Shown here: positions 1 through 64,000 of the stretch, one piece after another
Layout: the number at the start of each line of letters is the position of its first letter
How positions within the stretch are numbered: the stretch's first letter is position 1
NCBI GenBank assembly: GCA_934140005.1
Contig: CAKPBB010000006.1
Span: 2,604-66,603 of the forward strand
From: an uncultured Clostridia bacterium
GTDB taxonomy: Bacteria; Bacillota; Clostridia; TANB77; CAG-508
Direction of reading: 5' to 3'
Length of the DNA stretch: 64,000 bases
Translations under genes and position numbers: made by a program
The notes under the pieces: model-generated
Database searches by the model: none
Told to the model about the DNA's origin: nothing
Seen by the model: only the letters and a program-made list of their open reading frames with translations

Positions 1-612
1 TTTTTAGATAATCAAAATGGTGTTGCAGTTAGTTTTGGCGGAGATGTATTAGATTCATTTAGTTATATGAAAGAATATGTTGGCTCATGGGTAGGGGCAT
101 TTTCATGGAGTGGCTCTAGTGGTGAAAAAAAGTATGGAGCATTCGATAGTTTATGTTTAACTACTATGACTAACTGCACATCAATATATGTAAGTTGTGC
201 ATCAACAAATAGATTAGATGGTGAAGATTTTGCAAATTATGAAAGAGATTTTTCTTTGGAATTATCAGGTTGCAAAGTTGATAATTTTACAAATATCAAT
301 AAGGCAATACATTTAACAAGTCTAAAATTACAAAATAATAGAATATCTGATATTAGTTTCTTTTTAGATGAAATTGAAAATAGTAATATAACTGAGTTGA
401 ACTTAAAAAATAATAATTTAATTAATTTATGTACATACAAAGATAAAAATGGAAATTCAATTTCAATAAAAACAGCGGAAATTTTAGCAAAACTTCCAAA
501 GTTACAATATATAGATGTGTCTGGAAATGCTGATTTTACTGATTTTACAGCATTAAGAAACAATGGATTTGTAGAAACAGCAGAAAACAGTAAAATATTT
601 GAGAAAAAGTAA
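1..612 (+). CDS. Leucine-rich-repeat (internalin-like) protein, C-terminal part; reading frame is open to the 5' window edge
   Basis: Frame 1 has no stop from nt 1. LRR-type periodicity is visible (LTSLKLQNNRISDISFF, ITELNLKNNNLINL, LPKLQYIDVSGN). Confidence 0.6.
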   Translation, partial: FLDNQNGVAVSFGGDVLDSFSYMKEYVGSWVGAFSWSGSSGEKKYGAFDSLCLTTMTNCTSIYVSCASTNRLDGEDFANYERDFSLELSGCKVDNFTNINKAIHLTSLKLQNNRISDISFFLDEIENSNITELNLKNNNLINLCTYKDKNGNSISIKTAEILAKLPKLQYIDVSGNADFTDFTALRNNGFVETAENSKIFEKK

Positions 613-623
613 AGGATTATTAT

Positions 624-1193
624 ATGAGAAAATTAATATATGGAATTATAATATTATTAGTAATTATAATATTTTTATTTATTGAAAAAAACTATAAAGT
701 AAATAATAAAAAACAAATATCAGGCGAAAAATTTGATATTGAAGAGAAAACTAATTATACAGAAATAAAAAATAAGTTAGAAAAAGCTTTAAATACTAGT
801 AAAAAGCTAATGGAGAATTCAGAAGACTTTTCTATATATTTTGGTTTAGATTATATAAATAGCAATATGCAAGATAAAGATAGGATTGTATTAGTAAATA
901 ATTTAGAACTAAAGGATTTTTCTGCAATAAATATATATGATTCAAAAAATAATTTGATATCAAATATACCAAGTAATATTATAAAAGATAGTGACAAAGA
1001 TAATTTAGTTATAGAACCTGATAAAGATTCTTTAATAAAAATATATTCAAATGATGATAAAATCACATATTACTTTATTTTAAGAATTTCAAAAAATGGA
1101 GAAATTGATATAAAAGGGGTTTGCTATACTGTTGGAGAAAATGATGACTCAAAAATAATATGGACAGAAGAAGACTTAAGCGGTATTGAATAA
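624..1193 (+). CDS. Hypothetical membrane-anchored protein
   Basis: ORF with an N-terminal hydrophobic helix (LIYGIIILLVIIIFLFI). No recognisable family. Confidence 0.5.
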   Translation: MRKLIYGIIILLVIIIFLFIEKNYKVNNKKQISGEKFDIEEKTNYTEIKNKLEKALNTSKKLMENSEDFSIYFGLDYINSNMQDKDRIVLVNNLELKDFSAINIYDSKNNLISNIPSNIIKDSDKDNLVIEPDKDSLIKIYSNDDKITYYFILRISKNGEIDIKGVCYTVGENDDSKIIWTEEDLSGIE

Positions 1194-1207
1194 AGAATAA
1201 TTTTTAC

Positions 1208-1236
1208 TTGCTTTTTACAAACTTATATAGTAAAAT
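1208..1236 (+). promoter_or_regulatory. Sigma-A-like promoter, TTGCTT-17 nt-TAAAAT
   Basis: Hexamers at 1208-1213 and 1231-1236 with a 17-nt spacer, upstream of the leader ORF and carA. Confidence 0.4.
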
Positions 1237-1276
1237 CTATTACAATATAAAAAGTAATAAGTAAGGAGGAGAAAAA

Positions 1277-1381
1277 ATGTATTTTGCAAAAAATAACAAA
1301 ACAAAAAAAGCAAAACAATTTATAGATACATTTTTTTCTAATTCTTTTATATTTATAAAAAACACTAAATTTTTTATTTAG
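1277..1381 (+). CDS. Candidate 34-aa leader peptide upstream of carA (MYFAKNNKTKKAKQFIDTFFSNSFIFIKNTKFFI)
   Basis: Strong SD (AAGGAGGAG) 8 nt before the ATG. The stop codon (1379-1381) lies inside the 3' arm of the terminator hairpin. Confidence 0.3.
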   Translation: MYFAKNNKTKKAKQFIDTFFSNSFIFIKNTKFFI

Positions 1382-1390
1382 TGTTTTTTT
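1360..1390 (+). terminator. Intrinsic terminator or attenuator hairpin
   Basis: AAACACTAAA (1360-1369) pairs with TTTAGTGTTT (1377-1386), followed by a T-run. Confidence 0.6.
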
Positions 1391-1451
1391 GTAGGCTAAA
1401 AATGGTTTATAGATATAACCAAAAATCTAAATAAATTCAAAAGGAGCTAAA

Positions 1452-2516
1452 ATGAAGGGCTATTTAGTTTTAGAAAATGGGCAAATTTTTGAAGGCAAAA
1501 GAATAGGAAGTAATATTGATACTGCATGCGAAGTAGTATTTAATACAGGAATGGTAGGATATGTAGAAACATTTACAGATCCTTCCTATGCAGGTCAAGG
1601 AATTGTAATGACATATCCACTTATAGGAAATTATGGAGTATGCTTAGATGATTGTGAATCTAGAAAAATTTGGGCTAAAGCAGTGTTTATTCATAATTTA
1701 GGAGAAAATGAAAGCAATTTTAGAAGTACAGAAAATTTAGATAAATTTTTGAAAGAAAATGGAGTTCCAGGTTTAAAAGGAATTAATACAAGAAAATTAA
1801 CAAAAGTTTTAAGGGATAGTGGCACAATGAAAGGTTTTCTTACATCTAATATTGATAATATTGATGAAATTCTAGAAATTATAAATAGATATAAAATAGA
1901 AAACATTGTAGAAGAGGTTACAACAAACAAAGTTACAACTTATGGAAGAACTAAACCTAAACAAGTTGCTTTGATAGATTTTGGAGCTAAAGATAATATT
2001 ATAAATTCTTTATTAAAAAGAGGAGTTGGGGTAACTGTTTATCCAGCTAATACAAAAGCTGAAATGATTTTAGCAACAAGGCCAGATGGAATTATGCTTT
2101 CAAATGGACCAGGAAATCCAGAAGAATGTGTTCAAGAAATAGAAAATATTAAAAAATTATATAAAACTAATATACCGATTTTTGGCATATGTCTTGGACA
2201 TCAACTTATGGGGCTTGCAACTGGAGCTAAAACAGCTAAATTAAAGTATGGACATAGAGGACCAAATCATCCAGTAAAGGATTTAAAAAATGATAGAGTA
2301 TATATAACTTCACAAAATCATGGATATTATATATTAGCTGAAAGCTTAAATCCAGAAGTTGCTGAAGTATCACATATAAATTTAAATGATAATACTGTTG
2401 AAGGAATAAGATACAAAAACAAAAATATATTTACAGTTCAATTTCATCCAGAGGCTTGTCCGGGGCCAGAAGATACAGCATATTTATTTGATGAGTTTAT
2501 AGAAATGTTGCAATAG
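1452..2516 (+). CDS. carA: Carbamoyl-phosphate synthase small (glutaminase) subunit
   Basis: 354 aa. Class-I amidotransferase motif GICLGHQL and conserved N-terminus (LVLENGQIFEGK). Followed directly by carB. Confidence 0.95.
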   Translation: MKGYLVLENGQIFEGKRIGSNIDTACEVVFNTGMVGYVETFTDPSYAGQGIVMTYPLIGNYGVCLDDCESRKIWAKAVFIHNLGENESNFRSTENLDKFLKENGVPGLKGINTRKLTKVLRDSGTMKGFLTSNIDNIDEILEIINRYKIENIVEEVTTNKVTTYGRTKPKQVALIDFGAKDNIINSLLKRGVGVTVYPANTKAEMILATRPDGIMLSNGPGNPEECVQEIENIKKLYKTNIPIFGICLGHQLMGLATGAKTAKLKYGHRGPNHPVKDLKNDRVYITSQNHGYYILAESLNPEVAEVSHINLNDNTVEGIRYKNKNIFTVQFHPEACPGPEDTAYLFDEFIEMLQ

Positions 2517-2622
2517 CAGTAATATAGATATAAATTTAGATGCAATATGTACAAACAAAAAGAAGATTAAATTTCATAGGTTTTATATAAAGCCTAAATA
2601 TTAAAGATAGGATAAAGAAAAA

Positions 2623-5600
2623 ATGCCAAGAAATCAAGATATAAAAAAAGTTTTAGTAATAGGTTCTGGACCAATAATAATTGGTCAGGCTGCTGAATTT
2701 GACTATGCTGGAACTCAAGCTTGTAGAGAATTGAAAAAAGAAGGAATAGAAGTTATTTTAATCAATTCTAATCCAGCAACAATCATGACTGATAAAAATA
2801 TGGCTGATAAAATTTACATAGAACCATTAACAGTAGAAACTGTAAAAAAAGTTATAAAAAAGGAAAAGCCAGATAGTATTTTGCCAAACTTAGGTGGACA
2901 AACTGGACTAAATTTAGCAATGGAGCTTGCAGAAAGCGGATTTCTAACTGAATATAATGTTAGACTTCTAGGCACAAAAGCAGATGGAATTAGGAAAGCT
3001 GAAGATAGACAAGCTTTTAAAGATATGATGGAAGAAATTGGAGAACCATGTATATCAAGTAAAGTTGTATATAATGTTGGAGATGCAATTGATTTTGCTA
3101 AAAAAATTGGATTACCAGTGATTGTAAGACCAGCATATACATTAGGTGGTACAGGTGGTGGCATTGCTTATACAATTGAAGAATTAGAAGAAATATGTGG
3201 TAGTGGATTGCGTTTATCAAGAGTTCATGAAGTTTTAATTGAAAAATGTATTTCAGGATGGAAAGAGATTGAATATGAGGTAATGCGTGATTCAAAGGGA
3301 AACTGTATTACAATTTGTAATATGGAAAATATAGATCCTGTTGGAGTACATACAGGTGATAGCATTGTTGTTGCACCATCACAAACACTTGCAAACAAAG
3401 AATATCAAATGCTCAGAACATCAGCAATAAAAATCATTTCTAGTTTAAAAATTGAAGGCGGCTGTAATGTTCAATTTGCCTTAAATCCAAAAAGCTTTGA
3501 ATATGCTGTTATAGAGGTTAATCCAAGAGTAAGTCGTTCTTCTGCATTAGCTTCAAAAGCAACAGGCTATCCGATTGCTAAAGTTGCAACTAAAATTGCA
3601 ATTGGCTACGCATTAGATGAAATTATCAATGAAGTTACAGGAAAAACTTATGCTTGTTTTGAACCAGTTTTAGATTATGTTGTTGTAAAAATCCCAAAAT
3701 GGCCTTTCAAGAAATTTCTAACAGCAAGCAGAGATTTAGGTACACAAATGAAAGCAACTGGAGAGGTAATGGCAATTGCTACAAATCTAGAAGCAGGACT
3801 AATGAAAGCAGTTCGTTCTTTAGAAGAAAATATTGATAGTCTTATTTTACCTAAATTAAAAGAGTTCACAAGAGAAGAAATTGATGAAAAATTAAAAAAA
3901 GTAGATAATGAAAGAATATTTGTAATAGCTGAAGCTTTAAGAAGAGGAATTTCAATAGATGAAATACATGATTTAACAACTATTGATAAGTTTTTTATTG
4001 GTATAATCTCAAATATTGTTAAATTAGAAAAAGATTTACAAGAAAGAGAACTAGATGCAAATTTAATTCGAAAAGCTAAAGAATATGGATTTACTGATAA
4101 AGTCATTTCAGAGCTTTCAAAACAAAATATAAGAGAAATTAAAGCAATAAGACTTGGCAATAGAATAATTGCTAATTTTAAAATGGTTGATACATGTAGT
4201 GCGGAATTTGAAGCTAAAACACCATATTATTATTCTAGCTATGATGAAGAAGATGAAGTAAAAATAAGTGATAAGAAAAAAATATTAGTTTTAGGTTCAG
4301 GACCAATTAGAATTGGTCAAGGAATAGAATTTGATTATTGTAGTGTTCATGGAATTTGGGCTTTGAAAAAAGCTGGTTATGATACAATAATTGTTAATAA
4401 TAATCCAGAAACTGTTAGTACAGATTTTGATGTAGCTGATAGATTATATTTTGAGCCTCTTACCCCAGAAGATGTAGAAAATATTGTAGATGTAGAAAAA
4501 CCTTATGGAGCAATAGTTCAATTTGGTGGACAAACAGCAATCAAATTAACTAAAGCTTTAAGTGATATGGGAGTAAAGATACTTGGAACTCAAGAAAAAG
4601 ATATGGATAGAGCAGAAGATAGAAAAGAATTTGATGATGCTTTAAATAATTGTGGAATTTTAAGACCAGAGGGTAGTACAATTTTTACAGTAGAAGAGGC
4701 TAAAGAAGTTGCAAATAAACTTGGCTATCCAGTTCTTGTTAGACCATCTTATGTACTTGGCGGACAAGGAATGGCAATTGCTTATGATGATAAAGAAATA
4801 GAAGAATATGTAAATGAAATAAATGAGATTGCTCAAGAACACCCAATTTTAGTTGATAAATATATTTTGGGTAAGGAAGTTGAAGTAGATGCGATTTGTG
4901 ATGGAGATGATATTTTAATTCCTGGAATAATGGAACATTTAGAAAGAGCAGGAATACATTCAGGTGATAGTATTTCTGTTTATCCAACTCAAACTTTAGA
5001 TAAAAAATATGAAGAGCAAATTATTGAATATACTAAAAAAATAGCAAAAGAACTAAAAATAATAGGTATGTTAAATATTCAATTTATTGTAAGTAAAGAT
5101 AAAGTATATATAATTGAAGTAAATCCACGATCAAGTAGAACAGTACCATATATAAGTAAAGTTACTAATTTACCAATGATAGATATTGCAACAGAAGTTA
5201 TTTTAGGGAAAAAATTAAAAGATATGCCTTATGGAACAGGTTTGTATAAGAAGAGTGAATATGTTTGCGTGAAAATGCCAGTATTTTCTTTTGAAAAAAT
5301 AAAGAATGCAGATACTAGTTTAGGACCAGAAATGAAGTCAACAGGTGAAGTTTTAGGAGTAGACAAAAACTTTGAGAATGCTATATTAAAAGCGTTTATT
5401 GCTAGTGGTGTGAATGTTGCTAAAAATGGAAATATTTTAATTACTGTAAGAGATAAAGACAAAGAGGAAATGCTACCAATAGCTAAAAAATTCAAAGATA
5501 AAGGATTTATAATATATTCAACAATTGGAACAGCAAAATTCTTAAAGGAACATAATATAGAAACAATTGTTGTAGAAAAAATTTGGGAAGGAAAAGATAG

Positions 5601-5820
5601 CATTTTAGAGTTAATACAATCTGGAAAGATTAACTTTATAATAAATACTCCTACAAAGGGAAAACAAGCTAATAGAGATGGTTTCAAAATTAGGAGATTG
5701 GCAGTAGAATGTAAAATTCCTTGCTTTACATCATTAGATACGGCAAATGCACTTTATAAAGCAATTGATGATGAAGTAGAAGAAAAAGATTTAGACATTG
5801 TTGATATAACTAGAATTTGA
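2623..5820 (+). CDS. carB: Carbamoyl-phosphate synthase large subunit
   Basis: 1065 aa. Duplicated ATP-grasp halves (VLVIGSGPIIIGQAAEFDYAG and ILVLGSGPIRIGQGIEFDYC) and an MGS-like C-terminus. Confidence 0.97.
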   Translation: MPRNQDIKKVLVIGSGPIIIGQAAEFDYAGTQACRELKKEGIEVILINSNPATIMTDKNMADKIYIEPLTVETVKKVIKKEKPDSILPNLGGQTGLNLAMELAESGFLTEYNVRLLGTKADGIRKAEDRQAFKDMMEEIGEPCISSKVVYNVGDAIDFAKKIGLPVIVRPAYTLGGTGGGIAYTIEELEEICGSGLRLSRVHEVLIEKCISGWKEIEYEVMRDSKGNCITICNMENIDPVGVHTGDSIVVAPSQTLANKEYQMLRTSAIKIISSLKIEGGCNVQFALNPKSFEYAVIEVNPRVSRSSALASKATGYPIAKVATKIAIGYALDEIINEVTGKTYACFEPVLDYVVVKIPKWPFKKFLTASRDLGTQMKATGEVMAIATNLEAGLMKAVRSLEENIDSLILPKLKEFTREEIDEKLKKVDNERIFVIAEALRRGISIDEIHDLTTIDKFFIGIISNIVKLEKDLQERELDANLIRKAKEYGFTDKVISELSKQNIREIKAIRLGNRIIANFKMVDTCSAEFEAKTPYYYSSYDEEDEVKISDKKKILVLGSGPIRIGQGIEFDYCSVHGIWALKKAGYDTIIVNNNPETVSTDFDVADRLYFEPLTPEDVENIVDVEKPYGAIVQFGGQTAIKLTKALSDMGVKILGTQEKDMDRAEDRKEFDDALNNCGILRPEGSTIFTVEEAKEVANKLGYPVLVRPSYVLGGQGMAIAYDDKEIEEYVNEINEIAQEHPILVDKYILGKEVEVDAICDGDDILIPGIMEHLERAGIHSGDSISVYPTQTLDKKYEEQIIEYTKKIAKELKIIGMLNIQFIVSKDKVYIIEVNPRSSRTVPYISKVTNLPMIDIATEVILGKKLKDMPYGTGLYKKSEYVCVKMPVFSFEKIKNADTSLGPEMKSTGEVLGVDKNFENAILKAFIASGVNVAKNGNILITVRDKDKEEMLPIAKKFKDKGFIIYSTIGTAKFLKEHNIETIVVEKIWEGKDSILELIQSGKINFIINTPTKGKQANRDGFKIRRLAVECKIPCFTSLDTANALYKAIDDEVEEKDLDIVDITRI

Positions 5821-5895
5821 TATTGTAATCTAAAGAACTCACTATGCCAGTTTAGTTACTTAAAATAAAGAAGTATGAAATTTTAATGAATTAAA

Positions 5896-5924
5896 TTGAC
5901 ATGAATATAATATTATGATATAAC
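5896..5924 (+). promoter_or_regulatory. Sigma-A promoter, TTGACA-17 nt-TATAAC with TGn extended -10
   Basis: TTGACA at 5896-5901 and TG-A-TATAAC at 5916-5924, upstream of the ABC/GntR operon. Confidence 0.55.
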
Positions 5925-5948
5925 TGTACTAGTACAAATAGTACAGTT
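5922..5948 (+). promoter_or_regulatory. Palindromic operator candidate (AACTGTACT-N9-AGTACAGTT, containing the perfect 12-bp palindrome TGTACTAGTACA)
   Basis: Inverted repeat overlapping the -10 and the transcription start. The operon encodes a YtrA-type GntR repressor. Confidence 0.55.
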
Positions 5949-5974
5949 ATTTAATTTTTGGAAAGGAGTTCTAT

Positions 5975-6871
5975 ATGATAGAAATTAAAAATTTAAGTAA
6001 ATCTTATGGAAAGCAAAAAGTACTAGATAAGCTTAATTGCAATATAAAAACTGGTTGTATCTATGGGCTAATTGGTGCTAATGGTGCTGGAAAATCAACT
6101 TTACTTAGAATTATAAATGATATTTATAGAAAAGATGAAGGCGAGATTTTAATTGATGGAGAAAGAATAGAGGATAATCAAGAGCTTAAACAAAAATTAG
6201 TTTTTGTACCAGATGATTTGTTTTTTTATCCATCATATACATTAAAAGATATGGCAAAGTTTTATGAAAGCATGTATAAAAAATTTGATATGAAATATTT
6301 AGAAGAACTAGCTGGTATTTTAAAATTAGATATGAATGCTAAAATTCAAAACTTTTCAAAAGGTATGAAGAAACAATGCAGTTTGATATGTGCTATATCA
6401 ACTAATGCAGAATATATGTTTTTTGATGAAACATTTGATGGATTAGACCCAGTTGTTAGAAATTTAATGAAAAAAATTATTGCTAAACAAATGGAAAAAA
6501 ATAATACAACAATTATTATGACTAGTCACAATTTAAGAGAACTAGAAGATATTTGTGAAAACTTAGGACTTTTATATAAAGGTGGAATTTTATTTGAAAG
6601 TGAAGTCGATACTTTAAAAACAAACATTTTTAAAGTTCAAATTTCATTAAAAGGAGATTTTTCAGAAAAAGATTTTGAAAAATTAAATATATTAAGTTTT
6701 AAGAAAAGTGGCAGTGTTGCTACAATGATTGTAAAAGGCGAAAGAGAAGAATATGAAGAATATTTAAAATCAAAAAATCCACTAATTTTAGATTTCTTAA
6801 CACTAACATTAGAAGAAATATTTATATATGAAATGGAGGTATTAGGTTATGAATTTAACGAAGTTATTTAA
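5975..6871 (+). CDS. ABC transporter ATP-binding protein
   Basis: Walker A GANGAGKST, signature-like FSKGMKKQ, Walker B MFFDETFDGLD. Confidence 0.9.
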   Translation: MIEIKNLSKSYGKQKVLDKLNCNIKTGCIYGLIGANGAGKSTLLRIINDIYRKDEGEILIDGERIEDNQELKQKLVFVPDDLFFYPSYTLKDMAKFYESMYKKFDMKYLEELAGILKLDMNAKIQNFSKGMKKQCSLICAISTNAEYMFFDETFDGLDPVVRNLMKKIIAKQMEKNNTTIIMTSHNLRELEDICENLGLLYKGGILFESEVDTLKTNIFKVQISLKGDFSEKDFEKLNILSFKKSGSVATMIVKGEREEYEEYLKSKNPLILDFLTLTLEEIFIYEMEVLGYEFNEVI

Positions 6872-8930
6872 CAAGAATTACTTAATACAAAATTTAAAGA
6901 AATCAAGAACTTTATTACTTTTAACATTGTTTATAGTACCTGTATTGAATTTTTTAATTTTACTAAATGTGAATTCAAACTATATAACTACAAACATTAT
7001 GCATGTTGCTAATATTGTAAATACAGTTGGAATGTATATAATTCCAGTTGCGATTTCATATATTTTATTCGGATATGTATTTAAAAGGAAGAGTGTTGAT
7101 TTTATCGGTTCAATGCCAATAAATAGAAAAACAATTTTTACAACAAATTTAATTGGTGGAATATTACTAATATTTGCTATTCAATTGCTAAATTTTCTTA
7201 CAGCTTTATTTGCATCAATGTGCTTTAATGGGTTAGTATTACCAATTAGTATGTTAATAGATTATTTTATATTTGGCATGGTATCTTATATATTTGTATA
7301 TACAGCTACTAATATCGGCATGGCTATTTCAGGAAATCTTTTAACACAAATTGCAATTACTTTGCTTATTTTATTTTTAGTACCATTTACAATTGATGTG
7401 GTTGGAAATTTTGAGATAACCAAAACAATTCAATTTGCTAAGGATAATGCAAATATATCAGTAAATATAGAAGTAGAAAATAATTATACAATGCCTTATG
7501 GATATTTAAAAGGGCTTATTATACAAAATCCAACTTTATACTCAAATGGTAGTTTAGTTAGAACAATAGTAATGGCTGTTGTTTATGCAATAATTGGATA
7601 TTTATTATTTGAAAAAAGAAAAATGGAAAATACAGAAGAGGCTTTTCAAAATGTATGGGTACATTTATTTATAAAAGGATTAACTTTAGTCCCAATGATT
7701 GCTATATTAGTTAAATTGGAAGAAAGTATAAAAATTACAGCACTTATATTAGCATTTATATTTATATATTATTATGTATACGATCTAGTAACAAGAAGAA
7801 AAGTAAAATTAAAATTAGAAATTCCAGCATTTATCCTTACTGTTGCAGTTCTTTTTGGATGTTTTAGAATATCTAATTATTATTTTTCAGAGAAAAGTAA
7901 TGACTGGAAAACATATTCAAAAGAAGATATTAAGAGCTTAGGATTTTTCATCTTAAATCCTACAGATACAAAAAAGAGTGGATATAATTCAGAAGAAATA
8001 AAATATGAGTTTACTGATAGCGAAATAATTGATGAATTTTATGAAGGATTATTTGCAGATGAATATTTGAACTATTATGCAAGAACTGTTAGAGAAAATA
8101 ATGACACAGAATATGTTTATGTAAAAATTAGGCTAAAAGATGGTCAAGAAATAACAAAAAATATTAGATTAGTTTCAAAGAATGCTAGTATGTTAAAATG
8201 GAAAATTATACAAAATGAAGAGTACATGAAAATGGTAAAGGCTGATTTTGAGTATGGAATTGCTAGTGATAGTGTAATGATTTTCCAAAATAAAAAAGTA
8301 AAAGGAACAGAGAAAAATAATATAAAAAATATATTAAATAATTTAGTAGATAACAATTTTTCTAGCATTGTAAATAATAATAATACAAAAACATTTATAG
8401 AAAATGAGATTGATTGTTATTACTATAAAAATCATCGATTACATAAAAGAAAAGTTTTAGCAACGACAAGTGATGAATTAAAAGCTTATTTGGCTAATTA
8501 TTCAAATAGATTAGCTAAGGCAAATATAATTTTAGATGAAGATGATGGTAACCATATAACTAATGCATTAGTTTTTGAATCAAGTAGTAGTAAATATGTT
8601 TTTATGAATAGTTTTGGAGATATAAAAAATTTTGTAAAAAATAGTTCTGAAAATGTTGACCTAACAAAAGATTATTTGAAAATTTCAATTAGTCAATATA
8701 AGAATGATAATGATAGCGAACAATTATATTTCTATTCTAATGATGTCGAAAAATATGATGAATGGAAAGCAAAAAATGATGAATATGGAGATATTTATAC
8801 AATAGATAATTCTCCAGATTTAGATGAAGATTTTACAAAATATAATGCAGACGATATTGAGGTTTCTGGTGATGAAGAAGATTCAATAGATGCAGATATA
8901 AATAAAGTAACAGTCACAACTGATATATAA
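6849..8930 (+). CDS. ABC-2-type permease-like membrane protein with a ~350-aa acidic C-terminal soluble domain
   Basis: Multiple hydrophobic helices in the first ~340 aa. Overlaps the ATPase gene by 23 nt, with GGAGG ahead of the ATG. Confidence 0.6.
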   Translation: MNLTKLFNKNYLIQNLKKSRTLLLLTLFIVPVLNFLILLNVNSNYITTNIMHVANIVNTVGMYIIPVAISYILFGYVFKRKSVDFIGSMPINRKTIFTTNLIGGILLIFAIQLLNFLTALFASMCFNGLVLPISMLIDYFIFGMVSYIFVYTATNIGMAISGNLLTQIAITLLILFLVPFTIDVVGNFEITKTIQFAKDNANISVNIEVENNYTMPYGYLKGLIIQNPTLYSNGSLVRTIVMAVVYAIIGYLLFEKRKMENTEEAFQNVWVHLFIKGLTLVPMIAILVKLEESIKITALILAFIFIYYYVYDLVTRRKVKLKLEIPAFILTVAVLFGCFRISNYYFSEKSNDWKTYSKEDIKSLGFFILNPTDTKKSGYNSEEIKYEFTDSEIIDEFYEGLFADEYLNYYARTVRENNDTEYVYVKIRLKDGQEITKNIRLVSKNASMLKWKIIQNEEYMKMVKADFEYGIASDSVMIFQNKKVKGTEKNNIKNILNNLVDNNFSSIVNNNNTKTFIENEIDCYYYKNHRLHKRKVLATTSDELKAYLANYSNRLAKANIILDEDDGNHITNALVFESSSSKYVFMNSFGDIKNFVKNSSENVDLTKDYLKISISQYKNDNDSEQLYFYSNDVEKYDEWKAKNDEYGDIYTIDNSPDLDEDFTKYNADDIEVSGDEEDSIDADINKVTVTTDI

Positions 8931-8956
8931 AATTTATTTAGAAAGGTGTGACAAAA

Positions 8957-9304
8957 ATGATAAATTTAGATTATAAAAGTAGAGTTCCTATTTATGAACA
9001 AATTGTTAATGAAATAGAAAGATATGTTGTGCTTGGAATATTAAAACCAGAGGAACAATTACCTTCTGTAAGAGAGATGGCAACAGAATTAGGAATAAAT
9101 CCAAATACAGTAAAAAAAGCTTATACAGAATTAGAAAGAAAAGGTGTTACAGTTACATTATCTACTAAAGGAACATATATAGCATATAATACTCAAAAGT
9201 TAGTAGATGAAAAGATAGAAGAGAAGTTACAAGAAATTAGAAAAATTGTAGAAGAAATTGAACAGTTAGGTTTAAGCAAAGAGGAAATCAAAAATAAAAT
9301 ATAG
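8957..9304 (+). CDS. GntR-family (YtrA-subfamily, short) transcriptional regulator
   Basis: PIYEQIVNEI...LPSVREMATELGINPNTVKKAYTELE winged-HTH. ATG 8957 is preferred over GTG 8948 on SD spacing. Confidence 0.85.
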   Translation: MINLDYKSRVPIYEQIVNEIERYVVLGILKPEEQLPSVREMATELGINPNTVKKAYTELERKGVTVTLSTKGTYIAYNTQKLVDEKIEEKLQEIRKIVEEIEQLGLSKEEIKNKI

Positions 9305-9320
9305 ATTAAAAACTAAAAAA

Positions 9321-9352
9321 AGTGTGGAGGACTAAATCCTTCACACTTTTTG
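9321..9352. terminator. Bidirectional intrinsic terminator
   Basis: AGTGTGGAGGA and TCCTTCACACT form a hairpin flanked by an A-run and a T-run, between convergent genes. Confidence 0.75.
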
Positions 9353-9388
9353 TCTGTGGTTATTAGCTAAACCACGAAAAGGAAAAAC

Positions 9389-10537
9389 TTAAGATGTATC
9401 TCCTTTACTAGAACCTCTCTCATGCTTGGAAATTGATTTATAATAGTACATTTCTTGGTCTGCTGAATTCTCAACTTCTTCTACTGAACATGTATCAAAT
9501 TTTTCATGATATGAAATACCAAAACTTACATAAGGCATACTTTTGAAAGCACTACGATGCTCCATAAGCAATGCAATAAATTTTCTATTTAGCTTATCCA
9601 TATCAGTTATAGGCTTAGTAAGAATTGCTGCGAACTCATCACCACCAATACGATAAATGTTTCCATAATCTCTGTAGGTTTCAAATATACACTCTGCAAC
9701 GATACGAAGCACTTCATCTCCGACCTTATGACCATAGTTGTCGTTGACTTTTTTAAAATCATCAACGTCAAACATTATCAATGTGTATGAACAATTCAAA
9801 CGCTGAATTCGATTAGAATAAGCCCGCTTGTTTAACAATTGAGTAAGAGCATCGGTATATTGGGTAAGTTCCAAATAATAAACATACACGAAACTTGATG
9901 CAATGCTCAAAGTTAACCAACAGGTCTTAAAGTTAGAATCTGCAATTTGAATTAAAACACCAAAAGTAATGAAGAGCAAAATTGAAGTAAGCATTGTTGA
10001 ATTACTGTTTTGATGTTTTTTGCTAAATTGGAATGCCTTGACAAAAAATCTTACACCAAATAGGATAAACATAAAAATGTATTCGTAATAGAATGGACCA
10101 TGACGATATACATTATTCTCATCAATAAAAAATATCCAATGTGTAGCTCTGGTAGATACTACAAGAGCTATATGCAATATTGATAAAAATGCAAAAACTT
10201 TATCAATATTTGTACGGATAAAGTGGTTGTTTAATCTACTTGAAAAGACTGTATTGGCACACCAAAATGATATAAGTGGAGTAATACTCAATTCTAAAGT
10301 TCTTACTAAATAGTGTACAGATATTAAACTAGAACTGAAGTTTAATCCATCAATTAAAATGCCAGACCATTCACAAATGCTACATAGCATTATGAGTATA
10401 TAAGTTCCAAGAAAGCCACTCCGTTTATATGGGTTGATATTTCGGTTGGATAATGTGTTGGCAATTAAAACTAAGTCAGTTAAAAAGCTGATTAGTATCA
10501 ATATGTCATAAGATTTCGTCATATTGAAGACCTCCAA
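9389..10537 (-). CDS. Membrane-bound diguanylate cyclase (GGDEF domain)
   Basis: C-terminal GGDEF domain (MFDVDDFKKVNDNYGHKVGDEVL...RIGGDEFA) after about 6 predicted TM helices. Confidence 0.9.
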   Translation of the reverse strand: MEVFNMTKSYDILILISFLTDLVLIANTLSNRNINPYKRSGFLGTYILIMLCSICEWSGILIDGLNFSSSLISVHYLVRTLELSITPLISFWCANTVFSSRLNNHFIRTNIDKVFAFLSILHIALVVSTRATHWIFFIDENNVYRHGPFYYEYIFMFILFGVRFFVKAFQFSKKHQNSNSTMLTSILLFITFGVLIQIADSNFKTCWLTLSIASSFVYVYYLELTQYTDALTQLLNKRAYSNRIQRLNCSYTLIMFDVDDFKKVNDNYGHKVGDEVLRIVAECIFETYRDYGNIYRIGGDEFAAILTKPITDMDKLNRKFIALLMEHRSAFKSMPYVSFGISYHEKFDTCSVEEVENSADQEMYYYKSISKHERGSSKGDTS

Positions 10538-10732
10538 TCTTCATTTTCAAGGTTCATTTAAGTAAAAATAATTTTTGCATAATTCTTATTATACAATGAA
10601 AATACTGTTTTTTCAATACTTTGATAAAAAATACGGAATCATGTGAAATAAAAAGATTAATAAAAAAGTAAATACAATTTTGAAAAACTAAATGTAATGA
10701 AATAAAAAAAGAAAAAAATAAATTTAAAAATC

Positions 10733-10761
10733 TTGAAAAAAAAATAAAAAAATTATATAAT
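10733..10761 (+). promoter_or_regulatory. Sigma-A promoter, TTGAAA-17 nt-TATAAT
   Basis: Hexamers at 10733-10738 and 10756-10761, upstream of the TetR gene. Confidence 0.5.
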
Positions 10762-10790
10762 TCATTTAAATTTATGTTAGGTGGAATAAA

Positions 10791-11357
10791 ATGAATAAAA
10801 CTAAGAGAAAAATTTTTGAGACGTCAATGAAGCTTTTTGCTGAAAAAGGCTATGATGCAACAAGCATAGAAGAAATTACATCAGTTGTAGGAGTAGCAAA
10901 AGGCACATTGTATTATCATTTTTCAAGCAAAGAAGAAATTTTTAACTTTCTTGTTGATGAAGGAATGAAATTATTAAAAAATAGTATAGAAATTAAGACT
11001 TCAAAGTGTGAAACAACGATTGAAAAATTAAAAGCAATTTCAATTATTCAATTAAAAGTAATTTATAAATACGAAAATATTATAACAATCGTATTAAGTC
11101 AAATGTTTGGAACAGGAAATAGAAATGTTTTTTGTAAAAATAAGGTGTTAGAATATATTGGAGTTATTCAAAAAATAATAGAAGAAGGATTAGAGAAAAA
11201 TGAAATAAGAAAATGCAATAGTAAACTAATGGCTTCTCAAATTTTTTCTTTAACTTGTTCTAGTTTAATTTATACTAGAGATACAAATGAGGAATTAAAT
11301 ATAAAAGAAATAGAAAAAGAATATGAAATGAATTTTTTAAGTTTACTTGGAAAATAA
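10791..11357 (+). CDS. TetR/AcrR-family transcriptional regulator
   Basis: N-terminal HTH (KIFETSMKLFAEKGYDATSIEEITSVVGVAKGTLYYHF). Confidence 0.9.
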   Translation: MNKTKRKIFETSMKLFAEKGYDATSIEEITSVVGVAKGTLYYHFSSKEEIFNFLVDEGMKLLKNSIEIKTSKCETTIEKLKAISIIQLKVIYKYENIITIVLSQMFGTGNRNVFCKNKVLEYIGVIQKIIEEGLEKNEIRKCNSKLMASQIFSLTCSSLIYTRDTNEELNIKEIEKEYEMNFLSLLGK

Positions 11358-11372
11358 AGGAAGGAACTGGAA

Positions 11373-13109
11373 ATGGAAGATAGAAAACATACTTGTACAA
11401 AGAAATTGTATGAGCCTCAAAAATTCAATAATTTAAAAGAAATAATTAATAATACTAAAGAAAAATTTGGAGATAGACCTGCTTTCAAATTAAAAACAGA
11501 TAAAGAAGGAGAATTTAAGGAAATTACATATAATGAATATATTGACGATATAAATTCTTTAGGAACAGCACTTATCAGTATTGGATTAAAAGATAAAAAA
11601 ATAGGTGTAATTGGTGAGAATAGAAAAGAATGGGAACTTGGATATTTATCTGTTGTTTGTGGTACAGGTATTGTTGTGCCACTAGATAAAGCTTTACCAG
11701 AAAATGAAATATTAAGCTTAATTGAAAGATCTGAGATTGAAGCTATTTTTTATTCTGAAAAATATAATAGTGTTATGGAAAAGGTTAAAGAAGAAAAAAT
11801 AGGTAAAATAAAATTCTTTATTTCAATGGATGCCACAGAAACTAAAGATGACATTTACTCTCAAATAGAACTTGTAAAATTAGGTAGAGATTTAATAAAA
11901 AATGGTGCTAGAAGTTTTTTAGATGCTGAAATAAATAATGAAAAAATGTCTATAATGCTATTTACATCAGGTACAACATCAAAATCTAAAGCTGTTGCTT
12001 TATCACATAAAAATATATGTTCAAATATATATGATATTTCATCTGTATTTGATGTTGGGATAAATGATACATTATTGTCATTTTTACCACTTCATCATAC
12101 ATTTGAATCAACAGTTGGTTTCTTGTACCCAGTTAGTGTTGGTGCTTGTGTTGCTTTTTGTGAAGGTTTAAGACATATTGCACAAAATATAAAAGAGTAT
12201 CAAGTAAGCGTTATGATTGCAGTTCCAATATTATTTGAAAATATGTATAAACAAATATTGAAAACAATAGATAAACAAGGAAAAACAAAGAAAGTAAAAT
12301 TTGGTGTTAAATTAAGTAATTTCTTGATGAAAATTGGTATAGATAAAAGAAGAGAAATATTTAAAGACATACATGCTAGTTTAGGTGGAAAATTAAGATT
12401 ATTTGTTGCAGGTGCTGCTGCATTTAATCCAGAAGCTGAAAAAGGCTTTAATAGTTTTGGCGTTGAAACATATCAAGGATATGGCTTAACAGAAACATCA
12501 CCTGTTATTGCTGCTGAACATAAAGAATGTACAAAACTTGGCTCAATTGGTAAATTATTCCCAAGTTTTGAAGGAAAAATCATTGAACCAAATGAACAAG
12601 GAATTGGTGAACTTGCTGTAAAAGGACCATCAGTTATGCTTGGATATGATAACAATGAAGAGGCAACTAAATCAGCTTTCAAAGATGGTTGGTTCTTAAC
12701 AGGTGACTTAGCATATTTTGATAAAGATGATTATATTTTTATCACTGGTAGAAAGAAAAGTGTTATTGTATTAAAAAATGGAAAGAATATTTATCCAGAA
12801 GAATTAGAAGCTTTAATAAATGAAATTCCAGGTGTTAAAGAATCTTTTGTTTATGGAAAGTCAGATAATGATGATAAAGATGATTTAAAAATTGGTGCTA
12901 AACTTGTTTATGACAAAGATTATTTTGAAAAAGAATATAATTTGACAAACGAAGATGAAATTAAAGCTAAATTATGGAAAGATGTAAAAGAAATAAATAA
13001 AAAAATGCCAACATATAAGTATGTAAAAGAAATTAAAATTACACAAGAAGAATTGATAAAAACAACTACTTTGAAAGTTAAAAGATTTGAAGAAATGAAG
13101 AGAGTGTAA
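11373..13109 (+). CDS. AMP-dependent long-chain fatty-acid-CoA ligase family protein
   Basis: AMP-binding motifs MLFTSGTTSKSKAV, YQGYGLTETS, TGDLAYFDKDDYIFITGRKK. Confidence 0.85.
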   Translation: MEDRKHTCTKKLYEPQKFNNLKEIINNTKEKFGDRPAFKLKTDKEGEFKEITYNEYIDDINSLGTALISIGLKDKKIGVIGENRKEWELGYLSVVCGTGIVVPLDKALPENEILSLIERSEIEAIFYSEKYNSVMEKVKEEKIGKIKFFISMDATETKDDIYSQIELVKLGRDLIKNGARSFLDAEINNEKMSIMLFTSGTTSKSKAVALSHKNICSNIYDISSVFDVGINDTLLSFLPLHHTFESTVGFLYPVSVGACVAFCEGLRHIAQNIKEYQVSVMIAVPILFENMYKQILKTIDKQGKTKKVKFGVKLSNFLMKIGIDKRREIFKDIHASLGGKLRLFVAGAAAFNPEAEKGFNSFGVETYQGYGLTETSPVIAAEHKECTKLGSIGKLFPSFEGKIIEPNEQGIGELAVKGPSVMLGYDNNEEATKSAFKDGWFLTGDLAYFDKDDYIFITGRKKSVIVLKNGKNIYPEELEALINEIPGVKESFVYGKSDNDDKDDLKIGAKLVYDKDYFEKEYNLTNEDEIKAKLWKDVKEINKKMPTYKYVKEIKITQEELIKTTTLKVKRFEEMKRV

Positions 13110-13138
13110 TTGAATTTTAGATAAAAATATTATTTTTT

Positions 13139-13187
13139 AATATCGCATTCTTCTAAAAATAAAATGTAAGAAGATTGCGATATTTTT
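13139..13187 (+). terminator. Intrinsic terminator whose 3' arm shares the 12-mer AGAAGATTGCGA with the three-copy repeat
   Basis: AATATCGCATTCTTCT and AGAAGATTGCGATATT form a hairpin with one mismatch, followed by TTT. Confidence 0.7.
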
Positions 13188-13325
13188 GTATATATTGTAA
13201 TAATGTAACGAAAATGTAATAGAAAAAAGTCGAAAATCACTTGAAATGAAAATTAAAACAAAGTATAATTATTTTAGTATTTAAAAAAGTATTAGGGAAG
13301 TAATACGAAGGAGGTAAGTTTACAA

Positions 13326-14300
13326 ATGTCATTTTTTCACAAATCAGGCATAGTAAACGTGAAAATGGTAATCACGGAAGAAAAAATTTTATCAAATATA
13401 GATAAAGTTCAAAAGTTAATCAATCCAAATAGTAAGAAGCAAATTGTACAATTGGAAGATGATTCTTATTTTAAAGACTTAGTAGAATCAATTAAAACTT
13501 ATCTTTTAGAGTATCCAAAAAAGAAGAATTTTCCAAAGAGTGTATATAAAGCAGCTTATGATTTAGTTGAATATGCAACAAATCAATTTGAGGAAAATAC
13601 TAAAAAGATTGAAGAATTAATTAGAAAAAGAGAAAAAAATATCAAATTAGCAAGTGTTTTAAGAGATGCAACAGCAGCTGTAAAAGCTAAGGCTAAAAAT
13701 TGGAAAGAAATTGTAAAAAAATTACAAACAAAATATCCAGCAGATGTTGCTGAAGCTTTAAATATAATTGGTTCATCAAAAGATAAAGAATCTGAAGAAT
13801 ATAAAGATGCTTGTAAGTTAATTGAAGCAAAAATAAATAATCTAGAAGGAAACTTACATATTGAAATAGATATGGAAAGAATTGAAGATAGATCAAAAGC
13901 TTTAAGTTACATAGGAATTGAGATTGCAGAAGCATTAAAATATATTCCAGCACCTATTGAAGACTTCGTACAAGCTGAAGATAAAGTAGAAGAAAATGTA
14001 GCAAATATTACAACACAAGAAGAAAAGAAGGTTGAAAATAAGACGGTTAAAGAAGATAAAAAGCAAAATGTACAAAATGCTGAAGTTAAAGAAGTTAAAT
14101 CTGCAATTATTTCAACTCCAGCTGTTGAAGAAACTTCACAAGAAGAACAAGCAGCATTTATTGAAGAAACAAGATTTGAAACAAAACCTTCATTATGGCA
14201 AAGAATTAAAAACAGCAAATTTGTTAGAACAATTAAATATATTATGCAAATTAAAGTTGTTCTTGATTATCCAGCTTTACCAGAAGGAAGAGAAAATTAA
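13326..14300 (+). CDS. Hypothetical protein (helical, charged; no family recognised)
   Basis: Long ORF with an SD (GAAGGAGG) upstream. Confidence 0.5.
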   Translation: MSFFHKSGIVNVKMVITEEKILSNIDKVQKLINPNSKKQIVQLEDDSYFKDLVESIKTYLLEYPKKKNFPKSVYKAAYDLVEYATNQFEENTKKIEELIRKREKNIKLASVLRDATAAVKAKAKNWKEIVKKLQTKYPADVAEALNIIGSSKDKESEEYKDACKLIEAKINNLEGNLHIEIDMERIEDRSKALSYIGIEIAEALKYIPAPIEDFVQAEDKVEENVANITTQEEKKVENKTVKEDKKQNVQNAEVKEVKSAIISTPAVEETSQEEQAAFIEETRFETKPSLWQRIKNSKFVRTIKYIMQIKVVLDYPALPEGREN

Positions 14301-14367
14301 TAATGATATTAAATTAGAGGCTGTACATTATGTACAGTCTTTTTCTGTAAAATTTTTGTGAAACTTG

Positions 14368-14396
14368 TTGAATAAAAAAAGTCACTATGATATAGT
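14368..14396 (+). promoter_or_regulatory. Sigma-A promoter, TTGAAT-17 nt-TATAGT
   Basis: Hexamers at 14368-14373 and 14391-14396, upstream of thyA. Confidence 0.5.
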
Positions 14397-14426
14397 ACAG
14401 ATAAATCGTAATTTAGGAGGAAGACA

Positions 14427-15284
14427 ATGACACAGGCTGATAAAATTTTTATAGATACTTGCAAAGAAATTATTGAGCATGGATATTCTTCAGAAGGTAC
14501 AAATGTGCGTACAAGATGGGAAGATGGTAGCGAGGCAAATTATATTTCTATTGTTGGTGTATCAAATAAATATGATGTAGGAAAAGAATTTCCTATGATT
14601 ACATTAAGAAATAATAGTGGAACTGTAAAAAGAGCTATTGATGAAGTTTTATGGATATGGCAAAAAAAGTCAAATAAAATTAGTGAATTAAATTCTCATA
14701 TTTGGGATCAATGGGCTAGAGAAGATGGAACAATAGGTAAAGCTTATGGATATCAAATGGGAAAGAAGTATCAATTTAAAACAAAAGATGGACTAAAAGA
14801 AATGGACCAAGTAGATTTTGTTTTATATTTACTAAAAAATGATCCTTCTAGTAGAAGAATTATGACAAATATATTTAATCATGAAGAATTAAAAGATATG
14901 GCATTAGAACCTTGCGTATATGGTACACAATGGTTAGTAAAACAAGGAAAATTACATTTGATATTAAATCAAAGGTCACAAGATATGCTTGCTGCTAATG
15001 GTTGGAATACAATGCAATATGCTGCTTTACTTTGTATGTTTGCACAAGTTTCAGGATTAGAAGTAGGAACATTAACTCACAATATAGGAGATTGCCATAT
15101 TTATGATAGACATATACCTTTAGTTAAGAAACTTATCGAAGGAAAATCAATGGATGTATCTCCGAAATTGATTATTAAAAATCCTACAAAAGATTTTTAT
15201 GATTTCAAAGTGGAAGATTTTGAAATAGAAAACTATGAATACAATAAGGAAATGAAACTAGGAAAAATTCCAGTTGCAGAATAG
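14427..15284 (+). CDS. thyA: Thymidylate synthase (ThyA type)
   Basis: 285 aa with conserved ThyA blocks (RRIMTNIFNHEEL, EPCVYGTQW, LILNQRSQDM, GDCHIY). Followed by folA. Confidence 0.9.
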   Translation: MTQADKIFIDTCKEIIEHGYSSEGTNVRTRWEDGSEANYISIVGVSNKYDVGKEFPMITLRNNSGTVKRAIDEVLWIWQKKSNKISELNSHIWDQWAREDGTIGKAYGYQMGKKYQFKTKDGLKEMDQVDFVLYLLKNDPSSRRIMTNIFNHEELKDMALEPCVYGTQWLVKQGKLHLILNQRSQDMLAANGWNTMQYAALLCMFAQVSGLEVGTLTHNIGDCHIYDRHIPLVKKLIEGKSMDVSPKLIIKNPTKDFYDFKVEDFEIENYEYNKEMKLGKIPVAE

Positions 15285-15311
15285 AATACAAAAAGAAAAG
15301 AGGATAAAGAA

Positions 15312-15803
15312 ATGTTAAGTATAATAGTTGCAAAAGCAAAAAATAATATAATAGGAAAAAATAATGGTTTGTTATGGTATTTACCAGAAGATTTAAGAAG
15401 ATTTAAAGAAAAAACAACAGGACATGTAATAATAATGGGAAGAAAAACTTTTGAATCACTTGGCAGAGTTTTACCAAATAGAAAACATGTTGTATTTACA
15501 CAAAATCCAGATTTTCATGTAGATGATGAAAATGTAGATGTTGTACATTCAATGCTTGAAATTAAACAATACATAGATGATGAGGAAGAAAATTTTGTAA
15601 TAGGTGGAGCAATGATTTATAGTTTTCTATTGCCATATGTAAATAAAATTTATGCAACAGAAATTGATCAAAACTTCGAAGGTGATGCATTCTTTCCAAA
15701 ACTAAATCCAGCAGACTGGAAAGAAACAGCTAGAGAAAAAGGCATTAAAGATGAAAAGAACACACTTGATTATGACTTTGTAACTTATGAAAGAATTAAA
15801 TAA
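15312..15803 (+). CDS. folA: Dihydrofolate reductase
   Basis: 163 aa. IIGKNNGLLWYLPEDLRRFKEKT...IMGRKTFES. Classic thyA-folA pairing. Confidence 0.92.
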   Translation: MLSIIVAKAKNNIIGKNNGLLWYLPEDLRRFKEKTTGHVIIMGRKTFESLGRVLPNRKHVVFTQNPDFHVDDENVDVVHSMLEIKQYIDDEEENFVIGGAMIYSFLLPYVNKIYATEIDQNFEGDAFFPKLNPADWKETAREKGIKDEKNTLDYDFVTYERIK

Positions 15804-15808
15804 AACTA

Positions 15809-15846
15809 AAAGCTCTATAATACATGCGATTATGGAGCTTTTTTTG
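15809..15846 (+). terminator. Intrinsic terminator after folA
   Basis: AAAGCTCTATAA and TTATGGAGCTTT form a hairpin followed by a T-run. Confidence 0.7.
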
Positions 15847-15882
15847 GCAATAAAAAAACTGAATTCAAATCGAATTCAGTTT

Positions 15883-15958
15883 TGGCTCCTCGTGTAGGAC
15901 TTGAACCTACGACATTTCGGTTAACAGCCGAACGCTCTACCGACTGAGCTAACGAGGA
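15883..15958 (-). tRNA. tRNA-Asn (anticodon GTT), CCA encoded
   Basis: Minus-strand read TCCTCGTTAGCTCAGTCGGTAGAGC...GGCTGTTAACCG...GGTTCAAGTCC...ACGAGGAGCCA. Cloverleaf with a CT-GTT-AA anticodon loop. Confidence 0.9.
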
Positions 15959-16209
15959 ATGTATTATTTTTAACTTCTTTTGTATTATACTTTATAATAT
16001 GAAAGAATGCAAGTATTTATTCAAAAAAATATATTACATTTTTATTACAAATAATAATTTTATTATATTATTACTAATTGTATAAAGTGAATAATATCCT
16101 TTTATTAGCTCTCTCATACTCTTAATAACTTTTAAAATCTTCTATTTTTGTATTTACTTATCATCTTTAAAGTGATATAATACCTATATTAAAAAGAAGA
16201 AGTAGGACT

Positions 16210-16965
16210 ATGAGTAAATTTTTTGTTAAAGAAAATCAAATTAAAAATAATATAGTAAAAATAATTGGCCAAGATGTAAATCATATTAGAAATGTATTAA
16301 GATTGAATCTTGAAGATCAAATTAAAATTTGCAATGAAGATACAAGTGAAAATTATAATTGTAGTATCAAGCAAATTGAAAAAGATGAAATTATTTGTGA
16401 AATAAAAGAAAAAATTTCAAGTAAAGTAGAAAGTAATGTTAAAATAACAATATTTCAAGGATTACCAAAGGCAGACAAGATGGAACTTATCATTCAAAAA
16501 TCTACAGAGCTTGGTGCAAGTAGGTTTGTACCAGTTGCATTAAATAGATGTATAGTAAAACTTTCCGGAAAAGATGCTCAAAAGAAAATTGAAAGATGGC
16601 AAAAAATTTCAGAAGTAGCTGCAAAACAGTGTGGAAGAGATTTAATACCTAAAATAGAAAACATAGAAAATATAGAAGAAGTAAAAAATCAGATATCAGA
16701 CTTTGATTTATTTTTTGTTGCTTATGAACAAGAAAAAAATGTTTATTTAAAACAAGTGCTACAAGAAGTAGATAAAAGTAAAGAAAAAATACGAATTGCT
16801 TTTTTAATAGGCCCAGAAGGTGGTTTAGAAGAAAAGGAAATTGAACAAATGAAAAACGCTGGTGCAAAGATAATCAGTTTAGGAAATAGAATTTTAAGAA
16901 CTGAAACAGTTGCATTAAGTGTTACCTCTATTATAATGTATGAACTAGAAAATTTTGGAGGATAA
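16210..16965 (+). CDS. rsmE: 16S rRNA (uracil1498-N3)-methyltransferase
   Basis: 251 aa RsmE-like (MSKFFV...NHIRNVLRL; LIGPEGGLEEKEI; LGNRILRTETV). Confidence 0.85.
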   Translation: MSKFFVKENQIKNNIVKIIGQDVNHIRNVLRLNLEDQIKICNEDTSENYNCSIKQIEKDEIICEIKEKISSKVESNVKITIFQGLPKADKMELIIQKSTELGASRFVPVALNRCIVKLSGKDAQKKIERWQKISEVAAKQCGRDLIPKIENIENIEEVKNQISDFDLFFVAYEQEKNVYLKQVLQEVDKSKEKIRIAFLIGPEGGLEEKEIEQMKNAGAKIISLGNRILRTETVALSVTSIIMYELENFGG

Positions 16966-17785
16966 TATGAGTGAAAAAGAAATACTAATGGAAAAAGAAA
17001 TAGAAAACAAAAGAAAATTATCACAAGAAGCAAAAGACAAAATGAATGAAATAATATTTTTGAACTTTAACATATCAATAATATTAATGTTGATAATGAT
17101 TGCAATAAATATTGCTTTTTTAAATATTATGCCAAATAAATTTATAATGATAATAAAGTCCTTTTCAATTTTTTCAATTTTAGTAACTATAACTATGTTT
17201 GAATTGGCTTATAGAAAAGAAAGTGTTTCAAAAATGTTTTATGGTATTGAATTATTAGCATTTAGCATCATAATAATGTATATACCATATGTTTATATGC
17301 ATATGCCTGAAATGACACGAAAAATATTTATGCTTACCCCTGTATATTTTGCAATTTATTATGTGGCAAAAAGTATTTTTATAAACAGAGAAATAACTAA
17401 AGAATATTTAGATGGCTTAAGTGATGTTAAAGAAATTGTAAAAGATGATGAAGAAGGCTATTTAGATGAAGATAGTACGAAAATAATAAAAGAAATAAAC
17501 AAAATTGAAGAAGCTAAAAAAGCTGAAAAACTTGCTATAAAAGAAGCAAAGAAAAAACAAAAAATGGCAATGAAGCAAGAGCTAAAGAATAAAAAAGTAA
17601 AAGAACAAGAAAAAAATTCAAAAAATAATCAAAATGCAACTAAAGTAAAAACGACTAATAAGAAAGTAAATATAAAAGAAGATACAAAAACTGAAGAAAA
17701 GAAAAAAGTAGCTAAAACAGTAAAAACAGATTCTGAAGAAAAAAGTCAAACTAAAAAAACTGTTAAAAGAAAAAGTAAGGAGTAA
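16955..17785 (+). CDS. Hypothetical membrane protein with a Lys-rich C-terminal tail
   Basis: About 4 TM helices, then a KKxK-rich low-complexity tail. Overlaps the rsmE stop by 11 nt. Confidence 0.5.
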   Translation: MEDNMSEKEILMEKEIENKRKLSQEAKDKMNEIIFLNFNISIILMLIMIAINIAFLNIMPNKFIMIIKSFSIFSILVTITMFELAYRKESVSKMFYGIELLAFSIIIMYIPYVYMHMPEMTRKIFMLTPVYFAIYYVAKSIFINREITKEYLDGLSDVKEIVKDDEEGYLDEDSTKIIKEINKIEEAKKAEKLAIKEAKKKQKMAMKQELKNKKVKEQEKNSKNNQNATKVKTTNKKVNIKEDTKTEEKKKVAKTVKTDSEEKSQTKKTVKRKSKE

Positions 17786-17788
17786 AAA

Positions 17789-18664
17789 ATGATAAAAAGT
17801 ATGACCGGTTTTGGTCGTGGAAAATATGAAAATGAAGGTAGAATTTATACAGTTGAAATAAAGGCAGTAAATCATAAATATAATGATGTTTCAATAAAAA
17901 TGCCACGATTTTTTAATAGTTTAGAAGATGGAATAAGAAAGAAAATTTCAAGTTCTGTTGCAAGAGGAAAAATTGATGTTTTCATAACATTTGAAAATTA
18001 TAGTGACAAAGGTATTGAAATAAAATTAAATAAAGAACTTGCTAAAATGTACATAAAAGAATTAAATGATTTAGCAAATGAAACAGGTATTCAAAATAAT
18101 ATAAATGTTATGGAAATCGCAAAACTTCCAGACATACTTAATATTGATGAAGAATCTCAAGAAGAACTTATTAAGCAAGAGCTAAATATTGCACTTGATG
18201 AAGCAATTAGCAAATTTGTACAAATGAGAGAAATTGAAGGAAGTAAATTGGCAGAAGACATAGAAAAAAGAATTCTATGGATTGAAACTAAAGTCGAAGA
18301 AATTTCAAAGTATTCTTCAACTTTAGTAAAAGAATATATAGAAAAATTAGAAGTAAGAGTTAAAGAACTATTGCAAACTGATGTAGTGGATGAAAATAGA
18401 TTAGCACAAGAAATTGTTATATATTCTGATAAATGCTCAATTGAAGAAGAACTTACAAGACTTAGAAGTCATATATTACAATTTAAACAATTACTAAAAG
18501 GTGATTCTCCTATTGGCAAAAAATTTGATTTTCTTGTTCAAGAAATGAATAGAGAAACAAATACAATAGGCTCAAAAGCTAATTGTTTAGAAATAACAAA
18601 TAGAGTTATTGATATCAAAACAGAAATAGAAAACATAAGAGAACAAATACAAAATATAGAGTAA
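17789..18664 (+). CDS. yicC: YicC/YloC-family stress-induced protein (endoribonuclease family)
   Basis: [12 protein letters not shown]-terminus and C-terminal DUF1732-like [14 protein letters not shown]. Confidence 0.88.
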
Positions 18665-18684
18665 TTTCAAAGGAGGGAGCTTTC

Positions 18685-18939
18685 ATGAAATTAGTTAACA
18701 TAGGATTTGGAAACATAGTTTCTGCTGAAAGAATAATATCAATAGTTAGTCCAGAATCTGCTCCAATTAAAAGAATTGTTCAAGAAGCAAAAGATTCAAA
18801 AATGGCTATTGATGCAACTTATGGAAGAAGAACAAGATCAGTTATTATTATGGATTCAGGTCATGTTATATTGTCAGCAGTACAACCAGAAACAGTTGCA
18901 AGTAGAGTTGACAATGATGGTACAAATGCAGAAGAATAA
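18685..18939 (+). CDS. remA: RemA/YlzA (DUF370) family regulator
   Basis: [30 protein letters not shown]...[28 protein letters not shown]. Confidence 0.9.
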
Positions 18940-18976
18940 TATTATAAATAAATTAAATTTTTAGGAGGAAGTTAAA

Positions 18977-19198
18977 ATGTTAGTAAAACCACCAGTTACA
19001 GAATTATTAAAAATTATTGATGATAGATTTGAATTAATTACAATCGCATCAAAAAGAGCAAGACAAATTGCACAAGGAGCACCTGTTCTTACAGATCATC
19101 CAGAAGATAAATCTCCTGTTACACTTGCAGTTTGGGAAATTTCAGAAGGAAAAGTTAAATTAGACGATGTATCAGAAAAAGCATCAGAAAAAGAATAA
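18977..19198 (+). CDS. rpoZ: DNA-directed RNA polymerase omega subunit
   Basis: 73 aa. ...RFELITIASKRARQI. Confidence 0.85.
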   Translation: MLVKPPVTELLKIIDDRFELITIASKRARQIAQGAPVLTDHPEDKSPVTLAVWEISEGKVKLDDVSEKASEKE

Positions 19199-19213
19199 TA
19201 AAAGGAGACTTAT

Positions 19214-19774
19214 ATGGAAAAGAAATGCGTAATTTCAATTTCAGGAGAACTTGCTAGTGGAAAAGGTACTGTTTCTAAATTATTAGCTAAAGAACTAGAT
19301 TATTCTATTTATAGAAATGGAGAATATGCTCGTAAATTAGCTAAAGACAAGGGACTAGATATTACAAGTTTTAATGAATATTTAACAGTACACCCAGAAA
19401 TAGATAGACAAATTGAAAAAAGTGCAGCAGAATATGCAGAAGAGCATAATAACTTTATTATTGATGCAAGACTTGGCTGGTATGCAGTACCAAATTCATT
19501 TAAGGTATATCTTACAATAGATATTGATGAAGCTGCTAAAAGAGCATTTAATGATGCTAATAGAAAAGATACAGAAAAATTTGAAACTGTTGAAGAGCAA
19601 AAAGCAGATATGCAAAGAAGATATAAAATGGAGAATGAAAGATACTTTAATGTATATGGCATACATAAAGAAGACTTAAATAACTATGATTTAGTTGTAG
19701 ATACAACTAAATTAACTCCAGAAGAAGTTAAAGAAAAAATTTTAGATGGCTATGAAGAATGGTTAAGTGAATAA
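19214..19774 (+). CDS. P-loop nucleotide kinase, cytidylate-kinase-like family
   Basis: Walker A GELASGKGT and overall (d)CMP-kinase-like layout. Exact substrate unknown. Confidence 0.6.
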   Translation: MEKKCVISISGELASGKGTVSKLLAKELDYSIYRNGEYARKLAKDKGLDITSFNEYLTVHPEIDRQIEKSAAEYAEEHNNFIIDARLGWYAVPNSFKVYLTIDIDEAAKRAFNDANRKDTEKFETVEEQKADMQRRYKMENERYFNVYGIHKEDLNNYDLVVDTTKLTPEEVKEKILDGYEEWLSE

Positions 19775-19865
19775 AATTGCAAGGAATATGAGTTTTAAAA
19801 GGCTCATATTTTTCTTTACTTAAATTTTGAATTATGGTAAAATAGTAGCATTGTAGGGAGAGAAT

Positions 19866-22103
19866 ATGTACGCTGAAATAATAATAAATAGTAATGCAAG
19901 AGCACTTAATAGAATATTTGATTATATAATTCCAAATTCGCTTGAAAATGTTATAAAAGTAGGTTCAAGAATTTTTGTGCCATTTGGAAACGGAAAAAAA
20001 TTAGAAGATGGTTTTGTAATTGGAATTAAAGAAAAATCAGAATTTGCAAATAAGGAAATTGCAAAAATTGATGAAGAAGAAAGTCTAACTGAAGAAAAAA
20101 TTTTACTTGCAAAACTAATGGCAAGAAAGTATTTTTGTAATATTTCAGATTGTATAAAACTAATGTTGCCTCCAGGCACTGGTGCAAAAGAAACGGAAAA
20201 TAGAACAAAAGAAAAGCTAGGAAATTTTGTATATTTAAAAAAGCAAAAAGAGGAAATAGAAGAAGAATTAGCAAATAATAAAATTAAAAGTGAAAAGCAG
20301 AAACGTGCATTAAATTTTTTATTGAAAAATGATGGAATTTATGTGATAGATTTAGAAAGTTTAGCAGATGTAAGCAAAAGTGTTTTACAAACTTTAAACA
20401 AGAATGGATATATAGATTTTATTTCAGAGCAAATCGAAAGAAATCCTTTTGTTAATAAAAATATTGAAAGAGATGAGAAAAAAATATTAACAGAAGAACA
20501 ACAAGTATGTTTTGATGGAATAAATTATTGTATTGAAAATAATGAATATTCAACTAATTTGATATATGGCATAACAGGTTCTGGAAAAACAGAAATTTAT
20601 TTACAACTGATTGAATCAGCCTTAAAATTAAACAAATCAGCAATAGTACTAGTTCCAGAAATTTCACTTACACCACAGATGGTTGATAGATTTCTTGCTA
20701 GATTCGGAGAAAAAATTGCAGTTTTACATAGTAAATTATCAAATGGGGAAAGGTTTGATGAATGGCAAAAGATAAAGAGAAATGAAGCTAAAATTGTAAT
20801 AGGTGCTCGTTCAGCAATTTTTGCACCTGCTCAAAATTTAGGAATAATTATAATTGATGAAGAACATGATGCAAGTTATAAATCTGAAATGACTCCTAAA
20901 TATAATGCAAAGGAACTTGCTAAATATATTGCCGAAAAATCAAATTGTCCTTTAGTATTAGGAAGTGCTACTCCAGAAATAAATAGCTTTTATCATGCGA
21001 AAAAAAGAGATTATGAACTTTATAAATTAACTAAAAGAGCCAATAGAGCAGAATTGCCAGATACCAAAATAATTGATTTGAGATATGAACTTTCAAAGGG
21101 CAATCGTTCAATGCTTAGTACAGAATTGCAAGAAGAAATAAAAAGAAATTTGCAAAATAAAGAGCAAACTATATTATTTTTGAATAGGAGGGGTTTTTCT
21201 ACTTTTATAATGTGTAGAAGCTGTGGCTATGTTGCAAAATGTAAAAATTGCAATATTAGTTTAACATATCATAAATATGAAAACAAATTAAAATGCCATT
21301 ATTGTGGCTATGAAACTGCTGTTATGACAAAATGCCCAGAATGTAATAGTGATAAAATAAAATATTTTGGTACTGGAACACAAAAATTAGAAGATGAAAT
21401 TCATAAATTATTTCCAACAGCTTCAACAATAAGAATGGATATTGATACAGTAGGAAAGAAAAATTCCTATGAAGAGATTTTAGGAAAATTTAGAGATGAA
21501 AATATAGATATATTAGTTGGAACACAGATGGTTGTAAAAGGACATCATTTTCCAAATGTTACATTAGTTGGTGTTGCATCAGCTGATGGTGCTTTGAATA
21601 TTGAAGATTATAAATCAGCAGAAAGAACATTTCAAACAATTGTACAAGTTGCAGGAAGAGCGGGAAGGGAAAATAAAAAAGGAAGAGTATATATTCAGAC
21701 ATACAATCCGGATCATTATGCCATAACTTTAGCACAAAAACAAAATTATGAAGAATTTTTTAATTTGGAGTTGGATTTAAGAAAAAGGTTGAATTATCCG
21801 CCTTTTTGCGATATAATACTAATTAGGTTTAATGGAAAAAATTTATCTGAAATTCAAAAAGTTTCACTAAAAATGTATAATGCTTTAAATAGTATTTTAG
21901 ATAAGCAAAAAAATATTTTATACAAACCCGTTCCAGCACCAGTAGATAAAATACAAAATAAATATAGGTATCGAATGATTTTAAAGGGAAAAGTGAATCT
22001 AAAATTGATTGATTGTATAAAATATAGTATGGAAGAAAATGTAATTGGCAAAATAAAAGATACAACTATTACAGTAGATATCAATCCGAATAATATGATA
22101 TAA
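19866..22103 (+). CDS. priA: Primosomal protein N' (replication restart helicase)
   Basis: 745 aa. GITGSGKTEIY Walker A, DEEHD box, Cys-rich zinc region CRSCGY...CKNC...CHYCG...CPEC. Confidence 0.95.
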   Translation: MYAEIIINSNARALNRIFDYIIPNSLENVIKVGSRIFVPFGNGKKLEDGFVIGIKEKSEFANKEIAKIDEEESLTEEKILLAKLMARKYFCNISDCIKLMLPPGTGAKETENRTKEKLGNFVYLKKQKEEIEEELANNKIKSEKQKRALNFLLKNDGIYVIDLESLADVSKSVLQTLNKNGYIDFISEQIERNPFVNKNIERDEKKILTEEQQVCFDGINYCIENNEYSTNLIYGITGSGKTEIYLQLIESALKLNKSAIVLVPEISLTPQMVDRFLARFGEKIAVLHSKLSNGERFDEWQKIKRNEAKIVIGARSAIFAPAQNLGIIIIDEEHDASYKSEMTPKYNAKELAKYIAEKSNCPLVLGSATPEINSFYHAKKRDYELYKLTKRANRAELPDTKIIDLRYELSKGNRSMLSTELQEEIKRNLQNKEQTILFLNRRGFSTFIMCRSCGYVAKCKNCNISLTYHKYENKLKCHYCGYETAVMTKCPECNSDKIKYFGTGTQKLEDEIHKLFPTASTIRMDIDTVGKKNSYEEILGKFRDENIDILVGTQMVVKGHHFPNVTLVGVASADGALNIEDYKSAERTFQTIVQVAGRAGRENKKGRVYIQTYNPDHYAITLAQKQNYEEFFNLELDLRKRLNYPPFCDIILIRFNGKNLSEIQKVSLKMYNALNSILDKQKNILYKPVPAPVDKIQNKYRYRMILKGKVNLKLIDCIKYSMEENVIGKIKDTTITVDINPNNMI

Positions 22104-22118
22104 AAAGGAGATATAGAT

Positions 22119-22601
22119 ATGGCTATTAGAAATTTAAGATACGAAGGAGACGAGATATTAAGTAAAAGAGCAAGAGAAATAGATGTTATAGACGATAAAA
22201 TAAAAGAACTTGCACAAGATATGATGGACACAATGCATAAATATGATGGAGTTGGGCTAGCAGGTCCACAAGTAGGAATTTTAAAAAGAATAATAGTAAT
22301 AGATTTATATGAAGAAGGAACTCAATATATGCTTGTAAATCCAGTTATATTAAAAGAAAAAGGCGAACAATTAGTAGATGAAGGATGTTTGAGTTTTCCT
22401 AATAAATTTGGCAAAGTAAAAAGGCCAAAAGAAGTGCTAGTTGAAGCTTTAGACTTAAATGGAAAGAAAGTTAGAATAAAAGCAAAAGACTTATTAGCAC
22501 AAGCTTTATGTCATGAAATAGATCATTTAAACGGAGTAGTATTTGTTAAGAGAGTTGAACCTGGAACTCTAGAAACAATTACACCAGATAAAAATAAATA
22601 A
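22119..22601 (+). CDS. def: Peptide deformylase
   Basis: Motifs GVGLAGPQVG, EGCLSFP, HEIDHLNG. Confidence 0.95.
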   Translation: MAIRNLRYEGDEILSKRAREIDVIDDKIKELAQDMMDTMHKYDGVGLAGPQVGILKRIIVIDLYEEGTQYMLVNPVILKEKGEQLVDEGCLSFPNKFGKVKRPKEVLVEALDLNGKKVRIKAKDLLAQALCHEIDHLNGVVFVKRVEPGTLETITPDKNK

Positions 22602-22649
22602 ATTCTAGGATATTTTAAAGAAGGGAAAAGTTTTTATAAAACTTTAGGT

Positions 22650-23624
22650 ATGAAAATGAGAATTCTTTTTATGGGTACACCAGATTTTGCAGCAGAATCA
22701 TTAAAAGCAATTGTAGAAAATGGATATGAGGTTTGTGGAGTTGTAACAAATCCAGATAGACCAAAAGGTAGAGGAATGAAAATGTTATATTCACCAGTTA
22801 AAGAATATGCATTAGAGAAGAATTTGAAAATATTTCAACCAGAAAAGATAGCAAATAACGAGGATTTTAAAAATGAGATTAGAAACTTAAATGTTGATAT
22901 AGCTTGTGTTGTAGCTTATGGTAAAATTCTACCTAAATCATTTTTAAAGATTCCTCGTTTAGGTTGCATAAATGTTCATGGCTCTTTGTTGCCTCAATAT
23001 AGAGGTGCAGCACCAATACAGTGGGCTATTTTAAATGGTGACAAAGAAACAGGAATTACAACAATGTATATGAATGAAAAAATGGATGAAGGAGATATTA
23101 TTTTACAAGAAAAAGTTGAAATTGGAGTAGATGAAACAACAGGAGAATTATGGTCAAAACTTTCAAATGTTGGAGCAAATTTATTGATTAAGACATTAAA
23201 AGAAATTGAAAATGGTACTGCTAAAAGGATAACTCAACCAGAAAATTTTACATTAGCTCCAATGCTAAATAAAGAAATGTCAAAAATAAATTGGAATGAG
23301 CAAACATCTACTACAATTAAAAATTTAGTAAGAGGTTTAAACCCTATTATGGGAGCTTATTCAATGCTAAATAATAAAAAAATAAAATTTTGGAAAGTAC
23401 AAGTTTTATCAGAAAAAGAGATGTCAACAATTCTTTCAAATGTAGAACTAAAAGAATACCAAAATGGAGAAGTTGTGTATAGTTCAGATAAATTAGGATT
23501 ATACATAAAAGCAATTGATGGCTATATTTCAGTATTAGAAATTCAAGGAGAGAATTCTAAAAAGATGGATATAAATTCTTTCCTAAGAGGAAATAATATT
23601 TGTGAAGGTGATATATTAAAATAA
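22650..23624 (+). CDS. fmt: Methionyl-tRNA formyltransferase
   Basis: ILFMGTPDFA, NVHGSLLPQYRGAAPIQWAI. Follows def. Confidence 0.95.
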   Translation: MKMRILFMGTPDFAAESLKAIVENGYEVCGVVTNPDRPKGRGMKMLYSPVKEYALEKNLKIFQPEKIANNEDFKNEIRNLNVDIACVVAYGKILPKSFLKIPRLGCINVHGSLLPQYRGAAPIQWAILNGDKETGITTMYMNEKMDEGDIILQEKVEIGVDETTGELWSKLSNVGANLLIKTLKEIENGTAKRITQPENFTLAPMLNKEMSKINWNEQTSTTIKNLVRGLNPIMGAYSMLNNKKIKFWKVQVLSEKEMSTILSNVELKEYQNGEVVYSSDKLGLYIKAIDGYISVLEIQGENSKKMDINSFLRGNNICEGDILK

Positions 23625-23650
23625 AAATTGTTGAAATATTGCATCTGATA

Positions 23651-23787
23651 AAATTATATAATATATGTTTTGAAATACCGCGTAAGCGACCAAACGAACA
23701 AAGTGAGTGCGAATGGAGCAATCTTCATATAAAATAAAAATAGAAGATTGCGACACCAAGGTATAGAAAACATATATTATATAATTT
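23651..23787 (+). repeat. Copy 1 of a three-copy ~135-nt intergenic element (putative structured RNA)
   Basis: Perfect 21-bp closing stem (23651-23671 with 23767-23787), a conserved 59-nt core GAAATACCGCGTAAGCGACC...ATCTTCATAT, and inner hairpin GCAATCTTC/GAAGATTGC. Confidence 0.9.
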
Positions 23788-23813
23788 TAATGTAATAACT
23801 TTAGTAATTTTGC

Positions 23814-23842
23814 TTGCACAAAAAAAGGTATATTGTTATACT
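23814..23842 (+). promoter_or_regulatory. Candidate sigma-A promoter, TTGCAC-17 nt-TATACT
   Basis: Hexamers at 23814-23819 and 23837-23842, between repeat copy 1 and asp23. Confidence 0.35.
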
Positions 23843-23866
23843 TATTATATAAAAGGAGGTTTTCAA

Positions 23867-24298
23867 ATGGAAGAAAACAAAGAAGATATAAAAGTAGAGG
23901 ATAAGGAAGAAAAAACAGAGAATATAGAAGAAATTTCAGGTATTGATGGTGTTCGCATTTCTAATGATGCAATTGCAACTTATGCTGGAATTGCTGTTTC
24001 AGAAGTACAGGGAGTGTATGGAATGTCTGGAACTTTTGCTGGAATTACAGAAGCTTTAATTGGAAAGAAAAATTTAGGAAAAGGCATAAAAGTAGATGCA
24101 GATGAAAAATCAGCAAAAATAGATGTAAACATTATAGTTGAATATGGTGCTAGAATTCCAGATGTAGCTTTTGAAATTCAAACACGTGTAAAAAAATCAG
24201 TAGAAACAATGACAGGATTAAAAGTAAATGAAGTAAATGTTCACGTCCAAGGTGTTCATGCAATTACAGAAAAAGAGCAAGAAGAGGAAGAAAAATAG
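23867..24298 (+). CDS. asp23: Asp23/Gls24-family envelope (alkaline shock) stress protein
   Basis: ISNDAIATYAGIAVSEVQGVYGM...VNVHVQGV. ATG 23867 follows AAGGAGG. The longer track ORF start lies in non-coding sequence downstream of the repeat. Confidence 0.88.
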   Translation: MEENKEDIKVEDKEEKTENIEEISGIDGVRISNDAIATYAGIAVSEVQGVYGMSGTFAGITEALIGKKNLGKGIKVDADEKSAKIDVNIIVEYGARIPDVAFEIQTRVKKSVETMTGLKVNEVNVHVQGVHAITEKEQEEEEK

Positions 24299-24328
24299 AA
24301 ATATTTGTGGTAAAATAGGAGGAAAAAA

Positions 24329-24964
24329 ATGAAACTAATAGAAAGATTTTCTTTAAGATTATTTTCAATTATTATTATATTCTTATCAATAATTACAATA
24401 TTAACAGTAACGAGTGTACTACATATAGATTTTTTAGTTAGAGCTTTAAGCTTTACTGCAGAAAATGAAACTTATGCAAGAATTACAATAATTGTATCAG
24501 TAATATTGATTTTGTTAGGTATTAAAAGTCTTTTAGCAAGATTAAAACCAGAAGATGAAAGTAAAAACGGAATTATATTAGAAAATGCAAGTGGAAAATT
24601 AGTTATTTCTAAAGAAAGCTTAGAAAATTTAATAGCTGGTGTATCAAAAAATATTCCAGGTGCTGAATCAATTTCTAGTAAAACTGTTTTAGATAAAGAT
24701 AGAAATTTAAAGGTTTATGTAACAACAGTAGTAAGTGATGATGTTGTTTTAAAAGATATATCAACAGATTTACAAAAAAGAATAAAAGAAGCAATGAAAA
24801 AGACTGCTGATTTAGATGTAAAAGAAGTTAATATCAAAATAAAAAATATTACAAACAAAAAAGCAAAGTCTAAAGTTGCAAAAGAAAACGCAAATACAAA
24901 ACCAGAATCAACAATAGAAACAAATGAAGAAGTAAAACAAGAAATTGATAATGGGGAGGAATAA
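24329..24964 (+). CDS. amaP: Alkaline-shock-response membrane anchor protein (AmaP-like)
   Basis: Two N-terminal TM helices plus an Asp23-like C-terminal region. Conserved position after asp23. Confidence 0.6.
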   Translation: MKLIERFSLRLFSIIIIFLSIITILTVTSVLHIDFLVRALSFTAENETYARITIIVSVILILLGIKSLLARLKPEDESKNGIILENASGKLVISKESLENLIAGVSKNIPGAESISSKTVLDKDRNLKVYVTTVVSDDVVLKDISTDLQKRIKEAMKKTADLDVKEVNIKIKNITNKKAKSKVAKENANTKPESTIETNEEVKQEIDNGEE

Positions 24965-24966
24965 TT

Positions 24967-25182
24967 ATGGAAGAGAAACCAGAAAATTTTATGGACTTTA
25001 TTGTAAAATATAAAGGTGCTATTATCGGTGGAATTATTGCTATTTTATTAGTTTGTACAGGGCTTTTTAAATTACTATTATCACTTATAGTAATTGTAGG
25101 AGGTATATTTTTAGGAAATTATATACAAAACAATAAAGATTCTGTTAAAGATACATTAAAAAAGTATATTGATAAATTTTAA
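24967..25182 (+). CDS. Small integral membrane protein (DUF2273-like)
   Basis: 71 aa with two TM helices. Typical third member of asp23 clusters. Confidence 0.6.
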   Translation: MEEKPENFMDFIVKYKGAIIGGIIAILLVCTGLFKLLLSLIVIVGGIFLGNYIQNNKDSVKDTLKKYIDKF

Positions 25183-25209
25183 AATATGAAGCAAAATTAG
25201 GAGGAAAAT

Positions 25210-25629
25210 ATGCAAAGATCTGCAATGAGAGAACTTGCTTTTAAGCTTGTTTATGAAATGGAAGTACAAAAAGAGGAAGAAATTGAGATTTTTCTTGAAA
25301 ATAATGAAGTTACTGATGAAAAAGTTATAGAATACTTAAAAGATATAAAAAATGGAATTACAGAAAATGCAGAGCAAATTAATTCTTTAATAACGAACAA
25401 TTTAAAAGAAAATTGGAGCTTGAATAGAATTTCAAAAATAAATTTAAGCTTAATAAAACTTGCAATTTATGAAATGATATATAAGGATTTACCATATAAA
25501 GTTGCTATAAATGAAGTTGTTGAATTAGCTAAAAAGTATGCAGATGATTCAGCACCAGTATTTATTAATGGAATACTTGCTAGCGTTGTAAAAGAAAAAG
25601 GTTTAAATGGAGATAAGAATGAAAATTGA
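25210..25629 (+). CDS. nusB: Transcription antitermination factor NusB
   Basis: 139 aa. RELAFKLVYEMEV..., WSLNRISKINLSLIKLAIYEM, INGILASV. Confidence 0.9.
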   Translation: MQRSAMRELAFKLVYEMEVQKEEEIEIFLENNEVTDEKVIEYLKDIKNGITENAEQINSLITNNLKENWSLNRISKINLSLIKLAIYEMIYKDLPYKVAINEVVELAKKYADDSAPVFINGILASVVKEKGLNGDKNEN

Positions 25630-26809
25630 TCCGATTACAGTTACCGAACTAAATCGATATATGAAAGATAAAGTAGAATTAGATGAATTTTTAAATAATG
25701 TTTTAGTAAAAGGTGAAATATCAAACTATAAACATCATTATACAGGTCATTTATATTTTACTTTGAAAGATGAAAATTCGTTAATAAAATGTATAATGTT
25801 TAAGTCATCTGCTGTGAATTTAAAATTCGAACCTAAAGATGGAATGAAAGTTATTGTTTATGGTACAGTTTCTGTATTTGAAAGAGATGGCGTTTATCAA
25901 ATTTACTGTAAAGGTATGCAAGAAGATGGAATGGGCAGTTTGTATACAGCTTATGAGGAATTAAAAAAGAAACTGCAATTAGAGGGTCTTTTTGATGAAA
26001 AGCATAAAAAGAAAATACCATTTATGCCTAAGATAATTGGTGTTTTAACATCTAATACAGGAGCTGTTATTCGTGACATAATAAATGTGTCAACAAGAAG
26101 AAATCCAAATGTGAATATAAGATTATTTCCAGTACCTGTACAAGGTCCAGGAGCTGGAGAGAAAATTGCAGACGCTATAAAAATAATGAACGAAAAGAAA
26201 TTAGCAGATGTACTTATAGTCGCAAGAGGCGGAGGCTCTTTAGAAGATTTATGGCCATTTAATGAAGAAGTTGTTGCAAGAGCAATATACAATTCAGAAT
26301 TACCAGTTATTTCAGCTGTTGGTCATGAGACAGATTTTACAATTGCCGATTTTGTTGCAGATTTAAGAGCACCAACTCCATCAGCAGCTGCTGAACTTGC
26401 GGTAACAGATGTTAAGGAATTAGAAAATAATTTAAATTTGTATAAAAATAGATTAAAAATGGCACTTAATAGAAAAACTCAAATAATGAGATTAAGATAT
26501 GAAAAGTGTATGAACTCAAGGGTATATAAATTTCCAAAGCAACATATTTCAGAACAATATCAAATTGTAGATAATAATTGTAAAAAAATGGAAAATTTAG
26601 TATTGCAAAAATTAAAGGATTCTAAATTAAATGCTATGAAATGGATTACAAAATTAGATACATTAAGTCCACTAAAAACTCTTACGAGAGGATATTGTTT
26701 AACAGAATATGATGGAAAACTTGTTACTAAAGCAAAAGATTTAAAAAATGGTATGGATGTTGATTTAAAATTTCAAGATGGAACTAAAAAAGCTACCATA
26801 AAAGAATAG
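25607..26809 (+). CDS. xseA: Exodeoxyribonuclease VII large subunit
   Basis: OB-fold N-terminus (VKGEISNYKHHYTGHLYFTLKD), VARGGGSLEDLWPFNEE, SAVGHETDFTIADFVADLRAPTPSAAAE. Confidence 0.95.
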   Translation: MEIRMKIDPITVTELNRYMKDKVELDEFLNNVLVKGEISNYKHHYTGHLYFTLKDENSLIKCIMFKSSAVNLKFEPKDGMKVIVYGTVSVFERDGVYQIYCKGMQEDGMGSLYTAYEELKKKLQLEGLFDEKHKKKIPFMPKIIGVLTSNTGAVIRDIINVSTRRNPNVNIRLFPVPVQGPGAGEKIADAIKIMNEKKLADVLIVARGGGSLEDLWPFNEEVVARAIYNSELPVISAVGHETDFTIADFVADLRAPTPSAAAELAVTDVKELENNLNLYKNRLKMALNRKTQIMRLRYEKCMNSRVYKFPKQHISEQYQIVDNNCKKMENLVLQKLKDSKLNAMKWITKLDTLSPLKTLTRGYCLTEYDGKLVTKAKDLKNGMDVDLKFQDGTKKATIKE

Positions 26810-26820
26810 GAGAAAATCTA

Positions 26821-27330
26821 ATGAGAAGAAATAATAAAAATAATAAATTTAGAAAAATTTTATATATTGTACCAGTTTTATGCGTAATTGCAGTAGGTGC
26901 ATTATTTTATATGTTATTTGATATGAATAATAAAATAGAAGAAAAGAATTATGGAGTTGATACTAATTCATCTTCTGAAAATACAAACACTATTGAAAAT
27001 AACGATAATAATAATAATACATCACAAGAAAATAATGTAATAAATAATAATTCAAATAATACTGAAAATACAATAGATAACAATACTTCTAACTCAAATA
27101 ATAACAATAGTCAAACACAAGAACCAACAGGAAATTTAACAAATTCAACAGATAAAAAAGAACAAGCTATTGCACTTGTTAAAAAAGAGTGGGGAGAAGA
27201 TGATACCGTATTATTTGATTGCTATGTAAATAATAATGGAGATTATATTGTTACGATTTCAACAAATTCTGGAAGTGTTATTTCATATTATAAAGTTGAT
27301 TTAGATAAGAAGACAATTGAAATATATTAA
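26821..27330 (+). CDS. Hypothetical membrane-anchored Asn-rich protein inserted between xseA and xseB
   Basis: N-terminal TM helix, a poly-N/T low-complexity linker, and a small C-terminal domain. Confidence 0.5.
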   Translation: MRRNNKNNKFRKILYIVPVLCVIAVGALFYMLFDMNNKIEEKNYGVDTNSSSENTNTIENNDNNNNTSQENNVINNNSNNTENTIDNNTSNSNNNNSQTQEPTGNLTNSTDKKEQAIALVKKEWGEDDTVLFDCYVNNNGDYIVTISTNSGSVISYYKVDLDKKTIEIY

Positions 27331-27360
27331 TATAAGTTTGACTAAAAGAAAGGATTGCAA

Positions 27361-27591
27361 ATGGAAAATAAAGAAAAAGATTTTGAAGAATTAATGAAAA
27401 ATTTAGAAGAAATTACAACACAATTAGAAAGTGAAAACTTAACATTAGATAAATCAGTTGAATTATTTGAAAAAGGTATGAAAATTTCTAAGGAATGTAA
27501 TGAAAAATTAGAAAATGCGGAAAAGAGAATTACAATGTTGATAAATGCGGAAACAGAAGAAGAAGTTGATTTTGTTCCTAAAGCAGAATAA
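27361..27591 (+). CDS. xseB: Exodeoxyribonuclease VII small subunit
   Basis: FEELMKNLEEITTQLESENLTLDKSVELFEKGMKISKECNEKL. ATG 27361 is preferred on SD spacing. Confidence 0.88.
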   Translation: MENKEKDFEELMKNLEEITTQLESENLTLDKSVELFEKGMKISKECNEKLENAEKRITMLINAETEEEVDFVPKAE

Positions 27592-27610
27592 ATAAAGTTT
27601 GGAGAAGAAG

Positions 27611-28051
27611 ATGGATGTGTTTAAACAAATAATTACAAACAAATGCTTAATAATACCATTTTGTGTTTGGTTTGCAATACAAATATTTAAATTTTTAACA
27701 GATTTAGTTGTAAATAAAAAAATAAATTTAAAAAGATTAATGGGAGCTGGTGGAATGCCTAGTTCTCATTCTGCGGTTGTATGTGCGTTATCTGCTTGTG
27801 TAGGTAAACAATATGGCTTTGATAGTGGAATTTTTGCAATTTCAATTGTAATGGCTTTTGTTGTTATGTATGATGCAGCAGGAGTTAGAAGAGCAGCCGG
27901 AAAACAAGCTAGTATATTGAATAAAATAATTGAAACACCTGGAATGACAACTCTTCAAGTGCAAGAAAAATTAGTTGAAGTTTTAGGACATACACCTGTT
28001 CAGGTTTTTGTAGGTGCAATTATAGGATTTATAATTGGATCTATATTTTAA
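27611..28051 (+). CDS. Divergent PAP2 / DUF212 (YuiD-like) membrane protein
   Basis: GGMPSSHSAVVCAL and MYDAAGVRRAAGKQA motifs. Confidence 0.8.
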   Translation: MDVFKQIITNKCLIIPFCVWFAIQIFKFLTDLVVNKKINLKRLMGAGGMPSSHSAVVCALSACVGKQYGFDSGIFAISIVMAFVVMYDAAGVRRAAGKQASILNKIIETPGMTTLQVQEKLVEVLGHTPVQVFVGAIIGFIIGSIF

Positions 28052-28080
28052 AATTTAATAAAATGAGAGGAATAATAAAT

Positions 28081-29742
28081 ATGAGTGATATAGAAATTGC
28101 AAGAAGTATTAAATTGGAAAATATAAATCAAATATCTAAAAAATTCAACATACCAGAAGAATTTATTGAACCATATGGAAAATATAAGGCTAAAGTTGAT
28201 AATAAATTTACTGAAAGTTTGAAAGAAAAAAAAGATGGCAAACTAATTCTTGTAACTTCTATAAATCCAACACCATTAGGTGAAGGAAAAACAACAGTTG
28301 CTATTGGACTTGCAGATGCATTAAATCAATTAAATAAAAAGGCTGTATTGGCTTTGAGAGAACCATCACTTGGGCCAGTATTTGGAATAAAAGGAGGTGC
28401 AACTGGTGGTGGATATTCACAAGTTGCTCCAATGGAAGAAATTAATCTTCATTTTACTGGAGATATACACGCAATTACTAGTGCTAATAATTTATTGTCT
28501 GCAATGATAGATAATCACCTTTTTTATGGAAATGAATTAAAATTTAAAAAAGTAATTTGGAAAAGATGCTTAGATTTAAATGATAGAAGTCTTAGAAAAA
28601 TAGAGATAGGCTTATCTAAAGAAAAAAATATGCAACAAAGAGAAGATGGATTTGATATCAGTGTGGCATCTGAGATTATGGCAATTTTTTGTTTAGCAAC
28701 AGATTTAGAAGACTTAAAAAGAAGAATAGGAAATATAATAGTTGGTTTTAATGAAAATGATGAACCAATAACTGCAAAAGATTTAAAAGCTGATGGTGCT
28801 TTAACAGTTTTATTAAAAGAAGCTTTTAGACCTAATATTGTACAAACTTTAGAACATAATTTGGCGATAATTCATGGAGGTCCTTTTGCTAATATTGCAC
28901 ATGGTTGTAATAGTGTTGTTGCTACTAGAATGGCTTTGAAATTAGGTGATTATGTTGTAACGGAAGCAGGCTTTGGGGCAGATCTTGGAGCTGAAAAATT
29001 TGTTGATATAAAATGTAGAAAGGCCAATTTAAAAGTTGATGTTGCTGTATGTGTAGCAACATTAAAAGCTTTAAAATACCATGCTGGTTTATCTGTAGAA
29101 GAATGTAATAAAGAAAATGTTGATGCTTTAAAATTAGGGATAAATAATTTGCTTAAACATGTTAATAATTTAAGAGAAGAATTAGGACTAAATGTGATTG
29201 TAGCAATAAACAAATTTACTTCTGATACTGAGGAAGAAATAAATACATTAATGAATATTTTAAAAGAGAACAATATAGAAGTAAGTATTTCAGATGTTTG
29301 GAATTATGGTGGAAAGGGAGCTATAGATTTAGCTGAAAAGATTATTAAAAGTTCAAACGAAGAAAAAGACATCAAATATGTATATGAACTTAATAAAGGA
29401 ATTAAACAAAAAATAAATGATATTGCTACAAAGATATATGGAGCAAGTGGAGTAGAATTTTCGAAAGAAGCAGAAGAAGAAATTACTAAAATAGATGAAC
29501 TTGGTTTCTCAAATTTGCCAATATGTATTGCTAAAACACAATATTCTTTTTCTGATAATGCGAAGAATTTATTATGTGAAGAACCTTTTAAAATACATAT
29601 AAATGAAATAAATTTAAAAGCAGGAGCTGAATTTATTGTTGCAAAATCTGGAAAAATATTTACAATGCCAGGATTACCTAAAGTTCCATCAGCAGAAAAG
29701 ATTGATATTGATGAAAATGAAAATATTGTTGGAATTTTTTAA
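28081..29742 (+). CDS. fhs: Formate-tetrahydrofolate ligase
   Basis: SDIEIA..., INPTPLGEGKTTVAIGL, LAIIHGGPFANIAHGCNS. Confidence 0.95.
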   Translation: MSDIEIARSIKLENINQISKKFNIPEEFIEPYGKYKAKVDNKFTESLKEKKDGKLILVTSINPTPLGEGKTTVAIGLADALNQLNKKAVLALREPSLGPVFGIKGGATGGGYSQVAPMEEINLHFTGDIHAITSANNLLSAMIDNHLFYGNELKFKKVIWKRCLDLNDRSLRKIEIGLSKEKNMQQREDGFDISVASEIMAIFCLATDLEDLKRRIGNIIVGFNENDEPITAKDLKADGALTVLLKEAFRPNIVQTLEHNLAIIHGGPFANIAHGCNSVVATRMALKLGDYVVTEAGFGADLGAEKFVDIKCRKANLKVDVAVCVATLKALKYHAGLSVEECNKENVDALKLGINNLLKHVNNLREELGLNVIVAINKFTSDTEEEINTLMNILKENNIEVSISDVWNYGGKGAIDLAEKIIKSSNEEKDIKYVYELNKGIKQKINDIATKIYGASGVEFSKEAEEEITKIDELGFSNLPICIAKTQYSFSDNAKNLLCEEPFKIHINEINLKAGAEFIVAKSGKIFTMPGLPKVPSAEKIDIDENENIVGIF

Positions 29743-29808
29743 TATGATATAGAACCATTAAAAGCATACTTTGTTTATAATAGAGTATGTTTTTTTGCGT
29801 TAAAAATA

Positions 29809-29838
29809 AACCTCTAATTGAAAAATTAGAGGTTTTGT
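29809..29838. terminator. Bidirectional intrinsic terminator
   Basis: AACCTCTAATT-GAAAA-AATTAGAGGTT with A/T runs on both sides, between convergent genes. Confidence 0.75.
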
Positions 29839-29894
29839 AACATTTTATTAAAGATTTCAAATAAATATGTTAATATTTATTTGAAAATTAAAGA

Positions 29895-31130
29895 CTAATT
29901 ATTTTCAGTAGATTTGAATTGCTTTTGTAAAAACTTAGGTATTGAAACTAAAGCTTTATAAAAAGCTAATTTTACTTTTTTCTTAAAGAAATAGAATTTA
30001 TTTAGTTTTCTAGGACTAACTGAAATACCACATTCTCTTTCTTCAACTACTGTTAAAGCAACACTTTCTTCAACTTTAGAAGTTTCTTTTTCTTTTACAA
30101 CTTCTTCTAATAGAGATGGTTCTTGAGGTTCATCATCTTCTATTATAGTAAAGTCACGAGTTTTTTGCTTTGTTTTTTTAGGTTCTATTTTTTGAACTTT
30201 TTCTTGAACAGGAGTTTCTGGTTCAAATAGTTCTTCAATATTTTCAATAGGTTCAATATTCAAAGTTTTTTCATTTTCTACTTCTGTAATAGTTTGTTCT
30301 ACAATAGAATTTTCTGAATTTGAAGCAGATAAAGTTTCTAATAAAGTATCAACATTATTTAATTCTACTTTGTTAGAATTAAAATTATTTATATTTGAAT
30401 AATTAGAATCTAAAATATCTTCAACTAAAATATTTTGTGTATGAGTAGGTACATCAGAAACTTGTTTTTCTATTTTTTCATTATTTTTTGTGTTATCAAT
30501 ACTTGTTGCTAAACTATTTAAAAGTGATTCTGAATTGTCAGTAGATATTATAGGACTTAATATATCTTCAATTAATTCATCTAAATTAAATTCAGTACTT
30601 GATATAGAAGAAGATTCAACAATTGGTTCAACAATATTTGCATAAGTTTCATCTGGCATTGAAAATAATTCATCAAATAAATCTGCAATTTCATTTTCCA
30701 TTTGTGAAAGCTGAACATTGGCATTAGAAATTTCTTGTTTTTCTTCAACAATATTTTTTTGCTCAACTTCTAAAGTAGCTATATTGTTAACAGAGTTTTC
30801 AGTATCTTTAATAGAGTTTTTAACTGATATAGGAACTTGTTTTTCAATTGGTGAAATATAATTAAATGTATTATTATTATCCCATTCATAATTTTCATTT
30901 CTAAAACAAAAATTAAATGTATCATAAGGTTTTATTTCAACTTCAGTTTCAAATCCATTATCAATTTTTTTCATATCTTTGGCTTGAGTACAATCCCAAT
31001 TGCTACCAAAACCATATACAATTGTTAAGCTATTTGAACCTTTTTGTGCTAAAAAACCATTATAAATTATTTTTGATTTTTCATTTTCAGTTAATTTCTT
31101 ATCAAAAGAAATCTCGTTTGTAAACTCCAT
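29895..31130 (-). CDS. Hypothetical acidic protein with an N-terminal beta-sandwich (carbohydrate-binding-module-like) region and a basic C-terminal tail
   Basis: N-terminal ~95 aa (IIYNGFLAQ...LTIVYGFGSNW...FNFCFRNENYEWDNNN) resembles starch/glycan-binding modules. The rest is E/N/S-rich. Confidence 0.4.
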   Translation of the reverse strand: MEFTNEISFDKKLTENEKSKIIYNGFLAQKGSNSLTIVYGFGSNWDCTQAKDMKKIDNGFETEVEIKPYDTFNFCFRNENYEWDNNNTFNYISPIEKQVPISVKNSIKDTENSVNNIATLEVEQKNIVEEKQEISNANVQLSQMENEIADLFDELFSMPDETYANIVEPIVESSSISSTEFNLDELIEDILSPIISTDNSESLLNSLATSIDNTKNNEKIEKQVSDVPTHTQNILVEDILDSNYSNINNFNSNKVELNNVDTLLETLSASNSENSIVEQTITEVENEKTLNIEPIENIEELFEPETPVQEKVQKIEPKKTKQKTRDFTIIEDDEPQEPSLLEEVVKEKETSKVEESVALTVVEERECGISVSPRKLNKFYFFKKKVKLAFYKALVSIPKFLQKQFKSTENN

Positions 31131-31334
31131 AATCTTTTCTCCTATATTTTTTGTTTTCTACATTATAATAATAATTTATAAAATTTTCAATAATAATTGA
31201 TAGAAAAATTTAAAAATAACATTAAATTTTTATAACAATATTACGAAAATATTACATATAAATCGTATAAATTTGGATTTGCAGTAAATACTAGTTATAA
31301 TTGGAAAAAATTAATTATGCATAAGGAGACAATG

Positions 31335-32006
31335 ATGAAAAAAATTTTAAAATATTTAACTTATTTGTTTAGTATAGTAGCTTTGATTTTTATAATTGAA
31401 AGTTTATATTCAACTGTTTATGCTTTATCTAAGTATGGATCACGAGGAAATGAAGTAAAACAGATACAAACTAAATTAAAAAATTGGGGATATTATAAAG
31501 GTAATGTTGATGGAATTTATGGTTCACAAACATTAGAAGCTGTAAAATATTTTCAAAGAAAAAACGGATTAACTGTTGACGGAATTGCAGGTTCAGCAAC
31601 TTTAAAAGCCTTAGGAATTACAAGTACTTCAAATTCATCTTCAGGAACAAGCAATAATAGTAATTTAAATTTATTATCTAAAGTTGTATATTCTGAAGCA
31701 AGGGGCGAGCCATATAAGGGACAAGTTGCTGTAGCAGCAGTTGTGCTTAACAGAATAGCAAGTTCTAAATTTCCAAATACAATGGCAGGGGTTGTATATC
31801 AGTCAGGAGCTTTTACAGCTGTATCTGATGGACAAATAAATTTAGAACCAAATTCTACAGCTAGAAAAGCTGCACAAGATGCAATAAATGGCTGGGACCC
31901 AACCTCGGGTTGCTTATATTATTTTAATCCTAATACAGCAACATCAAAATGGATATGGTCAAGGCCACAAGTTATAACTATAGGTAAGCACATTTTCTGT
32001 AAATAA
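31335..32006 (+). CDS. sleB: Spore cortex-lytic cell-wall hydrolase, SleB family
   Basis: Signal/TM N-terminus, PG-binding repeat (GNEVKQIQTKLKNWGYYKGNVDGIYG...), hydrolase-2 domain (YSEARGEPYKGQVAVAAVVLNR). Confidence 0.85.
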   Translation: MKKILKYLTYLFSIVALIFIIESLYSTVYALSKYGSRGNEVKQIQTKLKNWGYYKGNVDGIYGSQTLEAVKYFQRKNGLTVDGIAGSATLKALGITSTSNSSSGTSNNSNLNLLSKVVYSEARGEPYKGQVAVAAVVLNRIASSKFPNTMAGVVYQSGAFTAVSDGQINLEPNSTARKAAQDAINGWDPTSGCLYYFNPNTATSKWIWSRPQVITIGKHIFCK

Positions 32007-32074
32007 AATTGTTATAATTGACAAAACAAAAACAAATTGATAATATAATGTAGTAAAAGTTGGAGGAAAGAATA

Positions 32075-32581
32075 ATGCAAATATATCCGAAATTATATTG
32101 TGAAAAAATTACAGATATTTCAATAAATGCTTTGAAAGAAAAAAATATAAAAGCATTAATTTTAGATGTAGATAATACTTTAATTGACTATGACAGAAAT
32201 ATGCTACCAGGCTTGGAAAATTGGATTGAAAATGTAAAACAAAACAATATTAAATGCATAATTGTATCTAATAGCAACAAGAAAGAAAAGATTGAAACAG
32301 TAGCTATGAAGTTAGATATACCATATATATTTTTTGCAACCAAGCCATTAAAAAGAGGTTTTAAAAAGGCTATAAAAATCTTGGGCATAACCAATAATAA
32401 GGAAATTGCAGTTATTGGAGACCAAATTTTTACAGATATTATTGGTGCAAATAGATTGGAAATGTTTTCTATATTAGTAAAACCAATAAATGAAAAAGAT
32501 ATACTAATTACAAAATGGAAGAGACCAATAGAAGAAAAAATTTTACAGAATTATTTAAAGAAACAAAATACGAAAGATTAG
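32075..32581 (+). CDS. yqeG: YqeG-family HAD-IIIA phosphatase
   Basis: ALILDVDNTL and GDQIFTDIIGANR motifs. ATG 32075 follows GGAGG. Confidence 0.8.
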   Translation: MQIYPKLYCEKITDISINALKEKNIKALILDVDNTLIDYDRNMLPGLENWIENVKQNNIKCIIVSNSNKKEKIETVAMKLDIPYIFFATKPLKRGFKKAIKILGITNNKEIAVIGDQIFTDIIGANRLEMFSILVKPINEKDILITKWKRPIEEKILQNYLKKQNTKD

Positions 32582-32593
32582 AGGAAAAAAGAA

Positions 32594-33364
32594 ATGTATT
32601 TTAATAATGTGCACATAGTGTTTTATTTATTAATAGCTGTTTTAGGATTTGCAGTTGGAAAATTTATTGCTTGGTGTAATGAATGTTTTCCAAAAGAGGA
32701 AAAAATTTTTAGAAAAGAATTTTTTAAAGCGAATAAAGAAGGTTTAGAAAATAATTATATTTTAATGTGTATTACTGCAATTATGTATGTAGCATTATTA
32801 TATAAATTTGGAATAAAAAATGCAATTTATCAAAATCTAGATTTAATAAAATACCTAATTTTAACACCAATGCTTATTAGTGCATTTTTTGTAGACTTAA
32901 AGCATAGAATAATACCAAATCGTTTGAATTTAACTATATTTGAAACAGGTTTAATATTTGTGTTTTTATATGGAATTAATAATATAAATATTGCTAAAGA
33001 TATGTTATTTGGTATGCTTACTGGTGCAGGTATATTTGTAGCAATAACTTTATTAGGTGGTTTAATTGCAGGTAAAGAAGCAATGGGCTTTGGTGATGTT
33101 AAATTTATGGGAGCAATTGGATTATATTTTGGAGCTGGAAGTATTGCAGAAATTTCACTTTTAGCTTTTTGCATAGCTGCTGTTTTATCAATAATCATAT
33201 TATTAATTAGATTTATTATGAAAAAAGATGATGAATATATACCTTTTGGACCATTTTTAGTTATTGCAGCTGTATTTTGTATTTTTGCACCAACTAATAC
33301 AGTTTTTATAGCTTTTTTAAGTTTTTGCAAAATGCTAAGTGATAAATTATTAAATGTGTTATAA
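32594..33364 (+). CDS. Prepilin (type IV) signal peptidase, A24 family
   Basis: Polytopic membrane protein with the GFGDVKFMGAIGLYFG aspartyl-protease motif. Confidence 0.8.
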   Translation: MYFNNVHIVFYLLIAVLGFAVGKFIAWCNECFPKEEKIFRKEFFKANKEGLENNYILMCITAIMYVALLYKFGIKNAIYQNLDLIKYLILTPMLISAFFVDLKHRIIPNRLNLTIFETGLIFVFLYGINNINIAKDMLFGMLTGAGIFVAITLLGGLIAGKEAMGFGDVKFMGAIGLYFGAGSIAEISLLAFCIAAVLSIIILLIRFIMKKDDEYIPFGPFLVIAAVFCIFAPTNTVFIAFLSFCKMLSDKLLNVL

Positions 33365-33388
33365 AGAATTATATCAAGGAGAGTTCAA

Positions 33389-34456
33389 ATGAATGTTAGA
33401 TTAAAATGGTTAAGAGATCAATTAAAATCTTTGAATTTAGATGGTATGCTTGTATCAAATCCTATAAATATTAAATATTTAACAGGATTAGCAGCAGAAG
33501 GAACTTTAGTAATAGCACCAAAAGAAAATGTTTTTATAACAGATAGTAGATATATTGAAGATGTAAATAATAAATTGACAATAGCTGATGAAATTGTTGC
33601 ATATGATTGTAAAAAACTTAGTAAATATGATTATGAAGGTTTCTTTATGATATGCGAAAATATTGGATTTGAAGAAACATATGTAACATATGCAGATTAT
33701 CAAAAATATTTACAGACCTATAAAGTGAACCTAGTTGAAACAGAAGAAATAATTGAAAGGCAAAGAACCATAAAAGAAGAAACAGAAATTGAATGCATAA
33801 AAAAAGCTTGCGAAATAACAGATAAAACTTTTGAATATATTATTAGAAATATAAAAAAGGGAATGACAGAAAAGCAAGTTGCTTTTGAGATTGAAAGATA
33901 TATGATTATGCAGGGAGCAGATGGTTTGGCTTTTGAAACAATTGTTGCTTCTGGAGAAAACAGTTCTATGCCACATGCAATTCCAACAGATAGAGTAATA
34001 AAAAATGGCGATATACTTTTATTTGATATGGGAGCAAAATATAAAGGCTATTGTTCAGACTTGTCAAGGACTATATTTGTTGGTGAAGATACAAAATTTG
34101 AAGAAGAATATAATTTTGTAAGTGAAATGCAAAAAGAAATATATGAACAGTTTAAAGCAGGAGTGAACATAAAACCAATACTAAAAGAAATCGAAGCTAA
34201 GTACCAAGAACATAATTATGAAATAATGCATGCTTTTGGTCATGGAGTAGGCTTAAATATTCATGAAAAACCTGTTTTAAGAGCTAATATTGATAAGAAT
34301 ATAAAAGAAAATATGGTTTTAGCTATTGAACCAGGTATATATGAACCAGGAAAATTTGGAATAAGAATAGAAGATACTTTTTTAGTAACAGAAAATAAAT
34401 GTGAAAATTTAACAAAATGCAATAAAGGTTATATTAAAATTTCATTAAAAGCTTGA
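33389..34456 (+). CDS. pepP: M24-family Xaa-Pro aminopeptidase/dipeptidase
   Basis: Creatinase-like N-domain plus pita-bread motifs (FDMGAKYKGYCSDLSRT, HGVGLNIHE, EPGIY). Confidence 0.88.
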   Translation: MNVRLKWLRDQLKSLNLDGMLVSNPINIKYLTGLAAEGTLVIAPKENVFITDSRYIEDVNNKLTIADEIVAYDCKKLSKYDYEGFFMICENIGFEETYVTYADYQKYLQTYKVNLVETEEIIERQRTIKEETEIECIKKACEITDKTFEYIIRNIKKGMTEKQVAFEIERYMIMQGADGLAFETIVASGENSSMPHAIPTDRVIKNGDILLFDMGAKYKGYCSDLSRTIFVGEDTKFEEEYNFVSEMQKEIYEQFKAGVNIKPILKEIEAKYQEHNYEIMHAFGHGVGLNIHEKPVLRANIDKNIKENMVLAIEPGIYEPGKFGIRIEDTFLVTENKCENLTKCNKGYIKISLKA

Positions 34457-34526
34457 TTTTAGTGGAAAAATATGCTAGTATATAAAATAGTTTAATATGA
34501 AATTATAGGAAAAGAGGTAAAATTTT

Positions 34527-35093
34527 ATGGCAGATGTATATATGGCAGGAGATTTAAGAAATGGAACAACATTTGAATTAGACTCAAATGTATTTAAAGT
34601 AGTTGAATTTCAACACGTAAAACCAGGAAAAGGAGCAGCTTTCGTTAGAGTAAAAATGAAAAATGTTGTAACAGGAGCTGTTATTGAAAGAACTTTCAAT
34701 CCATCAGAAAAATTACAAGGTGCTGAAATTGAAAAAAGAGAAATGCAATACTTGTACAATGATGGAGATTTATATTATTTTATGGATAATACAAATTATG
34801 AACAAATCCCATTAAATAAAGAACAAATTGGTGATGCTTTAAAATACATTAAAGAAAATATGAATGTAACAATGCAATCAATAAAAGGTAAAGTATTTAA
34901 TGTTGAACCACCAATGTTTGTTGAATTAGAGGTTACATATACAGAACCAGGTTTCAGTGGAAATACAACAACAACTTCTGGAAAACCTGCAACATTAGAA
35001 AATGGTTTAGAAATCTCTGTACCTTTATTTGTTAATATAGGAGATATCATTAGAATAGATACAAGAACTGGTCTATATATGGAAAGACTATAG
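34527..35093 (+). CDS. efp: Translation elongation factor P
   Basis: [23 protein letters not shown]. The start may be an internal ATG (34542). Confidence 0.95.
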
Positions 35094-35110
35094 GAGGAAG
35101 TTTTAATTCA

Positions 35111-35491
35111 ATGCTTGATAAAAGATATAATGAAGTGATTGAAGAATTGAATAAAAATATGGAAAGCGAAAGCGATTCACAATATGCAAAAATGGTTATT
35201 ACTGAATTAACATTAATGTATTTAGATGAAGTAAATAAACTAGAAAAAGCTTATGAAAAGAAAATTCAATTATGTAATCTTAGATTAGCAGAATTAGAGC
35301 AAAGAATAGAAGGATTAGAAAACGATATATTTGATGAAGAAGATGATGGAAGTATATGTATATCATGTCCATATTGTAATGCTGATATCATATTGGATTC
35401 TTCAACTCCAGAAAATGAAATAGAATGCCCTGAATGTAAGAATATGATAGAATTAGATTGGGGACTTCTAGATGATGATGATATAATGTAA
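35111..35491 (+). CDS. Hypothetical coiled-coil / zinc-ribbon protein
   Basis: CPYC...CPEC pair at the C-terminus. Confidence 0.55.
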   Translation: MLDKRYNEVIEELNKNMESESDSQYAKMVITELTLMYLDEVNKLEKAYEKKIQLCNLRLAELEQRIEGLENDIFDEEDDGSICISCPYCNADIILDSSTPENEIECPECKNMIELDWGLLDDDDIM

Positions 35492-35515
35492 TTTATTCCG
35501 TATAAGTTAAATATT

Positions 35516-36083
35516 TTATTGAATGGATAAAATATCAAGAGGGTCAATAGCTTGGCCTTCTTTTTTTATGGTCAAATGAAGATGTGGACCAGTTGTTGCA
35601 CCATTTGTAAAGTTGCCGACTTGAATCTTTATAAGGATTATTTGAACTTGCTGTCACATATTTTGGACCAACTGTTGCTATTTTTTCACCTTTGGAAACA
35701 AATTCTGAAATCTCAACTTCGAAATCAGGATTTACATGACAATAGGAGATTAAGTATGGTGTGGACTTTACAGTTACAGTATATCCATTTGCACCACTAA
35801 ATCCTGTAAAACTTATATAGCCATCACAAATAGAGTAAATTGATGAACCTTCTGGTGCACCAATATCGATTCCGGAATGATATCTAGAAGCTCCTGTTGT
35901 AGGAGCTGTTCTATTGCCAAAATATGATGTAATAGTAGTATATTTTGAAGGCCATACAAATTCACTAGGGGGAATGACTATTAAATCTTCGTTTACAAGA
36001 ATGTTAGGCAATATAAATGCACAGATAAACAAGAGTAAAGAAAATAAAATAAAGAAATAAAATATAATTATTTTTTTTAACAT
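35516..36083 (-). pseudogene. M23-family peptidoglycan metalloendopeptidase interrupted by a frameshift near 35617-35622
   Basis: The 5' frame (35544-36083) carries HSGIDIG. The -1-offset 3' frame reads GNFTNGATTGPHLHLTIKKEGQAIDPLDILSIQ* and ends at 35516. Confidence 0.6.
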
Positions 36084-36128
36084 ATTTACCTCTGAAAGTT
36101 TTAATTTTTGAAAAGTTTATATAAATAA

Positions 36129-36158
36129 AAATAGAGATGAAAAAATTCATCTCTATTT
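36129..36158 (-). terminator. Intrinsic terminator after tRNA-Trp
   Basis: ATAGAGATGA-AAAAA-TTCATCTCTAT hairpin followed by a T-run on the minus strand. Confidence 0.7.
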
Positions 36159-36232
36159 TGGCAGGGGTGGAAAGAATCGAACTCTCATCAGGAGTTTTGG
36201 AGACTCTTATTCTACCATTGAACTACACCCCT
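36159..36232 (-). tRNA. tRNA-Trp (anticodon CCA), CCA encoded
   Basis: Minus-strand read AGGGGTGTAGTTCAATGGTAGAAT...CT-CCA-AA...GGTTCGATTC...CACCCCTGCCA. Confidence 0.9.
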
Positions 36233-36343
36233 ATATTTATTATTTATTACCCCGCTGACTTGTTTAATTATACACGACATAAAATTAAAAAGCAATAGAA
36301 AAAGGTAAAAAAATAAAAAAATTTTTCTTTATAGTTATATCTA

Positions 36344-36372
36344 TTTACAAAAAATGAAAAATCAAATACAAT
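36344..36372 (+). promoter_or_regulatory. Sigma-A promoter, TTTACA-17 nt-TACAAT
   Basis: Hexamers at 36344-36349 and 36367-36372, upstream of the vWA/XpaC/TelA cluster. Confidence 0.45.
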
Positions 36373-36411
36373 GTAGTAAATTTGAAAAATTATTATTTGG
36401 GGAGGATTACT

Positions 36412-38043
36412 TTGAAAGATAATAAAAAAAGAGATAAAGCATACGAATTTGCTATTATTGCTGTATTTTTAATTTTAATGTCTGTTTTTCTAATGATAGC
36501 AGGATCAGATTCAGATGACATTAAAATATCAAATATTAAACAAGCTACAAGTAAAAACTCTACATTTAAATTAATTTCTAGTACCGAAAATAAAGATTTA
36601 GACAAGGTATTAAAGGATTTTGCTAAAAGTAAGAATATAGATTTAGAGATTGATTATGCTGGAACGATTGATATTATGCAAAAATTGAATAGCGGAGAAC
36701 AATATAATGGCGTATGGGTTTCAAATTCAATTTGGCTTTATATGTTAGATAGCAATAAAATTAAAATATCAAATTCTAAGTCAACAAGTATAAATCCTGT
36801 TGTATTTGGAATTACAAAGGAAAAAGCAAAAGAGCTAGGTTTTGTAGATAAAGATATATATACTAAAGATATAGTAGAAGCAATTAAAAATGGAAAATTA
36901 AAGTTTAGTATGTCAAACCCAACACAGACTAATACAGGAGCAACGGCATACTTAGGATTGCTAATGACTCTTGCAGGTAATCCAGAAGTATTACAAGAGT
37001 ATAATTTGGAAGATGAAAATTTAAAAGCAGAATTAAAAGCCTTATTTTCTGGTTTAGAGCGTTCATCTGGAAGTGAGGATTTTTTAGAAGAATTATTCTT
37101 AAAAGGAAATTACGAAGCTGTTGTTACTTATGAATTTTCAATAATAAATATGAATAAAAAGTTAGTTGCAGAAGGAAAAGAGCCTTTATATATTGTATAT
37201 CCTATTGATGGTGTTTCAATTTCAGATTCTCCAATTGCTTATATAAAGCAAGATAGTGGAAATAATGAAGAATTTTTTAAAGAATTGCAAGGATATATTT
37301 TAAGTAATGAAGGACAACAAATCTTAGCTTCAAAAGGAAGAAGAACCTGGTATGGTGGCACTAAAAAAGATGTAGATCAAGCAGTATTTAATAAGGAATG
37401 GGGAATTGATACAACTAAATATATTGTTCCTATTAAATTTCCAAATACTGAAATTATAAAAGAAGCTTTAGGAATATATCAATCTGAACTTAGAAAACCT
37501 GTTCATACAGTATTTTGTTTGGATTATTCAGGAAGTATGTCTGGTGATGGATATAATCAGTTAAAAGAAGCAATGGAATATATTCTAACAGCTGAAAAAG
37601 CTTCTAATGATATGTTACAATTCACTTCAAAAGATAAGATTAGTGTAATTCCATTTAATGGATATATATTAGGAAAGTGGCACACTGATGATGGAAGCAA
37701 TACAAAAGAGATATTAGATAATATTAGTAATTTAAGACCATCTGGTGCAACTAATATTTATGAAACTGCTGAGGAAGCAATTGAATTATTAAAAGATGAA
37801 GATATGGAAAAATATAATGTATCTGTAATTTTAATGACAGATGGTATGTCAAATGTAGGTAACTTTAGGAGTTTTTCAAAGTATTATAAATACTTGAATA
37901 AGGATATTCCAGTATATTCAATTATGTTTGGAGATGCTTATGAAAATGAACTAGAAGATATTGCAAATTTAACTAATGCAAAAGTATTTGATGGTAAAAA
38001 AGACTTGCTTAAAGCATTTAAAGAAGTTAGAGGATATAACTAA
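36412..38043 (+). CDS. Membrane-anchored protein with a periplasmic-binding-protein-like N-domain and a C-terminal von Willebrand A domain
   Basis: MIDAS DYSGSMSG...TNIY...MTDG. TTG 36412 follows GGGGAGG. Confidence 0.75.
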   Translation: MKDNKKRDKAYEFAIIAVFLILMSVFLMIAGSDSDDIKISNIKQATSKNSTFKLISSTENKDLDKVLKDFAKSKNIDLEIDYAGTIDIMQKLNSGEQYNGVWVSNSIWLYMLDSNKIKISNSKSTSINPVVFGITKEKAKELGFVDKDIYTKDIVEAIKNGKLKFSMSNPTQTNTGATAYLGLLMTLAGNPEVLQEYNLEDENLKAELKALFSGLERSSGSEDFLEELFLKGNYEAVVTYEFSIINMNKKLVAEGKEPLYIVYPIDGVSISDSPIAYIKQDSGNNEEFFKELQGYILSNEGQQILASKGRRTWYGGTKKDVDQAVFNKEWGIDTTKYIVPIKFPNTEIIKEALGIYQSELRKPVHTVFCLDYSGSMSGDGYNQLKEAMEYILTAEKASNDMLQFTSKDKISVIPFNGYILGKWHTDDGSNTKEILDNISNLRPSGATNIYETAEEAIELLKDEDMEKYNVSVILMTDGMSNVGNFRSFSKYYKYLNKDIPVYSIMFGDAYENELEDIANLTNAKVFDGKKDLLKAFKEVRGYN

Positions 38044-38076
38044 AAATTCTCTATCTTAAGGAAGGAATGAAAAAAA

Positions 38077-38694
38077 ATGAAAAAAGGCTATATTGTATCA
38101 GCAATATTGGGTGCTGGTTTTGTAGCAGTTCCACTATTTATGGGAATAGAAACACCAATAGCAGTTGGTATGGGTGTTGTTGCTTATGTTGCTGGAAATT
38201 TAATTTTTTCAGAAAAAGAAACAGATATAAAATTTGAAAGTGAAAATTTATATGATTTATTAAATTCTGCTAAAAAAACAAATGCAGAAATTTGTGGAAT
38301 GATAGATAAGGTTGAAGATAAACAATTACAAGATGATATAAGAGAAATATATAGAATATCAAATAAAATTATAGATACTGTATCTAAAAATCCAGCAAAA
38401 CAAAAAAAGTCAAATAACTTTTTTCAATATTATTTACCAGTAACTTTGAAGATTTTGAGAAAATATGATGAAATTGAGAATCAAAGGTTAGAAAGTGAAG
38501 AAGGAAAGAAATTTATGGAAAATACTAAAAAAATGGTAAGCACAATAAAAAAATCTTTTAATGAGCAACTTTCTAATTTATATCAAACAGATATGATTGA
38601 TACTGATGCTGATATGAAGGTATTTAAAACAATGCTAAAAACAGATGGATATTCTGAAATAGATGATTTTAACATAGATAAACCAAAAGACTAA
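38077..38694 (+). CDS. xpaC: XpaC-like (5-bromo-4-chloroindolyl phosphate hydrolysis family) membrane protein
   Basis: Two N-terminal TM helices plus a helical domain (NFFQYYLPVTLKILRKYDEIE). Confidence 0.6.
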   Translation: MKKGYIVSAILGAGFVAVPLFMGIETPIAVGMGVVAYVAGNLIFSEKETDIKFESENLYDLLNSAKKTNAEICGMIDKVEDKQLQDDIREIYRISNKIIDTVSKNPAKQKKSNNFFQYYLPVTLKILRKYDEIENQRLESEEGKKFMENTKKMVSTIKKSFNEQLSNLYQTDMIDTDADMKVFKTMLKTDGYSEIDDFNIDKPKD

Positions 38695-38714
38695 TTTTAT
38701 AAGGAGGTAAAATT

Positions 38715-39842
38715 TTGAAGAAGAAACAATTAATAGGAATAGGAATTTTTATATTATTAGTATTGATTATAATTTGTATTAAATTTTATACTGACAAGGA
38801 TAATTCAGTTAGTTTAAATTTAAAAACAGTTACAGTTGCTACTGGTGGTGGAAAAGAAGATTTTATAGCAGATGAAGATGTAAATAAAATTCTTAGAGAA
38901 AAATATGGTCTAAATGTAGTTTATGATAGCTGGAGTAATGGAAAATTAATATTAAATCCATTGGTAAGAGAAAATGGAGATAAATATGATTTAATGTTTT
39001 GCTCTGACCAAAGATTTTATGATTATTATAAATTAGCTCCGAATAAGGAAAAAAAGGAAGCTGATAGATATACTGTTTTAGATGGAGGGCTTACATTAAA
39101 TACACCAATAGTAATTTATAGCTGGGGTGAAGTAGTTGATGCATTTATTAAAGATGGAATAGTAACAGAAAAAGAAGGCACTTATTATATAACAGATATG
39201 AATAAATTATTGGGTTACATACTAGAAGGTAAAAAATGGTCCGATATAGGATTAGATATGCTTTATGGAACTGTAAATATTGCCTCAACAGATCCAGTTA
39301 CTTCTTCACCAGGTGCAACATATTATGGTCTTTTATTATCTATAATGTGTGGTGGTAATGTAACAGATACATCTATGCAAGAAAATCTACCAAAACTAAA
39401 AGAATTTTATGAAAAATCTGGTTATATGAATAATACACCAGCAGATTTATTTGAAAGATATTTAAAAACAGGATTAGGTGGAGAGCCTATGATAGTTGAC
39501 TATGAAAAGAGCATTGTAGAGTTTGCAAACGAAAATCCTGATGGATTTGCACAAGTAAAAGATGATATAAGAATTTTATATCCAGAACCTACAATTTGGA
39601 ATTCACATTGTATTGCAACTTTTACAGAAAATGGAAACGAATATTATAAAGCAATTCAAGATAAAGATATAAGTCAAATAGCTTGGGAAAAATATGGATT
39701 TAGAACTGGTGTAACAGGCGGAAACTATAATGTGGAAAGCTTAGGAATAAAAGGAATACCAAGTACAATTAAGAGTACAGTTAATAGTTTAAAAATGAAT
39801 ATGTATGAAAATTTAATTAGTTTTTTAAAAGGTAATAATTAG
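38715..39842 (+). CDS. Membrane-anchored solute-binding-protein-like hypothetical protein
   Basis: N-terminal TM helix with a PBP-like alpha/beta pattern. The N-domain resembles that of 36412-38043. Confidence 0.45.
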   Translation: MKKKQLIGIGIFILLVLIIICIKFYTDKDNSVSLNLKTVTVATGGGKEDFIADEDVNKILREKYGLNVVYDSWSNGKLILNPLVRENGDKYDLMFCSDQRFYDYYKLAPNKEKKEADRYTVLDGGLTLNTPIVIYSWGEVVDAFIKDGIVTEKEGTYYITDMNKLLGYILEGKKWSDIGLDMLYGTVNIASTDPVTSSPGATYYGLLLSIMCGGNVTDTSMQENLPKLKEFYEKSGYMNNTPADLFERYLKTGLGGEPMIVDYEKSIVEFANENPDGFAQVKDDIRILYPEPTIWNSHCIATFTENGNEYYKAIQDKDISQIAWEKYGFRTGVTGGNYNVESLGIKGIPSTIKSTVNSLKMNMYENLISFLKGNN

Positions 39843-39884
39843 TTTATTATAAATTATTATATAAAATAAAACAGAAAGGAGTGT

Positions 39885-41075
39885 ATGATTTTTATATCAT
39901 ACAATAAGAAAATGAGCGATAAATTAGAATTAAGTGTAAAACCAGAAGCACTAAATAAAGAGGTAGAAGTAGAATTATTAGCAAAGGATAAAGTTGAAGA
40001 AGCAACAGTTGAAAAATCATTAAATTATGATGCTTTAACACCAGCAGAACAAAAAGCAATTGATGACTTTGTTTCAAAAGTAGATGTTGCAGATACTACT
40101 CAAATTTTACAATATGGTGCTACTGCTCAAAGTAAGATTTCAAAATTTTCTGATAGTGTTTTAGAAAATGTAAAAACTAAAAATGCTGGAGAAGTTGGAG
40201 ATTTACTTTCAAGCTTAGTTGTTGAAATAAAAGACTTTGATACAACTGTTGGAGGAGAAAAGCCAAAGGGAATTTTTGGAATTTTCCATAGTGCAAAAAA
40301 TGATATAGAAAAATTATTAGCTAAATATCAAAAAGTAGAAGTTAATGTAAGCAAAATTGAAAAAGATTTAGAAGCACATAAACTTCAAATGCTAAAAGAT
40401 ATTACAATTTTTGACACAATGTATGAAAAAAATTTAGAGTATTTTAAAGAGATTTCTTTATATATAATTGCAGGTGAGAAGAAATTAGAAGAATTAAAAA
40501 CAGTTACTTTACCAGCATTAAAGAAAGCAGCAGAAGAAAGCAAAGAACAAATTGATGTTCAAAAAGTAAATGATATGTCAAATATGATAAATCGTTTTGA
40601 AAAGAAATTATATGATTTAAAAACAACTAGAATCATATCAATTCAAATGGCACCACAAATTAGATTAATTCAAAATAATGACAGTGAATTAGTCGAAAAA
40701 ATTCAAAGTTCTTTAATAAATACGATTCCATTATGGAAAAATCAAATTGTAATAGCTTTAGGTATTAATAATGCTAAAAACGCCTTAGGAGCACAAAGAG
40801 CTGTAACAGATATGACTAATGAAATGCTTAAGAAAAATAGTGACTTATTAAAACAAGGAACTATTGAAATTACTGAAGAATCAGAAAGAGCAATTGTTGA
40901 TGTTGAAACTTTAAAACAAACTAATAAAGATATAATTGATACCTTAGATAAAGTATTAGAAATTCATGAAAATGGTAGAATTAAACGTGCTGAAGCAGAA
41001 AAAGAACTAACTACAATAGAAGAAGAATTAAAGAGCAAACTTTTAGAAATTAAGGTAGAATCTGAAAATAAATAG
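39885..41075 (+). CDS. telA: TelA/YaaN-family toxic anion resistance protein
   Basis: LTPAEQKAIDDFVSKVDV...ILQYGATAQSKISKFSD... The start may be the internal ATG at 39912. Confidence 0.85.
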   Translation: MIFISYNKKMSDKLELSVKPEALNKEVEVELLAKDKVEEATVEKSLNYDALTPAEQKAIDDFVSKVDVADTTQILQYGATAQSKISKFSDSVLENVKTKNAGEVGDLLSSLVVEIKDFDTTVGGEKPKGIFGIFHSAKNDIEKLLAKYQKVEVNVSKIEKDLEAHKLQMLKDITIFDTMYEKNLEYFKEISLYIIAGEKKLEELKTVTLPALKKAAEESKEQIDVQKVNDMSNMINRFEKKLYDLKTTRIISIQMAPQIRLIQNNDSELVEKIQSSLINTIPLWKNQIVIALGINNAKNALGAQRAVTDMTNEMLKKNSDLLKQGTIEITEESERAIVDVETLKQTNKDIIDTLDKVLEIHENGRIKRAEAEKELTTIEEELKSKLLEIKVESENK

Positions 41076-41082
41076 ATTACAA

Positions 41083-41116
41083 AAAGGCTTGATTTAAATA
41101 TCAAGTCTTTTGTTTT
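41083..41116. terminator. Bidirectional intrinsic terminator between telA and the ger operon
   Basis: AAAGGCTTGAT-TTAAAT-ATCAAGTCTTT hairpin with T-runs on both strands. Confidence 0.7.
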
Positions 41117-41279
41117 AATAATATTTGATTAATATTATTAGAGGCAAAATAAAAGCAATTACAGATAATAAACAAAATAATTTTCCAGAAGTAGAATTAT
41201 TATTTTGAATTTCATAAATGCCATAATAAAAGCTTTTTAAAAAGCAAAATAATGAAAATAATATTGCAATAAAAAACAT
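41115..41279 (-). CDS. Unannotated 54-aa two-helix hydrophobic ORF at the 3' end of the ger operon (MFFIAILFSLFCFLKSFYYGIYEIQNNNSTSGKLFCLLSVIAFILPLIILIKYY)
   Basis: Hand translation. It lies between the gerC stop and the operon terminator. No good SD. Confidence 0.3.
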   Translation of the reverse strand: MFFIAILFSLFCFLKSFYYGIYEIQNNNSTSGKLFCLLSVIAFILPLIILIKYY

Positions 41280-41325
41280 ATTTATATGAAAGATACTGTA
41301 AAGTAATCTTTTCCCCTTTCTAATA

Positions 41326-42483
41326 TTATTGTTTTGTAATTAAACTACTAGATGCAACTTCGGAGTGAATTCTAACTTTGAAAAATGAGTCTTTAAATAT
41401 ATTTCCCCAATTGATTTTTTTAAAATCATCAAGAGTAGCATATTTAGTTGAAAGCCTTTCACCAAAGGATATTGTGTCACATGAATATTCTTTGGTAATT
41501 GTGTCTAAATATTCATAAACAATTCGTTCTATATATCTGTTTAAATTATTCTCTAGTTGTCTAATATTATCTGCAGACGAGTAATCAGAATTTGCATGTG
41601 CAGTTAAAATATTTGCTGATAAATATATGTCACATTCAATAAATGGACTATTATTTACAAGAGTAACATCTATTTGTGTTTGTTTTCTTCTGGTCAAAGA
41701 TAAATCAATTTTATCATCTTTTTTAAATGGAGATGGAATAGTAACAACAGTTGTAGTTAAGTCATTTGTTAGAAGTAAATGGCTAATAACTCCTTCTATA
41801 TCAAGATGTCCAATCATATTATCTTCTTTAAATACTGCAATGCCAGTGTTCTGGATTATATCATCTGAAACAGTAGTATAGATTGCAAGAGCACTTTCAT
41901 TTGGACTATTCATATCAGAAAAAAATTTACGAAGATTACTTTTAGCAGTAAAACCAGTATATTTTTCAGAATTGATTATATATTCAAAATATCTAGCAGA
42001 AAAATTTTCTCCTGAGTTTGACACTTTATCTAAGACATCATAAGCAGATTTATCACTAATTATAATATTACAGTCTGGACGAACTTCAACATTGTTTTGT
42101 AAAGTGTTTATATAGGAAATTATTCCAGAACGAGCTAATTCTTCTGAAAATATGATTGTAGAACAATGTGAAAGGTCAATTTTTTTACTTAAATAATTAT
42201 TAAGTATATTTATTCCTGAGTCAATTGATAAACAATCAATTGTGTATAATATATGCTTTGTAGATTGATTTGTACTGCCAGATTCAGAAGAACTCTGAGC
42301 AATTTGTACAGTTAGTCTGATATTGTTAGAATTTTTTATTTTGTCAATACCAACAGAAACGGCATAATAGAAATCTTCTACACTTGTAGCATCATAACAA
42401 CCTGTTAAAGAAAATAAAAGCAAAATGCTAAAAAATATATATGAAATTATTAATTTAGTTTTTGATAATTGCATTTTTGGCAA
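41326..42483 (-). CDS. gerAC: Spore germinant receptor C subunit (Ger(x)C lipoprotein)
   Basis: Lipobox LFSLTGC and GerAC-family length. Third gene of the A-B-C operon. Confidence 0.85.
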   Translation of the reverse strand: MPKMQLSKTKLIISYIFFSILLLFSLTGCYDATSVEDFYYAVSVGIDKIKNSNNIRLTVQIAQSSSESGSTNQSTKHILYTIDCLSIDSGINILNNYLSKKIDLSHCSTIIFSEELARSGIISYINTLQNNVEVRPDCNIIISDKSAYDVLDKVSNSGENFSARYFEYIINSEKYTGFTAKSNLRKFFSDMNSPNESALAIYTTVSDDIIQNTGIAVFKEDNMIGHLDIEGVISHLLLTNDLTTTVVTIPSPFKKDDKIDLSLTRRKQTQIDVTLVNNSPFIECDIYLSANILTAHANSDYSSADNIRQLENNLNRYIERIVYEYLDTITKEYSCDTISFGERLSTKYATLDDFKKINWGNIFKDSFFKVRIHSEVASSSLITKQ

Positions 42484-43591
42484 CTCCTTTTCGAACTTTA
42501 AATTTTTCTTTTAACATTGCTAATATTAGTATTATAGGGCTCATTATAAAAACAATGCCGGTTGTCATATATTTTAGTATGCTTGTTTCTAAAAAAGTGA
42601 TAGTTGAAATGTCAAAAGGCAATAATGAAAATCCAAATAGTAACATACAGGTTATATATGTGAACATTTTATTGTCTGAGATATTAACTATTTTAGAAAA
42701 GCATAAATTTGTAAAAAATACTAGTGAACTTAAATAGCAAAGTAGTGATAATATCCAAAAGAGTACAAAAATACCATCTAGTCTTTGTAAAAAGTCACTA
42801 AAGCTTACATTTCTTGAGAGCAAGTATAAAGGGTTTATAGTAATACCAGTGCTTGCTAAAGGTAGCAAAGTTAGTATAGAACATACTGTAATAAATAGTA
42901 GTCCAAATGATATAAAAAATGAAATGTAGCTGATTTTTTTAAAATCTGTAGGTTCTTTAAGTAATGGTTGTAAAAAATAGTAAAAACTAATAAAACTAAA
43001 GCTAAAAATATTAAGTAATCCATTTATAAATGTTGTTTGATAATTATATCCTAAAACGGGTGTTATTTTATCAATTGAAAAATTATCAATAGTCCCAATA
43101 AAAGCAGTAAATATGCTTAATAAAACGAATGGAAATAGGAAACTAATCATTCGTATTATTGATTTAAAGCCTATTAAATTTGAAACTAGAATTCCAATTA
43201 TGAAAAATAGCAATATAAAAGGCTTTGGAGAATTTTGGTAGTAAATCATTTTTAACAGATTGGCAAAATCAGTCAGAAATGTAAATAAAATAAAAGAAAA
43301 AAGAGCTATGAAAATGACTCCAACAATTATTTTTAAAAATTTTCCACCAAGAATATTCGATATATCTAAGATATCTGAATTTGGAAAATTTTTTAAGCAA
43401 ATATTAATAATAAATATTAAAAATAATGTAATTATTCCAATATAGATTAAATTTATAAAAGTTCCTGTTCCTGTTGAAGAAATTAATATTGTTGGTAAAT
43501 TAAGAATAAGCTTATTAAGCATTATCATACATACAAAGAAAATACATTCTTTTCTTTCTAATTCAATTCTCATTTTATATTTTGCCTCCAT
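42455..43591 (-). CDS. gerAB: Spore germinant receptor B subunit (APC-type permease-like)
   Basis: About 10 TM helices. Overlaps both neighbouring genes. Confidence 0.85.
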   Translation of the reverse strand: MEAKYKMRIELERKECIFFVCMIMLNKLILNLPTILISSTGTGTFINLIYIGIITLFLIFIINICLKNFPNSDILDISNILGGKFLKIIVGVIFIALFSFILFTFLTDFANLLKMIYYQNSPKPFILLFFIIGILVSNLIGFKSIIRMISFLFPFVLLSIFTAFIGTIDNFSIDKITPVLGYNYQTTFINGLLNIFSFSFISFYYFLQPLLKEPTDFKKISYISFFISFGLLFITVCSILTLLPLASTGITINPLYLLSRNVSFSDFLQRLDGIFVLFWILSLLCYLSSLVFFTNLCFSKIVNISDNKMFTYITCMLLFGFSLLPFDISTITFLETSILKYMTTGIVFIMSPIILILAMLKEKFKVRKGVAKNAIIKN

Positions 43592-45228
43592 TTCATACTT
43601 ATTTTGTTCTCTTTTTGAGGTCGTTTTGTATTTAAATTTCTATTTCTGCTTTCTCTCTTCCAAATACTTTTTAAAGAATAACTTGAATTGTTATCTAAAT
43701 CAGAAATTGGAATATATGGTGAAAAATATGGTACTCCAAAGGACTTTATACTAGTCCAATAAACAAAATGAATATAGAATCCAACAGCAATTCCAAGAAA
43801 ACCTGCTAAATATCCAAGTATTATATAAAGAAATCGTAGAAGTCTAACGGAAAAACCTAATAAAAAGTCTGGAATTGCAAACCCACAAATTCCTGTAAAA
43901 GCAACAATAATGATTAAAATTGGACTTACAATATTTGCATTTACGGCTGATTCACCTAAAACTAAAGCCCCTATAATACCAATGGTATTACTAAAAGATG
44001 AAGATACACGCAAACCTGCTTCTCTAAGGAGTTCAAATGAAATTTCCATAATTAATATTTCAAAAATTACAGGAAAAGGGATTGATTCACGAGAACTTGC
44101 AATAGCAAATAAAAGTTCCGAAGGTATTAATTCTTGATGAAAGTTTGTTATAGCAACATAAAAGCCTGGCAGAAATATTGCAAATATAAAAGCAAGCCCC
44201 CTTAAAAACCTTAAAAAATTACTTAGATGATAATTTATATTAGTATCTTCTGGTGATTCGAGAAAATCAATTAAAACACCAGGAGCGATAAGTGCATATG
44301 GTGAACCATTTAATAAAATTACAACTTTTCCGTTTAAAAGGGAATTGCAAGCTTTATCTGGACGTTCTGTTGAAATAAGTTGTGGCATATGAAGATTAGG
44401 ATTATCTTTTATTAGTTGTTGTAGTTCACCGGTTGAAGTTATATAGTCAATATCAAGATTTTGAATTCTATATTTTACTTCTGCAACTAAATCGTCATTA
44501 GTGATATTTTTCATGTAACACACAACTACTTGTGTATTAGTGACTTTTCCAATTTCAAAACTTTCCATAACAAGATTTTCATTATTAATAATTTTTCTAA
44601 TAAGTCCAGTATTATTTCTGATATTTTCTACAAAGGCTTCTTGTGGACCTTGAATTACTGATTCATTTTTAGTAGCTTCAATATTTCTACCTGGAAGTTT
44701 TTTCGTTTCTATACAAAATGCTATATTTAATGTGTCAACTAATAATATACAAAAGCCAGAATTTAGTTTTTGAGTTAATTCCTTAAAATTCTTTACTTTT
44801 GAAACACTATTTTGTGGAATTAAACTATTATATAAAAAATCTTCTAAATCAAACTTTCTAACTTTTTTAACAGAAATATCTTTACTAATTGCAACTGTTT
44901 TGGTTGGTTGCATTGTAATAGAATTTCTAAGTAGTAAAGGAGATAAAATTGACTCATTAATAGAATTATTATCGACAATACCATCTATATATATTATTGC
45001 AGAGGAAAACTCCTTTGATTTTATTGATAAAGTGAATTTTCTAACATTTATATCACTATTTAAAATTAAATTGTATTTTGATTTTAGATATTCTAGATTA
45101 ACTGCAAGAGAAGGATATATTTCAACTATTTCAGTATCTGCATCTACAATATTATTTGATGTGTTAGGTATAACAAAATTATATTCTTTTGGTGGTTTAT
45201 ACTCAAAGAGTTTACTGATTATACTCAT
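43570..45228 (-). CDS. gerAA: Spore germinant receptor A subunit (GerA family)
   Basis: 552 aa. Soluble N-domain plus a C-terminal TM block (PFPVIFEILIMEISFELLREAGLR). Confidence 0.9.
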   Translation of the reverse strand: MSIISKLFEYKPPKEYNFVIPNTSNNIVDADTEIVEIYPSLAVNLEYLKSKYNLILNSDINVRKFTLSIKSKEFSSAIIYIDGIVDNNSINESILSPLLLRNSITMQPTKTVAISKDISVKKVRKFDLEDFLYNSLIPQNSVSKVKNFKELTQKLNSGFCILLVDTLNIAFCIETKKLPGRNIEATKNESVIQGPQEAFVENIRNNTGLIRKIINNENLVMESFEIGKVTNTQVVVCYMKNITNDDLVAEVKYRIQNLDIDYITSTGELQQLIKDNPNLHMPQLISTERPDKACNSLLNGKVVILLNGSPYALIAPGVLIDFLESPEDTNINYHLSNFLRFLRGLAFIFAIFLPGFYVAITNFHQELIPSELLFAIASSRESIPFPVIFEILIMEISFELLREAGLRVSSSFSNTIGIIGALVLGESAVNANIVSPILIIIVAFTGICGFAIPDFLLGFSVRLLRFLYIILGYLAGFLGIAVGFYIHFVYWTSIKSFGVPYFSPYIPISDLDNNSSYSLKSIWKRESRNRNLNTKRPQKENKISMKWRQNIK

Positions 45229-45402
45229 AAATTTTTATAATTCTCCTATAAAAGTATTTATTGTAGTATTTGTAAATTTTAAATAAATATTCTTTTAAAT
45301 GGAAAATATCGTTTGTAATTAAAATGTAACAGAAATTGTATTGATAAAAACATTTTTTTTAGATAATATTAATATATAATATTATAATTTGTAGAGGTAA
45401 AT

Positions 45403-46371
45403 ATGAAAAAAGATAAATTAAAAAATCAAAAAGGAGCAATTTCACTATTTGTTATGCTATCAATGATGTTCTTTTTGATGTTTATGTTAGGAGCATACAC
45501 AATAGTAAGCAGAAGAAATCAATCTCAAGTTCAAGCAACAACTCAACTTAGAAGTTTATATTCTTCAAATGCTTCTAATTTAAAAGAAAAATATGCAGCT
45601 AAGTTCGCAAGTAATGATGAAGTAATTCCAATTTCAAACTATACAGAACTTTGTCTTTATGGGACGGGAAAAAGTTTCGAAAGAGATGGAAAAATATATA
45701 CTTGTGATACGGGTAAAAAATATCAATTAACAAGTGATATTGTTATTGACATAGATAAAGAAGTAGTAGATGGAAAATTTAAATTTTATGATTATTTGAT
45801 GTATGGTACATCTCCTTCAATTGATAAATCATGTTATGACATTTTATATTATAAAGAAAATGCTTTTTGGAAGTGTATGGTTTATCAAAATACATCTGGA
45901 ACAAATGGATTATTTAATTCAAGTAATTGGAAAAATTCTAATTTACAAAATTCATTTAGCAAATTAGAAGAGCTAAATATTAATACTTCAAAATATAAAA
46001 AATATAATAGAGATACAAGTGCTACTGGAGGAGATAATTTTGAGTTTTTATTAATGTATGATATGAGCACGAGTAATAAAGTTTTTAAAGCAAGTGAATA
46101 TAAACTATGGTTTCAGTCTTTTAACCCATTATCAACTAATGAAAATAGTACAAATGCTAGTAATGTAAAAATTATAAAGAAACCAAATAGTGATAACAAA
46201 AATTTTAATGGCATGGCACTAGCTAATTTAGGTGGAAGTACGTATCTTAATGGAGATTTTGCTGGTACTTGGTATAATGCGGTTTGTTTATATAATGTAT
46301 GGTGTGGAGGTATACCAGCAGGTAATGATACAGCAGCTGCCCAATCTTTGTTATTTGTTAGAGTAAATTAA
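45403..46371 (+). CDS. Hypothetical secreted or anchored protein; the N-terminus resembles the PilX_N-type minor-pilin anchor
   Basis: NQKGAISLFVMLSMMFFLMFMLGAYTIVSRRNQ. The rest is unassigned. Confidence 0.35.
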   Translation: MKKDKLKNQKGAISLFVMLSMMFFLMFMLGAYTIVSRRNQSQVQATTQLRSLYSSNASNLKEKYAAKFASNDEVIPISNYTELCLYGTGKSFERDGKIYTCDTGKKYQLTSDIVIDIDKEVVDGKFKFYDYLMYGTSPSIDKSCYDILYYKENAFWKCMVYQNTSGTNGLFNSSNWKNSNLQNSFSKLEELNINTSKYKKYNRDTSATGGDNFEFLLMYDMSTSNKVFKASEYKLWFQSFNPLSTNENSTNASNVKIIKKPNSDNKNFNGMALANLGGSTYLNGDFAGTWYNAVCLYNVWCGGIPAGNDTAAAQSLLFVRVN

Positions 46372-46455
46372 AAATTTAATATTATAAGTCATAAAAAATT
46401 ACCCCTTGAATACATTTAATTAAAAGATGTACAAAGTAAACAGGGGGTATTTTTT

Positions 46456-47934
46456 ATGGAAAATTACGAAATATATCAAGATATCGCTAAAAGAACTCAA
46501 GGAGATATCTATATAGGAGTAGTAGGACCAGTAAGAACTGGAAAATCAACATTTATTAAAAGATTTATGGAATTGTTAGTTCTTCCAAATATTGAAGATA
46601 GCTATAAAAAAGAAAGGGCAATTGATGAATTACCACAGAGTGCAAGTGGTAAAACTATAATGACAACAGAACCAAAGTTTATACCAAATGAAGCTGTTGA
46701 GATAGTATTAGAACAAAATATTAAAATGAAAGCCAGACTAGTTGATTGTGTTGGATATTTAGTAAATCCAGCACTTGGATATTTAGAAGATAATATGCCT
46801 AGAATGGTAAAAACACCGTGGTCAGAAGAAGAAATACCATTTGAAACAGCAGCTGAACTTGGCACAAAAAAGGTTATTACAGAACATTCAACAGTAGGAA
46901 TTGTTGTGACAACAGATGGAAGTATAACAGATATTCCTAGAAATGAATATTTAGAAGCTGAAAATAGAGTAATAGGAGAATTAAAAGCCTATAATAAACC
47001 TTTTATAATACTACTTAATTGTCAAAATCCAAAAGATATGTATAGTATTGAGCTTGCACAGGATTTATCAAAAAAATATGAAACGACTGTTATACCAGTA
47101 AATTGTCTGGAACTAAATTTAGAAGATATTAATTCTATTTTTTCTCAACTATTATATGAATTTTCAATTGAAAGAGTTCAAATAAGCTATCCAAGATGGA
47201 TAAGTGGTTTAAGTACAGATAGTGAACTTAAGCAAACTTTATTTAATGTTGTTAAAGACACTTTTGGAAAGGTAAGCAAAATAAAAGACCTACAAAATAC
47301 TTATCAATCAATGGAAAAATGTGAATATATAAAGAAAGTTAGTTTACAAGAAGCAAATCTTGGAAATGGTATTGTTAGTTTAAATGCTGAACTGGAAGAA
47401 AGCTTATTTTACGAAATGATAACAAATTTGACTGGTATGCAGATTAGGAATGAAGGTGAATTATTTGCTAGTATGACTGAATTTGCCCATATTAAAAAAG
47501 AATATGATAAATTATCTTATGCATTACACGAAGTAAATGAAAGAGGATACGGTATAGTTTCACCAGGAATAGATGATTTAATATTGGAAGAACCTGAAAT
47601 TGTAAAACAAGGACAAAGATTTGGAGTAAAATTGAAAGCGAAAGCACCATCAATTCATATGATGAAAATTTGTACAGAAACTGAAGTTTCTCCAATTGTT
47701 GGAAGTGAAAAACAGTCTGAAGATTTAGTAAAATATTTATTGTCTGAATTTGAAAATGATCCTAAAAAAATATGGGAATCAAATATTTTTGGAAAGAATT
47801 TACATGAATTAGTAAATGAGGGATTGCAAAATAAACTTGCTAAAATGCCAGAAGAGGCACAAAATAAACTAAGAGAAACTTTAGAAAGAATTGTAAATGA
47901 GGGAAGTGGAGGCTTAATCTGTATAATTTTATAA
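46456..47934 (+). CDS. spoIVA: Stage IV sporulation protein A (spore coat morphogenetic ATPase)
   Basis: 492 aa. IYQDIAKRTQGDIYIGVVGPVRTGKSTFIKRFM and conserved C-terminus GGLICIIL. Confidence 0.95.
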   Translation: MENYEIYQDIAKRTQGDIYIGVVGPVRTGKSTFIKRFMELLVLPNIEDSYKKERAIDELPQSASGKTIMTTEPKFIPNEAVEIVLEQNIKMKARLVDCVGYLVNPALGYLEDNMPRMVKTPWSEEEIPFETAAELGTKKVITEHSTVGIVVTTDGSITDIPRNEYLEAENRVIGELKAYNKPFIILLNCQNPKDMYSIELAQDLSKKYETTVIPVNCLELNLEDINSIFSQLLYEFSIERVQISYPRWISGLSTDSELKQTLFNVVKDTFGKVSKIKDLQNTYQSMEKCEYIKKVSLQEANLGNGIVSLNAELEESLFYEMITNLTGMQIRNEGELFASMTEFAHIKKEYDKLSYALHEVNERGYGIVSPGIDDLILEEPEIVKQGQRFGVKLKAKAPSIHMMKICTETEVSPIVGSEKQSEDLVKYLLSEFENDPKKIWESNIFGKNLHELVNEGLQNKLAKMPEEAQNKLRETLERIVNEGSGGLICIIL

Positions 47935-48043
47935 TTAATTGAATTGACTATTATAAAGTTAAAAATATTGTAAAAGTATGTTGTTTTCAAAATGTAATGA
48001 AATCAATGTTGACAAAAAAAGATGCAAAAAAATGTAATTAGTT

Positions 48044-48072
48044 TTGACAACAGATAAAAAATCGTTTATAAT
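48044..48072 (+). promoter_or_regulatory. Perfect consensus sigma-A promoter, TTGACA-17 nt-TATAAT
   Basis: TTGACA at 48044-48049 and TATAAT at 48067-48072. A second TTGACA lies at 48009-48014. Confidence 0.6.
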
Positions 48073-48267
48073 TGTTGATAGAAAGATTGACAAAGATGCT
48101 TCGAAAAATGTTTCTTCTTTGTTAATCAATTTGCTTCTATTATACCATAAAAAACAACATACTAAGAATTGTAATAGAAATGTAATATTTTTTCTAAAAA
48201 CCGCTAGTATTCTGTCTGGATTTTTTATAGAAAAAGTGTTTTAATACATCTTAGGAGGGGAAAGAAT

Positions 48268-48552
48268 ATGAATGGAATAGTTGAAAATTTAGAGGAAAGC
48301 CTAGAAGTTTTAAAGGTTACTAAAAGTCAATTAGATGTACAACTAGAAGGACCTATTTCTTTTAAATCAAGTTCTAAATTAATGGATTATTGTATTAATG
48401 ATTGCTATGAACTAGTTTTAAGATTTGAAGAAGTAAAATTAATAATTAATCTTTCAGAAGTATATTCTTATGAGACTAAAGAGAATATGATTCAACTTTC
48501 AATTGATGGTGGAAACATATTCACAATCATTAAAAAAGAACTAAATAAATAG
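48268..48552 (+). CDS. Hypothetical 94-aa protein
   Basis: ORF preceded by AGGAGGGG. No family recognised. Confidence 0.5.
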   Translation: MNGIVENLEESLEVLKVTKSQLDVQLEGPISFKSSSKLMDYCINDCYELVLRFEEVKLIINLSEVYSYETKENMIQLSIDGGNIFTIIKKELNK

Positions 48553-48568
48553 TTCTTCATAATCAAAC

Positions 48569-48600
48569 AAACCGTGAGTTTTAAGCTCACGGTTTATTTT
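48569..48600. terminator. Bidirectional intrinsic terminator
   Basis: AAACCGTGAG-TTTTAAG-CTCACGGTTT hairpin between convergent genes. Confidence 0.75.
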
Positions 48601-48610
48601 ACCTATTAAA

Positions 48611-49525
48611 TTATTTGTTAGATTTTTTTTCATTATCATTAAATATTTCTTTTACAGCTCCAAGTGAACTTAAAGCTGAAGTTGCTTCGAAAGGAATAAA
48701 TATTTTATTTGCATCACCTTTAGCTACTTCTTTTAAAGCTTCCAAAGATTTGATTTGAACTAGTTTTTCATCTGGATCTGCTTGTTTTATAGCATCATAT
48801 ACCATTTGAATTTCTTTTGCTTTAGCATTTGCAACTTCACGAATAGCTTCAGCTTCACCGGCAGCTCTCTTAATACGAGATTCTCTATCTGCTTCTGCGT
48901 CTAATATTGCAGCTTGCTTTCTACCTTCGGCAAGTGTAATTGCAGATTGTCTTTCACCTTCAGCTTGAAGAACTAAAGCTCTTTTATTTCTTTCAGCATT
49001 CATTTGTTTTTCCATTGCATCACGTATATCAGCTGGTGGTGTGATATCTTTAATTTCTACACGATCAATTTTACATCCCCATGCATCAGTTGCTTCGTCA
49101 AGAATAGCTCTTAACTTATCATTTATTAAATCTCTTGAACTAAATGTTTCATCTAATTCCATTTTACCAACAATATCACGAATTGTTGTGATTGCTAAGT
49201 ATTCAATACCTTTTTTTAAACTTTGAATTTCATAAACAGCCTTTGCTGGATCTGTTATTTTGTAGAATACAACTGTATCAATAGTAATTGTAACATTATC
49301 AGCAGTAATAACACCTTGTGGTGGAATATCCATTGTTTGTTGTTTTAAACTAACAACAGAACGAACTTTGTCGATAAAAGGTACAATAACAGTAAGACCA
49401 GCTTCTGCTACTTTGTGAAATCTACCTAATCTTTCAATAATGTATACTTCAGATTGTCTAACGATTTTAATTGTTTGTGATGCGATAAAAATAATAAGAA
49501 TAAGTAAAACTAATATAAATCCCAT
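48611..49525 (-). CDS. SPFH/band-7 (stomatin-like) membrane protein
   Basis: N-terminal TM helix plus an SPFH domain (IVRQSEVYIIERLGRFHK...), followed by an Ala/Glu-rich coiled coil. Confidence 0.9.
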   Translation of the reverse strand: MGFILVLLILIIFIASQTIKIVRQSEVYIIERLGRFHKVAEAGLTVIVPFIDKVRSVVSLKQQTMDIPPQGVITADNVTITIDTVVFYKITDPAKAVYEIQSLKKGIEYLAITTIRDIVGKMELDETFSSRDLINDKLRAILDEATDAWGCKIDRVEIKDITPPADIRDAMEKQMNAERNKRALVLQAEGERQSAITLAEGRKQAAILDAEADRESRIKRAAGEAEAIREVANAKAKEIQMVYDAIKQADPDEKLVQIKSLEALKEVAKGDANKIFIPFEATSALSSLGAVKEIFNDNEKKSNK

Positions 49526-49567
49526 AATTTCCTCCTAATATATATAATTTTAATTTTTAAAACATAA

Positions 49568-49993
49568 TTATAAAGGTCTAACGATAGCTTTTACACCATC
49601 AATTTTTTCTACCAACACTTCTGTATCTTTTGGAATAGGAATATCATTTGAAGATTTGGCTGACCAAACTTCACCATTTACTTTTATTTGACCTTTACCT
49701 TCAATAGGGTTTATGTCTAAAGTTACTTTACCAATTTTATTTTGAATTGAATATACATTTGTTTGAATATTCATATCTTTTTTGGTAACTTTTTGCACAA
49801 AGGATTTAGTTGCAAATAAAAGAATTGTTGATGAAATTAGAAATATAGTTGTTTGAATTATAGTGTTTTCAATAAAAAAGCTTGAACACATTGCAATTAG
49901 TGCACCTATTGAAAACCAGAATACTAAAAAACCAGTAGTTACAATTTCTAATGCTAAGAAAAATACTGCAAGAACTAACCAAATTTGCCACAT
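49568..49993 (-). CDS. nfeD: NfeD-family membrane protein
   Basis: TM helices plus a C-terminal OB-like domain (GKVTLDINPIEGKGQIKVNGEVWSAKS). Upstream partner of the SPFH gene. ATG 49993 follows GGAGG. Confidence 0.85.
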   Translation of the reverse strand: MWQIWLVLAVFFLALEIVTTGFLVFWFSIGALIAMCSSFFIENTIIQTTIFLISSTILLFATKSFVQKVTKKDMNIQTNVYSIQNKIGKVTLDINPIEGKGQIKVNGEVWSAKSSNDIPIPKDTEVLVEKIDGVKAIVRPL

Positions 49994-50166
49994 AGTAAAT
50001 TCCTCCATTTCTTCACAAATATAAACATACAATTACATTATAATATAAATTTAGCGAAAAATAAAGGAGTTTATAAAAAAATATACAATTTTTTCTTATA
50101 TTATTTACTTATTAAAGGTTTTGTGATATTTTAATTCTAAACTATGTATATGGAGATTGAAGACAA

Positions 50167-51348
50167 ATGAAAAGAAAAAATATAAGTAAATTTGCAAAAA
50201 GAAGAAGAATAGCTTTATTAGGCGTTATAGTATTTATTTTAATAATAATTATTAGTACAGTTTTGGAAAATTCGAATAAGCATAAAGTACCAGAAAAGGT
50301 ATCTTTACTTTTAAATAACCAATTAACTGAATTGAAGAAAGATATGTATGTAGATAATGATGAAATATATATGTCAAAAGAGGATATTGTTAATTTGTTT
50401 GATGATACATTATATTATAATGAAGCAGAAAAAGAATTGATTACTACATATAATACACATATTGCTTTATTAAAAGTTAATGAGGCTTTTATGGTTTTAA
50501 ATGATAGTAATGTAGAGTTAAAAGGTTGTTTAACTGAAAAAGAAAACACAGTTTATTTACCATTATCAGATATGGGAATTATATATGATGTTGATGTAGA
50601 ATACTCTTCTGAATATAATAGAGTTATTTTAGATTCTACAAAAGAAGAAAAGAAAAGATCAATTACATTAAAAAAAGCAAATGTATATGAAAAAGCAAGT
50701 ACTTTCTCTAAAAAAATAGAAAAGCTCAATATGAGCGAATATGTAATGATTTTGGGTACTGAAAAAAATTTTAAGAAAGTAAGAACTGAAAATGGAAATA
50801 TTGGCTATATAAAAGAAAAGAAAATCTCAGATGCAGAGATGATTAGAGAAAAGATGATTGAGAAAAAAACAGAATTTAATTATTTAAGTAATATTTCAGA
50901 AAAAAACTATAACTCAGCCGAATTAAGCAATGACAAGCAAAATATCATTTCACCAACATATTTTACACTTGATAAAGAACAAAAAATTATTGATAAAACA
51001 AATAGTAAAACAGATAGTTTTAATAAATTTACTAGTTGGACAAATGAAAACAATGTACAAGTTTGGCCAATAGTTACAAATTTGGCAAATGTTTCAGAAA
51101 ATTTATTAACCTATACTCAAAGAAATACTGTTATTAATAATATTTATCAATATTTAATGCAATATCAATTTCAAGGGGTATTCATAAAATTTGAAAAAAT
51201 AGATGATTGGAATAGTTTTAATAGATTTTTAATTGAGTTAAAGCCAAAATTAAAAGAGTCTGGATTAAAATTAGGTATTATTTATAATAGTGAAAATATT
51301 GAAAAATCAAAAATAGAAAATATAGCAGATTTGTTAATAGAGCAATAG
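50167..51348 (+). CDS. Membrane-anchored protein with stalk-like, SH3b-like and truncated or degenerate GH18-like regions
   Basis: ISPTYFTLD... and FQGVFIKFE resemble GH18 strands, but the DxxDxDxE acidic residues are mostly absent. Confidence 0.35.
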   Translation: MKRKNISKFAKRRRIALLGVIVFILIIIISTVLENSNKHKVPEKVSLLLNNQLTELKKDMYVDNDEIYMSKEDIVNLFDDTLYYNEAEKELITTYNTHIALLKVNEAFMVLNDSNVELKGCLTEKENTVYLPLSDMGIIYDVDVEYSSEYNRVILDSTKEEKKRSITLKKANVYEKASTFSKKIEKLNMSEYVMILGTEKNFKKVRTENGNIGYIKEKKISDAEMIREKMIEKKTEFNYLSNISEKNYNSAELSNDKQNIISPTYFTLDKEQKIIDKTNSKTDSFNKFTSWTNENNVQVWPIVTNLANVSENLLTYTQRNTVINNIYQYLMQYQFQGVFIKFEKIDDWNSFNRFLIELKPKLKESGLKLGIIYNSENIEKSKIENIADLLIEQ

Positions 51349-51392
51349 AAATAATGAGAATATAAAGAATTAGGAGAGGGTAAATTGTAAAA

Positions 51393-52487
51393 ATGAATAA
51401 GTCTAAGAAAAAAATAATATTTATAGTTATAGGAATTCTTATAGTATTAACAATAGTAGCAATTTCAAGTTTTACAGTATGGTATAAAAATAGTTTGAAG
51501 GCTATTTCAAAAAATTCTAAGGAAGGAACTGTAAGAATCACTATTCCAGAAAAAACATCAACTACTGATATAACAAAAATATTATATAATAAAGGTTTAA
51601 TAAAGAATGCTTTAGCAGTAAATATTTATATTAGAATAAATGGAATATCAAATTTACAAGCTGGAAAATATGAATTAAAAAGAAATGAAGATGTACCTAC
51701 AATAATTTCTCATATACAAAATGGTGATATTGCAAGTGATGAGGTAAAGATTACATTCATCGAAGGAAAAAATATGAGATGGATAGCTAAAAAAATTGCT
51801 GATAAAACTAATAATACTGAAGAAGATGTTTTCAATTTATTAAAAAATGAAGAATACATTGATTCTTTAATAGAAAAATATTGGTTTTTAACAGATGAAA
51901 TAAAAGATGAACAAATTTATTATCCACTTGAAGGCTATTTATTACCAGATACATATACTTTTGAAAATGATGATGTTTCTGTAAAAACGATATTTAATAT
52001 TATTTTAAATTATATGGACAAGAAGCTAACAAGTTTAAAAGAGCAAATAGAACAAAAAAATTATACAATTCATCAAATGCTAACACTTGCTTCAATGGCT
52101 GAATTAGAAGGAAAGTCTGATTCGGATAGAGCTGAGATAGTTGGTGTATTTTTTAACAGATTAAATCAAAATATGAGTTTAGGCAGTGATGTTACAACAT
52201 ATTATGCATTTAAAGTCGATATGGGAGATAGAAATCTAACTACAAATGAAATAAAAACATATAGTCCATATAATACAAGAGGGCCTCAAATGAATGGAAA
52301 AATTCCAATTGGACCAATATGCAATCCAAGTGTTTCTGCAATAAAAGCTGCTTTAAATCCTACAGAAAGTGATAATTTATACTTTGTAGCAGATAAAAAT
52401 GGAAAAGTATATTTTACAAAAACTTATGAAGAACATACAGAAATGATACAAAAACTAAAAGATGAAGGATTATGGTTTACATATTAA
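51393..52487 (+). CDS. mltG: Endolytic murein transglycosylase MltG (YceG-like)
   Basis: N-terminal TM helix and YceG motifs (LEGYLLPDTY, LASMAELEG, VFFNRL, SPYNTR). Confidence 0.9.
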   Translation: MNKSKKKIIFIVIGILIVLTIVAISSFTVWYKNSLKAISKNSKEGTVRITIPEKTSTTDITKILYNKGLIKNALAVNIYIRINGISNLQAGKYELKRNEDVPTIISHIQNGDIASDEVKITFIEGKNMRWIAKKIADKTNNTEEDVFNLLKNEEYIDSLIEKYWFLTDEIKDEQIYYPLEGYLLPDTYTFENDDVSVKTIFNIILNYMDKKLTSLKEQIEQKNYTIHQMLTLASMAELEGKSDSDRAEIVGVFFNRLNQNMSLGSDVTTYYAFKVDMGDRNLTTNEIKTYSPYNTRGPQMNGKIPIGPICNPSVSAIKAALNPTESDNLYFVADKNGKVYFTKTYEEHTEMIQKLKDEGLWFTY

Positions 52488-52493
52488 ATAAAA

Positions 52494-52537
52494 AGCAGAA
52501 ATATCAATTTTTTTAATTTTTGATAATTCTGCTTTTA
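52494..52537 (+). terminator. Intrinsic terminator after mltG
   Basis: AGCAGAAATATCAA and TTGATAATTCTGCT form a hairpin with one mismatch, followed by a T-run. Confidence 0.65.
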
Positions 52538-52656
52538 TATTGTCATTTTTGAAAAAATGTGTAACTAAATTATTAGTTATTGGTTATATATTATTGTAAA
52601 GTATTAACATTACAAATTGAATTTATATAAGATATAATGTGAAGGGGGAGAAAATT

Positions 52657-55518
52657 ATGAGAAGAATAAAGATTATTATATCAAGTATACTAATATTTTT
52701 AATTTTAGTACCATATTTTAATATGGTTTATGCTACTAATGAAATACAAAATTTTTCAAAACTTGAGGAAAATACTATAGAAGACAAAACGGTTACAAAA
52801 AATACAAATGCTAATGTTACAGAAAAAGAGATGACTATTGAAAATAGTGTAAATGCTAATGTAGCAAATAATACAATTTTGTCAAATACAATAACAAATA
52901 ATACTACTAATAGTACTAAAAATAATTCAGAAAATTCTGTAAAGAATAATGTAAGCAACAATGTAGAAAAAAATAATTCTAATAGTAGCAATACAACTAA
53001 AGATATGAATACTTCAAATACAAATAATAATGTTACGAAAGAAGAAAAAAAGAATAACACAGTAAACAATAATATAACAAATAAAGAATCTTTAAATGTA
53101 AGTAATAATTCAAATAGTAATTTAACTAATGTACAATCTGCAAACAAAAAAGGTAGAATGTGGTTAGATACAATTCAAGATAATCCAACCTATTATGTGC
53201 CAATGCAAAAGCAAATAAGTGTAGTAGGCTGGGCAATATCAAATGATAAAAATGCAAAAGTAAGAGTATATATAAATAATAAATTATATATATCAGAAAT
53301 GACTAGAACGCAAAGACCAGATGTAGATAAAATATCAGGGGAGTATGGTGGAACAGCAACAACCCAAAAAGCAGGGTATTCAAATAGAATAGATATATCA
53401 TCATTAGCAAATGGTAAATACACATTAAAAGTTGAACAAGTAAGTAGTGAAAATAAGGTATTATCTAGTGTTGAAAAGACTTTTTATATAAAAAGAGAAA
53501 ATGCTAGAGGTAGAATGTGGTTAGACACGATACAAAATAATCCAACTTATTATGTACCAACTCAAAGTACAATAAGTGTTGTTGGTTGGGCAATATCAAA
53601 TGATATAAATGCAAAAGTAAAAGTATATATAAATAATAAGTTATATATATCAAAAATGACTAGAACACAGAGACCAGATGTAGATAAAATATCAGGGGAG
53701 TATGGTGGAACAAATACAACATCAAAAGCGGGATATTCAAATAGAATAGATATATCATCTTTACCAGCTGGAAAATATACATTAAGAGTTGAACAAGTAA
53801 GTGGTGAAAATAAGGTATTATCTAGTGTTGAAAAAAATTTTTACATAGCAAAAGAAACTGCTAAAGGAACAATGTGGTTAGATACAATACAAAATAATCC
53901 TACATATTATACACCTACTCAAAAAACAATAAGTGTAGTAGGCTGGGCAATATCAAATGATAAAAATGCAAAAGTAAGAGTATATATAAATGATAAATTA
54001 TATGTATCAGAAATGACTAGAACACAAAGACCAGATGTAGATAAAATATCAGGGGAATATGGTGGAACTGCTACAACACCAAAAGCAGGATATTCAAATA
54101 GAATTGATATATCATCTTTATCAGTTGGAAATTATACTTTAAAAGTAGAACAAATAGATAAAGACAATAACGTTATTTCAAAAGTTGAAGCAAAATTTTC
54201 AATAAAAGAAGTAGAATATAAAGGAAATGAATGGCTAGATACAGTTACTGAAAAAGAAAAAATAATTGTACCAACAAAAGAAACTTTACGAGTAAGAGGT
54301 TGGGCAATATCAAATGACAAAAATGCAAGAGTAGAAATATCAATAGATGGCGTAGTTCAAGTTAAAAGTGCAAAACGTTTTTCAAGATCAGATGTAGATA
54401 AAATATCAGGAGAATATGGTGGAACATCTACAACACCAAAAGCAGGATATGATACAACTTTAGATATTGTTAATTTGCCAGAAGGAACACATACAGTTAC
54501 AGTAAAACAGATATCAAGTACAGGTAAAACAATATCTATAATTGAAAGAAGATTTATTATAGAAAGAGAAAAGTTTAATGGATATGTCGATATTGATTAT
54601 CCAATAAATTTACAACTATATACAACAAGTAATAAGACACTTTTAGTTGCTGGTTGGACTTTATCAACAGATGCTAAGGATACTGTAGAAATAAAAATAA
54701 ATGGAAAAAAATATTCTCCTAATAGATGGTATAGAAGTGATGTAAATTCAGCAGATTATGGAGGTAAATCTAAAAATCCAACTCCAGGTTATGGTTATCA
54801 GATAGATTTATCAAAATTTTCAGAAGGAACTTATACAGTTGAAGTAAGTGTAATATCAAGATGGGGAAAAGTAATTAGTTCTAGAAGTAGAAAAATTGAA
54901 ATTTCTTTTTCAAAATATGCTGGTGTTGATGTATCAAGACACAATGGAAAAATAGATTGGCAAACATTGAAAAATAAAGGAATTGAATTTGCAATTATAA
55001 GGATTGGTTATGGACAAAACTCAAATCAAAAAGATGACTATTTTGAATATAATTATTCTGAATGTAAAAAATATGGAATAAAAGTAGGAGTATACTTATA
55101 TAGTTATGCTATGAATGTAGAAGATTCAGAAAAAGAAGCTTTAAATTGCTTGAAGTGGTTAAATAATAAAAAACTAGATTTACCAATATACTATGATATA
55201 GAAAATGAAACTGATGGTTATCCACAACATACCATAGACAAAGGAACTTTAACAGAAATGGCTTTAACTTTTTTGAAAAAGATATCTTCTTCAGGATACA
55301 AAGCAGGGCTTTATTCTAGCAAATATTGGCTAGAATCAAAGTTTGATATGAGTAGAATAGAAAATAATTATTCTGTATGGGTAGCACAATATACATCACT
55401 AATGCAAACTTCATATAAAGGAAAATATGATATTTGGCAATGGCTTGATGGAAAAAATGATGAAATGATGGGTGGACTAGATAGAAACTGGTGTTATAGA
55501 AAATCTTTAATACATTAG
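52657..55518 (+). CDS. Secreted GH25 muramidase (autolysin) with an Asn-rich linker and five 119-aa tandem repeats
   Basis: C-terminal GH25 domain (GVDVSRHNGKIDWQTLKNKGIEFAIIRIGYG). ATG 52657 follows GGGGGAG. Confidence 0.85.
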   Translation: MRRIKIIISSILIFLILVPYFNMVYATNEIQNFSKLEENTIEDKTVTKNTNANVTEKEMTIENSVNANVANNTILSNTITNNTTNSTKNNSENSVKNNVSNNVEKNNSNSSNTTKDMNTSNTNNNVTKEEKKNNTVNNNITNKESLNVSNNSNSNLTNVQSANKKGRMWLDTIQDNPTYYVPMQKQISVVGWAISNDKNAKVRVYINNKLYISEMTRTQRPDVDKISGEYGGTATTQKAGYSNRIDISSLANGKYTLKVEQVSSENKVLSSVEKTFYIKRENARGRMWLDTIQNNPTYYVPTQSTISVVGWAISNDINAKVKVYINNKLYISKMTRTQRPDVDKISGEYGGTNTTSKAGYSNRIDISSLPAGKYTLRVEQVSGENKVLSSVEKNFYIAKETAKGTMWLDTIQNNPTYYTPTQKTISVVGWAISNDKNAKVRVYINDKLYVSEMTRTQRPDVDKISGEYGGTATTPKAGYSNRIDISSLSVGNYTLKVEQIDKDNNVISKVEAKFSIKEVEYKGNEWLDTVTEKEKIIVPTKETLRVRGWAISNDKNARVEISIDGVVQVKSAKRFSRSDVDKISGEYGGTSTTPKAGYDTTLDIVNLPEGTHTVTVKQISSTGKTISIIERRFIIEREKFNGYVDIDYPINLQLYTTSNKTLLVAGWTLSTDAKDTVEIKINGKKYSPNRWYRSDVNSADYGGKSKNPTPGYGYQIDLSKFSEGTYTVEVSVISRWGKVISSRSRKIEISFSKYAGVDVSRHNGKIDWQTLKNKGIEFAIIRIGYGQNSNQKDDYFEYNYSECKKYGIKVGVYLYSYAMNVEDSEKEALNCLKWLNNKKLDLPIYYDIENETDGYPQHTIDKGTLTEMALTFLKKISSSGYKAGLYSSKYWLESKFDMSRIENNYSVWVAQYTSLMQTSYKGKYDIWQWLDGKNDEMMGGLDRNWCYRKSLIH
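53152..54912 (+). repeat. Five in-frame tandem repeats of 357 bp (units start at 53152, 53509, 53866, 54223, 54580)
   Basis: Units 1-3 are near-identical (GRMWLDTIQxNPTYY...RPDVDKISGEYGG...). Units 4-5 are diverged. Confidence 0.9.
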
Positions 55519-55549
55519 AAATTTTAAATATTAAGATTAAATATTATTG

Positions 55550-55582
55550 GACTGTTTAAAAATATTTTAAGCAGTCTTTTTT
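55550..55582 (+). terminator. Intrinsic terminator after the GH25 gene
   Basis: GACTGTTTAAAA and TTTTAAGCAGTC form a hairpin followed by TTTTTT. Confidence 0.7.
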
Positions 55583-55633
55583 GTTCTAAAAAGAAAATAT
55601 AAACATATATAAATTATAAAGTGAGGAAAAATT

Positions 55634-56566
55634 ATGGTTTATATTGATTTTTTAGAAAATGAAGAAGAACTTTCTTTTTATAGTTTAAGAAAATATTGGA
55701 AAATTGTTAATAAGGTACGACTAATGTATTATAAAATTTTTAGAAAGGTAATTTCTACAAGTTTAGAAGATAAGACTGTTGTGTTATTGCCTAAACTAGA
55801 TAGTAGAAGTTTTAAAAAATTAGAACAGAAACTTTTACAAATGAATAGTAAAACAGTTTGCTTATCAAAGAAATTGGAAAATAATGATACATTGAAAGAT
55901 TTTTTGAATGAAAAAAATAAGGATATTTTAGATGGTAAATGGTTATTTTCTTATTTAGTTGAACACATTTTAGCATATATTGAAAAACAAACAGAGGAAA
56001 ATATTTCAGAACAGGAAATTGCAATTCTTACTAATGAAATAGATGAAAAGATAGCAGGTTGGATTATAAAATTAGCTTGTAAATATAAGAAGATAGAATT
56101 GATTACCAAAGAACCGTTGAAATTTAAGAAATTGGAAGAAAATTTGTATAATGAATATGGTATAGAATTAAATGTAACATATAATGAAAGAAAGAGTTTG
56201 AAAAATGCTGGTATTGTATTAAATTTTAATTTTGCAGAAGAGGCATTAAATAAATTTTCAATTAGCAAAAATGCAATAATCATAAATTTTGAACAAGAAA
56301 TTGCAATAGAGAATAGAAGCTTTAATGGAATTATTGTAAATGGTTATCACATACATTTGCCAACTAACTATTTTAAATATGTTATTCCATTTCAAAAATT
56401 TTCAAGTAATTTGATATATGAAAGTTTAATTTATAAAAAAACGAATTTTAATAATGTGTTGAAGCAAATTTTAGATGATAATGTAGAATTGCATTATTTA
56501 ATTGGAATAAGAGGCAAAATAAAGAATCAAGAGTTCAAAAGAAGAAAAAAACTACTGACAAATTAA
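55634..56566 (+). CDS. Hypothetical protein
   Basis: 310-aa ORF with an SD (GTGAGGAAA). No family recognised. Confidence 0.45.
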   Translation: MVYIDFLENEEELSFYSLRKYWKIVNKVRLMYYKIFRKVISTSLEDKTVVLLPKLDSRSFKKLEQKLLQMNSKTVCLSKKLENNDTLKDFLNEKNKDILDGKWLFSYLVEHILAYIEKQTEENISEQEIAILTNEIDEKIAGWIIKLACKYKKIELITKEPLKFKKLEENLYNEYGIELNVTYNERKSLKNAGIVLNFNFAEEALNKFSISKNAIIINFEQEIAIENRSFNGIIVNGYHIHLPTNYFKYVIPFQKFSSNLIYESLIYKKTNFNNVLKQILDDNVELHYLIGIRGKIKNQEFKRRKKLLTN

Positions 56567-56572
56567 ATTTTT

Positions 56573-56704
56573 AGAATAAATATATTGTTTTGAAATACCG
56601 CGTAAGCGACCAAACGAACAAAGTGAGTGCGAATGGAGCAATCTTCATATATTATAAAAAAGTAAGATTGCGACACCAAGGTATGAAAAACATATATTTA
56701 TTCT
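56573..56704 (+). repeat. Copy 2 of the three-copy intergenic element
   Basis: The 59-nt core is identical to copy 1. The closing stem (56573-56591 with 56687-56704) has one bulged T. The inner hairpin loop differs. Confidence 0.9.
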
Positions 56705-56806
56705 TATTTATAACTGAAATTTTTATTGCTGTAAATCTTGACAAATTAGAAAATAAACAGTATTATAGAATACAATGTAAGTAACAAATGAAAGGGGACT
56801 TATAAT

Positions 56807-57283
56807 ATGGGAGAAAAAGAATTTTTATTAACACAAGAAGGATACGATAAATTAGAAAAAGAATTAGATTATTTAAAAACAACAGAAAGATATGCAATAG
56901 CAGAAAGAATAAAAGTTGCTTTAGGATTTGGAGATTTATCAGAAAATTCAGAATATGATGAAGCAAAAAATGCACAAGCTGCAAATGAAAATAAAATTGC
57001 AGAACTAGAAGAAAAAATAAAATATGCTAGAGTAATTGATGAATCAGAAATTGATACAGAAGTTGTTCAAGTTGGAAATATTGTTAAAGTTTTAGATATG
57101 GAATTTGACGAAGAAATCGAGTATACAATAGTTGGTTCAACAGAGGTTGATTTAGCTCAAAACAAAATTTCAAATGAGTCACCAATTGGTCAAGCATTAC
57201 TAGGAAGAAAGAAAAATGAAATTGTTGATGTTCAAGCACCAGCTGGTGTATTAAAATTCAAAATATTAGAAATAACAAAATAG
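56807..57283 (+). CDS. greA: Transcription elongation factor GreA
   Basis: LTQEGYDKLEKELDYLK...GDLSENSEYDEAK...SPIGQALLGRKKNE. Confidence 0.95.
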   Translation: MGEKEFLLTQEGYDKLEKELDYLKTTERYAIAERIKVALGFGDLSENSEYDEAKNAQAANENKIAELEEKIKYARVIDESEIDTEVVQVGNIVKVLDMEFDEEIEYTIVGSTEVDLAQNKISNESPIGQALLGRKKNEIVDVQAPAGVLKFKILEITK

Positions 57284-57289
57284 AGTTAG

Positions 57290-57320
57290 AAAGGAGTATA
57301 GAAAATATACTCCTTTTAAA
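57290..57320 (+). terminator. Intrinsic terminator after greA (weak T-run)
   Basis: AAAGGAGTATA-GAAAA-TATACTCCTTT hairpin. Confidence 0.55.
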
Positions 57321-57371
57321 GTATATAAAGAATTATTTTGAATTAAATATAAGTAGAAAGGAATGTGTGTT

Positions 57372-57824
57372 ATGAAAAGAATAAGAGGAGCAGGTCTTGT
57401 AAAAATAAATGGTGGATATGCTTTTATGCATAGATTAAATGTAAAGCCTTCAGAAAATCCAAATAAACCTTATGGAGAATATTATGTTTTTCCAGGAGGT
57501 GGACTAGAAGGAAATGAAACAATTGAGCAATGTGTTGAAAGAGAAATTTTAGAAGAATTAGGAATTGTGGTAAAAGCAACAAAGAAATTATATACAAGAA
57601 TAACACCAGATGGAAATTTAGAGGAATATGTATATTTGTGTGATTATATTTCAGGCGAATTTGGAACAGGAAGAGGTCCAGAATTTTCAAATGATCCAAG
57701 ATATGCTGATAGAGGAGAATATATACCAACAATAGTAAAAAGAGAAGATATAAAAAATATTAGATTGATACCTGAAGAAAATAAGGAAAAATTAGTATCA
57801 GATATTGAAAATGGATTATTATAA
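57372..57824 (+). CDS. NUDIX hydrolase
   Basis: Nudix box GGGLEGNETIEQCVEREILEELGI. Confidence 0.85.
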   Translation: MKRIRGAGLVKINGGYAFMHRLNVKPSENPNKPYGEYYVFPGGGLEGNETIEQCVEREILEELGIVVKATKKLYTRITPDGNLEEYVYLCDYISGEFGTGRGPEFSNDPRYADRGEYIPTIVKREDIKNIRLIPEENKEKLVSDIENGLL

Positions 57825-57969
57825 ATAAATTTTTAGTTTATAATATAATAAAAATAATAATTTATAAAATTTATTAAAAAAATCTTAAGAAATTTATAAA
57901 AAATACTGCAAAATTTTTAGATTATATGATAAAATATGCGTGATAATAAAATAAAAGGAGAGAATAGTC

Positions 57970-58677
57970 GTGGTAGCTTATAAAAGAGTTTTACTAAAAT
58001 TAAGTGGAGAGGCTCTAGCAGGAGAAGCTGGAACAGGAATTGACCCAGAAATAATTGGTAATATATGTGATAAAGTTAAAGAAATTTTAGAAATGGGAGT
58101 TCAAGTATCAATTGTAGTTGGTGGGGGAAATTTTTGGAGAGGCCTAAAAAATGGTAAAAAAATGGCAGATAGATCAACAGCTGATTATATGGGAATGCTT
58201 GCAACTGCAATGAATGGTTTAGCACTTCAAGATGCTCTAGAAGCAAGAGGAGTTTATACAAGATTACAAACTGCTATTGAAATGAGAGAAATTGCAGAAC
58301 CATATATTAAAAGAAAAGCAGAAAAGCATTTGAACAAAGGAAGAGTTGTAATATTTGCTTGCGGTACAGGGCATCCATTTTTCTCAACAGACACAGCAGC
58401 AGCTTTAAGAGCAGCAGAAACAGAGTCAGAAGTTATATTACTTGCGAAAACAATTGATGGTGTATATTCTGCAGATCCAAAAATTGATAAAACAGCAGTT
58501 AAATATGATGAAATATCTTATAAAGATGTCCTTGCACAAGATTTAAAAGTTATGGATTCAACTGCAACGGCTTTATGCAAAGATAATAATATTCCATTAT
58601 TAGTTTTTGCAATAAGTGATCCAGAAAATATTGTAAGAGCTGTTAAAGGCGAAAAAATAGGAACAATTGTAAAATAA
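57970..58677 (+). CDS. pyrH: UMP kinase
   Basis: [39 protein letters not shown] start. Confidence 0.95.
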
Positions 58678-58704
58678 ATATAAACAGATAGAAAGAGGTT
58701 TTTT

Positions 58705-59247
58705 ATGAACGAATTAGAAGAAAGAATGAAAAAAACAGTTAGTGTTTTTGAAGAAAATTTATCAGAAATTAGAGCAGGAAGAGCAAATCCAGCAATATTA
58801 AATAAAATTTCAGTAGAATATTATGGTGTTACAACACCAATAAATCAAGTAGCTGGAATATCAGTTCCAGAAGCTAGAATGATAGTTATTCAACCTTGGG
58901 ATGCAAGTATACTAAAAGAAATTGAAAAAGCAATACTTGCTTCTGATATTGGATTAAACCCTAACAATGATGGAAAAGTTATTAGATTAAACTTCCCAGA
59001 ATTAACAGAAGAAAGAAGAAAAGATTTAGTAAAAGAAATTAGAAAAATTGCTGAAGAAGCTAAAGTTGCTGTTAGGTCAATTCGTAGAGATGGAATGGAA
59101 GATGTAAAAGCAAAACAAAAAAATTCTGAGATTACTGAAGATGAAAAAGCATCAAAAGAAGATGAAATTCAAAAATTAACAGATAAATATGTTGCTGAAA
59201 TAGATAAAATATTAGCAAATAAAGAAAAAGAAATTTTAAATGTATAA
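58705..59247 (+). CDS. frr: Ribosome recycling factor
   Basis: IRAGRANPAILNKISVEYYG...IRRDG. Confidence 0.95.
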   Translation: MNELEERMKKTVSVFEENLSEIRAGRANPAILNKISVEYYGVTTPINQVAGISVPEARMIVIQPWDASILKEIEKAILASDIGLNPNNDGKVIRLNFPELTEERRKDLVKEIRKIAEEAKVAVRSIRRDGMEDVKAKQKNSEITEDEKASKEDEIQKLTDKYVAEIDKILANKEKEILNV

Positions 59248-59259
59248 TTGGAGAATATA

Positions 59260-59964
59260 ATGGAAGAAGAAAATAAACCTAGACATATTGCTATTATAAT
59301 GGATGGTAATAGAAGATGGGCAAAAGAAAGAAAATTACCAGTACAACTAGGTCATAAAAAAGGCGCAGAAACTTTAGAGAACATTATAAGATATGCTAAT
59401 AAAATTGGTGTTGAATATGTAACTGTTTATGCTTTTTCAACAGAAAACTGGAAAAGAAGTAAAGATGAAGTTGATGCTTTAATGCAACTTTTAAAAAGTT
59501 ACTTAGATAGTTATAGTAAAAGAGCAAATACAGAGAATATTCGTATAAAAGTTATTGGTGATATGTCAGCTTTGTCAAAAGATTTACAACAAAGTATAGC
59601 AAATGCAATTGCAAGAACAAAGAATAATACAGGAACAACTTTTATAGTTGCTTTGAATTATGGTGGAAGAAATGAAATTACTAATGCTGTTAAAAAAATT
59701 GCATTAAAAGTAAAAAATAATGAATTAAAAATTGAAGATATTACAGAAAATACAATTACGGAAAATCTATATACCAGTGAATTTCCAGATCCAGATATTG
59801 TAGTTAGAACAAGTGGAGAAATAAGAAGTAGTGGCTTTTTAACTTGGCAAAGTGTATATTCAGAATATTTATTTTTAGAAAAATATTGGCCTGACTTTTC
59901 TGAAAAAGATTTAGATAATGTAATACAAACTTATCAAAATAGGCATAGAAGAATTGGAAAATAA
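59260..59964 (+). CDS. uppS: Undecaprenyl-diphosphate synthase (cis-prenyltransferase)
   Basis: PRHIAIIMDGNRRWA, TVYAFSTENWKR, RTSGEIRSSGFLTWQ. Confidence 0.95.
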   Translation: MEEENKPRHIAIIMDGNRRWAKERKLPVQLGHKKGAETLENIIRYANKIGVEYVTVYAFSTENWKRSKDEVDALMQLLKSYLDSYSKRANTENIRIKVIGDMSALSKDLQQSIANAIARTKNNTGTTFIVALNYGGRNEITNAVKKIALKVKNNELKIEDITENTITENLYTSEFPDPDIVVRTSGEIRSSGFLTWQSVYSEYLFLEKYWPDFSEKDLDNVIQTYQNRHRRIGK

Positions 59965-59983
59965 AAGCAAAGGAAGAAATTTT

Positions 59984-60811
59984 ATGAATATAAAAAGAAT
60001 ATTAACAGCTGTAATAGGCTTACCTATAGTTTTTTTAGGATTAGTATTTGGAAACAAATATATTATTGATATAGCAATGGCTATTGTTGCAACAATGGCA
60101 TTTTATGAATATGATAATTGTGTAAAAAAAGAATATAAAGCAATTTCATGGATTGGATATGTTTTATGTATATTAATTGCCTTTATACATATTATACCAA
60201 TTGAGTATTATATAGGAGCTATAATAATAGGAATTCCAACTATTTTGCTATTACTATTCTTGCACATAATAATTACAGACATGAAAATAAATTTTAAAGA
60301 TGTTGCAATTAGCTTTACAGGAATTTTATATATAATAGGTTTTACAGTATTTATTCCTGTTTTATATGGAAATACTGGAAAAATTGATATGCAAAATGGA
60401 AAATTTTTAATTTGGTATCTATTACTTAGTAGTTGGGGAACAGATATTATGGCATATCTAGTGGGCAAACATTTTGGAAAACATAAATTTAGTAAAGTTA
60501 GTCCAAATAAAACTATTGAAGGTTGCATAGCAGGAACTATTGGAGCAATTTTATCATGTTTAATATATACATTCATATTAAATAAAGTATTACATGTTGA
60601 AGTTTATTCATATTTAACAATTGCAATAATTGCATTTGTATTAAGTATTATTGGACAAATTGGAGATTTTGCAGCATCAACAATAAAAAGACAATTTGAT
60701 GTTAAAGATTTTAGCGAGATTTTCCCAGGACATGGTGGAATGATTGATAGAATTGATAGTGTTATATTTGCAGCTCCATATGCATATTTTATATTTATAA
60801 TATTACTATAA
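59984..60811 (+). CDS. cdsA: Phosphatidate cytidylyltransferase
   Basis: SPNKTIEG... and IKRQFDVKDFSEIFPGHGGMIDRIDS. Confidence 0.92.
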   Translation: MNIKRILTAVIGLPIVFLGLVFGNKYIIDIAMAIVATMAFYEYDNCVKKEYKAISWIGYVLCILIAFIHIIPIEYYIGAIIIGIPTILLLLFLHIIITDMKINFKDVAISFTGILYIIGFTVFIPVLYGNTGKIDMQNGKFLIWYLLLSSWGTDIMAYLVGKHFGKHKFSKVSPNKTIEGCIAGTIGAILSCLIYTFILNKVLHVEVYSYLTIAIIAFVLSIIGQIGDFAASTIKRQFDVKDFSEIFPGHGGMIDRIDSVIFAAPYAYFIFIILL

Positions 60812-60826
60812 AATATATTGATTAAA

Positions 60827-60963
60827 GTTTTATTATATATTATTTTGAAATACCGCGTAAGCGACCAAACGAACGAAAGTGAGTGCGAATGGAGCAATCT
60901 TCATATAATTATAAAAATAGAAGATTGCGACACCAAGGTATAAAAAATAATATATAATAAAAC
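60827..60963 (+). repeat. Copy 3 of the three-copy intergenic element
   Basis: Perfect 20-bp closing stem (60827-60846 with 60944-60963) whose sequence differs from copies 1 and 2. The core has one G insertion. Confidence 0.9.
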
Positions 60964-60986
60964 TAATATATATTTAGGAGGAAACT

Positions 60987-62024
60987 TTGGTTTTTATAAT
61001 TGGCACTTTAAAAATAATTTTTTTACTAGGATTCTTAGTTTTCATACATGAGGGGGCACATTTTTTAGTAGCAAAAAAATGTAATGTTGCTGTTAGAGAA
61101 TTTTCTATTGGATTTGGACCGAAGATTTTTTCAAAAGCAAGTAAAGGAACGAATTATTCAATAAGAGCAATACCACTTGGTGGTTTTGTAGATATGTATG
61201 AAGATGATTTAGAAAACAAAAATGTACAATTAAACAATAATGAAATTTCATTTTTAGATAGTAGCAAATCCAAAAGATTTGCTATAACCATTGCTGGAAT
61301 AGTAGTAAATATTGTATTTGGATTTTTAGTATATTTTATATTACAATGTTCGGTAGCAAATGTTTCTACAACTATTGATAGAATTGATACTAGCTATGGA
61401 AATGAATTATCAATGCTTCAAGTTGGTGATACAATAAAAGAAATCAATGGAAAAAAGATTAGATTAAAATCACAAATAGATGCTCAAATTGCTAGTTCAA
61501 ATACAGAAAATGTTAAGGTAAAAGTTGAACGTAATGGACAAATTCTAGATTTATCAATACCAGTTCAAAAAATAATTAATGAAGAAAATAACACAACTAC
61601 TTATAAGCTTGGTATTTATATGAAAAAAGCTGATAAAAATTTCAAAAATCAAGTTTATTATGCTTTTTGGAAAACAACATATTTTGCTGAAATGCTAGGA
61701 GAAAGTGTTTTATCTTTATTTAAAGGAAATGTTAAAGCTGATGAAATGGTGGGACCTATTGGAATTTCGGAAATGATTGTTAAAACAGATGGATTATATG
61801 AGTTTTATTATTTATTAGCTGTTATTTCAATATCACTTGGAGTAACAAATTTATTACCAATTCCTGGTTTGGATGGTGGTAGATTACTTTTTATAATAAT
61901 AGAGGCTATTAGAAAAAAGCCTTTTGAAAGAGAAACGGAAGCAAAAATACAATTATTAGGTTTTTCATTTTTAATTTTGCTATCAATGTATATAGCATTT
62001 AATGATGTAGGAAGAATATTGTAG
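60987..62024 (+). CDS. rseP: RIP metalloprotease RseP/RasP (site-2 protease, M50)
   Basis: HEGAHFLVAK HExxH motif, a PDZ region, and NLLPIPGLDGG. TTG start after AGGAGG. Confidence 0.9.
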   Translation: MVFIIGTLKIIFLLGFLVFIHEGAHFLVAKKCNVAVREFSIGFGPKIFSKASKGTNYSIRAIPLGGFVDMYEDDLENKNVQLNNNEISFLDSSKSKRFAITIAGIVVNIVFGFLVYFILQCSVANVSTTIDRIDTSYGNELSMLQVGDTIKEINGKKIRLKSQIDAQIASSNTENVKVKVERNGQILDLSIPVQKIINEENNTTTYKLGIYMKKADKNFKNQVYYAFWKTTYFAEMLGESVLSLFKGNVKADEMVGPIGISEMIVKTDGLYEFYYLLAVISISLGVTNLLPIPGLDGGRLLFIIIEAIRKKPFERETEAKIQLLGFSFLILLSMYIAFNDVGRIL

Positions 62025-62036
62025 AGGAGAAGAAAT

Positions 62037-62606
62037 ATGAAGTGTAAGATTTGTGGTGCTGAACTAAAAAGAGATGGAGATATTTGCAATAAATGTTATG
62101 AAAAGTATAAAAAAGAAGAAGAACTTGAAATGGATACAAAGCAATTATATCAATTAAAATCAACTTTTGTTCCTGGATATGAAATCTGGAAATGGGGAGA
62201 ATATATACTTTTTGGAATTCTATTATTATTTGCTTTACTTTCAACACAAAAAGTAGCAATATTCTTTGGATTTTTAATTGTTTTTATCGCAGCAATAATT
62301 GGTGGTTTGAAATTGAAAAAGAAGAAAATACAAACTACTACTTGCACTTTTTATGAGAAAAAGATAGTATATAATTCAAATGGAAAAGAAAAGATTTTGC
62401 TATACAAAGATATTAAAGATATGGGATATTTTGAAGATTTCTCTCAAAAATTATTCAAAGTTGGAGATATAAGAATATATCCAGAAAATGCAATTCTAAT
62501 AACATCTGCTATAAATATTGAAAGTGTAAGAAATGTAAAAGAAGAATACGAAAAAGTTAAAAAAATTGTACAAGAGCAAATTAGGATAAATACTGAAGAA
62601 AACTAA
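62037..62606 (+). CDS. Hypothetical zinc-ribbon / two-TM / PH-like (YdbT-type) membrane protein
   Basis: CKICG...CNKC N-terminus and two TM helices. The C-terminal region resembles a bacterial PH domain. Confidence 0.45.
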   Translation: MKCKICGAELKRDGDICNKCYEKYKKEEELEMDTKQLYQLKSTFVPGYEIWKWGEYILFGILLLFALLSTQKVAIFFGFLIVFIAAIIGGLKLKKKKIQTTTCTFYEKKIVYNSNGKEKILLYKDIKDMGYFEDFSQKLFKVGDIRIYPENAILITSAINIESVRNVKEEYEKVKKIVQEQIRINTEEN

Positions 62607-62638
62607 TATAGTAAATTTGGATAAAGGATAATAAGGTA

Positions 62639-64000
62639 ATGCAAAAATATATAAAAGACGTATTTGTAGATTATCAAAATGATAATCCTCTATTAGATGC
62701 GCAAATAGAGAATATAAATTTATATAAAAAGACAAATAAATTGCAAGTTGAAGTTTCTTCTGCAAACCAAATACATATAAATGAAATGGAAGATTTTGAA
62801 AATTATTTAATCAAAAGATTTCATGTAGACAAAGCTTTAATTGATATACATTATAAAGATATACAGATTGAGCAAGATGTAGAAAAACAATGGTCTACTG
62901 TAATAAACTATGTTACTAAGAAGGAACCTTTTAGCAAGGCAATATTAACAGGAAGCAAACTTGATGTTTCTGGTAAAAATATTTCTGTAAAATTAGCTCT
63001 AAAAGGAGCTGATTTTTTACTTGCTAAAAAGTTTGACAAAGGTTTAGAACATTTATTATCAAATATATATAATGAAAATTATCTTGTAAAATTTGAAGAA
63101 AATTTAGCAGATAATTATGAAGAAATATTAGAGCAAAAACGAAAAAGAGAAGAAGAAGAAGCTTTAAAATTCTTAAAAGTACAAGCTGACCAAGAAGCAA
63201 AAGAAGCTAGAGAAAAGAAAAAAGAAGAAAAGAGAGAAATGGCAGAAAAACAGAATACTGCTGTACAAGCTTCTGCAAGTGCACCAAATGAGAGTAAGCC
63301 TGTTGAACCAAAAGTTGAAGAGAAAACAGAAGAAAAAGATACACCTTTAATAATTGGTAGAAATATGAATTTAAAAGGTGATCCAATAAAGATAAAAGAT
63401 ATTTCTGTAGATTCAGATAAAGTTGTAGTTGATGGTGAACTAATTGCAGACTCAATGGATTCAAGAGAAATAAAAAATGGTGAAAAAGTAATACTAATGT
63501 TCAATGTATATGATGGCACAAGCAGTATTACTTGTAAGGCTTTCTTAGATGCTGACAAATTTAAAAGTGTTTCAAAAAGAATAAAAGGTTCAAAAGGATT
63601 AAAAGTTGACGGTGTAGCAAAATATGATCAATTTGCTAAAGAAATAACCATAATGGCAAATACTATTATTGAAACTCAAGGAACTAAAAAAGTAAAGAGA
63701 ATAGATGATGCTGTTAAAAAGAGAGTGGAATTGCACATGCATACTCAGATGAGCCAAATGGATGCAATAACTCCTTGTGCAGATTTAGTAAAAAGAGCTG
63801 TTTCTTGGGGCTGGAATGCAATTGCAATTACTGACCATGGTGTTGTTCAGTCTTTTCCAGATGCACATAAACTTTTGGAAAAAACAGGTGATGATATCAA
63901 AGTTTTATATGGTGTTGAAGGTTACTTTGTTCCTGATAAAGACCCTGGTGTATTCAATTCAAAAGGACAAAGTTTAGATTGTGAATATTGTGTATTGGAC
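62639..64000 (+). CDS. polC: DNA polymerase III PolC-type alpha subunit, N-terminal 454 codons (runs off the 3' edge)
   Basis: Hand translation of the open frame. The PHP-domain start RVELHMHTQMSQMDAI...AITDHGVVQSFPDA is typical of PolC. Confidence 0.9.
   Translation, partial: MQKYIKDVFVDYQNDNPLLDAQIENINLYKKTNKLQVEVSSANQIHINEMEDFENYLIKRFHVDKALIDIHYKDIQIEQDVEKQWSTVINYVTKKEPFSKAILTGSKLDVSGKNISVKLALKGADFLLAKKFDKGLEHLLSNIYNENYLVKFEENLADNYEEILEQKRKREEEEALKFLKVQADQEAKEAREKKKEEKREMAEKQNTAVQASASAPNESKPVEPKVEEKTEEKDTPLIIGRNMNLKGDPIKIKDISVDSDKVVVDGELIADSMDSREIKNGEKVILMFNVYDGTSSITCKAFLDADKFKSVSKRIKGSKGLKVDGVAKYDQFAKEITIMANTIIETQGTKKVKRIDDAVKKRVELHMHTQMSQMDAITPCADLVKRAVSWGWNAIAITDHGVVQSFPDAHKLLEKTGDDIKVLYGVEGYFVPDKDPGVFNSKGQSLDCEYCVLD

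Follow-up and report, generated by a model that had tools for sequence, protein, structure and literature searches.

Three copies of one element in the window

The window, i.e. the whole stretch of DNA that was analysed, comprises 64,000 nucleotides from an uncultured Clostridia bacterium. Three copies of one element lie on its + strand, at 23651-23787, 56573-56704 and 60827-60963, as an initial annotation of the sequence had reported and as reading and alignment confirmed. Pfam supports the gene contexts given there: copy 1 is found between fmt and asp23, copy 2 between an unknown gene and greA, and copy 3 between cdsA and a gene for an M50 protease (rseP-like). Copy 3 lies inside the cdsA–rseP operon, past the stop codon and ahead of the ribosome-binding site. 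The features referred to below are the following.

23634..23805, + strand: copy 1, whole inserted block, boundaries uncertain by about 8 nt; decayed outer arms AAATATTGCAT... / ...ATGTAATAACTTTAGT, then inner arms and head
23625-23633 and 23806-23812: possible degenerate duplication at copy 1, AAATTGTTG / AATTTTG
23651..23787, + strand: copy 1 hairpin, perfect 21-bp closing stem and head; cmsearch 122.9 bits
23675..23764, + strand: copy 1 head (four-way junction), bounded by P1 ATACC/GGTAT
23679..23688, + strand: P2 of copy 1, CGC-GUAA-GCG hairpin with a GNRA-type loop
23694..23708, + strand: P3 of copy 1, A-U, C-G, tandem G.A/A.G, R-Y, C-G and a variable loop
23714..23755, + strand: P4 of copy 1, U-A, G-C, tandem G.A/A.G, then GCAATCTTC/GAAGATTGC and a variable A/T loop
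56574..56716, + strand: copy 2 element, 143 bp, with direct repeats AAATTTTTA at 56565-56573 and 56717-56725; cmsearch 127.2 bits
56595-56684: copy 2 head, within the hairpin 56573-56704
56566-56737: extra DNA at copy 2 relative to empty sites, about 172 bp
56738-56766: greA promoter, TTGACA-17-TATTAT, downstream of copy 2
60820..60967, + strand: copy 3 element, 148 bp, with direct repeats ATATATT at 60813-60819 and 60968-60974; cmsearch 136.6 bits
60850-60941: copy 3 head, within the hairpin 60827-60963; element ends GATTAAAGTTTTATT / (rc) ATTAGTTTTATT

The details described for the three copies proved accurate. The 59-nt 5′ core is the same in copies 1 and 2 and has one additional G in copy 3, which alignment places in the P3 loop, and the 21-nt 3′ core does not differ among the three. 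The inner hairpin carries an A/T loop specific to each copy, with eight of its nine pairs formed in copy 2. The closing stem, locus-specific in sequence, pairs without a fault over 20-21 bp in copies 1 and 3; in copy 2, a single bulge interrupts it. The core-adjacent double change from G-C to A-U is real, with family-wide counts of 41 AU and 27 GC; the CGC-GUAA-GCG hairpin is present in the core, and GA dinucleotides stand on either side of the inner hairpin. Copies 1 and 2 have no differences over about 80 head positions and differ at roughly a quarter of positions in the arms and P4 loop. When the three core segments were searched with up to 3 mismatches, exactly three sites were recovered in the window and none in 100 dinucleotide-preserving shuffles. 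The fold z-scores of the window copies range from -5 to -10, as a long hairpin with a branched head, and the reverse strand folds equally well.

The initial annotation did not recognise the core as any known RNA family, and this stands: a gathering scan of the window with Rfam 15 returned two tRNAs only. In E-value mode, with the cut-off relaxed to E<=10, Rfam 15 gave only chance matches for copy 1 (E>1); the sister element at locus L089 described below likewise gave only chance matches, of microRNA type as for copy 1. BLAST of short and full-length elements found no match among plasmids or phages, and the exact core pattern had no match in viral contigs. The core strings had no match in the relevant literature searched and were absent from the 200 of 408 supplementary files of the microbiome RNA screen of Fremin & Bhatt (2021) that were covered. 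A tRNA-like or SINE-like fold was also considered; the dimensions of the junction and arms do not fit, and no match to a tRNA model overlaps the copies.

Distribution of the family

The family was searched for with an exact 22-nt core pattern, in which the GNRA loop positions were left free, over 8-kb blocks. Among the matches listed, the pattern occurs in at least 117 blocks from 49 MAGs, no two of the same GTDB species, and a single MAG has up to 14 copies; in total, these MAGs contain the core at least 120 times. The hosts are uncultured Clostridia, Eubacteriales or Clostridium sp. from human, chicken, rabbit and mouse guts. Further copies beyond the core-pattern matches were found by cmsearch with covariance model R1, which recovered 86 copies (81 distinct) at E<1e-15; the alignment of short-form copies (A2) holds 71.

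Nearly all copies (106 of 107) lie between genes, as a rule at a distance of 30-90 nt from a stop codon; genes are absent from all copies, and the neighbouring genes are unrelated across the loci of the 49 MAGs among the matches listed. The core measures 85-105 nt in most copies, the classes of 132-149 and 169-190 nt having extra hairpins at the P4 apex, where other copies tolerate insertions of up to about 100 nt. A conserved reading frame is ruled out by head indels of 1-2 nt between copies (GATTGG/GAATTGG; ACACC/ACACAC). Coding potential was also considered for the small - strand ORFs that overlap copy 1, but indels in other copies break them. In some MAGs, a separate REP-like repeat is found next to the element.

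Empty sites in relatives

For sites 2 and 3, 80 syntenic metagenome loci were retrieved through Frr (66-94% identity), and none of the 80 gave a cmsearch match to the element. At site 3, only about 10-25 nt separate the cdsA stop from the rseP ribosome-binding site in relatives, including locus L118, where Frr is 94% identical. At site 2, the upstream stop codon of the relatives adjoins the greA promoter CTTGACAAAT directly. The relatives at site 1, with Asp23 91-95% identical, have only 66-82 nt from the fmt stop to asp23, with the conserved promoter ATTTTGCTTGCAC shortly after the fmt stop, and show no match to covariance model R1. The identical Asp23 protein is encoded on 24 contigs, and the element is present in all three of the contigs shown.

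Target-site duplications flank two of the window copies, 8-9 bp at copy 2 and 7 bp at copy 3; at the block edges of copy 1, a clean duplication was looked for and not found, the only candidate being degenerate. All three window copies are insertions, and their sites are empty in syntenic relatives. The proposal that the element is a resident RNA gene or leader of asp23, greA and rseP fails on these empty sites. The initial annotation had also pointed out that the three downstream genes are related to stress or the envelope. The greA and asp23 promoters are downstream of the element, are conserved in relatives that do not have it and pre-date the insertions; because the window copies are insertions, the association with stress and envelope genes is incidental, and a specific connection of the insertions with asp23, greA or rseP is unlikely. 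As copy 3 demonstrates, an operon can be read through an element in + orientation.

Transposon hallmarks

The element is small (145-255 bp), non-coding and about 30% GC. When the arm alignment was extended outward, the inverted repeat was often found to run over 35-75 nt, and at least 12 copies share the terminal motif GTTAC[A/T]N[T/G]TCA[G/C] at both ends. In full-length copies, the paired GTTAC... termini lie 206-254 bp apart. Perfect, non-palindromic 8-bp duplications are present immediately outside these termini in 12 copies (e.g. L087, L012, L032, L093), examples being GCAAATTA, TACTTTTT, TAAATTGG and CTAATTTT. A related flavour of terminal repeat, TTYAAGTYTCGAC, is likewise accompanied by duplications (L019, L113). 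Only degenerate termini remain in the window copies. Copy 3 has TTAAAGTT, and right-end versions are seen in copy 1 (CTAAAGTT) and copy 2 (CAGTT). Those of copies 3 and 1 resemble the terminal-repeat core of the family, TTACAGTT. The distribution is dispersed and multicopy, and filled sites can be set against empty orthologous ones, as is the case for MITEs.

Taken together, we consider it probable (about 0.8) that the three copies are members of a MITE family not described before, one of small, non-autonomous foldback transposons whose hosts are uncultured, AT-rich Clostridia of the gut. The initial annotation had offered a mobile repeat of REP or MITE type as an alternative. The MITE half of this alternative is borne out by terminal repeats, target-site duplications and copy number, and the REP/REPIN half is contradicted by size and duplications. 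It had also described what a pure DNA repeat should look like, namely dozens of copies with target-site duplications and no compensatory changes; this picture is only half borne out, the duplications being present but compensatory changes abundant.

In the architecture that we propose, the full element (about 145-255 bp) has short terminal inverted repeats with the core TTAMAGTT, the best-preserved subfamily terminal repeat being GTTAC[A/T]NNTCAG. Inward of the termini follow complementary arms specific to each subfamily, then a semi-conserved inner stem, ..ATATATTGTTTT / AAAACAATATAT.., and the head of about 90 nt forms the apex of the foldback. Insertion takes place into AT-rich intergenic DNA, usually 30-90 nt past a stop codon, with an approximately 8-bp target-site duplication, and spread would presumably depend on a transposase of DDE type acting in trans. 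Searches of about 0.9 Mb of loci for an autonomous partner, by terminal-repeat pairs 600-3500 bp apart and by multicopy ORFs, returned only noise and orthologues: neither an autonomous insertion sequence nor a transposase whose ends match turned up there, nor was a cognate insertion sequence found in plasmid or phage collections. Nested insertion of the head into the apex of a hairpin was considered and rejected, the arms being symmetric right up to the head and lacking an internal duplication.

Fold of the head and covariation

The core lies at the apex of the foldback in every copy, and the head is a four-way junction of P1, P2, P3 and P4. RNAalifold assigns 35 pairs to the 71 short-form copies, 20 of them with compensatory changes. 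In a model-based alignment of the 81 distinct sequences, 98.7% of the cells are paired, a share that falls to 27-46% once partners are shifted by 1-3 columns; double changes occur at 22 of the 35 pairs, P3, P4 and the arms all covarying, and the observed values were reached in none of 500 shuffles. The secondary structure is thus supported by covariation, as is expected of a structured RNA. In P1 (ATACC/GGTAT), a compensated change from U-A to C-G is seen in one copy. The R-Y pair of P3 is AU in 38 and GC in 37 cases, and the P3 loop has 3-9 nt. P4 varies freely in stem sequence (GCAATC/GATTGC, GCAAAC/GTTTGC, GCAACC/GGTTGC, GCGGTC/GACCGC, GTAATC/GATTAC). The P2 loop, GTAA, is invariant in about 120 copies, though the search pattern allowed any GNRA loop; the strands of the junction and the two GA/GA motifs vary little or not at all.

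The GA/GA mismatches have never been turned into Watson-Crick pairs, which argues against homogenisation of a DNA palindrome as the only force acting on the head. Compensated palindromes could also arise via template switching at the DNA level. The k-turn-like arrangement that had been suggested for the GA dinucleotides is rejected on inspection, since the 3-nt bulge geometry is missing from both tandem-GA motifs. The initial annotation had read the conserved core, variable loop and compensated stem as the mark of selection on RNA structure; the 81 sequences uphold the structure, but the usual signatures of an RNA do not accompany it. Neither membership of an Rfam family nor a strand signature, a consistent orientation or a promoter or terminator of its own was found for the element, nor does it occupy, as a riboswitch or leader would, the 5′UTR of recurring genes in sense orientation.

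Constraint on the head in place

In six cross-species pairs of orthologous copies, the head differs at 6 of 447 positions (1.3%, with the 23 pattern-fixed nt excluded), as against about 9% in the arms and 7% in the outer, mostly coding, flanks. The pairs were ascertained through an intact 22-mer; this selection cannot explain the low divergence of the other approximately 70 nt of the head. Changes between orthologous arms are compensated (C-G to G-C; C-G to T-A), and the head is better conserved than the terminal repeats. Judging from these comparisons, the head is under purifying selection where it resides, being nearly invariant between orthologues while arms and neighbouring genes diverge. 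Maintenance of copies is not universal, as indicated by the decay of about three of seven bystander copies, i.e. copies found without the exact pattern.

The head is also modular. At L089 (5963-6197), a sister element has the same 31-nt terminal repeat as the copy at L084, together with a near-perfect duplication, and encloses an unrelated interior; L085 has a similar shell with another interior. Conversely, the copies at L036 carry the head inside different termini, GGGACATGGGGACG... In all, the head is housed inside at least two unrelated terminal-repeat shells.

Strand, orientation and expression signals

Scoring G-U and A-C alike, the + strand shows 158 G-U vs 221 A-C, i.e. no G-U excess, with 18 vs 34 in P4 and 140 vs 187 in the arms. 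The direction is unchanged in the classes of copies that are sense, antisense or mixed relative to host genes, so that a wobble asymmetry set by the direction of host transcription was rejected, there being no dependence on orientation. Relative to co-directional neighbours, the + strand is antisense in 47-48 and sense in 15-16 copies, with another 26-31 between convergent or divergent genes; counted per MAG, antisense exceeds sense in 26 and sense exceeds antisense in 8. All three window copies are sense, which is the minority orientation. In 83 of 107 copies, the + strand is on the strand of negative GC skew, a signal that in 8-kb loci is inseparable from gene orientation, so that transcription-linked and replication-linked bias are indistinguishable there. 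Since the terminal repeats are symmetric, a bias in orientation means that the head must affect fitness in a strand-specific way.

Within the element, promoter-like and terminator-like sites do not exceed what shuffles would give; the -10-like words of the arms (TATATT, TAATAT) likewise stay within that expectation and occur in mirrored form on the two strands. An intrinsic terminator was rejected as well: none of the three gaps contains a terminator-like site, and copy 3 is inside an operon. The fold energy of the head is -22.8 kcal/mol on the + strand and -21.4 kcal/mol on the - strand, a difference of 1.4 kcal/mol that is not decisive. Together with the cGUAAg loop and the two tandem G.A motifs, this slightly better energy would favour the + strand as the one that folds.

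Discussion

Most likely, the head would act as a folded + strand nucleic acid that is recognised by a protein or makes a tertiary fold. Action as RNA, though we would stop somewhat short of even odds for it, is judged likelier than action as single-stranded DNA, to which we give a rather low probability. The main alternative, to which we give slightly less weight than to RNA, is a role as a cis-acting module needed for mobilisation.

This last role is central to the most serious rival explanation, according to which the family is a selfish DNA repeat and the head a cis-acting binding, bending or enhancer site for the transposase or a host factor, without any RNA function. The head would then be kept only by mobilisation-competent lineages, and the compensated stems would result from correction of quasi-palindromes at the DNA level. 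The missing strand-specific wobble signature would fit such a repeat, as would the presence of both orientations, the about equal folding of both strands, the almost purely Watson-Crick pairing of the arms and the decay of several bystander copies. Moreover, the direct repeats GCGAC(AC)CAA in the head could be protein-binding sites. However, selection for mobility cannot keep resident orthologues, whose heads are about 99% identical while arms and genes have diverged by 7-9%, and palindrome correction should erase the invariant G.A/A.G mismatches, which persist. At L089, the terminal repeats function equally around an interior of a different kind, so that the head is not obviously needed for transposition, and the 3:1 orientation bias would be unexpected for a symmetric DNA transposon unless the effect of the head is strand-specific. 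On balance, an exclusively selfish DNA repeat is possible, yet we would not expect it to be the answer.

Alternatively, the head of about 90 nt may be an autonomous RNA module, namely a new class of protein-binding RNA, ribozyme or small RNA, that is selected by the host and rides on several MITE shells. The GNRA loop together with both tandem-GA motifs would shape the four-way junction into a compact form, and the head would have been captured by unrelated MITE shells and spread through at least 49 species of gut Clostridia. We regard such a module as a rather doubtful proposition. Less likely, the head may serve a structure-guided mobilisation system as its recognition module, and the variation of the termini beside an invariant head would then be accounted for.

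Sheared G.A pairs and GNRA-like loops are stable in DNA too. The head might accordingly act as folded single-stranded DNA in replication or transposition, in the manner of attC sites or the subterminal hairpins of IS200/IS605, its orientation being set by the replication fork. The correlation of orientation with GC skew (83 of 107) and the equal frequency of G-U and A-C mismatches, as DNA would give, are both in line with this explanation. Yet the strand on the lagging-strand template is in most copies the - strand, while the motifs belong to the + strand; a double-strand DDE rather than a single-strand HUH mechanism is indicated by the 8-bp duplications and the terminal repeats, and the skew signal is confounded with gene orientation at the scale of the loci. 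Such a role thus seems improbable.

Still more remote is a resident structured RNA gene or cis-regulatory element tied to asp23, greA and rseP, as one might have concluded from the covariation, the non-canonical motifs of the structure and the fact that the three window copies are all co-directional with their neighbours. It is opposed by the emptiness of the three sites in syntenic relatives, by the greA and asp23 promoters, which lie downstream of the element and are conserved in its absence, by the unrelated neighbours across the 49 MAGs among the matches listed, with a mostly antisense orientation, and by the terminal repeats and duplications. Finally, an element of REP/REPIN type that depends on the tyrosine HUH transposase RAYT for its mobility would also be palindromic, intergenic, multicopy and near the 3′ ends of genes, but can practically be dismissed given the 145-255 bp and AT-richness of the element, its 8-bp duplications and long terminal repeats, its ends without a conserved GTAG/CTAC tetranucleotide and the existence beside it, in some MAGs, of a REP-like repeat that is separate.

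Among known elements, small structured repeats that are mobile in Firmicutes come closest, in particular bcr1 of the Bacillus cereus group, a repeat of about 155 bp with 5-bp direct repeats that is transcribed and whose function is unknown (Delihas 2011, PMC3184786). Its cruciform-like fold is maintained by compensatory base changes and its genomic distribution is non-conserved (PMC3184786). Like bcr1, the MITE described here is a small mobile intergenic Firmicutes repeat with direct repeats and a compensated fold. The two differ in the length of the direct repeats (5 bp in bcr1 vs about 8 bp here) and in architecture, bcr1 consisting of two independent stem-loops and our element of a four-way junction atop one long foldback; bcr1 is set apart here by description only. 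Transcription is known for bcr1, whereas the present MITE is known from sequence alone.

Classical MITEs are also close. Those of the Correia/NEMIS, RUP, BOX/SPRITE and QMITE2 groups have terminal inverted repeats and target-site duplications and are AT-rich, intergenic and non-coding, and their transcripts form long stem-loops (PMC10969869; PMC3184786). QMITE2 of Coxiella has direct repeats of 7-9 bp. In contrast to classical MITEs, it is the internal core and not the terminal repeats that is best conserved in the present family; this core has non-canonical motifs of RNA type, is constrained in orthologous copies and is housed in different terminal-repeat shells, and no parent insertion sequence was found for the family in about 0.9 Mb of loci. 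On the features by which a MITE can be tested, the family is one, with the four-way-junction head, the conservation of that head, its constraint in place and the several shells as its points of difference.

REP, BIME and REPIN sequences share with the family a multicopy, palindromic nature, a position just 3′ of genes and the maintenance of stem structure over sequence. However, REPs are 20-40 nt long, GC-rich, devoid of target-site duplications and RAYT-dependent, whereas the family is 145-255 bp long and AT-rich and has both transposon hallmarks, i.e. terminal repeats and duplications. With the orphan structured RNAs of the Weinberg/Breaker type it has in common a multi-stem junction, covariation, a GNRA loop and apical stems of variable length. 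Unlike them, it moves, is found in either orientation, shows no G-U strand signature and, as far as Rfam 15 is concerned, has no match.

To our knowledge, MITEs are the least studied of bacterial mobile elements, and the uncultured AT-rich gut Clostridia are almost without characterised repeats. The family gives clean filled and empty sites and inserts even in operons (cdsA–rseP). It also carries a practical lesson, as three conserved intergenic copies with covariation are easily mistaken for a regulatory RNA; the covariance model separates such repeats from genuine riboswitch and small-RNA candidates in comparative screens.

Our verdict is that the undescribed structured element survives as the cargo or core of a MITE. 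Since its core exceeds the neighbouring genes in conservation and has motifs of folded RNA, the family is a candidate case of MITEs disseminating functional RNA or single-stranded DNA modules; whether MITEs spread such modules is the same question that was left for bcr1. If the head were an autonomous RNA module, it would be a structured RNA that moves between loci and that selection at the level of the host maintains wherever it has been inserted.

Composition of the window

The window is very AT-rich throughout (positions 1-64000; GC 26-27%), with a strong, uniformly positive GC skew (+0.13 to +0.31), and its + strand holds approximately 77% of the coding sequence. Skew and coding-strand bias are consistent with a single replichore arm. 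Both tRNA genes of the window lie on the - strand:
15886-15958, - strand, tRNA gene
36162-36232, - strand, tRNA gene

Shells and interiors

Foldback shells (terminal inverted repeats and arms) enclose either the four-way-junction head or other interiors, as the following metagenomic loci (L-numbers) illustrate:
L089:5963-6197, foldback of 234 bp without head
L085:3593-3699, L036:123-257 and L036:2442-2573, another type of foldback shell

The L089 foldback shares an identical 31-nt terminal repeat with the head-bearing L084 copy, and the 8-bp duplication that accompanies it (ATAATAAT/ATACTAAT) is near-perfect. The interior of this foldback, too, can form a hairpin, one unrelated to the head, and an Rfam scan of this foldback returned only chance microRNA-type matches. 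In the other shell type, whose termini abound in GGGAC words (TTGGGGACGTTTCTGTTTGGGACAT; ATTTGGGACATGGGGACGTAGATAATGTCCC), both L036 copies contain the head and the L085 copy an unrelated interior.

A second repeat

MAGs of the MGYG-HGUT-00384/UMGS1788 type carry, besides the foldback element, a second repeat:
L037:5040-5085, L076:75-110, L083 and L114:5100-5150, second repeat
L009, L021 and L067, second repeat within the P4 loop

This repeat consists of an imperfect, GC-rich palindrome (GGGTCGnCnnGGAnGCCGACCC) with CTACAAC(R)TYTGACAT after it, and the combination of a palindrome with CTAC makes it REP-like. Many copies are found 20-35 nt upstream of the foldback element or as insertions in its P4 apex.

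Variation and decay

Copy 1, in the fmt|asp23 gap, varies within the species. The differences between L198:2789-2918 and window positions 23654-23785 include a C replaced by T in the strand between P4 and P1, which is conserved elsewhere (J4/1; CACCAAGG to CACTAAGG), and an altered internal loop adjoining P1; L198 scores 113 instead of 122.9 bits in cmsearch with covariance model R1. In a relative whose Asp23 is 83% identical, the 200-nt fmt|asp23 gap (L205:1800-2000) lacks the head and contains palindromes (CTGAGGCTGTAAC...AACAGCCTCAG) that include GTTACAG-like words.

P4 is wholly absent from two head variants (GAGTGCGA|CACCAAGG):
L042:3637-3730, head without P4
L044:7501-7596, head without P4

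These look like deletions between GCGA(C) direct repeats within the head. At an orthologous site, comparison of L011:918-1010 with L043:5454-5592 and L090:808-946 revealed that the 3′ half of the element is deleted in one species, an example of decay of the element in place.

Follow-up and report, generated by a model that had tools for sequence, protein, structure and literature searches.

Between the gene for a 310-amino-acid protein and greA, in a window of 64,000 nucleotides (the whole stretch of DNA that was analysed) from an uncultured Clostridia bacterium, lies a 132-base hairpin with an open reading frame running through it. The locus raises the question of whether this hairpin is part of a gene, a leader of greA, the terminator of the upstream gene or one copy of a dispersed repeat, and, if it is a repeat, what preserves its sequence.

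The repeat copy upstream of greA

The covariance model identified exactly three copies of the repeat in the window, all on the + strand, with E-values from 7e-27 to 4.5e-30 (Table 1). An earlier note on this DNA had described the 5' core of copy 2, the copy upstream of greA, as identical to that of copy 1, and the first 40 nt (GAAATACC...GTGCG) were indeed the same in both, with a chance expectation of 0. Across 113 nt the two copies were 94% identical. The differing inner loop that had been pointed out was recovered as well: from P2 to P2', all differences between copies 1 and 2 were confined to the P5 loop (ATATATTATAAAAAAGT and ATATAAAATAAAAATA, respectively) and the closing pair, and P5, with 8 bp in copy 2 against 9 bp in copy 1, matched the inner stem described as one base pair shorter. 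The arms of the closing stem of copy 2 measured 19 nt (5') and 18 nt (3'), leaving one T unpaired in the 5' arm, which is the single bulge reported before, and 12 nt of the 3' arm were common to copies 1 and 2 (AAAACATATATT), also as reported. The further claim that the closing stem belongs to the element was borne out, with the refinement that only the inner 12–20 bp, TTTT-RAA beside P2 followed by an A/T-only block, was found throughout the family, the outer part of the stem being specific to each copy.

The folding energy of copy 2 was -32.9 kcal/mol, compared with -16.9 +/- 2.95 kcal/mol for shuffled sequences (z = -5.4). All three copies in the window were more stable than their shuffles (z = -5.4 to -8.4), and their two strands folded about equally.

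Table 1. Features of the repeat copies and of the greA locus in the window
Feature	Position	Strand	Remarks
Copy 1 of repeat	23655..23783	+	Between fmt and asp23
Copy 2 of repeat	56573..56704	+	Upstream of greA
Copy 3 of repeat	60830..60960	+	Between cdsA and rseP
5' arm of closing stem	56573..56591	+	AGAATAAATATATTGTTTT; inner ATATATTGTTTT common to the other copies, outer AGAATAA specific to copy 2
Purine internal loop GAA	56592..56594	+	Opposite GA at 56685-56686; non-complementarity kept family-wide
P2, 5' strand ATACC	56595..56599	+	Partner GGTAT at 56680-56684
Invariant GCGTAAGCGA	56600..56609	+	2-bp mini-hairpin with GUAA (GNRA-type) loop; invariant alignment columns
P3/P4 arm	56610..56636	+	From anchor-parsed copies; CCAA x ATGG at the base in copy 2
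P4 start pairs in copy 2	A56614-T56628, C56615-G56627	+	The former is the M-K pair
P4 remainder in copy 2		+	Tandem sheared G·A, then small apical hairpin AC-AAA-GU, then GCGA bulge
P5 hairpin GCAATCTT...AAGATTGC	56638..56671	+	8 bp; copy-specific A/T loop at 56646-56663
Conserved joining strand GACACCAA	56672..56679	+	Family consensus GAC-N2-3-CAA
P2, 3' strand GGTAT	56680..56684	+	Pairs with 56595-56599; covariation
3' arm of closing stem	56687..56704	+	AAAACATATATTTATTCT
Spurious ORF	56590..56784	+	64 codons, TTG start; open frame, not called in other assemblies
Upstream gene	55634..56566	+	310 aa, no Pfam match; stop codon 6 nt before the element
greA promoter TTGACA-17-TATTAT	56738..56766	+	11/12 consensus; downstream of the element
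greA	56807..57283	+	Pfam GreA_GreB_N and GreA_GreB

The open reading frame across copy 2

The ORF starts at a TTG inside the 5' arm, passes through the core and runs on across the greA promoter. It had been called an artefact in the earlier note, and our comparison led to the same view: aligning the three copies disclosed no reading frame common to them or conserved across them. In copy 1 a TAA closed the frame once 20 codons had been read, and the extra G of copy 3 shifted it after 10 codons, the frame loss that had been predicted. No gene was called over 56590-56784 in four other assemblies of the same species. A genuine 64-aa protein is almost certainly not encoded here, since an open frame with a TTG start is all that speaks for it, neither copy 1, where the frame is closed, nor copy 3, where it is shifted, preserves it, the ORF overruns a promoter, other assemblies carry no such gene, and its length is due solely to the loop differences between the copies. 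The ORF is evidently a by-product of the loop sequence peculiar to copy 2, and we propose that it be removed from the annotation.

Insertion between the upstream gene and the greA promoter

The element ended 102 nt before the greA ATG, the distance given earlier. Examination of the same intergenic region in 37 congeners showed that the stop codon of the upstream gene abuts CTTGACA in nearly all of them, with no hairpin in between, and that the spacing from greA promoter to ATG is the same in these 37 congeners without the element. Because the stop codon abuts the promoter in the congeners, copy 2 represents a lineage-specific insertion of about 170 nt. By this comparison copy 2 is part of a ~170-nt insertion between the upstream gene and the greA promoter and not a greA leader, and it probably lies outside the greA 5' UTR, as the conserved promoter is located downstream of the element. 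The element should accordingly be kept apart, in annotation, from a greA leader or riboswitch. Insertion into an older terminator hairpin at greA was considered and rejected, the stop codon abutting the promoter without a hairpin in the 37 congeners. TGACAAATTA, found on both sides of copy 2, is a pre-existing similarity that was also present in congeners without the element.

The 251-nt spacer between the upstream gene and greA was identical in four other assemblies of the species, and copy 2 is apparently fixed in those strains of the species that could be compared. The greA promoter itself (CTTGACAAA...TTATTATA; loci L189-L217) was conserved in both sequence and position over about 37 species of the genus, where it normally begins at the stop codon of the upstream gene.

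Size and distribution of the family

Six copies of the repeat were found in the genome to which the window belongs, while four congeners carried at least 25, 18, 7 and 4 copies and most other congeners none. An exact-motif scan of species-representative genomes returned at least 119 stretches, almost all from metagenome-assembled genomes (MAGs) labelled 'uncultured Clostridia' and originating from rabbit, goat, sheep, buffalo, chicken, mouse and human guts. Order-wide, covariance model R1 was positive in 74 of 301 genomes, 71 of which fell within one GTDB family, and in 14 of 43 genera, with 1 to at least 12 copies per genome, scoring being capped at 12. In a class-wide sample of 300 genomes the same model gave positives in this GTDB family only. 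Judged from these searches, copy 2 belongs to a palindromic DNA repeat that carries no gene, has not been described before and occurs in uncultured gut Clostridia.

Several known origins were considered for this family. Rfam gave no match at the gathering score within the window, no meaningful match for copy 2 at E <= 10 (Rfam 15) and no consistent match for 13 diverse copies at E <= 1 (Rfam 15), by which we ruled out a known RNA family, self-cleaving ribozymes and riboswitches included. A phage or plasmid origin was likewise discarded, with no exact-motif match in viral contigs and no blastn match in phage and plasmid collections. In genomes with few copies (1–3 model matches), the loci shared no neighbours, and there is therefore no master locus; a master or orthologous RNA gene was rejected on the same non-synteny.

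We found neither a transposase nor a parent element for the repeat. There was no direct repeat around any of the six own-genome copies that could represent a target-site duplication, and no copy split by a gene with its halves apart among about 250 loci. 'Empty' hairpins sharing the inner stem were likewise missing from the own genome. Comparison of filled and empty sites with the relative G298 did not define the inserted unit, the intergenic DNA being too diverged. Genes for Y1 transposase/RAYT (PF01797), the foremost candidate among hairpin-acting enzymes, were absent from genomes G000, G298, G140 and G059, which carry 6 to at least 12 copies each, and were common in genomes without the element; mobilisation of the RAYT/IS200 type was rejected for want of this phyletic association. 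Within the order-wide sample, 172 of the 301 genomes had Y1 (IS200/RAYT-type) genes, frequently more than one, and in-frame stops interrupted some of them; their occurrence is unrelated to the repeat family.

Fold of the conserved centre

An alignment of 50 diverse copies and an anchor-based parsing of 155 distinct copies together demonstrated that the centre of about 90 nt is nearly invariant and forms a single-strand four-way junction made up of P2, a GUAA mini-hairpin, a P3/P4 arm with tandem G·A and P5. P2 (5 bp) changed on both sides at 5 of its 5 pairs, with 98% of cells paired in the 50 copies. In the 155 copies it was Watson-Crick in 765 of 775 pairs, and despite this massive covariation only 1 of the 775 was G·U. 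Directly after P2 came the invariant GCGUAAGCGA, which folds as GC-GUAA-GC. P3 was CCAA x UUGG family-wide, its sole variation being C to U opposite G. The first pair of P4 (M-K) was A-U in 114 and C-G in 38 of the 155 copies and the second was C-G in 137 and U-A in 18; the tandem sheared-type G·A that follows had strands GA/GA in 102 copies, and a further 43 showed GA/AA. The apical hairpin covaried and differed in length (GC-GNRA-GC, AC-NNN-GU, AU-GAA-AU and 5-bp versions), and was followed in the family fold by a GCGA bulge. P5 had 8–9 bp in the window copies and was longer in some lineages, with changes on both sides at four pairs. The covariation score reached 0.375; shuffles scored 0.146 and slid partners no more than 0.10. 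Since P4 does not form a palindrome at the DNA level, its covariation speaks for a folded single strand, RNA or DNA, corresponding to the + strand of the window.

About 65 nt of the centre were almost invariant, whereas P2 and the loops differed by 20–40% between copies of one genome, and the same ~65 nucleotides were retained across 14 genera. This near-invariance looks like purifying selection on each copy, and it is not an obvious prediction for a purely selfish element. The family raises the question of how an element that is flipped and moved keeps these ~65 nt unchanged in 14 genera. The GNRA loops, tandem sheared G·A and variable-length hairpins fit a functional RNA as well as they fit a folded DNA strand.

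Arms and their complementarity

In each copy, AT-rich arms carry the centre at their tip. Adjoining P2, the left arm of the family had TTTT-RAA and the right arm NAAAAA, which form the purine internal loop, and the A/T-only block of 7–8 nt followed this inner motif family-wide. Beyond about 20 bp the arms had nothing in common save that, at about +/-23, the left side tended weakly to an A-tract and the right side to a T-tract. Within single copies, 17–45 bp of the arms were near-perfectly complementary, and their outer sequence was unique. Mismatches in the outer arms had no strand bias, with 42 sense G·U and 31 antisense (A·C on the sense strand), although as a strand test this count is not informative. 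Taken together, the single G·U among the 775 P2 pairs and the unbiased outer-arm mismatches argue that arm complementarity is not kept by selection on an RNA helix.

According to PMC8604942, PMC13100816 and PMC8794818, template switching between inverted-repeat arms homogenises the arms, inverts the spacer and lengthens the arms. Perfect arms, copy-specific outer stems and flipping of the centre would thus all be accounted for by this one process. It does not explain the invariance of ~65 nt in the centre, nor does it explain the arrival of the element at new loci. We consider the family a clean natural case of perfect "compensatory" stems that are most simply due to DNA copying between inverted arms, and the covariation of the centre helices, with its RNA-type motifs, is beyond what arm copying can produce. 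The family also counsels caution in covariation-based ncRNA searches of AT-rich metagenome genomes.

Placement, orientation and flipping

None of the 66 copies with context lay inside an ORF, and all were 30–100 nt from the 3' end of a gene. Orientation relative to the neighbouring genes was mixed, with the copies divided into classes of 28, 13, 12 and 11. At three of six orthologous loci compared between Lapin-005 bin45 and Lapin-015 bin83, the centre was reverse-complemented between collinear unique flanks, and the parsed cores were identical at two of these three flipped loci. In genome G005 a larger palindromic unit, itself repeated, bore the element at its tip, and the element faced either way with respect to the flanks of that unit. 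As read from aligned loci, the centre has been inverted between its arms in the course of evolution, and this flipping explains the mixed orientation of copies relative to genes.

Within the species the picture was uniform. The copies were present in one orientation in all its assemblies recovered for five of the six loci, which rules out absence or inversion at the strain level for every assembly recovered. The few SNPs between these assemblies fell in the internal loop, the joining strand and the flank of copy 1. Copies 1 and 2 contained a weak outward promoter-like match, GCGACA-17-TATATT (9/12). We rejected an outward promoter in the centre, because 9/12 was no better than in shuffles and the direction disagreed with the commonest orientation of copies. 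A conserved -35/-10 pair at a fixed distance was not found in the arms, and a scan for canonical terminators (G+C-rich stem, short loop and adjoining U-tract) returned zero terminator-like sites at the three window copies. At the site equivalent to a relative's element, G000 had a plain hairpin.

Comparison with known systems

The repeat resembles bcr1 of the Bacillus cereus group, Correia/NEMIS, RUP and ERIC (PMC3184786) in being short, gene-less, dispersed and intergenic, with inverted ends and long hairpins often at the ends of genes, and in a copy number that varies strongly between related genomes. The resemblance is in kind only. Like miniature elements of the MITE type, it occurs in many dispersed, non-syntenic and non-coding copies. 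Terminal inverted repeats were conserved only as the inner TTTT-RAA and A/T-only block, and neither a target-site duplication (six own-genome copies) nor an autonomous transposase-bearing element (~250 loci) was found. In contrast to hairpin MITEs, the repeat conserves its centre while its arms are copy-specific beyond 12–20 bp, no target-site duplication or parent IS was seen, and its centre is a covarying four-way junction that flips in place.

With REP/BIME and REPIN sequences the repeat shares a palindromic structure, an extragenic position close behind genes, occurrence in either orientation and large numbers of copies. REPs conserve their palindromic arms (GTAG/CGTC heads) and vary the spacer; the repeat described here does the opposite, with a conserved centre and variable arms. 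The REPIN-RAYT system has a Y1 transposase, whereas G000, G298, G140 and G059 carry the repeat without one. Quasipalindromes shaped by template switching, as described in PMC8604942, PMC13100816 and PMC8794818, are similar in their G·U-free complementary arms, inversion of the spacer and arms lengthened from local sequence. Such switching is a mutational process and not an element; dispersal to new loci and conservation of the centre are outside its reach. The invertons of gut bacteria and Clostridioides difficile also have inverted repeats that bracket a segment of about 100 bp found in both orientations. In our family the segment between the inverted repeats was observed in both orientations between species and between paralogues; unlike invertons, it has no demonstrated promoter or linked recombinase, and its arms differ between copies.

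Proposed explanation and alternatives

We favour, with a probability of roughly 0.55, the reading that the family is a foldback or MITE-like repeat whose centre serves as a single-strand recognition structure for spread or inversion, and that, next to greA, it is passively transcribed at the tail end of the upstream gene, where its hairpin forms a barrier. A non-coding, dispersed palindromic repeat of one family-level clade would have entered the spacer between the 310-aa gene and the greA promoter. Its arms and P2 would be kept complementary by copying of one arm from the other at the DNA level, likely through template switching or recombination between the inverted arms, and the centre would be conserved since its single-strand fold is recognised by the machinery of spreading and flipping. 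At the greA locus, transcription would reach the element only from the upstream gene, whose 3' tail it would form, and the long hairpin of copy 2 may act as a transcript-end barrier, a terminator substitute that separates the upstream gene from greA.

An alternative has the centre function as a structured RNA (a trans-acting sRNA or a new self-cleaving ribozyme) that has been multiplied across the genome, with the arms as a processing stalk (for RNase III, for example) that frees it from read-through transcripts. The covariation of P2, P4 and P5 is consistent with this, as are the non-palindromic P4 with its tandem G·A pairs and GNRA loops, the varying lengths of the P4b and P5 hairpins, the near-invariance of unpaired nucleotides across 14 genera and the first two pairs of P3, which deviated only as sense-strand U·G (30 versus 0). 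We nevertheless consider it unlikely: the centre is inverted at three of six orthologous loci, in 28 of 66 copies it lies antisense to the genes on both sides, the arms hold no conserved -35/-10 pair at a fixed distance, P2 is nearly devoid of G·U pairs, no Rfam family was matched by diverse copies even at E = 1, and genomes have anything between 0 and more than 25 copies, with most congeners having none and no syntenic master locus. Distinctly unlikely, in our estimate, is the broader proposal that the ~90-nt four-way junction represents a natural functional fold of a new type, in RNA or ssDNA, either a small ribozyme or a module by which a structure-specific enzyme recognises the cassette it flips or copies. 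Were it such a recognition module, these Clostridia would carry self-contained flip-flop modules at gene ends throughout their genomes, and re-orientation of the structured element would alter 3'-end processing or termination.

Two further readings assign the element a role at the ends of genes, and both seem improbable to us. As a programmed invertible DNA switch, an inverton, its centre would be flipped by a dedicated recombinase, changing transcription or termination at gene ends. The geometry suits such a switch, with inverted repeats of 17–45 bp around ~100 bp, a conserved inner-arm motif and two orientations at orthologous loci and among paralogues, and the weak outward match in copies 1 and 2 could be added to these; yet the assemblies of the species recovered for five of the six loci were all in one orientation, the match did not rise above the level of shuffles and would point into a gene 3' end in the commonest arrangement, association with a recombinase was not established, and inversion of the spacer is also an expected by-product of template switching according to PMC8604942. 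Alternatively, the host may keep the element simply as an intrinsic terminator of the upstream gene or as a stabiliser of its 3' end, the repeated centre being incidental. Its constant position just past a gene 3' end, the A-tract left and T-tract right of the arms at about +/-23 and the plain hairpin of G000 where a relative has the element would agree with this, but canonical terminator scans were negative at the copies, an invariant 90-nt four-way junction is needless for termination, and the lack of any hairpin between the upstream gene and greA in 37 congeners indicates that the locus needs none.

Related and neighbouring structures

Some copies elsewhere were truncated or had insertions in P5 or P4b, and another copy (L041, G001:C7:50762-51169) contained a 19-nt unit, GCGTAAGCGACCAAACGAA, tandemly duplicated inside the core. 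In G005 (L052-L068) the repeat had a P5 longer by about 30 nt and sat within the larger repeated unit, at its tip; this unit measured about 500 bp and had inverted ends of its own (AATTGTTATTTGTGTGA...), and the centre was flipped relative to it in 2 of about 12 copies. In G184 and G276, which represent another genus of the same family (L234-L256), the repeat was located between inverted arrays of 1–7 copies of a 22-nt GC-rich unit, consisting of GGGGTCGGTCCC followed by a T-run at the left and its complement at the right. These arrays yield palindromes several hundred bases long, and the motif of the unit was absent from the own genome.

Two other structures were observed in the window. An ordinary-looking terminator hairpin at 13141-13185 consists of TATCGCATTCTTC, a 16-nt A-rich loop and GAAGATTGCGATA, followed by TTTTT; it has the 11-mer GAAGATTGCGA and the type of loop in common with P5 of the repeat, and the covariance model scored it at only E = 0.53. 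At 53151-54521, four tandem 357-nt repeats, 61–88% identical, represent repeated protein domains within the gene for a 959-aa secreted GH25 lysozyme-like protein (52639-55518).

Follow-up and report, generated by a model that had tools for sequence, protein, structure and literature searches.

The hairpin that separates cdsA from rseP in a 64,000-nt stretch of DNA from an uncultured Clostridia bacterium (the window, with a G+C content of 26.6%) is probably, at roughly 60% in our estimate, a palindromic mobile element that was inserted recently. The element measures about 120 nt, with terminal repeats of about 13 bp and a conserved core of about 95 nt, and would be a MITE-like, non-autonomous unit mobilised in trans. 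It is dispersed, is present or absent at orthologous sites, comes here with a direct repeat of 6 bp and with flanking sequence copied in inverted orientation, occurs in both orientations, and its copies decay. It is a member of a previously undescribed repeat family, of which about 40 genomes of uncultured gut Clostridia contain more than 100 copies, distributed over 85 independent loci.

The hairpin, at positions 60827-60963, is 137 nt long, with a perfect stem of 20-21 bp and a 97-nt interior. Its arms, GTTTTATTATATATTATTTT (60827-60846) and AAAATAATATATAATAAAAC (60944-60963), are 100% complementary, which bears out the 20-bp closing stem seen in the sequence-only reading. An inverted-repeat search of the window (arms of 16 nt or longer, separated by up to 250 nt) extends the stem to 21 bp (60826-60846 / 60944-60964, again 100% complementary), and among the matches listed only this hairpin and one other, of 23 bp, are fully complementary. 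That other hairpin is a sister copy, and there are three copies in all, each on the + strand:

23649-23789, + strand: copy 1, between fmt and a gene of the Asp23 family, with 23-bp perfect arms
56573-56704, + strand: copy 2, upstream of greA, with 19-bp arms of 89% complementarity
60827-60963, + strand: copy 3, between cdsA and rseP

All three are sense-oriented inside operon-like gene runs. They share core 22-mers at 23678, 56598 and 60853, with 0 expected by chance, and three distinct core words of 19-22 nt each have exactly three occurrences in the window where zero are expected. The predicted folding energies are -42.9 kcal/mol for copy 1 (z = -9.5), -32.9 kcal/mol for copy 2 (z = -5.6) and -39.7 kcal/mol for copy 3 (60826-60964; z = -8.5), and none of 200 shuffles folds as stably. 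RNAalifold run on the three supports the common fold that had been proposed for them.

Copy 3 lies in the gene run pyrH-frr-uppS-cdsA-rseP-ORF189-polC, and its surroundings are organised as follows, all on the + strand:

59954-60811: cdsA, open reading frame for phosphatidate cytidylyltransferase (Pfam CTP_transf_1, E = 5e-53), stop codon TAA at 60809-60811
60808-60813: left direct repeat ATAAAA, the target site, overlapping the cdsA stop; present once in the empty allele (...CTATAAAA followed by CTAATATATATTTAGGAGG) and twice in the filled one
60814-60962 (equivalently 60808-60956): 149-nt block missing from the empty allele
60814-60833: outer left arm TATAT(TGATTAA)AGTTTTAT, locus-specific; the right junction has ATAAAACT(A)ATATA, of which this arm is an imperfect inverted copy
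60834-60846: left terminal inverted repeat TATATATTATTTT, in which the inner 12-13 or so arm pairs are conserved
60847-60943: conserved core
60944-60956: right terminal inverted repeat AAAATAATATATA, pairing with 60834-60846
60957-60962: right direct repeat ATAAAA, outer part of the 20-bp stem
60963-60986: original flank CTAATATATATTT, with AGGAGG at 60976-60981, unchanged between empty and filled alleles; the outer left arm pairs with the first bases of this flank
60987-62024: rseP, site-2 protease with a TTG start (Pfam Peptidase_M50, E = 8e-59)

The two genes are separated by 175 nt, with 23 nt between the end of the stem and the TTG start of rseP, as had been noted before. Between rseP and polC, at 62037-62606, lies an open reading frame of 189 aa with no Pfam match, and in relatives at 63-68% RseP identity it is replaced by open reading frames of 48 aa and 143 aa.

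Many metagenome contigs encode an RseP protein that is 96-100% identical to that of the window. We found that contigs with one identical RseP (P0018) carry the cdsA-rseP spacer in three states:

(a) empty, spacer 26 nt, ...CTATAAAA followed by CTAATATATATTTAGGAGGAAACTTTG: L156, L158, L159
(b) window arrangement, spacer 175 nt: the window, L001-L003, L154, L155
(c) flipped, spacer 189 nt: L144-L147, L150-L153, L157, L160, L161

Thus the filled locus L155 and the empty loci L156, L158 and L159 encode the same protein, P0018. The flipped allele, seen at 11 loci on contigs from other strains, some of them off one same contig, contains 135 nt, from TTTTATTATATATTATTTT to AAAATAATATATAATAAAA, that are the exact reverse complement of the window's (135/135 positions in L144, 134/135 in L157 and 132/135 in L145). 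Four more distant species, L115 (77% RseP identity), L148 (68%), L149 (63%) and L066, have cdsA and rseP just 14-21 nt apart, with neither a palindrome nor dxr in the spacer, and for this reason we take the empty state to be ancestral and the insertion to be recent. The same short spacers, together with the 26-nt spacer of the empty allele, dispose of the suggestion that copy 3 occupies the slot where dxr normally lies. There is no dxr slot in this lineage, and the apparent one is a coincidence of gene order in other Firmicutes with no counterpart here; in B. subtilis the order is uppS-cdsA-dxr-rasP. The pyrH-frr-uppS-cdsA-rseP-polC cluster (window 57970-64000) is without dxr and proS/ispG in the window species and in L115, L148, L149 and L066. 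A metagenome scan with RseP returned one close relative (L115), the remaining matches being at most 49% identical. The same intergenic region holds a copy of its own in a goat MAG, RGIG2424 (L072 7158-7289), where the perfect arms are 28 bp long and of different sequence, the P2 loop is GAAA and not GUAA, and P1 reads AAUCC/GGAUU, the form typical of that genome's other copies. On its sequence this copy is best read as an independent insertion, and it suggests either a preferred kind of site or the scarcity of permissive sites in compact genomes.

Orthologous sites are polymorphic for the presence of the element, a property expected of MITEs, both within the window species and between species. 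Two further loci are reciprocal in this respect, one comparing L108/L042/L098 with L079 and the other L068/L079 with L098/L042/L108. The insertion in L079 or L068, compared with L098, is bounded by ATAA (4 bp), and that in L108, compared with L079, has no clear direct repeat (about 0-1 nt) and a 7-nt filler. The direct repeat therefore varies in length (6, 4 and about 0-1 nt), which fits microhomology or template switching better than the action of a classical transposase. In these two other filled/empty pairs the empty site contains one of the flanks, and beyond the element lies an inverted copy of that flank, imperfect and 17-19 nt long, so an inverted flank copy accompanies the insertion in 3/3 informative pairs.

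At copy 3 this inverted copy accounts for the outer part of the stem. The outer 7 bp of the 20 (GTTTTAT / ATAAAAC) are the duplicated target ATAAAA plus one flank base and an inverted copy of both: the right half of the stem is made of 13 nt of element (AAAATAATATATA), the repeated ATAAAA and the flank base C, while in the left half TTTTAT and AG are an inverted copy of ATAAAA and CT, with TATAT opposite ATATA further out. The sequence-only reading had seen compensatory stem changes in copy 3. Pairing is indeed kept, the family covaries, and the G-C/A-U alternation next to the core is genuine (GTTTT/AAAAC in copies 1 and 2, ATTTT/AAAAT in copy 3, as it had correctly described), but only about 13 bp per arm are element, and the apparent compensation in the outer stem is a product of insertion, as the filled/empty comparisons show from the inverted target copy.

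The same division of the arms holds across the family. The terminal repeats follow the consensus ATATATT[G/A]TTTT and its complement, as terminal repeats of a MITE should, and the inner 12-13 or so arm pairs are kept in 59-73 of 74 copies, save for the dimorphic core-adjacent pair, which is a family-wide alternation between GC (29 sequences) and AU (26 sequences); outwards, conservation drops. At 79 loci the perfect arm run nevertheless has a median of 22 bp (interquartile range 18.5-26.5, maximum 52), and pairing of random flanks extends by at least 5 bp in only 2% of trials (P = 0.02). Since the perfect runs are long, only about 13 bp are conserved and extension by chance is rare, each copy must carry a perfect extension specific to its locus. 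Once in place the copies change: within the species copy 3 gains pair-breaking substitutions (among them C>T in P1, G>A in UGG and T>C in P3), which argues that individual copies are under no visible purifying selection.

The core pattern CCGCGNRAGCGACCAAACGAAC matches 110 stretches in a one-genome-per-species collection, all from MAGs of uncultured Clostridia, Clostridium sp. or Eubacteriales, and the gut hosts include human (Hadza, Nepal, Brazil), mouse, rabbit, goat and chicken. Clustering of the flanks of these stretches defined the 85 independent loci. A covariance model, R1, recovers every copy found with the pattern and a dozen divergent or truncated ones. The element measures about 120-190 nt and is non-coding, multicopy, dispersed and intergenic, as MITEs are. 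In one mouse MAG, MGBC103331 (L011, L024, L026, L029, L059, L066, L077), the copies share arms of 60-90 nt and have an extra hairpin of about 25 nt inside P3; this longer composite version seems to have spread recently as a unit. A small open reading frame in the core (ATG at 60889) was rejected because P3 varies in length out of frame between copies, its indels not being multiples of three, and no open reading frame is conserved.

Searches of existing collections with the element returned nothing related. Across the whole window only two tRNAs reach the gathering score of an Rfam 15 model, and a permissive scan (E up to 10) of 60780-61000 gave four matches at chance level (E = 0.27-1), with 14-20 bits against gathering scores of 42-176. 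The core had no BLAST match in 50,697 phage records and 72,556 plasmids, its pattern had none in IMG/VR, a full-text literature search for the core sequence on both strands, as DNA or RNA, found no paper, and keyword searches found general reviews only. No transposase or other mobilising enzyme was found among the neighbours of the copies, and no autonomous relative, in the 110 loci: the neighbouring genes fall into no recurrent family (none at more than 5 of 85 loci), and the neighbourhoods hold no longer relative of the element, so that an autonomous insertion sequence with related ends was not found in them. Truncated copies, considered as the ends of a larger autonomous element, proved to be plain deletions. 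A gene of the Rpn family (PDDEXK_2 / HTH_Rpn_C; a recombination-promoting nuclease or putative transposase) lies about 7 kb downstream of rseP, outside the window (L001 18288-19295), and was rejected as a partner, homologues occurring near elements in only 1 of 85 locus clusters.

The core has the following parts, given for copy 3 on the + strand:

60847-60943: whole core, beginning with GAA at the 5' side and ending with AA at the 3' side; 138.5 bits with R1
60850-60854 / 60937-60941: helix P1, NNNCC/GGNNN
60855-60862: P2, mini-hairpin GC[GTAA]GC
60865-60892: middle hairpin, CCA/TGG (CCAA/UUGG in the family model) and CGAAC-loop-GTGAG, with an extra G at 60875 in the loop
60894-60902 / 60920-60928: helix P3, of variable length in the family
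60929-60936: junction GACACCAA, in the family 8-10 nt, GACAC(A)CAA

The extra G of copy 3 (GAACGAAAGTG) had been taken for the only difference between the three cores in the window. It is real, and it is the sole difference in the conserved core outside the P3 loop, but it is not the sole one overall: the P3 loop differs too, the distal P3 stem of copy 2 has GTAAG against AGAAG, and GGTAT is followed by AG, GA or AA. The G sits in the loop of the middle hairpin, which across the family is 3-4 nt of free sequence. Elsewhere in the window, just 3' of a gene that ends at 13109, a terminator-like hairpin of 15 bp with a T-run (AATATCGCATTCTTC...GAAGATTGCGATATT, 13139-13185) has the 11-mer GAAGATTGCGA in common with the 3' strand of P3 and the junction and scores 21 bits with R1 (E = 0.026); it could be a remnant of the element, a source of P3 or a chance match.

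We tested this structure (arms, P1, P2, middle hairpin and P3) on an alignment, A2, of 74 distinct copies; it was entered by hand because misaligned columns in the MAFFT alignment had hidden P1 from RNAalifold. Standard pairs fill 93.9% of the cells against 84.0% in 500 shuffles, none of which reaches the observed value, and in a control in which the partner was slid by 1-3 columns only 31-49% of cells are paired. Changes on both sides of a pair number 252, where 73 are expected. Covariation is clear in two core helices, P1 (variants UA, CG and AU) and P3, where 33 copies have the pair UA at position 5, 24 have CG and 15 have AU. The search pattern froze the core sequence, so that compensation there is seen in copies that escape the pattern: P1 changes from CC/GG to CU/AG in L082, a C-G pair of CCAA/UUGG becomes U-A in L078, and AC/GU in the middle hairpin becomes GC/GC in four such copies. 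For the middle hairpin two models of the register fit about equally. The core shows the covariation by which structured RNAs are generically recognised, a pattern indistinguishable from that of pairing in single-stranded DNA or of homogenisation of a palindrome.

Mismatches offer some guide to strand. The core helices other than P3 (P1, P2 and the middle hairpin) together have 11 G.U and only 2 A.C mismatches, a hint that the + strand of the window is the preferred one. The arms give no such hint, with A.C and G.U about equal at 10 and 8. In P3 they are also about equal (21 G.U vs 18 A.C), and many other mismatches there come from register shifts. U.G wobbles appear in three lineages at C39/C40 opposite G. 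The P2 loop is of the GNRA type, GUAA and once, in L072, GAAA.

Three other explanations have to be weighed against the insertion of a mobile element. According to one, the AT-rich stem was there beforehand as a palindrome of its own, for example a terminator or another repeat, and only the core was inserted at its centre. This explanation draws on genomes in which the core and inner arms nest in a second palindromic repeat, GTTACAATTCACAG...CTGTGAATTGTAAC, that is also found without the core. This repeat, of about 60-70 bp, stands alone at L008 4646-4710, L105 1507-1575 and L091 6265-6322 and has the core nested centrally at L080 2253-2466, L060 2791-3003, L063 68-279 and L113 5330-5548, the nested core being in either orientation relative to the two unlike spacers of the second repeat. 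An AT-rich palindrome without the core had been named as the observation that would tell for this at copy 3, and it was looked for in relatives and not seen: the empty allele and four related species are without it, and only the right-hand sequence predates the insertion. In the two other filled/empty pairs, likewise, the empty site has the sequence of one arm only. On these allele sequences the explanation is already contradicted at the copy 3 locus, and we regard it as very improbable. A terminator scan found no intrinsic terminator, with GC-rich stem and T-run, at any of the three copies. The element might instead be an inverton, in which a recombinase acting on the inverted arms flips the segment and so switches an outward promoter or signal toward or away from rseP. 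Perfect inverted repeats do flank the segment, the same 135 nt occur in both orientations at one locus in one species, the nested cores just described show both orientations relative to an outer repeat, and a second locus is oppositely oriented in close relatives, L017/L050 and L096/L057, whose flanks are 97-99% identical and whose cores face opposite ways at the same site. However, alleles (b) and (c) have unlike sequence over the 12-28 nt that border the perfect arms on either side, and their spacers are 175 and 189 nt long. Both differences recur consistently in independent assemblies, so the alleles do not interconvert by exchange within the arms; a clean inversion with breakpoints in the inner or the outermost repeats predicts flanks that do not match those observed. 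At the second locus three paired arm positions differ and the outer spacers are unrelated, which in these sequences points to replacement or re-insertion and not to simple inversion. In the other strains sampled, neither copy 1 nor copy 2 changes orientation or spacing, copy 2 being compared in the strains whose contigs extend to it. Weak -35/-10-like matches (GCGACA-17-TATATT) are present in copies 1 and 2, but they are no commoner than in shuffles and copy 3 has none; promoter scans at the three copies give no more than chance, and we therefore dropped the outward promoter. Moreover, greA has a strong predicted promoter of its own downstream of copy 2, no recombinase or other gene recurs near the copies, and the spacing of the core is not fixed, P3 being variable in length. 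(The Asp23-family gene, too, has a promoter-like site of its own, downstream of copy 1.) An inverton is thus quite unlikely, and flipping would appear from the alleles either to accompany remodelling of the arms or to reflect excision and re-insertion, without the clean look of a recombinase switch.

The third possibility is that the element is a functional structured RNA, either a cis-acting mRNA element or a small RNA cut from operon transcripts (for example by RNase III on the long AU stem), whose folding is under selection and whose copies act on neighbouring genes. The covariation of P1 and P3, the compensation in divergent copies, the GNRA-type loop, the core wobbles and the sense orientation of the three window copies in operon-like runs all favour it. 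Nevertheless, those three copies belong to a minority: among independent loci that can be oriented against both flanking genes, 46 are antisense and 15 sense (p = 9e-5). Orientation against GC skew (58 vs 27) is no sharper than this gene-direction bias and is confounded with it. In addition, one copy is absent or in either orientation among strains with the same RseP, pair-breaking substitutions gather roughly as fast as expected under neutrality, wobbles are not preferred in the arms, no Rfam match is credible, no promoter or terminator signal in the element rises above chance, and P2 is a helix of only 2-3 bp. As much as an RNA tetraloop hairpin, P2 resembles the stable DNA mini-hairpins d(GCGNNAGC). 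We consider a functional RNA unlikely. A mobile element is not free of difficulties of its own, in that its core is far more conserved than its terminal repeats, the reverse of ordinary MITEs, the core mismatch bias and the GNRA-type loop also fit a functional RNA, and the antisense bias is not predicted for a purely selfish element without added selection.

For the mobile element that we favour, the conserved core could be a cis-acting module that folds as single-stranded DNA or RNA and is recognised in this form by an enzyme whose gene lies elsewhere, in which case conservation at the level of the family would reflect the ability to move and not a function for the host. Insertion may proceed through a hairpin or fold-back intermediate of which one end joins the target, the paired 3' end then being extended along the target repeat and some 10-19 nt of flank before the second joining. 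Such an extension, modelled on three insertion events, would give each copy its perfect, locus-specific lengthening of the stem, and the same hairpin chemistry, or excision and re-insertion, might flip the core. A more speculative version, to which we give rather long odds, would make the element a hairpin transposon, with the four-helix core serving as a single-stranded DNA (or RNA) handle for an unlinked enzyme and a fold-back or rolling-hairpin-like intermediate that copies the flank inverted, keeps the arms perfect without selection and flips the core in the manner of parvoviral termini. The GNRA-type loop and the wobble bias of the core lean toward RNA in this respect, and the symmetric arm mismatches and the antisense majority toward a process at the level of DNA. 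The 2-bp GC[GNNA]GC hairpin resembles the very stable DNA mini-hairpins of single-stranded phage origins.

Few palindromic mobile repeats have been described in bacteria, and our findings add to them a family specific to uncultured gut Clostridia with AT-rich DNA. It is unusual for its class in having a core that is more conserved than its ends, stems that are lengthened by inverted copies of the target, and empty, forward and flipped alleles that segregate in one species; these alleles could serve as strain markers in gut metagenomes. Perfect, seemingly compensated stems can arise from palindrome making at the level of DNA and are therefore not by themselves evidence of selection on RNA. Were the fold-back mechanism to be true, it would mean movement of DNA in bacteria without a transposase encoded by the element.

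Several known systems share features with this one. The REP/REPIN-RAYT system (HUH Y1) and IS200/IS605-derived elements also comprise a non-autonomous hairpin that is read as folded single-stranded DNA by an enzyme encoded elsewhere, with conservation residing in the structure that the enzyme reads. Our element differs in lacking GTAG/CGTC-headed units of 20-40 nt, none of its copies was found to have a RAYT or TnpA gene nearby, and no target duplication is known for IS200/IS605 elements; membership of REP/REPIN-RAYT is not supported. Invertons, such as the invertible promoters of gut bacteria and the RecV switches of Clostridioides difficile, are likewise short segments between inverted repeats, and natural populations contain them in either orientation, but our element has no promoter above chance, no nearby or recurrent recombinase, alleles that differ outside the repeats, and an empty allele. 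In the terminal hairpins of parvoviruses and AAV (flip/flop), and in fold-back priming generally, hairpin-templated synthesis keeps arms complementary, inverts the loop and copies the flank inverted. By analogy of mechanism only, chemistry of this type would match the perfect locus-specific arms, flipped core and inverted flank copies seen here, in what is, unlike a viral terminus, a chromosomal bacterial repeat with no Rep-like nickase identified at the loci examined.

In the Correia/nemis repeats of Neisseria and in repeats of the ERIC/BOX/RUP type it is the conserved terminal repeats that define the family, Correia having in addition a fixed TA duplication, and we know of none that has been reported with a multi-helix conserved core and variable arms. 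These too are small, palindromic, intergenic repeats that differ from strain to strain, are found in both orientations and, once transcribed, fold into long hairpins (PMC3184786). The closest described elements are the bacterial MITEs of Firmicutes, especially bcr1, beside which we set ours by description, the likeness being one of architecture. The bcr1 element (Group A of the bcr repeats, Bacillus cereus group) is about 155 bp long, is bounded by 5-bp direct repeats, is strain-variable and transcribed (Delihas 2011, PMC3184786), and has a stable cruciform-like fold with compensatory changes, its copies losing stability over time (PMC3184786). Both are non-coding, multicopy, intergenic elements of roughly 130-155 bp with a patchy distribution between close strains, short AT-rich direct repeats (ATAAAA here, 5 bp in bcr1) and a cruciform-like fold with compensation. 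Unlike bcr1, our element has a core that is better conserved than its terminal repeats, a direct repeat of variable length, a locus-specific extension of the stem by inverted flank, and a flipped copy. These four differences set it apart from a plain new MITE of the bcr1 type.
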